A DNA stretch of 39,938 nucleotides from a virus. Location: positions 1 through 39,938 of IMG/VR virus record IMGVR_UViG_3300045988_020036. One strand, written 5' to 3'. Of this stretch, positions 1-39,938 are shown piece by piece; position 1 is the first letter of the stretch; the number at the start of each line of letters is the position of its first letter. The notes beneath the pieces were generated by a model, which was not told the origin of the DNA, did not search any database, and worked only from the letters and a program-made list of their open reading frames with translations. The translations under genes were made by a program, and so were the position numbers.

Positions 1-141
1 CTGCTGGATAAAGTCGATCAGGCAGTATTCAAAATCCGCACACTTGTTGTCCTGCGGCTGATATGCCGCCTCAATTTCTGTTGCGGTCTTCTCCACAGCG
101 GCAAGAGCTGCCACATCCAGCATTTGTGCATCTTCGTACAG
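1..141. repeat. Direct terminal repeat, exact copy of 39798-39938 (circular-contig overlap or terminal redundancy of a headful-packaged genome)
   Basis: Read by eye: ctgctggataaagtcgatcagg...catcttcgtacag occurs at both window ends. The repeat lies inside the portal reading frame and joins it in phase. Confidence 0.95.
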
Positions 142-1131
142 ATCCCGACGCAGAATTTCCAGCATAGTTTTCCGGGCTTCAACAGGAACATCCAGCGTAT
201 GTGCCTCTGCACCTGTTCCGTCTGTGCTGTCCACCAGCGTGGCTTTTACGCTCTTCATCCGCTGGATAAACTGGGCCAAATCAGTATCTTCCATAGCACC
301 GCTGTTTTTCAAAATCCAGTAAACGCCGCTGGTATCGTCAATCTGATTTGCGAATCCGGACTTGATGAAATCGTAGCAATCAATGGAGCCACGCAGTCCT
401 ACCAACTCGCTTTCGTGGGTGTCGTTGCCGTAAAGAATGGCAATGGGCAGCTGGGTGTAATTCTCATCGCACTGATCCACCACGCCAAAGGCGTTTCTCA
501 GTTCTTTTCGGATGTATCCACGTTTCGCAACCGCAATCTCTGCATCGTCACTGTCCTTTGCCGCCCATTCACTCACGCCGTCCAGCTCATAAAGCGTTGC
601 CCTGAACACTTTCGTTCTCCCGGTATCCCGGAACCAGTAGCGGATGCCAGCTTTGATTTCGGAGGTATCTTCGTCCAGAAGAGGAACAAAACCGGGATTT
701 CCGGGAGTGTCGGCAAAAGAGAATACTTCCAGGTGATCCAAATTCCAGTATCCGAAAGCTACGCCCTGAGCCAGAGCCAGCTTTGCCGCAGACTGAAGCT
801 GTTTGTCGATATTCTTCCCCAGCTTTTCCTTGCCGTCCATGCTAACGCCATTCGCCAGCATATAGCCAACTTCCTGCAACACCATACGCCGGAAGAAAAG
901 TGTTTCCAACCGGTAGTCACTGCTCCAGATGTCAGGCGTTTTGTTGCCGGACAAAGTAAAGAGGAATTTCTGGAATTTCTCAATCGTGGTATTGTGTTTA
1001 CTGTAATACGCCATACCGTCCACAGCATTCTTGTAGGCTTTGCTCCCCTGATGCTCCCGAACCGCATCCCGGAGAAATGCACCAACATTTCCCTTTACAA
1101 TGGCTTCCTGTAAATCCTGATATGTTTTCAT
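1..1131 (-). CDS. Portal protein (SPP1 gp6-like), N-terminal 377 codons; the gene wraps the window junction and continues at 39797->39531
   Basis: ATG at 1131-1129 follows a GGAGGG RBS. My translation begins MKTYQDLQEAIVKGNVGAFLRDAVREHQGSKAYKNAV. The frame stays open to base 1 and is in phase with ORF 39531..39920 once the 141-bp repeat is collapsed (1398 nt, 465 aa). It sits between the terminase and MuF genes. The listed + ORF 124..1113 is its antisense shadow. Confidence 0.88.
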   Translation of the reverse strand, partial: MKTYQDLQEAIVKGNVGAFLRDAVREHQGSKAYKNAVDGMAYYSKHNTTIEKFQKFLFTLSGNKTPDIWSSDYRLETLFFRRMVLQEVGYMLANGVSMDGKEKLGKNIDKQLQSAAKLALAQGVAFGYWNLDHLEVFSFADTPGNPGFVPLLDEDTSEIKAGIRYWFRDTGRTKVFRATLYELDGVSEWAAKDSDDAEIAVAKRGYIRKELRNAFGVVDQCDENYTQLPIAILYGNDTHESELVGLRGSIDCYDFIKSGFANQIDDTSGVYWILKNSGAMEDTDLAQFIQRMKSVKATLVDSTDGTGAEAHTLDVPVEARKTMLEILRRDLYEDAQMLDVAALAAVEKTATEIEAAYQPQDNKCADFEYCLIDFIQQ

Positions 1132-1163
1132 TCGTTCCCTCCAAATTATAGAATTTTAGTTGC

Positions 1164-2423
1164 TTACAAAAATGCAGCAGCTGCAGGGGCAAGTGTAGTT
1201 TCTTTTTTGCTCCACAGTCGCTTGACGATGCAGGACAGGCTATCCGGTGCATCATCATGCTCGGCTTCTTCGTTGTAGTCGCAAATCTGGTTGATGTACG
1301 CTTTGTCCGTCCCATCCACAAACACGACATTTTTCCACTCAGGCTTTAGCACGCTGGAAATCTTCTCGAATTTGTTCTGGTTTTCGTGGTACTCCACACA
1401 CCGTTCCCCACGCCGCCGCAAATCCTTTGCCAGATATCCCTTGTCACCGTTGTTCTCGCAGTAAATCACCCCGGCGTTAAACATTTTCCGATACCGGATA
1501 ATGTCATCCTTGCAGTCATCAACGTGCTTTCTCCACATCTTGCCAAAAACATAGTATTTCTCATTGCGTTTCTTACAGATAGTAAACGCTGTGTAATCCT
1601 CTCCGCCATAGGCGGCATCCACATGGCAAATGCCTTGTTCCGCAAGGGCAGGATCAGCACCAGTTACCGGGGCCCGGAATATCACATCATCGGAAGCAAT
1701 GTGCCGCAGTTCGTAGTTTGCGGCGAACAGGGAAGCGGTCATACTGTCCCGGATTTTTGCCAGCTTTTCTTTGCTTATCAGACCTGTGGAGTAACAATCG
1801 TATCTTTCCGGCTCCTTTACAAGGGTAAACGCATCATCTGGGTGCCATGGTGTGCCGATAAACACAATGCGGCCATCTCTAGTTACAATGTTTCGGAGTT
1901 CTCGCACTATCGCTTTTGTCTTTTCTCGTTCCGCTTTACTCAAACGGTCTTGTAGGTTTACTACGTCATCACAGATTATCAAATCAGCGTGCTTGCCGGT
2001 CAAACTTCCGCCACAGCCGCACCCAACAAGTTGCTCTGCGCCTCTTGGACTGTCATAGGTGGAAACGGTCATACTTGTTGAATTTGCGGTAGTCAAATAT
2101 ATTTTGCTTCCAGTAAGCACTTCGGCCATATATCGAAACGCCTCATTCTCAAAAACTTTCTGAGCTTGGGCTATTGATTCTGCTACGTCTGAATCGGTTT
2201 TCCGCATAAACAAAGCATTTTTTGCATGATATAATACCGACCACATAGCTAGAGCTACTGAAAGCGCAGAGGATTTATAGCTAAGTCTGTGCGCTTGCAA
2301 CGAATAGTCATCGTCTCCATAAATGATATGTTGCATCCATTTCCCGTGAAGATCATCCGTTAAATCCTTAAATCCAACCATGCGGCCAACCGCAGCCGGG
2401 TATTCACGCCATATTCTCCACAC
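1164..2423 (-). CDS. terL: Terminase large subunit
   Basis: 419-aa ORF with a Walker-B-like DLIICDDV, a deviant Walker-A-like RLSYKSS and a C-terminal nuclease-like region (IGTPWHPDD, HVDAAYGGEDYTAF). It follows the small terminase gene. The start is GTG and the frame is open further upstream, so the true start is uncertain. Confidence 0.9.
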   Translation of the reverse strand: MWRIWREYPAAVGRMVGFKDLTDDLHGKWMQHIIYGDDDYSLQAHRLSYKSSALSVALAMWSVLYHAKNALFMRKTDSDVAESIAQAQKVFENEAFRYMAEVLTGSKIYLTTANSTSMTVSTYDSPRGAEQLVGCGCGGSLTGKHADLIICDDVVNLQDRLSKAEREKTKAIVRELRNIVTRDGRIVFIGTPWHPDDAFTLVKEPERYDCYSTGLISKEKLAKIRDSMTASLFAANYELRHIASDDVIFRAPVTGADPALAEQGICHVDAAYGGEDYTAFTICKKRNEKYYVFGKMWRKHVDDCKDDIIRYRKMFNAGVIYCENNGDKGYLAKDLRRRGERCVEYHENQNKFEKISSVLKPEWKNVVFVDGTDKAYINQICDYNEEAEHDDAPDSLSCIVKRLWSKKETTLAPAAAAFL

Positions 2424-2443
2424 AACATCTCTAGTCAGTCCAT

Positions 2444-2899
2444 CTATAAGATTTCCCCCTTTGTTTCTTCCAGCAACTTGTCAATGGCCTTTTTCGCGTC
2501 TTCTGACAACTCCTGTTTCGTCAAGTCAACTTTTTCAACATACAGACCATACCGCTTTCCCAGCAACTCCGCAGCTTGCAATCGCTCTTTTTCGTTCGGG
2601 TGCTTGCCCATTTCTCTGGGCAATCCATCTTCCACGACTATTACGGTGGACATTGATTCTCCACGCATAACAGACGTTAAGTATTTAAGTATTTCATCCT
2701 GTGTCGCAATCAGGGAAGCTTCTTTTTCCTTCATGCGCTGTTCTATCTGATTTTTAATGTTAGGTTTTATAAGGTTTTCCGTTGCAATTACTGCAGCTGT
2801 TTTTTTAGAATACCCGGCTCTGATTGCGGCCTGAGTGGCGTTCAAATCAATCAAATATTCATCCACAAATCTTTGCTGTTTTGCCGTTAATTTTGCCAC
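2444..2899 (-). CDS. terS: Terminase small subunit (Terminase_2 / P27-like)
   Basis: N-terminus (M)AKLTAKQQRFVDEYLIDLNATQAAIRAGYSKKTA is the classic HTH of this family. GTG start with a GGTGAG RBS; ends in TAG. Confidence 0.9.
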   Translation of the reverse strand: MAKLTAKQQRFVDEYLIDLNATQAAIRAGYSKKTAAVIATENLIKPNIKNQIEQRMKEKEASLIATQDEILKYLTSVMRGESMSTVIVVEDGLPREMGKHPNEKERLQAAELLGKRYGLYVEKVDLTKQELSEDAKKAIDKLLEETKGEIL

Positions 2900-3029
2900 A
2901 ATCTCACCACTTTTCTAAAATATTTGTTGGGTTTTGCACTATACTGAATAATACTATAGCCCTGCCGAAAAGGTTTGGTTTTCCTTTTATTGCTATTTTA
3001 CATGAACTCACAGGGCATGATACACATTT

Positions 3030-3692
3030 TCAAAAGATTCTTTGTTGCGCTGTGTATTCTTCAAACGCCTCCTCCTGCTTTTGAAAATACTCTTTGTCGA
3101 TTTCTATCCCCACAAAATCCAAAGCAAAGTCGTATGCCGCTCTGCGTGAGCTTCCGCTTCCTAAGTGGGTATCGAGTACCTTGTATCCAGGTTTCGTATA
3201 GTGGCTGTATATCCACCGGTATAATTCCTCCGGCTTTTGTGTTGGGTGGAATCTGCCCGCTATACCCGCAGACGACATTTTGATAACTTTTGCGTTATCG
3301 TTGAAACTGCACCAGGCATATTCCGCCATTGCCATAGAAAAGTTTTCCGGAATATTTGTTTTCAGCCAGACCAAAAAGCACCTGTTTGGAGGAAGTTGGA
3401 AATAGTTTCCACCCCATATAATTTGCTCCTTGCTCACCCGGAAAAGCTCTTTGAAGTAATCCTCGCTGGGGGCATAGTCCCAGCTCACGATTTTTTTCCG
3501 AACTTTGCCGCCCACTTTCCGCCAGTCCGGGCAATCTTGCAGGTACTTGTCAAAGCGTCCACCGAAGCGGGTATCTTCGGCAAACTTCCCCCCCCCGCTA
3601 CCATAAGGCGGATCTACAACGGCCAAGTCAAAGCACTTGTCCGGATACTCCCGCATGATTTCCATGCAGTCATCATTTATGGCAATGTTCAT
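3030..3692 (-). CDS. DNA N6-adenine/N4-cytosine methyltransferase (beta-class, orphan)
   Basis: The DPPY catalytic motif (VVDPPYGSG) precedes the SAM-binding VLDTHLGSGSS, and HPTQKPEEL is present. No partner restriction gene is nearby. Confidence 0.88.
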   Translation of the reverse strand: MNIAINDDCMEIMREYPDKCFDLAVVDPPYGSGGGKFAEDTRFGGRFDKYLQDCPDWRKVGGKVRKKIVSWDYAPSEDYFKELFRVSKEQIIWGGNYFQLPPNRCFLVWLKTNIPENFSMAMAEYAWCSFNDNAKVIKMSSAGIAGRFHPTQKPEELYRWIYSHYTKPGYKVLDTHLGSGSSRRAAYDFALDFVGIEIDKEYFQKQEEAFEEYTAQQRIF

Positions 3693-4048
3693 TATAAATA
3701 CCCCATTTCCTCCGCCACAGCGTACACGAACTCCCGGTTCCAGTCTCGTGCCGTCCCCTCCGATATATGCAGCTGCACGGCGGCACCTGGAATGTTGTAC
3801 CGCCGTTGTTTATAAACTAAATCTATCATTGCGAGGCGTTCTGAGCCTCGGTACTGGCACTTTGTTTGTGCCAGTACCTTTCTCACCGCCTTGTCAAATT
3901 TCGCTTCCTGCTGTTTCCCTTGGGCTTGTGGCATATCACAGCCCAAACTATACATGATTGATTTTTTTACATAATCATGCCATAAGTATTTCGGTCGTGA
4001 CAACACCACATCCCCTTTCACAACATAACTATCAAATGATTTTCGCAT
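3692..4048 (-). CDS. Putative late-gene transcriptional activator (RinA/ArpU/sigma-region-4-like)
   Basis: C-terminal HTH-like NIPGAAVQLHISEGTARDWNREFV. Sits near the packaging genes, where such regulators usually lie. I prefer the MRKSFDSY start (ATG 4048) over the track start at 4090. Confidence 0.5.
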   Translation of the reverse strand: MRKSFDSYVVKGDVVLSRPKYLWHDYVKKSIMYSLGCDMPQAQGKQQEAKFDKAVRKVLAQTKCQYRGSERLAMIDLVYKQRRYNIPGAAVQLHISEGTARDWNREFVYAVAEEMGYL

Positions 4049-4217
4049 TGGCAAGCCCAGCCATAAAACTAATCGGTGTTGAAATTGCAAGCAGCTTTGT
4101 CAGCGCAGCCATGCGCTTTACCGTATGCGCTTTGCTTGCTGCTTCATACAGTGCTGCAATACATCCGTATCCCTCCATCTTGTCGGCGGCCAACACATAG
4201 GATGTTGCTTGTAATGC

Positions 4218-4424
4218 CTACAAAAACCATCCGGGAACGCTGCCACCCATATAGGTTGCCATAGTCCTGCGAATGATCTTTTCTGGATCAGCCCCATCGT
4301 CTTCCTCAACATCTTCCCATACTCCATTCTTAGCGACCTGTTTAATAGCCGCCGCCAAATCTTGCGTAATACGCCAATTTACGTTTTTGATGATTTGATC
4401 TTGATCAAATGTAATTTCCGCCAT
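4218..4424 (-). CDS. Hypothetical acidic protein
   Basis: 68-aa ORF co-oriented with its neighbours; no recognisable motif. It ends in a TAG that is in frame with a further 61 sense codons (the 13-codon linker plus the 48-codon ORF 4032-4178). Confidence 0.4.
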   Translation of the reverse strand: MAEITFDQDQIIKNVNWRITQDLAAAIKQVAKNGVWEDVEEDDGADPEKIIRRTMATYMGGSVPGWFL

Positions 4425-4459
4425 AATACGCTCCTTTCACTTTCTTTTTTACAGGGCCG

Positions 4460-4843
4460 CTATTCCCACTTTCCGCTCTTATAATTATACATTTTCATGT
4501 GCGGATACCGTTCCTGGAATTTCGCCAGATTCTCGCCGTAGATATCCCTCAGAGCATCGTCCATTCGCTGCTGCACATAATCTGCTTCGTCACAGCGTTC
4601 AAATGCCTTTGTGTACTCCTCCATCTTGCTTGCACAGCCGTTCAGCATTCTGTTGATGCTCTCAGCCGATAACGCCCTGCCCATGATCTTTTGGTCGTGG
4701 GCAGCAAGGGAAATGTAGTCGCACATCTGCTGTCTTCCGATCTCAATCCCAGCTCTCAGGATGGTCATTCCTCTGGCTTTCAGACGGGCTTGGTAGTCGT
4801 TTTTTGCCACTGCGGTTCCTTCCTTTCCTGCTTTTTCTGCCAC
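4460..4843 (-). CDS. Hypothetical protein
   Basis: 127-aa ORF with a GTG start, co-oriented with its neighbours; no recognisable motif. Confidence 0.5.
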   Translation of the reverse strand: MAEKAGKEGTAVAKNDYQARLKARGMTILRAGIEIGRQQMCDYISLAAHDQKIMGRALSAESINRMLNGCASKMEEYTKAFERCDEADYVQQRMDDALRDIYGENLAKFQERYPHMKMYNYKSGKWE

Positions 4844-4894
4844 CGCCAGTTGTACCGGCGGTTGGCTTTGAAGGGCTTAAACTGCCCGATCATT

Positions 4895-5140
4895 CTAGGC
4901 TTTCCCATTGCAATCCTCCTTCTTTTTTTCCATTTCCAGCCATTCCAGAAAAATTTCTCTGTTTTTGTTGTACTCAAAAATCAGACTTTCCACTTTCCAG
5001 ACCGCCCGGAATTTCGTACTGACAAGAAACCATATTTCGAACACAAAACGTACCATGAAGGCGACTGTTACGGAGAACAGAGCAATCCCGCCCAGGCAAA
5101 AGAAGGCATATCCGATATTTCGGGCGATACTCTCAACCAT
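4895..5140 (-). CDS. Small membrane protein
   Basis: MVESIARNIGYAFFCLGGIALFSVTVAFMVRFVF contains one hydrophobic helix. ATG 5140 follows GGTGGAG. This is shorter than the track ORF 4895..5188. Confidence 0.5.
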   Translation of the reverse strand: MVESIARNIGYAFFCLGGIALFSVTVAFMVRFVFEIWFLVSTKFRAVWKVESLIFEYNKNREIFLEWLEMEKKKEDCNGKA

Positions 5141-5441
5141 TGTTTTTCTCCACCTTGTTTTCTCCTGCTCCGCAGGAACAGAAGTCATCGTATCTCATGG
5201 TGCTGCTGTATCTACGACATCCACCGTAGTCTCTGTTTACTTCGACATGTCTTTGCCATCGTTTGCAATCTTTGCACCGCACCACCGGCACGGCGTCCAC
5301 GGTTGGCGTGATTTGCTGATTTTTTAGCGCCGATATAGCTATATTAAGCGCCTTATTAACGCCCTTTGTAAACATTCCGGTATTTTTGACTCTTTGCTCC
5401 GCTAAAAAGCGGATAAAAGCATCCGCATCAATCAGCCGCAT
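5133..5441 (-). CDS. Hypothetical protein with a Cys-rich C-terminus
   Basis: 102-aa ORF beginning MRLIDADAF..., with CKDCKRW...C...CSC near the end. I recognise this as a common phage early-protein pattern of unknown function. Confidence 0.5.
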   Translation of the reverse strand: MRLIDADAFIRFLAEQRVKNTGMFTKGVNKALNIAISALKNQQITPTVDAVPVVRCKDCKRWQRHVEVNRDYGGCRRYSSTMRYDDFCSCGAGENKVEKNNG

Positions 5442-5453
5442 TTTCTTTCCCTC

Positions 5454-5729
5454 CTATACATCAAACTGATAATGTTCAAAAATCCATTGCAGGGCGTGTT
5501 GCAGTTCATCTTTCGTAACGCCGTTCAGCGTTTCAAGGGATGCAATTTTTTCAATGGCAAGGACTTTTGCCCAAATCGGGACTGTTTCATCAGCCAGATG
5601 ATATTTGAAAATGCCGGCGGCTTGTCCGAGGCTCAAATTCCCGGTACACGGGAATGGAATCACAGCCGGTTCTGGCTTCTCTATGATTTCCTGTGGAAAT
5701 TCGTCCATTTTGGTTTGCAAGGTTATCAA
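5454..5729 (-). CDS. Hypothetical protein
   Basis: 91-aa ORF, tightly packed with its neighbours. Confidence 0.5.
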   Translation of the reverse strand: MITLQTKMDEFPQEIIEKPEPAVIPFPCTGNLSLGQAAGIFKYHLADETVPIWAKVLAIEKIASLETLNGVTKDELQHALQWIFEHYQFDV

Positions 5730-6121
5730 GGCAATACCTCCTCCGGCAGTTCAGGAAGCGGCATCCAGTGGGTGATTTCTATACCGCTATCCACCAAGTC
5801 CGGTTCGTTCCTGCCGTACTCGGCAAGAAGATCTTCGCATACACACGACCACCAATACCACTTTTTTCTGTAATAGACAGCAGTCGCTTTTTGCGGTACG
5901 TCCTTAATTTTCCCGTAATACGGCTCTGGTCTGTGATTTACCAAAATCACATTTACAGGCTCAAGTTCCTCCGGCATTCGCTCACTGCGTGGAATCCAGT
6001 GCCGCACCGGCTCCACATCGGCGGCGGGGAAGCTGTCAAATTCTTCTTCCGACATTTCTGGCAAAAATCCGCAGCAGAGATATTTTTTCTTAAACGCCTC
6101 TCGGCTAATGTAATCACTCAT
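5726..6121 (-). CDS. DUF551-like phage protein
   Basis: ATG 6121 follows GGAGGAATTGAA and overlaps the upstream stop as ATGA. The W/P-rich pattern (RHWIPRSERMPE...ITHWMPLPELPE) is typical of DUF551. Confidence 0.5.
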   Translation of the reverse strand: MSDYISREAFKKKYLCCGFLPEMSEEEFDSFPAADVEPVRHWIPRSERMPEELEPVNVILVNHRPEPYYGKIKDVPQKATAVYYRKKWYWWSCVCEDLLAEYGRNEPDLVDSGIEITHWMPLPELPEEVLP

Positions 6122-6645
6122 TTCAATTCCTCCACGTAGCACCAACTCTGGGGCGGTTTTTCTACCGTGCAATCAAGGCACGTCCCGCACTTTGGAATGG
6201 CTATACCCAGGTCGTTGTATTTACATTCACGGTTCCATGGTTTGAAACGATAGAGTGGCTTCGGCATATCGTAGATTTTTAGGTTGGAAATGTGCCAGCC
6301 GTATAGCGTTGCACCTTTTCCGTAGTCCCATAAAGCACCGTTCACAAGCCCGGTCTGTGCAACAAAGTCATCGTCCACATCATAGGTTCCATACGGTTCC
6401 GTTGCTGGAACTATGGGAGCTATTCGGTCACAGACAAACTCTCCGATAACCTGTCCTCGTCCTTTGAAAATTGTGTGCCCATCTTCATCTATCCACGGGG
6501 TTTCGGTGCGGCCTTGCGTTTCGTATATGTAGCACTTGAACGGCAGTTCCAACTTCGGCCTGTTCTTCCGTACTTCAAGCGTTTTTTTGCCGCTGGTGAT
6601 CCGCACCACCCACTCCGGGCGAATAGAAATAAGTACAGCTTTCAT
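6118..6645 (-). CDS. ASCH (PUA-fold) domain protein with a Cys-rich C-terminal extension
   Basis: N-terminus MKAVLISIRPEWVVRITSGKKTLEVRKN matches the ASCH signature. The C-terminus carries C...CGTCLDC. Confidence 0.62.
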   Translation of the reverse strand: MKAVLISIRPEWVVRITSGKKTLEVRKNRPKLELPFKCYIYETQGRTETPWIDEDGHTIFKGRGQVIGEFVCDRIAPIVPATEPYGTYDVDDDFVAQTGLVNGALWDYGKGATLYGWHISNLKIYDMPKPLYRFKPWNRECKYNDLGIAIPKCGTCLDCTVEKPPQSWCYVEELK

Positions 6646-6658
6646 TACCGTTTCTCCT

Positions 6659-7006
6659 TTATCTCGCTATCCCGCTTAGGCGGAACCATTCTTTGTCCGC
6701 CGCATCTGCTTCACGGAGTAATTCTGCGGCTTGATCAAGTATCTGCTGCGGTATCTCCACAATTAGTTTCCCATCATACGGTTTGAGCAGTTCGCAGTAT
6801 TCCATTCTCTTGTCATGGGCTTTCTTAAGCAACATATCACAACGGTCTATTTTGTCCATATCCTTCTTGAATTTAAGGTCTGCAAGAATGGCATTGAGTG
6901 ATGGCCACCCAAGGCTGAGTTTCTCGAATTTAAGAATGCACCAAATCAGTTCTTCCTTGCTCAGCTTTCGCAGTTTTGCTGTGACGTTATCGCTATTGGT
7001 TGCCAT
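6659..7006 (-). CDS. Hypothetical coiled-coil protein
   Basis: ATG 7006 follows GGAGGACTGACA, giving MATNSDNVTAKLRKLSKEEL... The longer track ORF (to 7093) would overlap the Lar gene by 100 nt. Confidence 0.5.
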   Translation of the reverse strand: MATNSDNVTAKLRKLSKEELIWCILKFEKLSLGWPSLNAILADLKFKKDMDKIDRCDMLLKKAHDKRMEYCELLKPYDGKLIVEIPQQILDQAAELLREADAADKEWFRLSGIAR

Positions 7007-7202
7007 TGTCAGTCCTCCGGTTCCATGCTTCAATTGCTTCTGGTTCTTTCGCGTAATGACCAGTAGAAGCACCACATCCACCAATGTTTGCACTACAGAT
7101 CACAACATAATCCCGAAAGTTGTATTCTTTGATGGCCACTCCATGCAGTTCAGGGTTGATGAACCCGCAAAACGGCCAGGGCTTCAATTTGATTTCATCC
7201 AT
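6993..7202 (-). CDS. lar: Lar-family restriction-alleviation-like protein
   Basis: LKPWPFCG...C..GGCGAS...EPEAIEAWNRR matches the Lar zinc-ribbon pattern ending in AWNRR. The first knuckle has W where Cys is expected. Confidence 0.65.
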   Translation of the reverse strand: MDEIKLKPWPFCGFINPELHGVAIKEYNFRDYVVICSANIGGCGASTGHYAKEPEAIEAWNRRTDNGNQ

Positions 7203-7205
7203 GGT

Positions 7206-7892
7206 TTACCCCTCCATTTCTTTCCTCAGCGAATCTTTGATGTAGTATTCAAGCCCAAGCCGCTGGCAGAGCTGTTCTACATCCTGCCCGAACTGCTTCC
7301 AGTCGATACTGCTCGGATGGTAGTTCAGTTTCCCGATTTTTACCTTGTCGATAATATCGTGGCATGCCGAAAGCATTTCTATAACCCCATGATGGTTCAA
7401 CACCGGCTCACAGGATACCCATGTGCTGATGCCGTACTGTTTCGCAAAGTAGATGTCAAGCAGCCGATCAGAGGGGGCATAGGTGCCAATATTGGAGCCA
7501 TCATAGGTGATCCCGTACCAGTCATTTTTGTCCAGCAAATCAAAGTCCCGGGTGCCATCTCCCTTTGTGAGGATTTGCACATGGTTCCCGCTATCCTTGA
7601 TGGCCTTGATAACTTCACGGGTTATGGATGTGTCGTACCCGGTGGGGTACGGGTCGCAGGTGAAGCAAAGGTGTATAAGCTGCCCCTTGACCTGCTCTTT
7701 CTCCAGCTGCTTTTTCAGAGCCTCCACCAACCCCGGGCGGGGTACTACGTTGGCGTGAAAGGTCTCACGATCCCGGTGCAGCACATTCGGTGCGAAACAG
7801 TAGTAGCACCTGTGGGGGCATCCGGTGTAGATATTCACTGCGTAATCGCCGTATTCCTTGGCTTTTCCTTTCGGAATATATAAAGGTTTCAT
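7206..7892 (-). CDS. Radical SAM protein (small; COG1533 / SplB 'DNA repair photolyase'-like N-terminus)
   Basis: NIYTGCPHRCYYCFAP carries the CxxxCxxC 4Fe-4S/SAM motif near the N-terminus. 228 aa. Confidence 0.8.
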   Translation of the reverse strand: MKPLYIPKGKAKEYGDYAVNIYTGCPHRCYYCFAPNVLHRDRETFHANVVPRPGLVEALKKQLEKEQVKGQLIHLCFTCDPYPTGYDTSITREVIKAIKDSGNHVQILTKGDGTRDFDLLDKNDWYGITYDGSNIGTYAPSDRLLDIYFAKQYGISTWVSCEPVLNHHGVIEMLSACHDIIDKVKIGKLNYHPSSIDWKQFGQDVEQLCQRLGLEYYIKDSLRKEMEG

Positions 7893-7910
7893 GTTTTTAC
7901 TCTCCTTCCC

Positions 7911-7928
7911 GCCCAGGTTGCCCCGGGC
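7911..7928 (-). promoter_or_regulatory. GC-rich hairpin with a GCAA (GNRA) tetraloop in the mRNA sense
   Basis: Minus-sense gcccggg-GCAA-ccugggc (6 of 7 bp) in the intergenic space upstream of the radical SAM gene. It shares the 10-mer ggttgccccg with 14721-14730. Confidence 0.4.
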
Positions 7929-7958
7929 TATAGCATTTCCGTGAGGTCACGAAAATGA

Positions 7959-8621
7959 TCATCCCCATTGTTCTGCCATAGCCATGGCGATCCCAGAAAA
8001 AGTCTTGCTTTTTCGTTTACTGTCCCGGAATGACGTTCCAACATTGCTTCTTGGCGTTCCGTCCGCTTTCTTGCTCCCTCCAGAGACCCACGAACACACA
8101 GGTTTTACAACTTCAGTCGGTTCAAGAGGCGGGATTCCTTTCAACCACAGGCAGGTTTTCTTGCTGTACGGATGGCCAAATTCAAACGGTTGGATGATCT
8201 GACTGTATTTTGGCATCCTGTACACACCTGATGGTATCGGATTTTCGACTGCGATTTTTTCAATCGGTGCGTTCAGGAATTCCAAGAAAAACTGTCTCGC
8301 ATCCAGCCCATTGTTCAGGCGTTCCAAATCCACATAGCTTTTCCCATCAAAGCGTTTGTACAATCTCGCTGCCCCTGCGTTGCTGAGATAGGTACACGGC
8401 GGATGTGCAATCAGTAAATCCCACCGCCCCACATCATGGGTCTGTCCATCCATGGTAGTCACTTGCCCCCCCTCGATGGCCTTTAGCGCATCCCCTAAAA
8501 TGTGCCATTCAGGGTGTCCGCCGGACGGCTCCTGGATGTCGCAGGAATAGGCCTCATGCCCCCGCGCCCGGAACGCCTTGCACACGGTTTGCGATTCCTC
8601 GCAGGCTATCAGAACTTTCAT
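7959..8621 (-). CDS. DNA cytosine-C5 methyltransferase-like protein with a divergent motif I
   Basis: ATG 8621 follows GGAGGAAAG and overlaps the upstream stop as ATGA. Contains motif IV IAHPPCTYLS, motif VI IAVENP and a C-terminal FSGIAMAMAEQW. The N-terminus reads MKVLIACEESQTV where FxGxG would be expected. Confidence 0.7.
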   Translation of the reverse strand: MKVLIACEESQTVCKAFRARGHEAYSCDIQEPSGGHPEWHILGDALKAIEGGQVTTMDGQTHDVGRWDLLIAHPPCTYLSNAGAARLYKRFDGKSYVDLERLNNGLDARQFFLEFLNAPIEKIAVENPIPSGVYRMPKYSQIIQPFEFGHPYSKKTCLWLKGIPPLEPTEVVKPVCSWVSGGSKKADGTPRSNVGTSFRDSKRKSKTFSGIAMAMAEQWG

Positions 8622-8821
8622 TTCTCGCTTTCCTCCACCGGGGAGCGGAGCCAGCCCAGAAGCCGATTGAAGCAATCCTCAGTCGATGCACCCCCACCAC
8701 ATTTGCGGCTTTCTCGCCCGCATTTTGCGTACACCGGGCAGTCCGCACAGAGCAGGTTGTCACAGAGCCAGTCGGCATATTCGCTGTCGCTCATTGCCCG
8801 GATTTTGTCTCCATTCGTCAT
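8618..8821 (-). CDS. Small Cys-rich protein (paralog 2 of a tandem pair)
   Basis: MTNGDKIRAMSDSEYADWLCDNLLCADCPVYAKC... The start overlaps the upstream stop as ATGA. Confidence 0.6.
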   Translation of the reverse strand: MTNGDKIRAMSDSEYADWLCDNLLCADCPVYAKCGRESRKCGGGASTEDCFNRLLGWLRSPVEESEK

Positions 8822-8991
8822 TTTTCGTCACCTCCGTGTTCATCCGCAGGGGCTTTGAGCCAGTTGAGCCAGCAGTCGCAGCAGTGTCGATACAGATAAC
8901 ATCTCTTCGCATCGGCAACTGGACACCCAGTTTCTAAGAAACTCGCCAGTTCCTCATCCGTCATTGCTCGGACTTTATCACCGTTGGTCAT
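8818..8991 (-). CDS. Small Cys-rich protein (paralog 1 of a tandem pair)
   Basis: Not in the ORF track (57 aa). My translation is MTNGDKVRAMTDEELASFLETGCPVADAKRCYLYRHCCDCWLNWLKAPADEHGGDEK. It has ATGA overlaps at both ends. Confidence 0.55.
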   Translation of the reverse strand: MTNGDKVRAMTDEELASFLETGCPVADAKRCYLYRHCCDCWLNWLKAPADEHGGDEK

Positions 8992-9338
8992 TTCGTTATC
9001 CCATCCCTTTCTCTAGCCTTTCTGTGAGCTTCTGTGCATCCCCTGTTTTTCACTTGCTCATAGCATTCGGGCGAGCAGTACCGCAACCTGTTGGACTTAT
9101 CCGGGATCGGAGTACCGCACACGCAGCACCGCTTCCCCTTGTCGTATCCGATTCTCGGCGTTTTCGGCTTCGGCACATAGCCAACTTCGCTTTCTCGCAT
9201 CGCCATGTAATCGCCGTAGTGCATACCCCATGCTTCTTCTTTTACCACACAGGCACAGCCGGGGCAACGACCGGAGGAATCCACATCAGCCGCCACCTTG
9301 CAGATTCTGCACTGCTTAGGTTTTCCGTTTTTTGTCAT
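8988..9338 (-). CDS. Zinc-ribbon protein
   Basis: Four CxxC-type pairs (CRIC, CPGC, CCVC, CSPEC); 116 aa. Confidence 0.55.
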   Translation of the reverse strand: MTKNGKPKQCRICKVAADVDSSGRCPGCACVVKEEAWGMHYGDYMAMRESEVGYVPKPKTPRIGYDKGKRCCVCGTPIPDKSNRLRYCSPECYEQVKNRGCTEAHRKARERDGITK

Positions 9339-9883
9339 CCGTTCACACGTTCCTTTCCTGCTTCCAGCTCAAATTGCTTTGTGCATCCAGCCATCAGAGC
9401 AGACATCTTTTCCCGCACAGGCAGTGGCACTTTGCTGTTTTCCACTTCCTGCTTTTCCAAGATTTCGTACACCTGGCGAAAATTCGCCCGGTCTGCAACC
9501 TGGTTTTCGCTCAGGCACAGAGAACGATAGCCTAGCCGTTTCACGGTTTCCCTGGTCAGCGAGGGCAAAGATTCCAGAGCTGCTGCTTCTTCGTAGCTTC
9601 CAAACCGCCGGATCGCCCGCATGGCCTGTTCCCAGGCTTCGCCCCAATCAGGAGCTGGCCCACCACGCTGGATCTCTGCAATGCCTTCCCGAATATCGGC
9701 AATGCTGGGCGACCACTTGTTTGTGGCAACCCACCTGTTCAGGATTGCTTCTGCGGCATCGTAGGGGATATCCTGCAACTGCCGCCACCAGAGCTCCATA
9801 GCCTGCGGATTGGGCAGGATGTTTTCCCGGCTGTAATAAGTCCGCAGTGCGGATGCAAAAAGGCTGAATTCCTGCTTTGTCAC
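9335..9883 (-). CDS. Replicative helicase loader, SPP1 G39P-like
   Basis: ELWWRQLQDIPYDAAEAILNRWVATNKWSPSIADIREGI matches the G39P N-terminal pattern as I recall it (W..L.D..Y......AL......KF.PTIAEIRE). Confidence 0.7.
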   Translation of the reverse strand: MTKQEFSLFASALRTYYSRENILPNPQAMELWWRQLQDIPYDAAEAILNRWVATNKWSPSIADIREGIAEIQRGGPAPDWGEAWEQAMRAIRRFGSYEEAAALESLPSLTRETVKRLGYRSLCLSENQVADRANFRQVYEILEKQEVENSKVPLPVREKMSALMAGCTKQFELEAGKERVNG

Positions 9884-10608
9884 ACTGTGCCCTCCTCATT
9901 CGCCCACTTCGCCGCCATGCCGTAAAAAGCATCAAGCTCCTGTGCCTTTGTGGGCTTTCCACCAGATGCCCCGCCCACAGGCCTTGCGCTGTTCTGCTCC
10001 CTCGCAAGCCATGAGTTCACAAAACGCATGATCCCGGACTTGGTTTTCCTGTTTTTGGGGTTCGACAAAAGCCAGCCACGCATATTCCTCAGCTGTTGCA
10101 TCACATCCACCGCAGGATATAGCCCGCTCAAATCCACCACCAAGGCATACAGGATTGGGAACTCCGAACCATCAGCCAAAGGCAAAGTGATAGCCGGGGG
10201 CGTGGAGCTGCCGGGCAGCTCTGCGCAAGCATCCGTAGGATGCTCTATATTTTCCTTTTCCTTTTCCTTTTCCTTTTCCTTTGTCTTGGCATCGTTGGCA
10301 TCTTTTCTATGCGGTGGTACGTTTGGTATGCCATCGTATGCCATGGCATCATTGGCATCGTCTTTATTCCAGCGTTTGTTTGCGTTGTCGGCTTGCTTTT
10401 TACACTTTCTGGCATACTTGGCATTATCTCGATCAATCTGTCCACGGAATACCGGGAAGACGAACCGCTCATTGCCACTGAGGTGCCCGACTTCGCCCGA
10501 CTTGCTGTATTTTAGGCAAGCCACGAAAAGCCGACCCCGCTCAGCATCCGTGAGGGGTTCCAAAGCATCGAGATAGCTGTGGTACGCGCAAAAATATTCA
10601 ACAGCCAA
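9880..10608 (-). CDS. Replisome organizer / replication initiator-like protein
   Basis: N-terminal LEPLTDAERGRLFVACLKYSKSGE is typical of phage replisome-organizer N-domains. Sits upstream of the loader gene and contains an internal repeat cluster. Confidence 0.55.
   Translation of the reverse strand: MAVEYFCAYHSYLDALEPLTDAERGRLFVACLKYSKSGEVGHLSGNERFVFPVFRGQIDRDNAKYARKCKKQADNANKRWNKDDANDAMAYDGIPNVPPHRKDANDAKTKEKEKEKEKENIEHPTDACAELPGSSTPPAITLPLADGSEFPILYALVVDLSGLYPAVDVMQQLRNMRGWLLSNPKNRKTKSGIMRFVNSWLAREQNSARPVGGASGGKPTKAQELDAFYGMAAKWANEEGTV
10250..10362. repeat. Dense cluster of short direct and inverted repeats (iteron-like) inside the organizer gene
   Basis: CCTTTT x5 (10254-10282); TTGGCATC x3 (10286, 10295, 10352) plus one TGGCATC (10344); GTATGCCAT x2 (10327, 10337); 12-bp perfect palindrome atgccatggcat (10339-10350). 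Confidence 0.7.
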
Positions 10609-10611
10609 AAC

Positions 10612-10998
10612 CTACACCTCCTGTATCTGGATTCCGTAGCGTTCCAGCATCAATTTTCGCTTGATAACAAACACCTTGTAAGCACCGCCCTGTTTGTAGC
10701 CCTTCACGTCCTCTACAATGGTTTTTCCGTCCCGGGTGTACACGAAGTCGGCTACATAGCGGCACTCTTTTTCTAGGACTTCTCCGGGCTTCCTCTGGCC
10801 TTTGTTCGGGCCTCTTTTGTAAACCTCTGTTCCCTCTGCTCTTTGCGTTGGGATCAGGATATAAGTCACTTGCCGTTGCAGGTCGGAGATTCTTCCGGCT
10901 CGTTCCATTAGCTTCAGTTCCCAATATCTTCTGGCTTCCTTTGAGCTGTCAAAGGCGATGCCGTCCACTACGGTTTCTCGATTGTTGAATTTTTTCAT
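10612..10998 (-). CDS. DUF1064-like protein (PD-(D/E)XK-type nuclease / resolvase candidate)
   Basis: FDSSKEARRYWELKL...YVADFVY...EDVKGYK matches the pattern of this family. Confidence 0.6.
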   Translation of the reverse strand: MKKFNNRETVVDGIAFDSSKEARRYWELKLMERAGRISDLQRQVTYILIPTQRAEGTEVYKRGPNKGQRKPGEVLEKECRYVADFVYTRDGKTIVEDVKGYKQGGAYKVFVIKRKLMLERYGIQIQEV

Positions 10999-11073
10999 TT
11001 CGCTGTGGCGGTTTAACCTCCCACCGCCAAGGTTGCAAGTATAAATACATTTTTTCTTGGAAAAGATTGATTT

Positions 11074-11724
11074 TTAGAAGGGAAGCTGTGAATCGTCCCC
11101 CTGCATCATGGAAAAGTCATCGTATCCGGGTGTCGGAGTAGGCGTGTTGCTGTAACCGCTCTCAGCGGAATATCCGTTAGAGAAACCGCCGAAGGAATCT
11201 GTGGATGTAGCCTTGTTCTTCAGGGGCTTGTCGTTGGGAATGGTGAAGTTGCCATCCTCCACGCTGTCCACACTAATAGCCCGGAATGGTTTTGCCGTCC
11301 AGCCGGACTTGCCGTTCCACTCCCATTCCTCGTTGCGGAACAGAACGCCGATCTCCTTCTTTGCCAAGGTACGTTCGTCCCAGTTCCAAGTGTATCCCCG
11401 GTTGGATTCCTCCACGGCGGTGATAAAGCCCTTCAGGATGGACTTAGTAAATTCGTCCTTGTCGCTGCCATCGTTTACAGGCAGCCACAGCCGGAGAACA
11501 CCCTTCCACTTCTTGTCCTCACGCTGGTTGTTGCCGAAATCCTCGGCATAGTAGCCAGCCCATTCACCGCTGTTGATATCAAGCAGCACACACAGCTGCT
11601 GGCCGTGGTTGTTGTTCTGTACGACCGCCTGAATGATATCACACACATACGCACCAGCGGGGAGCTTCTGGCGGCTTCCACTGTAGGCTCTAACATCGTC
11701 CCAATTGTTCGGTTTTGTGATCAT
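11074..11724 (-). CDS. DUF669-like single-strand DNA-binding protein with an acidic SSB-type C-terminal tip
   Basis: Lies beside the Sak4-like ATPase, the usual partner position. The C-terminus reads ...MMQGDDSQLPF, resembling the bacterial SSB D-D-D-I-P-F tip. Confidence 0.65.
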   Translation of the reverse strand: MITKPNNWDDVRAYSGSRQKLPAGAYVCDIIQAVVQNNNHGQQLCVLLDINSGEWAGYYAEDFGNNQREDKKWKGVLRLWLPVNDGSDKDEFTKSILKGFITAVEESNRGYTWNWDERTLAKKEIGVLFRNEEWEWNGKSGWTAKPFRAISVDSVEDGNFTIPNDKPLKNKATSTDSFGGFSNGYSAESGYSNTPTPTPGYDDFSMMQGDDSQLPF

Positions 11725-12353
11725 TTCTGTTCATTTCCTTTCTTATTCATGCCATAATATTCTCTGATTTCCGTATCAACAAATTTCAAATCGTTGTCGA
11801 TTTCAGGCCCGAACATCTGCATCGGAGATTTACAGGTATTCGTTCCATCGCTCTGGGTGATAAAGCAATGCTTCTTCCCATCGGTATACGCCATCAGCAC
11901 AATGGAGAAAAGCCCCTCTACCGTCAGCTGGTTGTCCAGCATCTTTCCCAGGGTTTTGGCCCGTGTTTTGCCGGTGTTGCTATCCTGATCGGTGTGATGC
12001 AGGAAATAAACGATCACATCCGGCGGGATCTGAGTAATAACGAACTGCACCAGATTGTAAAAATGCAGTGCCATGTCGGTGTATTTGCCGTACCCTGTTT
12101 CCTTCGCCTTGGCAAAAGCCTCGAAACACATAAGGTACTGGCTATCGTCAACTACAAATGCCTTTTTTGTACTGCCCTTAATCGCACCCATGATTTTTCC
12201 GTAGTCGGATGTATTCACAACAGGCAGCTTCTTTCGGAAGGGGAGCGGCTTACCCGCTACGTTGATGATGCTCACGTCGGCAGGTTCAAAATTCCGCAGG
12301 CTTGCGGATTTGCCGGAACCGGATTCTCCCAAGATAAGTACAGGGATTCCCAT
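11721..12353 (-). CDS. Sak4-like RecA-fold ATPase (AAA_24)
   Basis: Walker A LILGESGSGKS at the N-terminus and Walker B FVVDD. About 210 aa, in a recombination-module context. Confidence 0.75.
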   Translation of the reverse strand: MGIPVLILGESGSGKSASLRNFEPADVSIINVAGKPLPFRKKLPVVNTSDYGKIMGAIKGSTKKAFVVDDSQYLMCFEAFAKAKETGYGKYTDMALHFYNLVQFVITQIPPDVIVYFLHHTDQDSNTGKTRAKTLGKMLDNQLTVEGLFSIVLMAYTDGKKHCFITQSDGTNTCKSPMQMFGPEIDNDLKFVDTEIREYYGMNKKGNEQK

Positions 12354-12365
12354 ATGCCCACCCCC

Positions 12366-12854
12366 TTACCGGATTCTCAAGCTCTCGCCCAGGTCGCCCA
12401 AAGTGGCGAATGGAAGGGAGTTCCCGGCTTCCAGGTATTCCCGGATTTTTGCCGTATCCGGTGCTCCGGGCTTTAACCACGCCGCCGGAACCTCTCCCTG
12501 AAGCTCTACCGGCTTCACGCCGCCGTTTTTCTGGATGTTGAAGGAGAACAGGGCGGTCTTGAAATTCGTCCGGCCTGTGGTCTTCATGGTGTCGAATAGC
12601 CGTTGCTTCAATGCGTCCTGCCGGTTCTTGATAGCGGTCTTCCGCTCCTGAAGCCGCTTGATTTCGGCGTCAATTTGGGCGGTGTCTCCGTCCATGCTCT
12701 TGATGATCTTTGCGTAGCCATCGGCCTTTGTATCCATATCTGCTTCGATCATCTCAATTGTGTCGAACACTGCTTCCTCCGGGATCTCCGGGTCAAGCAG
12801 TTTGTCGAACACATCTTCCCACTCTTGGGACATTTGATAAAGTGATAAGCTCAT
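12366..12854 (-). CDS. Siphovirus Gp157-like protein
   Basis: MSLSLYQMSQEWEDVFDKL...DTIEMIEADMDTKADGYAKIIKSM...EIKRLQERK fits the coiled-coil family pattern. Confidence 0.7.
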   Translation of the reverse strand: MSLSLYQMSQEWEDVFDKLLDPEIPEEAVFDTIEMIEADMDTKADGYAKIIKSMDGDTAQIDAEIKRLQERKTAIKNRQDALKQRLFDTMKTTGRTNFKTALFSFNIQKNGGVKPVELQGEVPAAWLKPGAPDTAKIREYLEAGNSLPFATLGDLGESLRIR

Positions 12855-12855
12855 G

Positions 12856-12884
12856 TTGACAAATCCTTTCTTATCGGTTATAAT
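12856..12884 (+). promoter_or_regulatory. Perfect-consensus sigma-A/sigma-70 promoter on the plus strand (antisense to the early operon)
   Basis: TTGACA (12856-12861), 17-nt spacer, TATAAT (12879-12884). The -10 box is centred in the 7-1-7 palindrome cggttat-a-ataaccg (12875-12889). Confidence 0.7.
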
Positions 12885-12890
12885 AACCGT

Positions 12891-12955
12891 GTTATCCGAA
12901 TCTTTCCTTACTGAACCGCTGCCGGGCTTCCTTCCCGGTGGCGGTTCTTTTTTTT
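12891..12955 (+). ncRNA. Putative ~60-65 nt antisense small RNA ending in an intrinsic terminator
   Basis: Hairpin 12913-12926 / loop cttcctt / 12934-12947 has 14 bp. Its two wobble positions are G.U only in the plus sense. T8 follows at 12948-12955. No plus-strand ORF is present. The 5' end is inferred from the promoter. Confidence 0.6.
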
Positions 12956-13157
12956 ACAGCAGTTCAGCAGCTTCTACACCAAGGGATTCAGCGATTCTTC
13001 CCAGCAGGGACAAGGAAGGCTCAACGGCTCCAATCTCTACTCTGCCGATCATGGACTGGGTAACATATACCTTTTCCGCAAGCTCCTTCTGGGTGTATCC
13101 CTTCAGTTCCCGAAGCTGCTTCATTTTTTCATAGTTCAAAGATTTCACTTCCTTCAT
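12954..13157 (-). CDS. XRE-family HTH protein (Cro-like candidate)
   Basis: LKGYTQKELAEKVYVTQSMIGRVEIG is a canonical HTH_3 motif. The start could instead be ATG 13124 (MKQLRELKG...). Confidence 0.8.
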   Translation of the reverse strand: MKEVKSLNYEKMKQLRELKGYTQKELAEKVYVTQSMIGRVEIGAVEPSLSLLGRIAESLGVEAAELL

Positions 13158-13491
13158 CTAATCTTTTGTTTTTGTTGATGGCAAACCCATCTTTATATGG
13201 GTAAATGCGATATTTACCGGGGGTAACGATCCCTTCCAACGATGCGACTGAAAACCTGGCCGAAACACCTCTGGCGTATGTTATCGTTGTCGTGTGCCCC
13301 ACATTTTGAGGAATGAATACAATGTGTTGATTCCCAACCAGAATTTTCACACGCCGAATGTGCTGATATTCTCGAACCGCCATGCAGTTGAAGAACCCAC
13401 AAAATGCACCACCTTCTAATTTTGAAAAACCGACAACTGGGAAATCGTATTGCTTCCTTTTTCGCCCCACAGGAACGAGGGTCTCTGACAC
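13129..13491 (-). CDS. Hypothetical protein
   Basis: 120-aa ORF in the early operon; no confident motif. Confidence 0.5.
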   Translation of the reverse strand: MSETLVPVGRKRKQYDFPVVGFSKLEGGAFCGFFNCMAVREYQHIRRVKILVGNQHIVFIPQNVGHTTTITYARGVSARFSVASLEGIVTPGKYRIYPYKDGFAINKNKRLDEGSEIFEL

Positions 13492-13492
13492 A

Positions 13493-13696
13493 CTACTCCA
13501 CCTCAGCTTCCTCGTTAAACTCCACCATGGAATCTACGCAGTCCAAACAGTACCGTTCGTCACGCCCAGGGATATGCACCAGCAATGGATCTGTGATGGG
13601 CTTACCACACCGCCCACAAATCGGGAGCCGTTGCAGTACCTTGTCCCATTGCGCTTCCCGGTGTTCCGCTTGCCTTACGGCATCAGCCCAGATCAT
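13493..13696 (-). CDS. Small zinc-ribbon-like protein
   Basis: CGRCGK...CLDC; 67 aa. Confidence 0.5.
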   Translation of the reverse strand: MIWADAVRQAEHREAQWDKVLQRLPICGRCGKPITDPLLVHIPGRDERYCLDCVDSMVEFNEEAEVE

Positions 13697-14019
13697 ACAC
13701 CCACCCCCATTCGTATGCTGGATAATGCACTGGCGGCGGCGATTCCTGCCACTGCGATTGCGTACCCTGCCGGGATCATCCCAGCACCACCCAGAAGGGC
13801 AGCAGAGCCAGCGGTTGCCGCCATGCCGGTTGACAAGATTACGCTTTCACGGCTGGGTGCGTTTATTCTCTCAATCTGCTTTTTTGCGGGTCTGCGCTTC
13901 GCCTGAACCATCCGGGGGCCATCATCCATGTGGATGTCGTTCCAGCGGTCGGACCTCTGCTGATTCAGTCTGTCTTTCATCGCCTTGATATCGGTAGGCG
14001 TAGCATCCATTGCTCGCAT
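13693..14019 (-). CDS. Hypothetical protein with a Gly/Ala-rich hydrophobic C-terminus
   Basis: 108 aa. The C-terminal GMAATAGSAALLGGAGMIPAGYAIAVAGIAAASAL looks membrane-associated. Confidence 0.5.
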   Translation of the reverse strand: MRAMDATPTDIKAMKDRLNQQRSDRWNDIHMDDGPRMVQAKRRPAKKQIERINAPSRESVILSTGMAATAGSAALLGGAGMIPAGYAIAVAGIAAASALSSIRMGVGV

Positions 14020-14036
14020 CTTTCTTCCTCCCTTGT

Positions 14037-14354
14037 TTAATTTTCATAGCTTTTTGCGAAAGCTATGATTTCTTTTTCACTGTAGCCCAGGAGTTGAAGC
14101 AACGTGGAGATATCCGGCTTTATCACGCCAATGATCGTTCGCATTGTTCCCAGCTGCATCTTCCCAGCATCGGACTTGTAAACACGCATTGACGATTTAG
14201 AGATTCCTGTTTGCTCTCCCAAAGCTGTCCATGTGTCGATATCCTGCTCAACACACCGAACCTTTACATTCTTCCAAAATGCCATTTCGGCATTTTTCTG
14301 ATCCTGTTCAGCGTATTTTTCAGCGTACTGCCGTATTCTTGGCATTTCCTCCAA
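14037..14354 (-). CDS. Hypothetical early protein with an HTH-like segment
   Basis: WTALGEQTGISKSSMRVYKS; 105 aa. Confidence 0.5.
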   Translation of the reverse strand: MEEMPRIRQYAEKYAEQDQKNAEMAFWKNVKVRCVEQDIDTWTALGEQTGISKSSMRVYKSDAGKMQLGTMRTIIGVIKPDISTLLQLLGYSEKEIIAFAKSYEN

Positions 14355-14544
14355 CTCCTTCCTGTTTTATCACCGTCAAGCACCGAACGAGCAATTTCCG
14401 GGTGGTCGTATCTTTTACATGGGGATGGATACCCAATACCCAGAACCATAAAAAACGGGTGCGCTCATCTTGTCACGGTGTTGCCCTGCCTCATCGGCGC
14501 CGGGCGGGCGGTCCCGGCGGACGGCCCAGAGGCCGTTTCGGCTA

Positions 14545-14694
14545 TCAATAGGATTCAGCTATTGCTTCGCCTGTAACAGCATTGTACAGGCCGCAGTATT
14601 CGCAGAAATCGCATTCTTTTTCGTATGCTTCAAACGCATTTTCAAGGTTGTCAAAAATTCTGACCATTCCAAAAGTATTTTTGAGTAAATACAT
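14545..14694 (-). CDS. Small hypothetical protein (49 aa)
   Basis: Not in the ORF track. ATG 14694 follows AGAAAGGTAG. My translation is MYLLKNTFGMVRIFDNLENAFEAYEKECDFCEYCGLYNAVTGEAIAESY. Confidence 0.35.
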   Translation of the reverse strand: MYLLKNTFGMVRIFDNLENAFEAYEKECDFCEYCGLYNAVTGEAIAESY

Positions 14695-14715
14695 TGTTAT
14701 CTACCTTTCTGTGTT

Positions 14716-14733
14716 GGGCGGGTTGCCCCGCCC
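14716..14733 (-). promoter_or_regulatory. Perfect 7-bp GC hairpin with a GCAA (GNRA) tetraloop in the mRNA sense, with no U-tract
   Basis: Minus-sense gggcggg-GCAA-cccgccc, directly after the first early gene and about 250 nt downstream of the early promoter. Confidence 0.45.
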
Positions 14734-14742
14734 GGTTGTACA

Positions 14743-21437: not shown

Positions 21438-21656
21438 TTACCGCTTGTTACCGAACCCAAACATCCCCCGGAACTGCTCAAACTGCCCTTGCATCTGCTG
21501 TGCCATTTGCTGTGCCTGGTTAAGCTGCTGCTGGCTCACACGCCCGCTCTGCATCAGCTGATTAAGCAATTGCTGGGGGTCTTGCCCTCGCATCTGCTGC
21601 ATAAACTGCGGGAATTGGGAAATCATCTGCATGGGGTTAGGCATCATCTTTTTCAC
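21438..21656 (-). CDS. Cargo gene 3, 72-aa Gln/Met-rich low-complexity protein
   Basis: MKKMMPNPMQMISQFPQFMQQMRGQDPQQLLNQLMQSGRVSQQQLNQAQQMAQQMQGQFEQF... The start could be one of the internal Met codons (21647 or 21644). Confidence 0.55.
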   Translation of the reverse strand: MKKMMPNPMQMISQFPQFMQQMRGQDPQQLLNQLMQSGRVSQQQLNQAQQMAQQMQGQFEQFRGMFGFGNKR

Positions 21657-22044
21657 CCTCCATCATTTTCTTTAGCTTTTCCTCCACAGCCGCAAGCCGC
21701 TGTTCAAATCCAGCACTCACCGCCTCCGGTGCTGGCCCGGAATCTTTAATTTTGTATTCATACGCAACCAACGGCATGGGTCGCCCGTTCATGTCGGCCC
21801 GTTTCTCATAGAATACCGGCTTGTTGCTGTCCCATAATCTCACAAAGCCATTTGCCGCTACTAAAAACGCCTCTGCCGCAGATTCAGAGGCAACCCAAAT
21901 CCGGTCATCCTGTGGGCTTTGCGGTTGTGCGGCGTTCTGCCCTATGGGCATCTGCTGGGCAGGCGGCTGCATCTGCGGGAAATAGTTTTGCGGATAGTAC
22001 CCGCCGGGTTGATAGATTGGCTGCATATACGGATTTGCCATCAT
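21637..22044 (-). CDS. Cargo gene 2, protein with a Pro/Gln/Tyr-rich N-terminus and a small beta-rich C-domain
   Basis: MMANPYMQPIYQPGGYYPQNYFPQMQPPAQQMPIGQNAAQPQ, then RIWVASESAAEAFLVAANGFVRLWDSNKPVFYEKRADMNGRPMPLVAYEY. ATGA overlap with the upstream stop. Confidence 0.6.
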   Translation of the reverse strand: MMANPYMQPIYQPGGYYPQNYFPQMQPPAQQMPIGQNAAQPQSPQDDRIWVASESAAEAFLVAANGFVRLWDSNKPVFYEKRADMNGRPMPLVAYEYKIKDSGPAPEAVSAGFEQRLAAVEEKLKKMMEGEKDDA

Positions 22045-22421
22045 TCACACCTCCAAAAATAGATAGGGTTTTCGTCCATCGAATTCCATGTATCATATAA
22101 AATGCCGTTATCCACAGCGACAACATGGTTTTTCAGGGCAACTACAAAAATGCCAATTGGATGCTCTCGCAGGAAATCGCCCACGGTGTAACAGTCTGGG
22201 CATTCCTCCGGGATAGATGCCCGCCGAAATCCATGTTTCCGCAGAACCGCACCCCAAACGTTATTCGCACTCGGAAGGTCGCATTGCTCTAGTCCTTCGC
22301 TGGCAAGCTCCACATACGCCTGATACCAGTCTATCCCCAGTGCCTTTGCCACTGCCCGAACGGCACAGTCACCGACTTTTGCCGCCCTTGGATTTGGATT
22401 GAATTCACAAAAACCGGCCAT
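22041..22421 (-). CDS. Cargo gene 1, conserved small protein with a Cys...His...Asp arrangement (papain-like/C39-like peptidase-fold candidate)
   Basis: ATG 22421 follows AAGAGGTG. KVGDCAVRAVAKALGIDW ... KNHVVAVDNGILYDTWNS is a pattern I recognise from many Firmicutes prophages. The catalytic assignment is inference. Confidence 0.6.
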   Translation of the reverse strand: MAGFCEFNPNPRAAKVGDCAVRAVAKALGIDWYQAYVELASEGLEQCDLPSANNVWGAVLRKHGFRRASIPEECPDCYTVGDFLREHPIGIFVVALKNHVVAVDNGILYDTWNSMDENPIYFWRCE

Positions 22422-22451
22422 ACGCACCACCTCTTTCTGCCTTTATGATAC

Positions 22452-22494
22452 AAAAAAACCAGGCGAACGAATCATCATCGTTTCGCCTGGTTTT
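22452..22494 (-). terminator. Strong, potentially bidirectional intrinsic terminator separating the late/lysis operon from the cargo cluster
   Basis: aaaaaaa-ccaggcgaacga-atcatca-tcgtttcgcctgg-tttt: a 12-bp stem with one bulged t. A U-tract is available in both senses (T7 in the minus sense). Confidence 0.85.
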
Positions 22495-22518
22495 CTTCAA
22501 AAAATCGTCAGTTTGTAG

Positions 22519-22755
22519 TCAAATAATCAGGTCATCCGGGAGTGTGGCACTAAACTCTTTGACTGCATCATATTTTTGTTGCAGTCTGCGGACAACCCTG
22601 GTTATCGTAGCTTGGGACACATGTAAGTTTTGCGATTGCCAAATCTGGCTTTTCCCGGCGGCACGGGTGGTTAGGATTTCCATTTCCAGAGGCGTTAGAT
22701 ACGCCAGTCTGTCAAATTCTTTCACAACCACCCGGTTAATCCGGGATCTATCCAT
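22519..22755 (-). CDS. Small sigma-70 region-4/LuxR-like HTH protein
   Basis: LTPLEMEILTTRAAGKSQIWQSQNLHVSQATITRVVRRLQQKY; 78 aa. It is the last gene before the terminator. Confidence 0.6.
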   Translation of the reverse strand: MDRSRINRVVVKEFDRLAYLTPLEMEILTTRAAGKSQIWQSQNLHVSQATITRVVRRLQQKYDAVKEFSATLPDDLII

Positions 22756-22763
22756 TTATGGCA

Positions 22764-22970
22764 TCACGCCTCCTGCTTTTTGTAGTTGTCGCTGGAAATC
22801 TTCAGCAGAGTACCCAGCAGAGTGTCTACGGCGGTGATGGTTCCCACCACCTGCTCGGTGTAGGGCAGATCCCAAACAGCCGCAATGGCAGCGTAGAAGG
22901 TGGCCAGAGCGGGGAGCAAGATCATTGCCACCCATTTCAGGATATCGTACACATTGTTGCTCATTTTCAT
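22764..22970 (-). CDS. Holin, Dp-1-type
   Basis: YDILKWVAMILLPALATFYAAIAAVWDLPYTEQVVGTITAVDTLLGTLL matches the Phage_holin_Dp1 pattern as I recall it. Confidence 0.8.
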   Translation of the reverse strand: MKMSNNVYDILKWVAMILLPALATFYAAIAAVWDLPYTEQVVGTITAVDTLLGTLLKISSDNYKKQEA

Positions 22971-23028
22971 TTTTGTTTCCTCCTTTTATATGTTGTCGCT
23001 TGCTTAAATATTTAAATATTTTTCTTTC

Positions 23029-23286
23029 TTAATTCGGCTTGTGAAAATCTTCCAGATCATTAATCCGATGATTGATCACCTTAATCTGCTCCTCCACAAC
23101 GGGCATTCGCCGTGCGAAATTATTATGCGTTCTAACCTCCCTGGTAAGCTCCGCGATCTGTTCCTTCATCACTGCGGTAGCCTTGCTGTTTGCGATCAGC
23201 ACCCCCACCAGGGAGACACCGCCGCCGATAACTGCGGAAATTAACGAGATGATAGCGTTTGACAAATGTATATCCTCCCTATCCAT
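23029..23286 (-). CDS. Lysis-cassette membrane protein (N-terminal TM plus coiled coil; holin partner or antiholin candidate)
   Basis: IISLISAVIGGGVSLVGVLIA is the TM segment, followed by the helix KEQIAELTREVRTHNN...INHRINDLE. Lies between the endolysin and holin genes. Confidence 0.55.
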   Translation of the reverse strand: MDREDIHLSNAIISLISAVIGGGVSLVGVLIANSKATAVMKEQIAELTREVRTHNNFARRMPVVEEQIKVINHRINDLEDFHKPN

Positions 23287-23956
23287 TAAACCGGTTCACA
23301 AATCCCCTGTCCCACACGCCAACATGGATAAAGGTTGCGTACACACCGATCTCACCGTCCGTGATCTTTCGCTCCACGATCTGTAAAAACTTTTTCTTAT
23401 CCCGGCAGTGCATATCAAAGGCACAGCCCAGCTTATGTAGACTTCCAGATGCGCCGCCAACCTCCCGGTTGTGGGTTTCGCAGCGATAGCCAGAGCCGCC
23501 AGCGGTGGCGATCTCGATAGCCTCACCATACTCGTCCCGGATAGCCTGATAGGTATCCACCATCCGTTTGCTAATAATGGATTCTTGACAGCAGCCCTTG
23601 CCTTGGCAGTGGACTTCATGTGCCATCAGATTTTTGGACAAGCGCACATCCACCCCACGGGGGATATGGTAGCATCCATCAGCCTGTAAGTACTTTTCAG
23701 CCTCAACCGGTGATGGTTTGTCACCGGTTGCCGGGGCATTCTCTGCATCACGCTTCGGCATCCCATAGGCTACAGCGTGGCGCAGAGCCTTTTGTGTGGC
23801 TTCCCCGGCGATACCATCAGCAGTGATGCCAAAGTCCGTCTGAAAAGCCCTCACGGCTCTCTGGGTGTTCGCACCGTCCAGGCCATCAATTTTTCCGGTG
23901 TCGTAGCCCAAGTAGGCCAGTAAGCATTGCACCTGTAAAACGTTCACCCCGACCAC
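23279..23956 (-). CDS. Endolysin: N-terminal PG_binding_1 domain plus C-terminal zinc peptidase M15 (M15A/VanY-like)
   Basis: LGYDTGKIDGLDGANTQRAVRAFQTDFGITADGIAG is the PG-binding repeat. SGYRCETHNREVGGASGSLHKLGCAFDMH carries the H..D...H zinc motif. Confidence 0.88.
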   Translation of the reverse strand: MVGVNVLQVQCLLAYLGYDTGKIDGLDGANTQRAVRAFQTDFGITADGIAGEATQKALRHAVAYGMPKRDAENAPATGDKPSPVEAEKYLQADGCYHIPRGVDVRLSKNLMAHEVHCQGKGCCQESIISKRMVDTYQAIRDEYGEAIEIATAGGSGYRCETHNREVGGASGSLHKLGCAFDMHCRDKKKFLQIVERKITDGEIGVYATFIHVGVWDRGFVNRFNG

Positions 23957-23959
23957 CTC

Positions 23960-24175
23960 CTATCCGGCTGCGTCTTCCGCATCAAGCGAATCTAACGCAT
24001 CGTAGTACGCCTGTGCAAGGGCTTCAACCTCTGCGATATCCTCATCTGTCAGAAGCCCACTGTCCAGGTGGGTGTATGCCTTATCCAGCCAAAATGCCAC
24101 ATCTCGTCCGGCGGCGATCTCTCGCTTGATGGATCGCAGGGTGAGATCATGCCGGGCTTTGCTTTTAATCGCCAT
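23960..24175 (-). CDS. Hypothetical 71-aa acidic protein
   Basis: ORF between the fibre and endolysin genes. Confidence 0.5.
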   Translation of the reverse strand: MAIKSKARHDLTLRSIKREIAAGRDVAFWLDKAYTHLDSGLLTDEDIAEVEALAQAYYDALDSLDAEDAAG

Positions 24176-24188
24176 GTGTGTACCTCCT

Positions 24189-25793
24189 TTAGGTAGCAGT
24201 CATAGACGCAATTGCGTCCTCAAGATTTTTAATTACGATGTTCACGTCTCTCTGATAGTCCAGTTTCAACCCTGCGCCGTCGCTCGCTTGAACCACTGTG
24301 TCGGGTGCGTAAGCGGTGAGGGCTTTGTAGGCGGCAATTTCGGCAGGGGTGAGTGGGGTTTCAATGGGGGTTGCGATTCTGTATACAACTCGGCAAGGTT
24401 TAGCTGTAAAGTATTTCACCAGCGCAGTTTTTCGCTCATCGTCGGTGCTTGCTGCATCTAGTCCCAAGTAAGAGTTTTCGATTGTGAAATCAATCAGACC
24501 TTTTTCAACAAAACCCATCGAGTTTACAGTGCTAGACCACGCATTTTTTGTCCATGGTAACGCTTCACAAAACAGGCTTCTATCGAATTTTATCTCCAAA
24601 GAATTGTCCGTTTCCTCAGGAGCTCTGATACGAGCGTTTACTGCAACAGTAACCTGCGTATAGAGATTAGTCACAAAAATATTGTTTGCGTTTTTAGCAT
24701 CAATCACGAAACTAGCGATTCTCTGCACCTTCACCCCTCTCTCCAAGTCCACCTCATCGCACACCCATTGCTGGCCGTTTTGGTCAGTGTAGTTGCCGCT
24801 GGACGTAACAGGGATGCCAGGTAAGCCGTTGGGGGTGGGCAGGGTGATAGTTTGCGTTTTGCCGTTCCCATCGCTCAATGTCACCACCACGCTCCCGCCG
24901 TCCCCCGCACTCACGATAGGCACAGGCGCATCCGGCGTGGGTGTGCCGTCCTGCGTACTCTTGCCATACACGGTCAGGCCGCACAGTGGCGCGGAGAAGG
25001 AATCGTCAACGGCGATGGGGTTGCCTGTCTCGCTACCCACAAGAACGTTCTGCCGGGCTTTATCTGCCGCATTGATGTTGGAGCGGGCTTGCTCCTGCTG
25101 AGAATCGGTAAGGTTCTGCTCTGTGTACAACACTGCCGTTTGTGCCGCTTTCTGGGCTTCCTGAGCGGCTTTCTTTGCTGCTGCTGCCGCAGCATCGGCG
25201 GCGGTGGTGTCACCGGCGGGGCCTACTTCACCTTGCGGCCCTTGGGGGCCGGGGTCTCCCTTGTCGCCTTTCTCGCCCCGGAAATCCCCGGAGGCGATCC
25301 CATCTTCCAGCCTTTTCAACGAATCGGCGGCATTGCTGGCAGCTGCCCCCGCCTGGGTGGCACTGGCCTGCGCACTCCGGGCGGATTCTTTTGCACTGGT
25401 CGCTGCGTCCTTTGCAGCCTGGGCATCCTTGGCCACGGCCTGAACGTAAGGCTTCATCGGTTCATCCGGCACAGCACCAGGAGCGGTAAGAGATCGGGAG
25501 GTTTCCGTTTGGTAGATTAGAGATTTTACGATCTCCCCATTTTCACCGAGCCATTGGAGCTCCGCTTGTCCACGCCCTTGATTCGCTGTGTCTGTAGCGG
25601 ATACCACCCAGATGATGCCATCTGCGGATTCTGTAACCGGAACGGGGTAGGGCTTTTTATCTAAGGCTCTCTGGTGAAGCAGCAGGATGCTGCCGGAACC
25701 AGCCCGGATGTTCGGCAGAATCACCCGGATCGCACGGTTTTCGCCCTGCTTTCCAATCTTAATCATGCCGGATCTCGGAAAAACATCAATCAT
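24189..25793 (-). CDS. Tail fibre protein with an Ala-rich coiled coil and a short collagen-like Gly-X-Y run
   Basis: AKDAQAAKDAATSAKESARSAQASATQAGAAASNAADS, then GDFRGEKGDKGDPGPQGPQGEVGPAGD (about 25190-25290). Confidence 0.8.
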   Translation of the reverse strand: MIDVFPRSGMIKIGKQGENRAIRVILPNIRAGSGSILLLHQRALDKKPYPVPVTESADGIIWVVSATDTANQGRGQAELQWLGENGEIVKSLIYQTETSRSLTAPGAVPDEPMKPYVQAVAKDAQAAKDAATSAKESARSAQASATQAGAAASNAADSLKRLEDGIASGDFRGEKGDKGDPGPQGPQGEVGPAGDTTAADAAAAAAKKAAQEAQKAAQTAVLYTEQNLTDSQQEQARSNINAADKARQNVLVGSETGNPIAVDDSFSAPLCGLTVYGKSTQDGTPTPDAPVPIVSAGDGGSVVVTLSDGNGKTQTITLPTPNGLPGIPVTSSGNYTDQNGQQWVCDEVDLERGVKVQRIASFVIDAKNANNIFVTNLYTQVTVAVNARIRAPEETDNSLEIKFDRSLFCEALPWTKNAWSSTVNSMGFVEKGLIDFTIENSYLGLDAASTDDERKTALVKYFTAKPCRVVYRIATPIETPLTPAEIAAYKALTAYAPDTVVQASDGAGLKLDYQRDVNIVIKNLEDAIASMTAT

Positions 25794-25872
25794 CGTATTT
25801 TCCCTCCTTCCCCTAGATTGTCCCTGGGATCATAGCCCAGGTATTCCAAGAGGCACTGGATTTGCTTTACTG

Positions 25873-26322
25873 TCATATACTCACCTTCTCCCAACCTTGG
25901 GGATATGCGGATGGAGACCATACATTATTGTCCAATGTGGAGCGGTATACTTTACCACTCTCCGTGCAGCAGTCTCCCTTATTATAGGGGCTGGTAGACA
26001 GGGAGACGAAGGGCAATGCCTTCGCTGGGTCGGTGCTCCAAGCAAATCCCCACTGTGCGGGAAGTTCTTCCGGCTCCTGAGTGTAGATAGTGCTGTCATA
26101 GAGCTGTACCAGCCTCACTACACGACCAGCAGATGATTGACACACAAAACCAATCTTGCGCTCTAGCATGTTTTTGTTTGCAACAGCAGCTTTGAAGCTA
26201 GGGATGTTGCTATCCATCGCATTTAGTTCAGTGCCTGTCATGCTTGGGGCTTTCTCCTGCAAGGCAAGAGCGTTCGCCCGCCCCTGGGCATACATGATGC
26301 TTTTTCTTTCCTCTTGTGTCAC
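25873..26322 (-). CDS. Tail-associated protein with a CBM5/12-like carbohydrate-binding C-terminus
   Basis: YNKGDCCTESGKVYRSTLDNNVWSPSAYPQGWEKV resembles the Y..GD.V...G..Y....W.P.....W motif. GTG start overlaps the upstream TGA. Confidence 0.55.
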   Translation of the reverse strand: MTQEERKSIMYAQGRANALALQEKAPSMTGTELNAMDSNIPSFKAAVANKNMLERKIGFVCQSSAGRVVRLVQLYDSTIYTQEPEELPAQWGFAWSTDPAKALPFVSLSTSPYNKGDCCTESGKVYRSTLDNNVWSPSAYPQGWEKVSI

Positions 26323-26441
26323 AGGCTGTCAACTCCTTTCTGATAGGCTTCATCCAGCTCTTTTAGCTGTTCCTCTCCGCCACTAGCTTTCATTTCTTCG
26401 ATTTTTGCAAGGATTCTCTGCTTCCGTTCTTCGATTGTCAT
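26319..26441 (-). CDS. Small helical protein (40 aa)
   Basis: Not in the ORF track. My translation is MTIEERKQRILAKIEEMKASGGEEQLKELDEAYQKGVDSL. It has 4-nt start/stop overlaps (ATGA and GTGA) at its two ends. Confidence 0.45.
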   Translation of the reverse strand: MTIEERKQRILAKIEEMKASGGEEQLKELDEAYQKGVDSL

Positions 26442-26767
26442 GCGTTCACCCCCAGCGCAGTTTCAATTTCGGATAGGGCAGCTTCATACTCTGCGTTCTG
26501 TGCGGTTACAGCTGCATACTGTTCCCGTTCATACTCCCGCTGGGCTTCATCCAGCTCCTGCCAGGGCTTCCAGGGGGCAACCATCTCCCCGGAAAACTCC
26601 ACGCCGTCCTCCCGCACCCATGTCTTCCCCTCAGGGACAAAGCGGTAGCCCTCGATGTAGGTATCGCACTTGCCGTCAAAAGTGGTGGTTTCGTAGGGGA
26701 TAAGTGTTCCTTCCTGGTTTTGAGTGGTGTAGCACTTAAAATCAGAATCAATATAGATTGTTTTCAT
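26438..26767 (-). CDS. Hypothetical tail-module protein
   Basis: 109-aa ORF in the tail-fibre block. Confidence 0.5.
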   Translation of the reverse strand: MKTIYIDSDFKCYTTQNQEGTLIPYETTTFDGKCDTYIEGYRFVPEGKTWVREDGVEFSGEMVAPWKPWQELDEAQREYEREQYAAVTAQNAEYEAALSEIETALGVNA

Positions 26768-26782
26768 TGCACCCTCCCAATG

Positions 26783-27664
26783 TTAATCAAGCCAAATATT
26801 TTTGATAGTGGCCCAAGTACTGTTGTCATATGCATTGGAGGATGTTGTCCTCAGTCCAATCTTTACTGCTCCACTGATTTTACTGATGTCGATGGAAAAA
26901 CTACCGTTTGACGTAATAGTATATTCATAACTCACGCTGTAACCAATGCTAACCGATGCACCCCCAACATACAAGTAGTAGGATGTAGAATGAGCATTTC
27001 CATTACTGTTGCCTGTTACTGTAACTCCCGTAAAATGTGCTGTGTTATAGCTCGTTACATCTACGGATTCCTTTGATTCCATGCTAGAATTCTTAGTATA
27101 CCATTTCCCACTGTAAATCTTTTCCGAGTTCACAGTTGCATTGGTAAATCCCGTTATACCAGAGTACAAACCAACACCACTTTTGAATATATACAATTCA
27201 AAAGTAATTGTGACATTATAGGTGGTTTCGCTTGTAACATTGACTGTTTGCGATTTTGTTTTATCACCGTCTGTTGCCGTGACTGTCCATGTTCCCGTAT
27301 TGCCAACAACACACGCCCATGTGCCGCTGGTGTCGGGTGCTGTCAGTATGGTTGTGCCATCGGAACAGGTACAGGTTGACCCGGCTGGATATGTGATGTT
27401 GATGGTAGCCGCAAAGAAGGCCATTGTTACCGCATAGTCAGCATTTACGACAACAGACTGAGTAGCAGTTTGGCCCCCATTACTAATAGTCACCGTCCAT
27501 GTTCCGGTTTTCAGGCCATTAAATGTGGCCTTTCCAGCGCTGTTGGTGGTTTTTGTGTACGTCTTGCCGTCCTTGGATACCTTGACGGTTACGCCAGCCG
27601 GGGCGGTGACGGTCAGGGAACCGCCTGTGCCACCACCGCCTGTATTTACTCTACCGATTGCCAT
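26783..27664 (-). CDS. Tail fibre / adhesin-like protein with two Ig-like (carboxypeptidase-regulatory-like) repeats
   Basis: ATG 27664 follows GGAGGGGG (TAATG overlap). The repeats are LTVTAPAGVTVKVSKDGKTYTKTTNSAGKATFNGLKTGTWTVTISNG and INITYPAGSTCTCSDGTTILTAPDTSGTWACVVGNTGTWTVTATDG. Confidence 0.65.
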   Translation of the reverse strand: MAIGRVNTGGGGTGGSLTVTAPAGVTVKVSKDGKTYTKTTNSAGKATFNGLKTGTWTVTISNGGQTATQSVVVNADYAVTMAFFAATINITYPAGSTCTCSDGTTILTAPDTSGTWACVVGNTGTWTVTATDGDKTKSQTVNVTSETTYNVTITFELYIFKSGVGLYSGITGFTNATVNSEKIYSGKWYTKNSSMESKESVDVTSYNTAHFTGVTVTGNSNGNAHSTSYYLYVGGASVSIGYSVSYEYTITSNGSFSIDISKISGAVKIGLRTTSSNAYDNSTWATIKNIWLD

Positions 27665-28581
27665 TATGCGTTCCCCCTCCATGCAATGATCGTAGGAATT
27701 GTGATAGCCGAATTGGGCGGTGAAGCTGCGTAGATATACACACCGCCGTTGTACGCTTCAGCTACAGGTGCAAAGTTGCCACTTGTAGCGTCCGCAAGGG
27801 AAAGTACTACGTCAGGAATCATAGTTGAGATAACACCAGATAGGGGGACGGATGCCCGATACGGAAAATCAGCATAGGTGGAATCTGCCACGAAAGAGGA
27901 AACAGGAACAGACACATTGCCGAATTGCAATTTCTTCAATTCCACAGCGGTTCCGGCTTCGATTCCTGCGAGTTCCTGAAGAATGGAATCAAGGACAGTT
28001 TTGCACTGTTCTTGCGTTTCTGTTAACAATGCGTTGAACTGAGCGTTCATTGTGCTGGTGTCGACTTCCACAGTATCGGTGACAATTCCGCATACGGATT
28101 TATCCATTCTTTCATCTGTGATCATAGATGCCGTAATGCTGGTAGTACCAGCAGGAATTCGGATTCTTGCAAGGCTGATCTGCCGGACTGTAGCATTGTT
28201 TGTCAGCGCAGGAGGGACGGCATTACTTGCTCCACTCCCCTTTAGGATTTTGATTGCCGGGAGATCAGCATAATTCGTTGTAGGCCACTCAACGATAACC
28301 CGGTCGATCCTGTTCAGCGTGGAATCAGCAGGTGATACCGTCAAGGTAAGCTCCGTTCCGTTGTCGGCATTGTGGCTGTTCCACCACACTACGCCGTCAC
28401 CGTTTCCATTTGCCATCCAGCCAACACCGTCTGTCACGGCCACGCTCATGGCCCCCGCCACTTTTACGGCGGCGTTATTCTGCGCACCAAAAACGCCGGA
28501 TGTTCTGCCATGCAGCCAGCGCATGACATACTCTGCGCCGGTGTATTCATCTCGGTTATTCGGGAAGCTCTTAATTTCCAT
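27664..28581 (-). CDS. Tail-tip / baseplate-associated structural protein (receptor-binding candidate)
   Basis: 305 aa, directly downstream of the Gp37-like tail-tip gene. Has a beta-rich N-domain followed by the coiled segment TSTMNAQFNALLTETQEQCKTVLDSILQEL. Confidence 0.55.
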   Translation of the reverse strand: MEIKSFPNNRDEYTGAEYVMRWLHGRTSGVFGAQNNAAVKVAGAMSVAVTDGVGWMANGNGDGVVWWNSHNADNGTELTLTVSPADSTLNRIDRVIVEWPTTNYADLPAIKILKGSGASNAVPPALTNNATVRQISLARIRIPAGTTSITASMITDERMDKSVCGIVTDTVEVDTSTMNAQFNALLTETQEQCKTVLDSILQELAGIEAGTAVELKKLQFGNVSVPVSSFVADSTYADFPYRASVPLSGVISTMIPDVVLSLADATSGNFAPVAEAYNGGVYIYAASPPNSAITIPTIIAWRGNA

Positions 28582-29632
28582 TTTTTATTCTCATCTCCTC
28601 CAAAGCCGTCAATGTGGGTTCGCCCAGAACGATGCTTGTTTTTTCGCCGTTGGAATCCAGCTCATATTTCCACCCGGTTACTCTCGCTGTAAATGCCACG
28701 CCGAAACGATTAGAAACGCAGGAAACAATGTCACCCAGATCATACCGAACGCCAAATTCTGATGCATCAATGGAAACTGTGAAATTATTCCGCTTGATAT
28801 GCTTCCCCAGTTCCAAAGCCGCCTGCCGTTCTGCTTTTTTCTTAATCTCCGATTCTGGCTGGTCACTGTCACCCACCACAACGGCTGTGCACCAGTATTC
28901 TTCACGGTCTGCACCTTCGTGTTGTCCAATGGATATCAGCTTTTCTTGATCCTTAATCTTGTATCGGATATAGGCAACATTTTTATAAGTCGATTCGTCA
29001 ATGTTGATGATCAAGTCGGAGCAAGTACCGTGTTCTTCCACAAAAGCAACGGAGTGGATGCCTTTTGTTTTGTCCACACCTTTGTAAATCTCAAAAGTCC
29101 ACCGGAACGCATCAGGATTCCATGTCATACGCCTTCCGAGTTCGCCATATTTTAGAACTTCTTTGATCTTGTCCAAAAGCTGTCCGCCGTAAATAACGCT
29201 TTCGTCCTGATCTTCCGTTTGCGGGTTATCGTCCTGGAACGTCTCGGTCAGCCCCTTGATAGGTGCTAGATCAATTCTGGGCAGCCCCCGAAGATTATCG
29301 GATATCAGGCTGTAGGTATCCCGCTCAATGTTGGCAATCTTCCGGGATATCGCTACGCACCGTTTGTTCAGCATATAATCCACGGTATACCCGTTTGCTG
29401 TGATCTGCCGCCGTATGGTATCGCTCTGTACATTTTCGATCACATAAGTTGTTCCACGCACTGTGTTATACACAATGTTTCCAACTTTTAGCGATTGAAT
29501 GGCGTAATCCTCCAGCGGCTCAACAATCTGGATTTTTCCAATATCGTTGTAATTTTCCGACATAAAGATTGCTGTTGCCGCATACAGGCCATACCGGGTG
29601 CTAAAGTCAGAAGGGTAAATCTCAAGGCTCAT
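28571..29632 (-). CDS. Tail-tip protein, siphovirus ReqiPepy6 Gp37-like (Tal position)
   Basis: 353 aa immediately after the Dit gene. The N-terminus MSLEIYPSDFSTRYGLY...IGKIQIV fits the pattern. ATGA overlap with the upstream stop. Confidence 0.6.
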   Translation of the reverse strand: MSLEIYPSDFSTRYGLYAATAIFMSENYNDIGKIQIVEPLEDYAIQSLKVGNIVYNTVRGTTYVIENVQSDTIRRQITANGYTVDYMLNKRCVAISRKIANIERDTYSLISDNLRGLPRIDLAPIKGLTETFQDDNPQTEDQDESVIYGGQLLDKIKEVLKYGELGRRMTWNPDAFRWTFEIYKGVDKTKGIHSVAFVEEHGTCSDLIINIDESTYKNVAYIRYKIKDQEKLISIGQHEGADREEYWCTAVVVGDSDQPESEIKKKAERQAALELGKHIKRNNFTVSIDASEFGVRYDLGDIVSCVSNRFGVAFTARVTGWKYELDSNGEKTSIVLGEPTLTALEEMRIKNGN

Positions 29633-30480
29633 ACCGTCACACCTGTCTTTTCAATGGCATAGTCGATGGATACTTCCAAGCTATTTTTCCCGTCATCGGC
29701 ATCCGGCTTAATTACATTATCCCCAACTCTCAGCCGCCAGAAGCTAGAGCCTAAATCCAGCGCACCCCGGCACTCGCCATCCACAGAAGATGTTACAAAA
29801 ACACGGTCGTGGGTGATCTGCACCACAATTCTTTCGTTTGCTTCCATCCTCTTTTTTACCAGCAGATAATTGTTGGTTTTGGCATCAATAATCTTTGGAT
29901 TTGTTACCGATGCCAGAGCAATAAAGGTCACCGTAAATGGGATTTGAAGCTGCCCGGAATTGTAAATGTTAATAAACTGTGCCGTTACCACCTCGCCAAA
30001 ACGATATGGTTTCGAGATGTTCCACGGGAATTTGAACCGCTTTCTCACACCTCGCAGTGTGGCAAAGGCATTTTCGTTCCGCATCCAGTATGGATATGCA
30101 GCCAGCAAGGAAAACTGAAATCTTGCATTTCTGGTTTTCGCTTCGATGGTCGGTGTTTCCGTTGGGCGGCAATCCAGAAAAAAGTCATCGCAGAACAGTT
30201 TCCCGTCCAGATCTGGGCGAACAACGCCTAGAAGATCTTCCTTTTTCTCCCCCTGCATTTCACCAACGATAACGCCGGAGACGGTCACCGGGCGGCTTTG
30301 GACATTGGCAGACCGCACAGTTGTGCCAGTCTGCCCGATGCCCTGGGCTTCATCAATCGAAACCGATACGGAATCGACACCGTTTGGCTTGCTGATTAAA
30401 AACCCATCGTCATAAGTAAACGTGATGGACTTTCCTTCACTGTTTTCATATCGAAAAATTTTTGATAAGTTGTTAAACAT
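29629..30480 (-). CDS. Distal tail protein (Dit, Sipho_tail family)
   Basis: Follows the tape-measure gene. ATG 30480 (TAATG overlap) follows GAGGTGGA. Contains FRYENSEGKSITFTYDDGFLISKPNGVDSVSVSI. Confidence 0.75.
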   Translation of the reverse strand: MFNNLSKIFRYENSEGKSITFTYDDGFLISKPNGVDSVSVSIDEAQGIGQTGTTVRSANVQSRPVTVSGVIVGEMQGEKKEDLLGVVRPDLDGKLFCDDFFLDCRPTETPTIEAKTRNARFQFSLLAAYPYWMRNENAFATLRGVRKRFKFPWNISKPYRFGEVVTAQFINIYNSGQLQIPFTVTFIALASVTNPKIIDAKTNNYLLVKKRMEANERIVVQITHDRVFVTSSVDGECRGALDLGSSFWRLRVGDNVIKPDADDGKNSLEVSIDYAIEKTGVTV

Positions 30481-33068
30481 TACATCGTCCACCTCGCTTG
30501 CTCAAATGCCGCCTGTGTTGCCGCCGCCAGCTGAACCGGGGTCTGAGGTACGGCATGGATATTCTGCACGATGGTTACACCTTGGCTGTTTCCTCCACTT
30601 CGCCCACGCCGCCATTGATCTGCTTCATAAGCGTTCAGAACCGCTTCACCACGGTGGAGCATTGCGGGCATCTCGTTGAAAGGAACATAGTCCATTCCGA
30701 TTGCTTTCCCAGGATAAGATGCGCCGTTAAATCTTGCGTTTACGGTGATCGTCACAGGTTTTAAGCTGCCCTGCAAAGCACTCGTCATTTTGCTGCCCAG
30801 TGTTCGCATTACGCCCTCAACGCCGGGAATTCCAGAATTCAAGCCACCGATAAAACCAGCTATCGTGTTATTCGCCGCATCTCTCGCTTCACCGGTTTTG
30901 TCCAGTGATGTCGCAAATGCCGCATAATCCTCACTAATTTTTTGGAGCTGTTCTGCGATCTTACCGCTCATGTCCGTGAAGTTGCTGGCCAGAGAAGTTT
31001 GAGATTCTTTTACGCCGCTGAAAAGCCCAAGCAGCTCATTTATTAACGCCGCACCTTCCTCTGTCGCTGCTCCACCAGCTTCTTGCATTGCTTCCACAAT
31101 GGCGCTGGCATACGCTGCGCCGCTTGCGCCGTAGCTTTTCAGGGCATCTTCCAAACTGCCCAGTCCGTTTTCGGAAAGATATTGCAGATTCTCGGCATAT
31201 TTTGTGTTGAAATCAATCTGAGATTGCATATTCTCTTTGATTTCGTTGAAAGTTATCGAAACGCCAGCACTAGCCTCCTGAAACGGTTTGAACCACGACT
31301 GTACACTTTCAAGTGTCTGCACATAGCTATCATGATATGTCTGCATCAACTGTGTTGCCGATGCCACATATTCTTCTGTTGCCGCCTTGAACTGGTCGGG
31401 CGTATCCTGAACGCTTTCAGCAGTTGCCACATTTTCTGCTTGAAAATCCAGCATCAGCTGTACCGCATCTTGATACGCCCCTTCCATCATTTTGAGCGTA
31501 TTCAAGTCGGATTTCAGCCAAGGTGTGCCATCCTTGTGCGCGCTTTTCATTTTGTTGGTGACGGCAAGATAATTCTCAGCCTTTGCGGCTGCTTCTTCGT
31601 AGCTGTTTGCAACAACTTTTCCTTCCTGGCCGCTGGTGCGAACGCCGTTTATAAATCCGGTAGTTACATCAACCAATTTTCCCAAAAGTGGCGACAACTG
31701 CTCACCGGCATCAGACATTAGCAAGCCCCAGGAAACTTTTAGCTTGTTGATCTTTTCATCAAGCGTACTTGCCATTTTCCCAAACGCTTCTTCTGCTGCA
31801 CCAGCAGAATTTTGCATCGAAACCATAATGCTATTCAGATCTTCGACATTTTGGGAAATGGTGCTGGCCGCCTTGCCCGCTTCTTGAGAACTGAACATCT
31901 CGTTAATGGCAACACCAGCCTTTTTTGCTTGGCCTTGCAGGATTTGAATAACCTCGCCAAGTGACATACCAGATGCCATCAGTTCAGCGAAAGACTGCCC
32001 AGTTGCTTCTTTCAGTTCCTTGGATGCGATAGAACCGCTTTTGCCAAGCTCGTTCAACATACCATTCAGGTACGTTGTCGTTTCGGCAGTATCAATACCG
32101 TTTTTTGTCATCACCGCATAAGCGGAGGCGACAGTATCAAGGCTGACATTATACGCTCTGGCTGTTGGGATAACACGGCCCATTGCCGATGCCAGTTCAT
32201 TAACCGTTGTTTTGCCAAGGTTCTGCGTTGTGATCAGTTTATCCGCAATGCTGGTGGCATCTTTAGCCGACATACCATAAGCGTTGATAATAGTTGTAAG
32301 CACATCCACAGCTGTTGCCGTATCAGTAAAGCCGCCCTTCGCCAGTTTCACCGCCTGGGTTGTGAAATCCACAGCACTAGCCTGATCCACCGATGCGGAG
32401 ATTGCGGAATAAACAGCTTCCGAAAAATCGCCAATCGCAACACCGGTTTCAGCAGCAGCCGTTTTAATGCTATCGAAGTACTTTTTTGTGTTTGTATCAG
32501 ATGAAAGAAGGGTGTTTACCTTTGCAAATGCGGTTTCGGTTTCGGCAGCTGTTTTTACACAGGCAACGCCAAAGTCCACAATCTTTTTTGCCGTGAATGC
32601 CCCGGCAAGCGCAGCTCCAATTTTTGTTAAACTGCCGTCTAGGATATCAGAAAAGCTCTGTATCTTGCCGCCAGTTTCTGGGATTTGCTCCAACGACTGG
32701 TCAAATTGATCAGCTGCACTGGCCGCCTCCCGCAATACCTGGCTATTCTGGGCAACCTTCCCGGATAACGCGTAGATTTCTGCGCCAACCTTTTGCGTTT
32801 CCTCTGCACCGCCGCCAAGCGTACTATAAAGCTCAATATATTTCTCTTTTAACAGCTGTAGTTTTTTCTGCTGGTTTTGGAAATCGTTAGAAACTCGCTT
32901 CGCTTTTTCGTTGAACTTTTCGTAGCCGCCACCGGCTTTTTCCATGCTTTTAGAGATTTCCTCGGCGGTTCTTGAAGCGGTTTTGCCAATTTTAGAAATA
33001 TCATCACTGGCATTATCTTTCGCCATTATGGAAATATAATATTCAAGTAAAGATCCTATGGCATTCAC
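30480..33068 (-). CDS. Tape measure protein
   Basis: 862 aa, Ala-rich and helical, downstream of the G/GT chaperone pair. Contains TMP-like VGVAIGDFSEAVYSAISA. Confidence 0.9.
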   Translation of the reverse strand: MNAIGSLLEYYISIMAKDNASDDISKIGKTASRTAEEISKSMEKAGGGYEKFNEKAKRVSNDFQNQQKKLQLLKEKYIELYSTLGGGAEETQKVGAEIYALSGKVAQNSQVLREAASAADQFDQSLEQIPETGGKIQSFSDILDGSLTKIGAALAGAFTAKKIVDFGVACVKTAAETETAFAKVNTLLSSDTNTKKYFDSIKTAAAETGVAIGDFSEAVYSAISASVDQASAVDFTTQAVKLAKGGFTDTATAVDVLTTIINAYGMSAKDATSIADKLITTQNLGKTTVNELASAMGRVIPTARAYNVSLDTVASAYAVMTKNGIDTAETTTYLNGMLNELGKSGSIASKELKEATGQSFAELMASGMSLGEVIQILQGQAKKAGVAINEMFSSQEAGKAASTISQNVEDLNSIMVSMQNSAGAAEEAFGKMASTLDEKINKLKVSWGLLMSDAGEQLSPLLGKLVDVTTGFINGVRTSGQEGKVVANSYEEAAAKAENYLAVTNKMKSAHKDGTPWLKSDLNTLKMMEGAYQDAVQLMLDFQAENVATAESVQDTPDQFKAATEEYVASATQLMQTYHDSYVQTLESVQSWFKPFQEASAGVSITFNEIKENMQSQIDFNTKYAENLQYLSENGLGSLEDALKSYGASGAAYASAIVEAMQEAGGAATEEGAALINELLGLFSGVKESQTSLASNFTDMSGKIAEQLQKISEDYAAFATSLDKTGEARDAANNTIAGFIGGLNSGIPGVEGVMRTLGSKMTSALQGSLKPVTITVNARFNGASYPGKAIGMDYVPFNEMPAMLHRGEAVLNAYEADQWRRGRSGGNSQGVTIVQNIHAVPQTPVQLAAATQAAFEQARWTM

Positions 33069-33696
33069 CCCCTCATGGCATCCAGTTTTTCACTGATGCG
33101 GTCTATAATCTCCTCGCCGCTTTCGGTCTGCACTGGATTTTCAATAATGAAATCTGCGTATCGGTTTTCCATACATCTGCCACCCAGCGTTTTTGCCACA
33201 CTTTCGCAGATGTAAAGCAGGGTATCCGATGTGTAAATTCTATAGGATTCTTCATTTTGCTGTTTTTCAAATTGCGCCACAATCAACCGCAGGATTGATT
33301 TGAAAGGAAGCCTGTCCCAGAACGCTGGGTCAACAGCGCAGAAGGACAGGCTATAGCCTCTTAGCCCAGCGACAGCAGCGAAATAAAAAAATCCATCACA
33401 TCGTCACGCCGGATACACTTTGTGAAGGTCACCAGCGCATTAGGGGCTTTTTCGCCGTCTTCCAAAATCCACATGGCATCCGTCAGCTCGCCGGTTTCCT
33501 TCGGGAATTCGGTGCAGGCTCTTTTCGCCATATCTTTCATCACACGCTTACCCGAATCGCTGGAACTTTCGCCCTCCTTCGGAGGGGTTCTCAGTTCAAG
33601 GATTTTCGTTTTCTCTGCGAACGCTTCGATCTGGCTCACAAGATCGAAAGTTTTCGGCAACAGTTCGCTGTTGGGAAGGTCAAAAACAAAGGTCAT
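33065..33696 (-). CDS. Tail assembly chaperone frameshift product (gpGT analogue; -1 shift at 33385-33391)
   Basis: The -1 frame is open from the slippery site across the G stop (33361) and merges with ORF 33065..33286. I verified codon by codon that there are no stops. Confidence 0.7.
33361..33696 (-). CDS. Tail assembly chaperone (gpG analogue)
   Basis: 111 aa between the major tail and tape-measure genes. Contains a slippery T7 run 8 codons before its stop. Confidence 0.8.
   Translation of the reverse strand: MTFVFDLPNSELLPKTFDLVSQIEAFAEKTKILELRTPPKEGESSSDSGKRVMKDMAKRACTEFPKETGELTDAMWILEDGEKAPNALVTFTKCIRRDDVMDFFISLLSLG
33385..33391 (-). promoter_or_regulatory. Slippery heptamer U UUU UUU for -1 programmed ribosomal frameshifting
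   Basis: The zero frame reads GA[T TTT TTT] ATT. Confidence 0.7.
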
Positions 33697-34262
33697 GCGG
33701 CAACCTCCTGATCAACATAGAATTCCATGGGGCACTCGGTGGCGTTCTGCAAAGATACATGGCCTTGCAGCTCCACAGTAATCTGTCCCTTGCCATTCTT
33801 CACAGTCTTCAAACTAAAGCCGCCGGAAGACAGAACATTTTTCAGGCAGATAGCAGCCAGGCCATTTTCGCCCATATCGCCAACCCACCAGATCTGATCG
33901 GTAAAGTCGCTTAGCTCCAGCGTGTCTTTGGGGGTGATCTTTTCGCCAGCCACGGTTGCCGGGCCAATTGCCAGCTTTACGCCATCGGCTGTCATCGTCA
34001 CGGCAGTGAAACTCATTTTACAGTCCCAGCCGGTCAGGGACTTCAATTCCTTGGTGTTGTTGGGTACGTTGTCGATGTCTTCGCCGTCATCGGTGTATGT
34101 TGCCACGCAGGATGCAGTGATACCGCCAGTTGTGGCATACAGGATATCAGTATCCAGTGGCTTTGCGGGCTTTGCAGGATCAAACTTGTTCAGAATCATA
34201 CCCGCACCACGGGGGATGTTTTTGAAGGCATCAGATGCAATCTGTGTAAACATTTTACTCAA
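33693..34262 (-). CDS. Major tail protein
   Basis: 189 aa upstream of the chaperones. Beta-rich; contains GWDCKMSFTAVTM...GKGQITVELQG. Confidence 0.8.
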   Translation of the reverse strand: MSKMFTQIASDAFKNIPRGAGMILNKFDPAKPAKPLDTDILYATTGGITASCVATYTDDGEDIDNVPNNTKELKSLTGWDCKMSFTAVTMTADGVKLAIGPATVAGEKITPKDTLELSDFTDQIWWVGDMGENGLAAICLKNVLSSGGFSLKTVKNGKGQITVELQGHVSLQNATECPMEFYVDQEVAA

Positions 34263-34285
34263 TTTATCGTTTCCTCCTTTTGTTC

Positions 34286-34648
34286 CTAAATGTAGAATTC
34301 AGCGGAGATGTTCAGTCCTCGCCGTTTAATGCTGTTATCCTCATCTGGGATCGCCCGGATAGCAGGGGAACCCATGGTAAGCCAGATATACCCACCATCC
34401 ACATTGATGGTGCATCCTTCTCTGCCGATGGCATCCATGATTTCCAACGCTTTTTCTGTGGGCAATGCTTCGGATTCCGTTTTGTACCAGATGTACACCG
34501 CCAAATTTACCGGAAAGCCATCAAACCAGGAAACGGCGAACGGATATGTGATGTACGGCATCTTTTTATCTTCCGGCACTGCCGTTTCAGGATATGCCGG
34601 GATGCCAAACCCGTTGAAGAACTGGTGTAATGCTTTATCAGCCGTCAC
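34286..34648 (-). CDS. Tail completion / tail terminator-like protein
   Basis: 120 aa between the head-closure and major tail genes. GTG start follows GGTGGGAG. Confidence 0.55.
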   Translation of the reverse strand: MTADKALHQFFNGFGIPAYPETAVPEDKKMPYITYPFAVSWFDGFPVNLAVYIWYKTESEALPTEKALEIMDAIGREGCTINVDGGYIWLTMGSPAIRAIPDEDNSIKRRGLNISAEFYI

Positions 34649-34997
34649 TAGGCAGCTCCCACCTTTCTGCCGTTACCTGGCACATATCCAGGGTGCCAAC
34701 ATTTGGGGACTGCTTATCGTTCCCATTGCTGGTTGCCCGGAAGATTGTTCCGTCAGATTCACGCCTGAAAACATCGTGGAAACTCAGGGGTGTCGCTTTC
34801 CGTGTGGTCACGGTGTAAATGCTGGTCACGCCCTCTTTTTCTGCAATACGGCTCTGCATGGTGGTATCCATAACGATTGCCGCCTTAAACTCTGCTCCTG
34901 CTTCCCATTTTGTCAGCCAGCCGCCAGCACCGTCAGGTGTGCGCTTTTTCTCCATCAAAACGCAGGTTTCGGACAAAAAGTTATCCAACAAACTCAT
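34638..34997 (-). CDS. Head closure / head-tail adaptor protein (SPP1 gp16-like)
   Basis: ATG 34997 (TGATG overlap) follows GGAGGAAA. Contains TPDGAGGWLTKWEAGAEFKAAI...RIAEKEGVTSIYTVTT. Confidence 0.7.
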   Translation of the reverse strand: MSLLDNFLSETCVLMEKKRTPDGAGGWLTKWEAGAEFKAAIVMDTTMQSRIAEKEGVTSIYTVTTRKATPLSFHDVFRRESDGTIFRATSNGNDKQSPNVGTLDMCQVTAERWELPSDG

Positions 34998-35431
34998 CAC
35001 AGTTTCCTCCATGCTCTAAGCCGTGGCGCAAATGCTGCTCTCCAAGTCAAGGCTTCGCCGCTGGTGGCATTTGCGTTCGACTTGGTGTACGAATACCCGC
35101 CGAAAGATTCACTCTGATATGGGCTTGCCAGAGCCTCAGCGTTCTTCTCCTGCCAAGTGTTTATTTCATCCAGCAAAGAAAGAACTTCATTTGGAACACA
35201 AATTTCCGTAACAATGCCGGTAAAGGTTTCGTTTCGTAAATCCGTATCTCCGTATATGTGGATACCGCTGTTTCTTCGGCTTCCTTCGATCAGGTAATAG
35301 TCTCCGTTTTCCAGGCCGGGGAGGAACAGACGGTTGCCTGTAATTTCTTCTTCAAAGAATCCCCACTTTTCACCCGGAAAAAAATTCCGCAGATATTGAA
35401 GCAATTCATACAGGCTTACCGTCTGCCCCAT
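34997..35431 (-). CDS. Head-tail connector protein (gp6/gp15-like)
   Basis: 144 aa. The C-terminal SPYQSESFGGYSYTK...WRAAFAPRLRAWRKL is typical of the family. Confidence 0.7.
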   Translation of the reverse strand: MGQTVSLYELLQYLRNFFPGEKWGFFEEEITGNRLFLPGLENGDYYLIEGSRRNSGIHIYGDTDLRNETFTGIVTEICVPNEVLSLLDEINTWQEKNAEALASPYQSESFGGYSYTKSNANATSGEALTWRAAFAPRLRAWRKL

Positions 35432-35445
35432 TTTCTCCCCTCCTT

Positions 35446-35550
35446 TTACTGCCCCTTAACGGCGGTCAGAATGTCCGCTTTACTCATTGCGGCACTGACA
35501 CCGGGGATGTTGTTTTCTTTTGCATAATCCAACAGCTGAGCTTTCGTCAT
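35446..35550 (-). CDS. 34-aa Rho_N / SAP(HeH)-like mini-protein
   Basis: Not in the ORF track. My translation is MTKAQLLDYAKENNIPGVSAAMSKADILTAVKGQ. Lies directly after the capsid gene. Confidence 0.55.
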   Translation of the reverse strand: MTKAQLLDYAKENNIPGVSAAMSKADILTAVKGQ

Positions 35551-35600
35551 GCTGTCAAAGTCCACGTTTCCCGGTGCGGTGTCACTAGCCAGTGCCGCTT

Positions 35601-36506
35601 TTAACCCCCCACCGCAGGGGTGATAGTAGCAACAGCGATGCCATCCAGGTACTCAGCCCACAGCTTCATGCCCATAATGGCGAACATATCGCCGGTGGCA
35701 CGGCTATAGTCACCTTCCACATGAACGCCGATCAGGTTGGTTTCGCCCTTGACGGTGTAGTTCAGGCCCAGCTTGGCGAAGTCGCTGTCACTGGGATCGA
35801 CATAGTACAGGTCGATGTTTTCCACAGGCAGGGCAATAACCTTGTTCCGGGCAATGTACTTTTCGGGCAACAGGAACAGGGTTCTGTAGCCCAGGAAATT
35901 TTCAACATAGGTCAGACCAAACATGGTCTGCATGGTGATCTCCTTTTCCCCCAGGTAGTCATACAGATCCAGGATGTTTGCGAAGCCCACGACTTCGGTA
36001 ACGTCCTTGTCCATGGATGCAAACTTGTTCAGCACGTTACCCTTCGCCAGGGCCAGACCCTGCTGGAAGGTCTTGGCGGCTACAGCCAAACTGCCGGTGT
36101 TCAGGAATGTGTAGAAGTCACCCAGAATCTTGTTCTGAAGGGCAACCAGGAACGCATCGTCGGTTTTTTCCACGGCTACAGCCGCGCCGTACTTGGCAAC
36201 GCTCTCGATGGTCACACTCTTTGCGTACTTGGCAACTTCGATATCGCCATAAGCAACAGGGTCGACCTTCATCTTAGTGAAGGGGATCTCGTCACCTTCG
36301 GCAACGGTAGTGCCGCCCTTCAGGCCGCCGTCAACGCTGGCCTCGTAGGATACCAGCTTCGTGCCGGGGGCTTTACGGATGGGGCGCGTGATGCCCAGGA
36401 TATTTCGCAGCGCATCCCAGTTGTCGTTGAATCTGGTTACAAAGTCCACTTCTCTTGCAGAGGTGGTAAACTGGGTAGATACGGTTACATTTTCTTTTAC
36501 TGCCAT
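35601..36506 (-). CDS. Major capsid protein (HK97 fold, SPP1 gp13-like size class)
   Basis: 301 aa following the scaffold gene. No N-terminal delta domain, consistent with a separate scaffold. Confidence 0.85.
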   Translation of the reverse strand: MAVKENVTVSTQFTTSAREVDFVTRFNDNWDALRNILGITRPIRKAPGTKLVSYEASVDGGLKGGTTVAEGDEIPFTKMKVDPVAYGDIEVAKYAKSVTIESVAKYGAAVAVEKTDDAFLVALQNKILGDFYTFLNTGSLAVAAKTFQQGLALAKGNVLNKFASMDKDVTEVVGFANILDLYDYLGEKEITMQTMFGLTYVENFLGYRTLFLLPEKYIARNKVIALPVENIDLYYVDPSDSDFAKLGLNYTVKGETNLIGVHVEGDYSRATGDMFAIMGMKLWAEYLDGIAVATITPAVGG

Positions 36507-36529
36507 TTCAACAGCTCCTTTCAGATTTT

Positions 36530-37141
36530 TTAATCAGTGTTGTTAGCCATGCTTTCAGCAAGCGCAGCCTGCCGCTCTGCCGTAGACAGAATGTAGCGGC
36601 CTTTATCATCCTTCTTGTAAATTTCCTCCCGGCTTTTGATGCCGCCGGAAGTATTGGGCGGGGTCTTGGTGTCGGTGCCCTTGGTGGTGGTTTTTCCAAT
36701 CAGTCCCTTGTAGTCACCGCTCAGCAGGGTATCCAGTGCGGTGCTGTCCTTGATCTTCTCGCCGTCCAGCTCCAAACCGCTGATCTCTGCCTTTGCCCCA
36801 CGGATCACAAGTCCCATGCTGTCAGCGGGAATGCCCTTGCTTTCAAAGTAAGCTCTCGCCGCCTTTTCCTTGGCAGCTGCGCTTTCCTTTTCTGCAATGC
36901 CGTTCTTGTAGTCCTGGAAATCCTTCTTCTCCTTTTCATACTTCGCCTTGTAGTCGTTGCCGCTGTTGTTCTTCAGTGCATCCAATTCCCTCTGAACGCC
37001 CGGAAGTTTTTCGGCATCGGCTCTGTAGGCTTCTCTCTGCTCCTTGATGGCATCCACAGTTTCCGTGTGTGCCTCAATGATCTGGTCGATTTTTTCATCT
37101 TCGATGCCCATTGCTTTCAGCATCTTTCTCGTTAGGCTCAT
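36530..37141 (-). CDS. Scaffolding protein (Phage_GP20-like)
   Basis: MSLTRKMLKAMGIEDEKIDQIIEAHTETVDAIKEQRE...; highly charged and helical; upstream of the capsid gene. Confidence 0.8.
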   Translation of the reverse strand: MSLTRKMLKAMGIEDEKIDQIIEAHTETVDAIKEQREAYRADAEKLPGVQRELDALKNNSGNDYKAKYEKEKKDFQDYKNGIAEKESAAAKEKAARAYFESKGIPADSMGLVIRGAKAEISGLELDGEKIKDSTALDTLLSGDYKGLIGKTTTKGTDTKTPPNTSGGIKSREEIYKKDDKGRYILSTAERQAALAESMANNTD

Positions 37142-37304
37142 GTCGTTATCTCCTTTTCTTCGGGGGAAGTTCTTTTCCCTTTGATACCTTCACCATATCA
37201 AAAAAAGAAGGCTTTGATACACATTTGTTTGCATATCGTTTCCTTCCATTTTGCTAACTTTTTGCTTTCCGTTTGATTACACTTTGCTTGGTTTTGCTTA
37301 ATTT

Positions 37305-37344
37305 TTGCAAAAAGAAAACCCTGTAGCGAAAAACCACTACAGGG
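37305..37344 (-). terminator. Intrinsic terminator inside the head-morphogenesis module
   Basis: Minus sense: ccctgtag-tggtttttcg-ctacaggg followed by ttttcttttt, 15 nt after the stop at 37360. A 160-bp untranslated spacer follows before the scaffold gene. Confidence 0.75.
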
Positions 37345-37359
37345 TAATTTGATATTTAA

Positions 37360-37725
37360 TTAGATATTTCCGAGTTCATCTTCGATGATCTGCGCCCATT
37401 CACCCATGTGATCCGCCGCCGCAGGGCGAAGGTACGGGTGCGGAGGCCGTCTGCTGGTTCCTTCCTCCTCAGGCTGCGCATATTCCACGTTGGTTCCCAT
37501 ATACACACTATCGCCATCAACATAGTGTGTAATACTGTTCCGTAGCCGCCCAGTGATAACATGGCATAGCTTTTTAGCGTAAGCCTCACATTTAAGTCCA
37601 ATTCTGGTTAACGCCCTTTGAATAGCTTCTTTGATTCCCTCGATGATTTCCTCTGTAAAATCCGTGATGTTCACATCCACATGAAAATCCCCGCTTCCGT
37701 AGGAATTGTGAGTATTGTTTGCCAT
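37360..37725 (-). CDS. HK97 gp10-family protein (head-tail joining / tail completion) in a non-canonical position
   Basis: VITGRLRNSITHYVDGDSVYMGTNVEYAQPEEEG...PHPYLRPA matches the family signature (TG.L..SI....VG..V.YA..VE.G...P.L.PA). Confidence 0.75.
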   Translation of the reverse strand: MANNTHNSYGSGDFHVDVNITDFTEEIIEGIKEAIQRALTRIGLKCEAYAKKLCHVITGRLRNSITHYVDGDSVYMGTNVEYAQPEEEGTSRRPPHPYLRPAAADHMGEWAQIIEDELGNI

Positions 37726-37731
37726 AGTTTT

Positions 37732-37932
37732 TTACTCCTTTTCCTTTATGCCCAGCTTTTCATTAAGCGTTAACATTGGGATTTCCAGTTCGTATTTGTC
37801 CATCACGACAGTTATCACATACGCAACGCCAGCAGCAAAACCACGCCTGTAGATTATGTATGCAGATGTGGCCCACAAAATCAGCAATGCAACGCAGGCA
37901 GCGGTGTAAAAAAAGATACTTGCCATAATCAA
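37732..37932 (-). CDS. Small two-helix membrane protein
   Basis: IFFYTAACVALLILWATSAYIIY and AAGVAYVITVV; 66 aa. Confidence 0.5.
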   Translation of the reverse strand: MIMASIFFYTAACVALLILWATSAYIIYRRGFAAGVAYVITVVMDKYELEIPMLTLNEKLGIKEKE

Positions 37933-38132
37933 ATCCTTTCAATTGCTTGTATCTCGCTTTGATAAACGCTTTCGACTCCACCGCCATCCAAATCCAAGGC
38001 AATAGAATCTTCCGTATCTCCCGTTTCCTCAGCATCCCAAACACAAATTGTCTTGCCACTTATAACAGTGCCATCCTTCTTACGAATAATAACTTTCGGA
38101 AGGTCATTTGCATAATTCCATAAATTTATCAT
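37929..38132 (-). CDS. Small acidic protein (candidate immunity protein for the MuF C-terminal toxin domain)
   Basis: 67 aa, containing DAEETGDTEDSIALDLDGGGVES. Lies immediately downstream of the MuF-toxin gene, separated from its stop by 3 nt. Confidence 0.4.
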   Translation of the reverse strand: MINLWNYANDLPKVIIRKKDGTVISGKTICVWDAEETGDTEDSIALDLDGGGVESVYQSEIQAIERI

Positions 38133-38135
38133 AGC

Positions 38136-39527
38136 TTACTCCTTTTTGGGTGGAACAGGGAAAATGTGTTCTCCCCTGGATGAATAGTGAATTGCCACTC
38201 TGTTGGAATTGTGATATTGATCATTTTTGAAGTATTGCCCAACTATGATATCGGTATCTACATATTCAACAATTTTATAGTGCCCGTCCGGCTTCTTCCT
38301 TGCGTCAACGTCTCCAGTCGTTGCATATTTTTGTAAAACGATATCTAATTCCTTTTCATCAATAGTAACTATATTTTGCGGCGTTTTACCAGTTTTCTGT
38401 CTCTGTGCTAAGTAGGTTTTATACTCATGCGTTCCTTCAATATGCTTCCGCTGCTGCCCCCTATTTAACTTTAGCGGGATTTCTCCGGAATCAATCTTCT
38501 CCTTTAGTATAGCACGGTTTTCCCCATTTTTCAACTCATTTTCCAGCTGCTTAAGTTCTAGTTTCTGCGTTTTTTGCAATTCTAAATCTTTCCCGGCTTT
38601 CCATTCCTCATAACTCACCTTACCCAGCTTAGATGCTCTGGGTGCATTTGGATCATGGAACTTATCAACGGAAATCATGGTGCAACGGCAATTGTAAATC
38701 AGGTATCCCGGTGCGCTTGGGTCTCCAGGATATCGGATTTTGTAACCGCCAACCTCAAACGGCTCGCCAATGTCAACCGTCTGTCCATCCAGCATTCTAT
38801 GCTCATGCCGTGTCTTTCCGTCCAGTGTTGCAAGCCACTGCTGTTTGATCTTGATACCCATCGACTTTGCCTTTTGATAGGTGTCAATTCTCCCGGCACA
38901 TTCGGCAGCTGTTGTGGCAGTCCGGGCATTCCTCACCGCAGCATTATAGCCCATCTGCGCAACGGTCACAAGCCGCTGAGCAATCTCAGGAATGGGGTCA
39001 CCCAGAAGGATGCCTTTGGTGATTGCAGCGTTTATGTGCTGACGATTCCACCGCATATCCATAGGAATGTCCACAGACGGTAGGGGCAGAATATCAGGAT
39101 CATCCCGAATCAGCCGCTCTACGGTGCTTCTATCGTACAATGTCCAGGACAGATTCACGTTCATGTTCTTCTCGATGGCGAAGGCGGCATAGTTGGCATT
39201 GGTGGCGTAAACATCCAGTGCTTCTTCTCCTACAATCTTCATTGCAATCTTGTCGGCATTGGTGAAGTCGGTAGTCAGAACATCTATCATATCCTGCAAA
39301 TGCTTCGCCTTGCCCAAGGTTTCTTCGCGCCATGCCTTATATGCCCGCTTCTTCATCGTCCCGGCTTCTACCATTTCGGCATATTTCTTATCTTCGCCCG
39401 CAAAGGTGTCGAGGATTCCTTTTAGCCGCTCCTTTGCTTCCTCCAAAGTCTCGCCGTACACCTTGCGGATTTTTCGCTCCATGGCATCCAGCCGCTTGTC
39501 TGTCCACTCATGCCCATAGTCTGCCAT
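38136..39527 (-). CDS. Head morphogenesis protein (SPP1 gp7 / Mu F family) fused to a C-terminal Ntox50/PBECR-like RNase-toxin domain
   Basis: MuF core: WLATLDGKTRHEHRMLDGQ...YPGDPSAPGYLIYNCRC. C-terminal ~110 aa: GQQRKHIEGTHEYKTY...GDVD...IVGQY...RVAIHYSSRGEHIFPVPP, which matches the toxin-50 signature (Q.KHI.G...Y ... IG.Y ... IHYS..G.HI.P..P). Confidence 0.85.
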   Translation of the reverse strand: MADYGHEWTDKRLDAMERKIRKVYGETLEEAKERLKGILDTFAGEDKKYAEMVEAGTMKKRAYKAWREETLGKAKHLQDMIDVLTTDFTNADKIAMKIVGEEALDVYATNANYAAFAIEKNMNVNLSWTLYDRSTVERLIRDDPDILPLPSVDIPMDMRWNRQHINAAITKGILLGDPIPEIAQRLVTVAQMGYNAAVRNARTATTAAECAGRIDTYQKAKSMGIKIKQQWLATLDGKTRHEHRMLDGQTVDIGEPFEVGGYKIRYPGDPSAPGYLIYNCRCTMISVDKFHDPNAPRASKLGKVSYEEWKAGKDLELQKTQKLELKQLENELKNGENRAILKEKIDSGEIPLKLNRGQQRKHIEGTHEYKTYLAQRQKTGKTPQNIVTIDEKELDIVLQKYATTGDVDARKKPDGHYKIVEYVDTDIIVGQYFKNDQYHNSNRVAIHYSSRGEHIFPVPPKKE

Positions 39528-39530
39528 AGG

Positions 39531-39938
39531 TTATTCCTCCGGCTGCTGATTCAGTTCCTCTACCTGTGGATTGCTTCTCTGCATCATTACGCCCATCCGC
39601 TTCATGTCCGTTTCATCTCTCCGCTTCAAAATGTCAGGCACTTCCTCCGGCAGAATCCAAGGAAGGTGATTCAATACGGTTTCATCGTCCAGGAATTCAG
39701 CCGCAGAAATAACCATATTTGTCTGCTCTGACAGGTTTGTGACCTTGTTCCATGTGAATTTTGGCTCAGGGTCAGGAACGCCAGCGACAGCACAAATCTG
39801 CTGGATAAAGTCGATCAGGCAGTATTCAAAATCCGCACACTTGTTGTCCTGCGGCTGATATGCCGCCTCAATTTCTGTTGCGGTCTTCTCCACAGCGGCA
39901 AGAGCTGCCACATCCAGCATTTGTGCATCTTCGTACAG
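39531..39938 (-). CDS. Portal protein, C-terminal part (continuation of 1..1131 across the circular junction; 39798-39938 duplicates 1-141)
   Basis: Stop at 39531-39533. The frame is open to the window end and in phase with the 5' part. Confidence 0.88.
   Translation of the reverse strand: MYEDAQMLDVAALAAVEKTATEIEAAYQPQDNKCADFEYCLIDFIQQICAVAGVPDPEPKFTWNKVTNLSEQTNMVISAAEFLDDETVLNHLPWILPEEVPDILKRRDETDMKRMGVMMQRSNPQVEELNQQPEE
39798..39938. repeat. Second copy of the 141-bp terminal direct repeat
   Basis: Identical to 1-141 by eye. Confidence 0.95.

Follow-up and report, generated by a model that had tools for sequence, protein, structure and literature searches.

An OOP-like antisense transcription unit that marks the edge of the recombination/replication module in temperate phages of gut Clostridia and most likely controls it through RNA

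The closest described counterparts of the locus reported here are short antisense RNAs encoded by temperate phages and prophages. The sar RNA of P22 (68/69 nt) regulates ant as a direct translational block, through complementarity to the ribosome-binding site of that gene. In Firmicutes, convergent antisense RNAs that overlap their partners at the 3' end act via RNase III, as does the type I antitoxin SR4 of the bsrG system in the SPbeta prophage, and pervasive sense/antisense processing has been described in Staphylococcus aureus. The OOP RNA of lambda (77 nt) is made from the pO-oop-tO unit at the junction of cII and O; it acts on cII, whose coding sequence it overlaps by 52 nt at the 3' end, and RNase III cleaves the hybrid between the cII-O mRNA and OOP. 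A review of phage-derived small RNAs mentions no cis-antisense regulator from a Gram-positive phage, its only staphylococcal entry being the trans-acting SprY. Nothing relevant turned up when we searched the literature for such an element in Gram-positive phages or for its link to Gp157 or Sak4; a previous sequence-only reading of this DNA likewise knew of no described equivalent in SPP1-like Firmicutes phages.

The window analysed here is a stretch of viral DNA of 39,938 nt (IMG/VR record IMGVR_UViG_3300045988_020036) from a temperate virus that infects gut Clostridia. Its plus strand carries a promoter, a predicted short RNA and an intrinsic terminator within the early operon, which runs on the minus strand (Table 1). 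The promoter, hairpin, T8 tract, dyad and overlap of the T-run with the XRE stop codon were each present as the sequence-only reading had placed them. The hairpin starts 28 nt past the -10 box; on the opposite strand, the Gp157 start codon reads CAT at 12852-12854 and the XRE stop codon TTA at 12954-12956. The occurrence of this antisense unit within the operon is not a matter of chance. A perfect TTGACA-N16-18-TATAAT promoter is expected 0.01 times per window and two were found, the other being the main early promoter (15017-14989, minus strand). A mechanically called plus-strand ORF (12853-13134) was considered as a small-peptide gene and rejected: it begins upstream of the predicted transcription start, and its frame was seen on reading to be broken in the aligned relatives. 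Because this frame is not conserved, we agree that no plus-strand ORF fits the unit.

Table 1. Features of the antisense unit and its flanking genes in the window
Feature	Position	Strand	Remarks
-35 hexamer TTGACA	12856-12861	+	Antisense promoter; separated by 1 nt from the start codon of Gp157 on the opposite strand
Promoter spacer, 17 nt	12862-12878	+	Includes the complement (12864-12870) of the Gp157 Shine-Dalgarno (SD) sequence GAAAGGA
-10 hexamer TATAAT	12879-12884	+	With the -35 box, a 12/12 sigma-A promoter (12856-12884)
Dyad CGGTTAT-A-ATAACCG, 7-1-7	12875-12889	.	Straddles the -10 box
Predicted non-coding RNA, ~65 nt	12891-12955	+	Start inferred 7 nt past the -10 box; 3' end inside the T-run
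5' tail, 22 nt, predicted unstructured	12891-12912	+	Complements a predicted single-stranded spacer of the sense mRNA
Terminator hairpin GAACCGCTGCCGGG/CTTCCTT/CCCGGTGGCGGTTC	12913-12947	+	14 bp (12 Watson-Crick and 2 G.U); 7-nt loop
T8 tract, intrinsic terminator	12948-12955	+	Overlaps the XRE stop codon
XRE/HTH_3 regulator gene, 67 aa	12954-13157	-	Upstream early gene; stop codon fused to the T-run
Sipho_Gp157/Mu Gam-like end-protection protein gene	12366-12854	-	Downstream; first in the recombination/replication module

In direct comparison with lambda, the unit has the layout of OOP. Both are found in temperate phages and consist of a self-contained promoter and intrinsic terminator; each lies antisense in the early operon, where regulatory genes meet the first gene of the replication module; both specify a short non-coding RNA (77 nt for OOP, a predicted ~65 nt in the window); and both point towards the repressor gene. 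Their promoters overlap the start region of the downstream gene as well, the -10 box of lambda (CATAAT) holding the complement of the O start codon, whereas in the window it is the -35 box that abuts the Gp157 start codon. Nevertheless, the two differ in several respects. The first is descent: they share no homology, and the model R1 scores oop at 12.4 bits, compared with 55-85 bits for members of the family described below. The second is the position of the RNA, which in the window overlaps only the stop codon of a variable gene rather than the 3' coding region of one given regulator upstream. Furthermore, pO is a weak promoter (9/12) with a LexA site, whereas the promoters of the window family score 10-12/12 and carry a covarying dyad, and the family resides in Clostridia, where the unit can occur twice per genome. 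The likeness to P22 sar is looser. The predicted RNA is of similar size, antisense and transcribed from its own promoter in a phage regulatory operon, but it stops ~20 nt short of the downstream SD and covers neither the SD nor the start codon; of the two layouts to which the unit was first likened, that of OOP is borne out. With RNAs of the SR4/bsrG type the unit shares the host phylum, a short antisense RNA, a strong terminator and the double-strand RNase mechanism that we propose, but no small hydrophobic toxin ORF is found beside it, the neighbours being an XRE HTH and a Gam-like gene in the window and diverse genes elsewhere.

We collected 122 units from IMG/VR viral contigs and Clostridia MAGs, comprising 59 distinct RNAs and 32 distinct hairpins, the pattern-derived set being dominated by one metagenome project and two subfamilies. 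The full-unit filter was passed by 109 of 117 IMG/VR pattern matches and the covariance model by 13 of 100 GTDB pattern loci, all 13 of them Clostridia; no cultured isolate is among the host genomes recovered. A leave-one-out covariance model from which the window was excluded recovered the unit at 12856-12951 (64.1 bits, E = 1.8e-10) and gave no other significant match in the window. When Gp157 loci were located by protein anchor, leaving the DNA unconstrained, a promoter, hairpin and T-run antisense to Gp157 were present in 24 of 26; among these loci the stems of different lineages are not alike, and in every case the antisense fold is the more stable, by 3-10 kcal/mol. Further contigs also contain the unit, including an occurrence upstream of a Zn-ribbon ORF that precedes Gp157, and some phages have two such units in one early operon. 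Rfam 15 holds no family for the element, the whole window having been searched at gathering score and a local scan at E up to 10 returning only noise.

Alignment of the relatives, which had been suggested as a check, shows a conserved promoter together with a covarying stem and -10 dyad. The -35 box is TTGACT or TTGACA in 112/122 units, its TTG being invariant or nearly so, and the spacer is 17 nt long in 118/122. The -10 box never varies at A2 and T6, and at T1 and A4 it is at least 90% conserved. A promoter score of at least 9/12 is reached on the antisense strand in all 90 units scored and on the sense strand in one, so that the promoter is kept strand-specifically across relatives, as expected of a cis-encoded antisense small-RNA gene. 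The predicted RNAs measure 52-66 nt (median 59), with a 5' tail of 14-34 nt (median 22), and the T-run ends in TTA, the TAA stop of the preceding gene, in 99/122 units. In the stem, 95.4% of alignment cells are paired, a value matched by none of 500 shuffles and compared with 44-61% in slid controls, and 7 of 11 pairs have changed on both sides in the alignment, which was fitted to the covariance model. The 3' arm of the hairpin, GGGGGCGGC, is conserved and G-rich. The sequences of tail and loop are not conserved across the family; the architecture is.

The terminator is also strand-specific. In the window, folding of both strands gave -26.9 kcal/mol for the plus-sense RNA (z = -6.3; 0/200 shuffles as good) and -22.7 kcal/mol for the minus sense, which contains a 2x2 internal loop, and at the hairpin the minus strand has neither a following T-run nor a promoter-like site. 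Each of the 19 distinct stems contains one to three G.U pairs, in place of which the mRNA sense has A.C mismatches; alignment cells hold 34 G.U versus 1 A.C, and the family-wide count of G.U pairs is 63 in the antisense sense versus 11 in the mRNA sense. This asymmetry shows selection on the antisense-sense hairpin rather than on its mRNA-sense counterpart, and the antisense fold is the more stable in 59/59 RNAs. A strand-specific, covarying intrinsic terminator is what a cis-encoded antisense small-RNA gene should possess, and the earlier proposal of a terminator working for the plus strand only holds for the window. Its central claim, a self-contained antisense small-RNA gene in the early lytic operon, is strongly supported, since conservation extends to the promoter, the predicted length of the RNA, the covarying stem, its antisense-only G.U pairs and the T-run. 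The unit is real and under selection, and it very probably gives rise to a discrete antisense RNA of the predicted form.

In the recombination/replication module, Gp157 is followed by Sak4-like, DUF1064 and DUF6291 genes. The gene upstream of the unit belongs to one of at least six unrelated types across the family, and the flanking genes include XRE/HTH, membrane, coiled-coil, Zn-ribbon, Gam-like, ATPase and methylase genes. The unit thus marks the 5' edge of the module whatever its neighbours, and the tie to an XRE/Gp157 setting, as initially drawn, has to be given up because neither gene is constant. The XRE gene of the window, first called Cro-like, lies 1.8 kb from the switch, a position that is cII-like rather than cro-like, and the hosts are gut Clostridia (Oscillospiraceae, Lachnospiraceae) and not those of SPP1, to which the virus had been likened. 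Hammerhead ribozymes occur in the same early operons, indicating that the early mRNAs are processed in any case.

The window had no DNA similarity by blastn to any of 50,697 deposited phages, and an exact search for the stem in GTDB genomes gave no match. The unit is absent at the Gp157 homologues of Listeria PSA, Lactobacillus A2 and T25, Staphylococcus IME1348_01 and Enterococcus phiEG37K, since the upstream ORF there ends 0-18 nt before Gp157, and it is likewise absent from IMG/VR loci whose Gp157 is 29-39% identical. Among close relatives, L001 and L104-106 lack it, and L109 retains the hairpin and T-run without a promoter; the unit is therefore dispensable.

The dyad around the -10 box is a further variable element. 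Its arms reach at least 6 bp in 53% of units, compared with 14% of shuffles, and 40 distinct arm sequences occur, so that it is lineage-specific and not a fixed box; its wobble positions number 22 and 12 on the two strands. In the sense mRNA it is predicted to form a hairpin 4 nt upstream of the Gp157 SD, present in the MFE fold. The sequence-only reading had suggested an operator. The dyad itself is real and covaries, but it does not do so with XRE: L003 and L016 have XRE proteins that differ by one residue outside the recognition helix and yet different dyads, L017 has a very different XRE protein and the same dyad as L016, and the window holds a single copy. A role as XRE operator is thus unsupported. 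We also rejected the dyad as a symmetric, bidirectional -10 box serving a sense promoter of the Gp157 module, in view of the single unit in 90 with an adequate sense score.

From this analysis, the unit most likely controls, through RNA, the expression of the virus's recombination and replication genes. We propose that a near-consensus sigma-A promoter in the 5' UTR of the first recombination/replication gene fires against the early operon, and that its antisense RNA of ~60-65 nt ends at the strong, strand-specific terminator, whose T-run is fused to the preceding gene's stop codon. Like lambda OOP, the RNA would act in cis, its tail pairing with the matching stretch of the polycistronic early mRNA. 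This stretch is predicted to be single-stranded and flanked by two hairpins, one formed by the -10 dyad and the other by the imperfect complement of the terminator. A double-strand-specific RNase, for example RNase III, would attack the duplex, and cleavage would split the early mRNA at the boundary between accessory/regulatory and recombination/replication genes. Together with head-on polymerase traffic at the convergent promoter, this would place a threshold or delay on the Gam, Sak4 and replication genes, damping leaky read-through in lysogens and uncoupling the stability of the two mRNA halves during lytic growth. Retention of the architecture but not of the tail and loop sequences argues for cis rather than trans action, because a cis-antisense RNA co-evolves with its target automatically and its sequence is free to vary. 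As the SD and AUG remain uncovered and the overlap with upstream coding sequence is confined to a stop codon, neither sar-type occlusion of the ribosome-binding site nor OOP/cII-type targeting applies directly. Whether the RNA serves mainly to gate or process the early mRNA in cis at this junction we consider an even call.

The alternative that survives best is transcriptional interference alone, in which occupancy of the convergent promoter and polymerase collisions attenuate read-through, the terminator serves to limit antisense transcription and the RNA is a by-product with no activity of its own. The promoter is near consensus, and no part of the unit is better conserved than its key positions; the RNA sequence lacks conservation outside the terminator, the RNA avoids the SD and start codon, and two units per early operon in some phages would fit a series of brakes. 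Interference is compatible with an RNA role as well, however, and the narrow range of tail lengths and the complementary mRNA stretch kept single-stranded between two hairpins suggest that pairing matters; moreover, lambda OOP works when supplied in trans from plasmids. We therefore think it unlikely that interference is the entire explanation.

A more ambitious extension of the RNA-based reading is that phages of gut Clostridia carry the unit as a portable 'RNA gate' cassette, its variable tail and loop being specificity determinants of an RNA-level, repressor-independent immunity. A constitutive prophage RNA would silence the leaky resident replication module and would destroy the early-mRNA junction of a superinfecting phage carrying the same type of cassette, much as in plasmid copy-control incompatibility groups or P1/P7 c4 immunity. 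Diversifying selection would then explain the invariant architecture and the differing sequences; L003 and L016 are otherwise near-identical phages whose unit sequences differ, with compensated changes clustered in the dyad. We offer this as a speculation that is probably wrong in its full form.

An RNA acting in trans is very improbable. In that explanation, the unit is a moron-like gene, expressed from the prophage with its own promoter and terminator, whose CU-rich tail (UCUUUCCUUAC in the window) and loop (CUUCCUU) serve as an anti-SD seed against host or phage mRNAs, and the tail does pair imperfectly with the Gp157 ribosome-binding site (-11.3 kcal/mol). That site, however, ranks only 30th of 266 candidates in the target scan, which gave neither enrichment nor an outlier. 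Of 78 family RNAs, 23 (29%) contain anti-SD-like 5-mers, compared with 24% of shuffles, the C+T content, at 0.63, is close to the strand background (0.57), the motif is absent from the most abundant subfamily, and no conserved seed exists across the family. The anti-Shine-Dalgarno idea attached to the window unit thus fails at the family level.

Equally hard to sustain is the view that no dedicated RNA function exists, the hairpin being a 3' stabiliser or processing signal of the sense mRNA, or a terminator against stray antisense transcription, and the promoter-like sequence a product of constraints on the ribosome-binding site. The relative L109, with its promoterless hairpin, would fit, as would a second antisense terminator-like hairpin inside the cI-like gene of the window, also promoterless; the promoter spacer overlaps the downstream SD, so that conservation is partly shared. 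Against this stand the G.U asymmetry, the rarity of a perfect promoter, and the pattern of conservation: the invariant positions coincide exactly with those read by sigma-A (TTG; TA.A.T), the boxes being a constant 17 nt apart, and translation imposes nothing of the kind where these positions are found, between SD and AUG and upstream of the SD. Least credible of all is an origin-associated transcript, a short G-rich RNA that primes or activates replication, for although the unit adjoins recombination/replication genes, its 3' arm is conserved and G-rich, and OOP was once considered a primer (pO still influences replication), an efficient intrinsic terminator would release the RNA and leave no stable hybrid, the unit sits at varied junctions and sometimes twice per genome, a reading of the window site revealed no iterons or AT-rich unwinding element, and the primer idea has been rejected for OOP itself.

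Few hosts among the dominant gut Firmicutes (Oscillospiraceae, Lachnospiraceae) have been cultured, and how their temperate phages are regulated has therefore hardly been explored. A conserved and readily recognised OOP-like unit would provide a sequence marker of the replication-module boundary in metagenomic phage genomes, and it would represent convergent evolution, in an unrelated phage lineage, of the design of the lambda cII-oop-O junction. The G.U asymmetry exemplifies a compact way of overlapping signals, in which one stem terminates transcription in one direction and is weakened for the mRNA reading through in the other. For the viruses themselves, the unit would be a concrete regulator, open to test, of leaky prophage expression or of when the phage commits to lytic growth.

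The record represents a temperate siphovirus genome of ~40 kb, circularly permuted, with a plus-strand block that includes the cI-like gene and the integrase. All of its other genes lie on the minus strand, driven by a divergent early promoter, in the order small accessory genes, XRE, the antisense unit, Gam-like Gp157, Sak4-like annealing protein, DUF1064 and DUF6291, followed later by the terminase, portal/MuF and tape-measure genes. The unit therefore sits where the early accessory/regulatory genes give way to the recombination/replication module, and is directed towards the repressor gene. The Mu F-like head morphogenesis protein (38136-39527, minus strand) has at its C-terminus a 'Bacterial toxin 50' (Ntox50) domain (E 4.4e-11), which would make it a MuF-toxin fusion that is packaged with the virion. 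At the genetic switch (14968-15017), two near-perfect promoters lie on opposite strands. Because their -10 hexamers overlap, within ATTATAAT (14989-14996), polymerase bound at one should exclude polymerase from the other. The minus-strand promoter has an 8-bp palindrome, CTAATTAG, in its spacer, and its predicted leftward start falls within the mechanical ORF 14743-14988; the gene of this ORF therefore probably starts at an internal Met.

Features of the antisense unit, its flanking genes, the genetic switch and the plus-strand block
Feature	Position	Strand	Details
Sipho_Gp157 gene	12366-12854	-	Pfam E 1.9e-36; PHROG 'Mu Gam-like end protection'
-35 box	12856-12861	+	TTGACA; sequence reading
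-10 box	12879-12884	+	TATAAT; 17-nt spacer from -35 box
Terminator hairpin	12913-12947	+	14 pairs, 7-nt loop; begins 28 nt past -10 box
T8	12948-12955	+	directly 3' of hairpin
HTH_3/XRE gene	12954-13157	-	67 aa; other flank of unit
Switch promoter to cI-like gene	14968-14996	+	TTGACT-17-TATAAT
Switch promoter to early operon	15017-14989	-	TTGACA-17-TATAAT
cI-like HTH gene	15063-15431	+	plus-strand block
Two genes of no assigned function	within plus-strand block	+	
Tyrosine integrase	17847-18947	+	plus-strand block

The sequence-only reading had proposed a self-contained antisense small-RNA gene here, and its promoter, hairpin, T8 and minus-strand flanking genes were each found in the window where it had placed them. 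The Gp157 start codon is 1 nt away from the -35 box, and the TAA stop of the XRE gene overlaps the T-run. The unit is not due to chance, since the expectation for a perfect -35/-10 pair is 0.01 per window (two are present, the second being the main early promoter, 15017-14989 on the minus strand) and the plus-sense RNA folds at -26.9 kcal/mol (z -6.3), better than the minus sense. Folding both strands also bore out the proposal that the terminator works for the plus strand only: in the minus sense a 2x2 A.C internal loop takes the place of the two G.U pairs, the fold weakens to -22.7 kcal/mol and no U-tract follows. An Rfam search returned no match for the unit.

We then asked how far this arrangement is kept among relatives fetched by Gp157 protein relationship alone, with no constraint on the DNA. 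The unit, antisense and directly upstream of Gp157, was present in 24 of 26 loci, with a -35 box (TTGACA, TTGACT or TTGCGT) adjoining the start codon, a spacer of 16-17 nt, a TA[TAC]A[AC]T -10 box and a predicted RNA of 57-69 nt bearing a GC-rich hairpin and T-run. The sequences of stem, loop and tail vary among lineages. The gene upstream of the unit varies as well (XRE, an HTH_17 protein, a small membrane-like protein or a 240-aa protein), and contigs obtained through a large protein database added further variants. In four related loci (L002, L102, L107 and L110) a Zn-ribbon ORF of ~70 aa precedes Gp157, and the unit lies upstream of that ORF, adjoining its start codon. Among the loci examined, the unit was absent at Gp157 relatives of 39% identity or less, as it was in the characterised phages PSA, A2, T25, IME1348_01 and phiEG37K. 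One further locus (L109, ~2200-2290, minus strand) is without promoter and tail but keeps the terminator hairpin and T-run, adjoining the RBS of a Zn-ribbon ORF; either this is a decayed copy or the hairpin has a role of its own.

A DNA pattern combining the SD complement, -10 box, 3' stem arm and T-run gave at least 119 matches in IMG/VR, and 109 of the 117 among the matches listed passed the full-unit filter; GTDB, ~6 times larger, gave 108 matches, only 18 of which passed. Among the matches listed, the pooled set holds 122 units with 59 distinct RNAs (52-66 nt, median 59) and 32 distinct hairpins; the promoter spacer is 17 nt in 118 of the 122, and the T-run ends in TTA, the TAA stop of the preceding gene, in 99. 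The gene whose start adjoins the -35 box is, among these matches, mostly a 62-71-aa Zn-ribbon protein and otherwise Gp157, an SMC/RecN-like ATPase, a C5 methyltransferase, a RecT-/YqaJ-like or AbrB-like protein or an 82-aa protein of no assigned function; this proximity to start codons is partly built in, because an SD complement beside the -10 box is part of the pattern, and the set is dominated by one metagenome project and two subfamilies. As judged from these sequences, the family is much larger than the Gp157-linked set and is not tied to Gp157. The window homologue of the Zn-ribbon protein, a 67-aa CxxC...CxxC ORF (13493-13696, minus strand), lies two genes upstream of XRE. The gene is thus on the upstream side of the unit in the window and on the downstream side in most IMG/VR phages among the matches listed, which points to mosaic recombination around the cassette.

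A covariance model of the family (R1) was built from 31 representatives, leaving out the window and its two near-identical relatives. Scores were 64.1 bits (E 1.8e-10) for the window unit and 15.4 bits for the next match in the window; over 100 sources the model found 106 units. This second match, non-significant (E 0.28), is a 14-pair hairpin with a T-rich tract (15286-15326, minus strand), antisense in the linker region of the cI-like repressor gene. A 48-aa minus-strand ORF (15346-15492) overlaps the 3' end of this gene, and the hairpin comes just past the stop codon of that ORF; no promoter was identified for the hairpin. Several phages proved to carry a pair of units on one strand, separated by 2-3 kb. 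Two non-identical copies per early operon occur in the phage contigs L007 (943-1031 and 2904-2996, the second adjoining the start codon of a 199-aa ORF), L232, L255, L257, L297 and L309; L257 also carries a FuFi-1 RNA (RF02986, 131.6 bits; 7045-7203, minus strand). Of 100 GTDB pattern loci, 13 passed R1 and all 13 are from Clostridia (Oscillospiraceae, Lachnospiraceae/Agathobacter, Ruminococcus, Peptococcaceae and unclassified Clostridiales), matches from other phyla all being rejected. For several of these loci the contig is 80-160 kb long, a length suggestive of integrated prophages.

Strand specificity extends across the family. All 19 distinct stems of the first set have 1-3 G.U pairs in the antisense sense that become A.C mismatches in the mRNA sense, and the reverse case occurred once; RNAalifold gave 12 pairs, four of which show compensatory double changes, with G.U in 34 cells and A.C in one. 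Among the matches listed in the pooled set, the G.U pair count is 63 when read as antisense RNA and 11 when read as mRNA, and the antisense fold is the stabler in 59 of 59 RNAs, by a mean of 6.2 kcal/mol. This asymmetry marks selection on the predicted antisense RNA hairpin, and spares the sense mRNA a perfect stem in its read-through path. In the R1-based alignment, pairing holds in 95.4% of cells (a level reached by 0 of 500 shuffles; slid controls, 44-61%), both sides change in 7 of 11 pairs and covariation scores 0.418 versus 0.242, figures that lean towards the model because the alignment was fitted to it. Conservation, covariation and a one-strand promoter together provide strong comparative support for a self-contained antisense small-RNA gene in the early-lytic operon, and a discrete antisense RNA is very probably made from it.

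The dyad around the -10 box, suggested earlier as an operator, is real: arms of at least 6 bp occur in 53% of units and 14% of flank-shuffled controls, and arms of at least 7 bp in 32% and 4.5%, respectively. An XRE operator is not supported, as the dyad does not covary with XRE and no second copy was found within the window. The family has 40 different arm sequences; the XRE proteins of L003 and L016 (related loci) differ by one residue outside the recognition helix and their dyads differ (CGGTTA versus CTGGTA), whereas a third, L017, has a very different XRE and a dyad identical to that of L016. Both arms are contained in the sense mRNA only, where the dyad is predicted to fold into a small hairpin, with 3-9 nt between it and the downstream SD. 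Its wobble positions, 22 versus 12 by strand, do not clearly favour either strand. It may act as an mRNA 5' hairpin, a DNA structure or a site for a co-evolving protein. A symmetric bidirectional promoter was rejected, the sense strand reaching at least 9/12 in 1 of 90 units and the antisense strand in 90 of 90. The idea of a CU-rich anti-Shine-Dalgarno seed found no support: 16S 3' tail mimic motifs occur in 23 of 78 RNAs and 24% of shuffles, the C+T fraction of 0.63 compares with 0.57 for the strand background, and the Gp157 RBS ranks 30th of 266 candidate pairing sites.

The layout had been likened to lambda OOP or P22 sar. Scanning of the fetched lambda cII-oop-O region upheld the first comparison: pO (TTGAGT-17-CATAAT, its CAT being the complement of the O start codon) and tO (a 12-bp hairpin, then a T-run) form, like the unit, an antisense promoter-terminator cassette at a regulatory/replication gene junction, and in each case promoter and replication-gene start region overlap. 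OOP RNA overlaps the cII 3' end by 52 nt and its hybrid with cII-O mRNA is acted on by RNase III. The unit, in contrast, lacks this overlap of upstream coding sequence, its promoter is by sequence far stronger than pO and its flanking genes are interchangeable; lambda oop scores only 12.4 bits under R1, so there is no homology. The sar comparison fell, since no RBS is covered, and a type I antitoxin was rejected as there is no toxin ORF. A phage sRNA review, when searched, mentioned neither Gram-positive bacteria nor Bacillus, Listeria or Clostridia, and for staphylococci it listed only the trans-acting SprY; targeted literature searches found no equivalent of the unit.

The predicted RNA consists of an unstructured ~22-nt tail and the terminator hairpin, and the sense mRNA is predicted to present the exact complement of the tail as a purine-rich, mostly single-stranded stretch between two hairpins. 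Pairing of tail and spacer would nucleate a duplex extendable through the hairpins to ~65 bp. Duplexes of this kind are RNase III substrates, and cleavage would divide the early transcript where the modules meet, leaving the two hairpins suitably positioned to cap the 3' and 5' ends so formed. Fixed architecture with a variable tail and loop fits a cis-acting RNA, because such an RNA co-evolves with its target automatically, and argues against a trans seed. The near-consensus convergent promoter should also interfere with incoming polymerases. An effect due purely to such transcriptional interference seems unlikely; cis gating or processing of the junction has about an even chance of being the main role.

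A type II hammerhead ribozyme (RF02276, 43.2 bits, gathering score 37) lies on the coding strand between small early ORFs of the window (14480-14543, minus strand), and others lie on the early-operon sense strand of five relatives (L003 602-666, L017 1367-1433, L019 1373-1438, L111 926-992 and L115 928-992), 1-2.4 kb upstream of Gp157. Self-cleavage of the early polycistronic mRNA is therefore probable, and segmentation of this mRNA would already be part of the biology of these phages, which is circumstantial for the antisense RNA model. The net role we favour is a threshold or timer on Gam/Sak4/replication gene expression, with mRNA stability uncoupled across the junction. On this comparative evidence we rate the unit as a putative OOP-like cis-antisense RNA, independently evolved and widespread in temperate phages of gut Clostridia.
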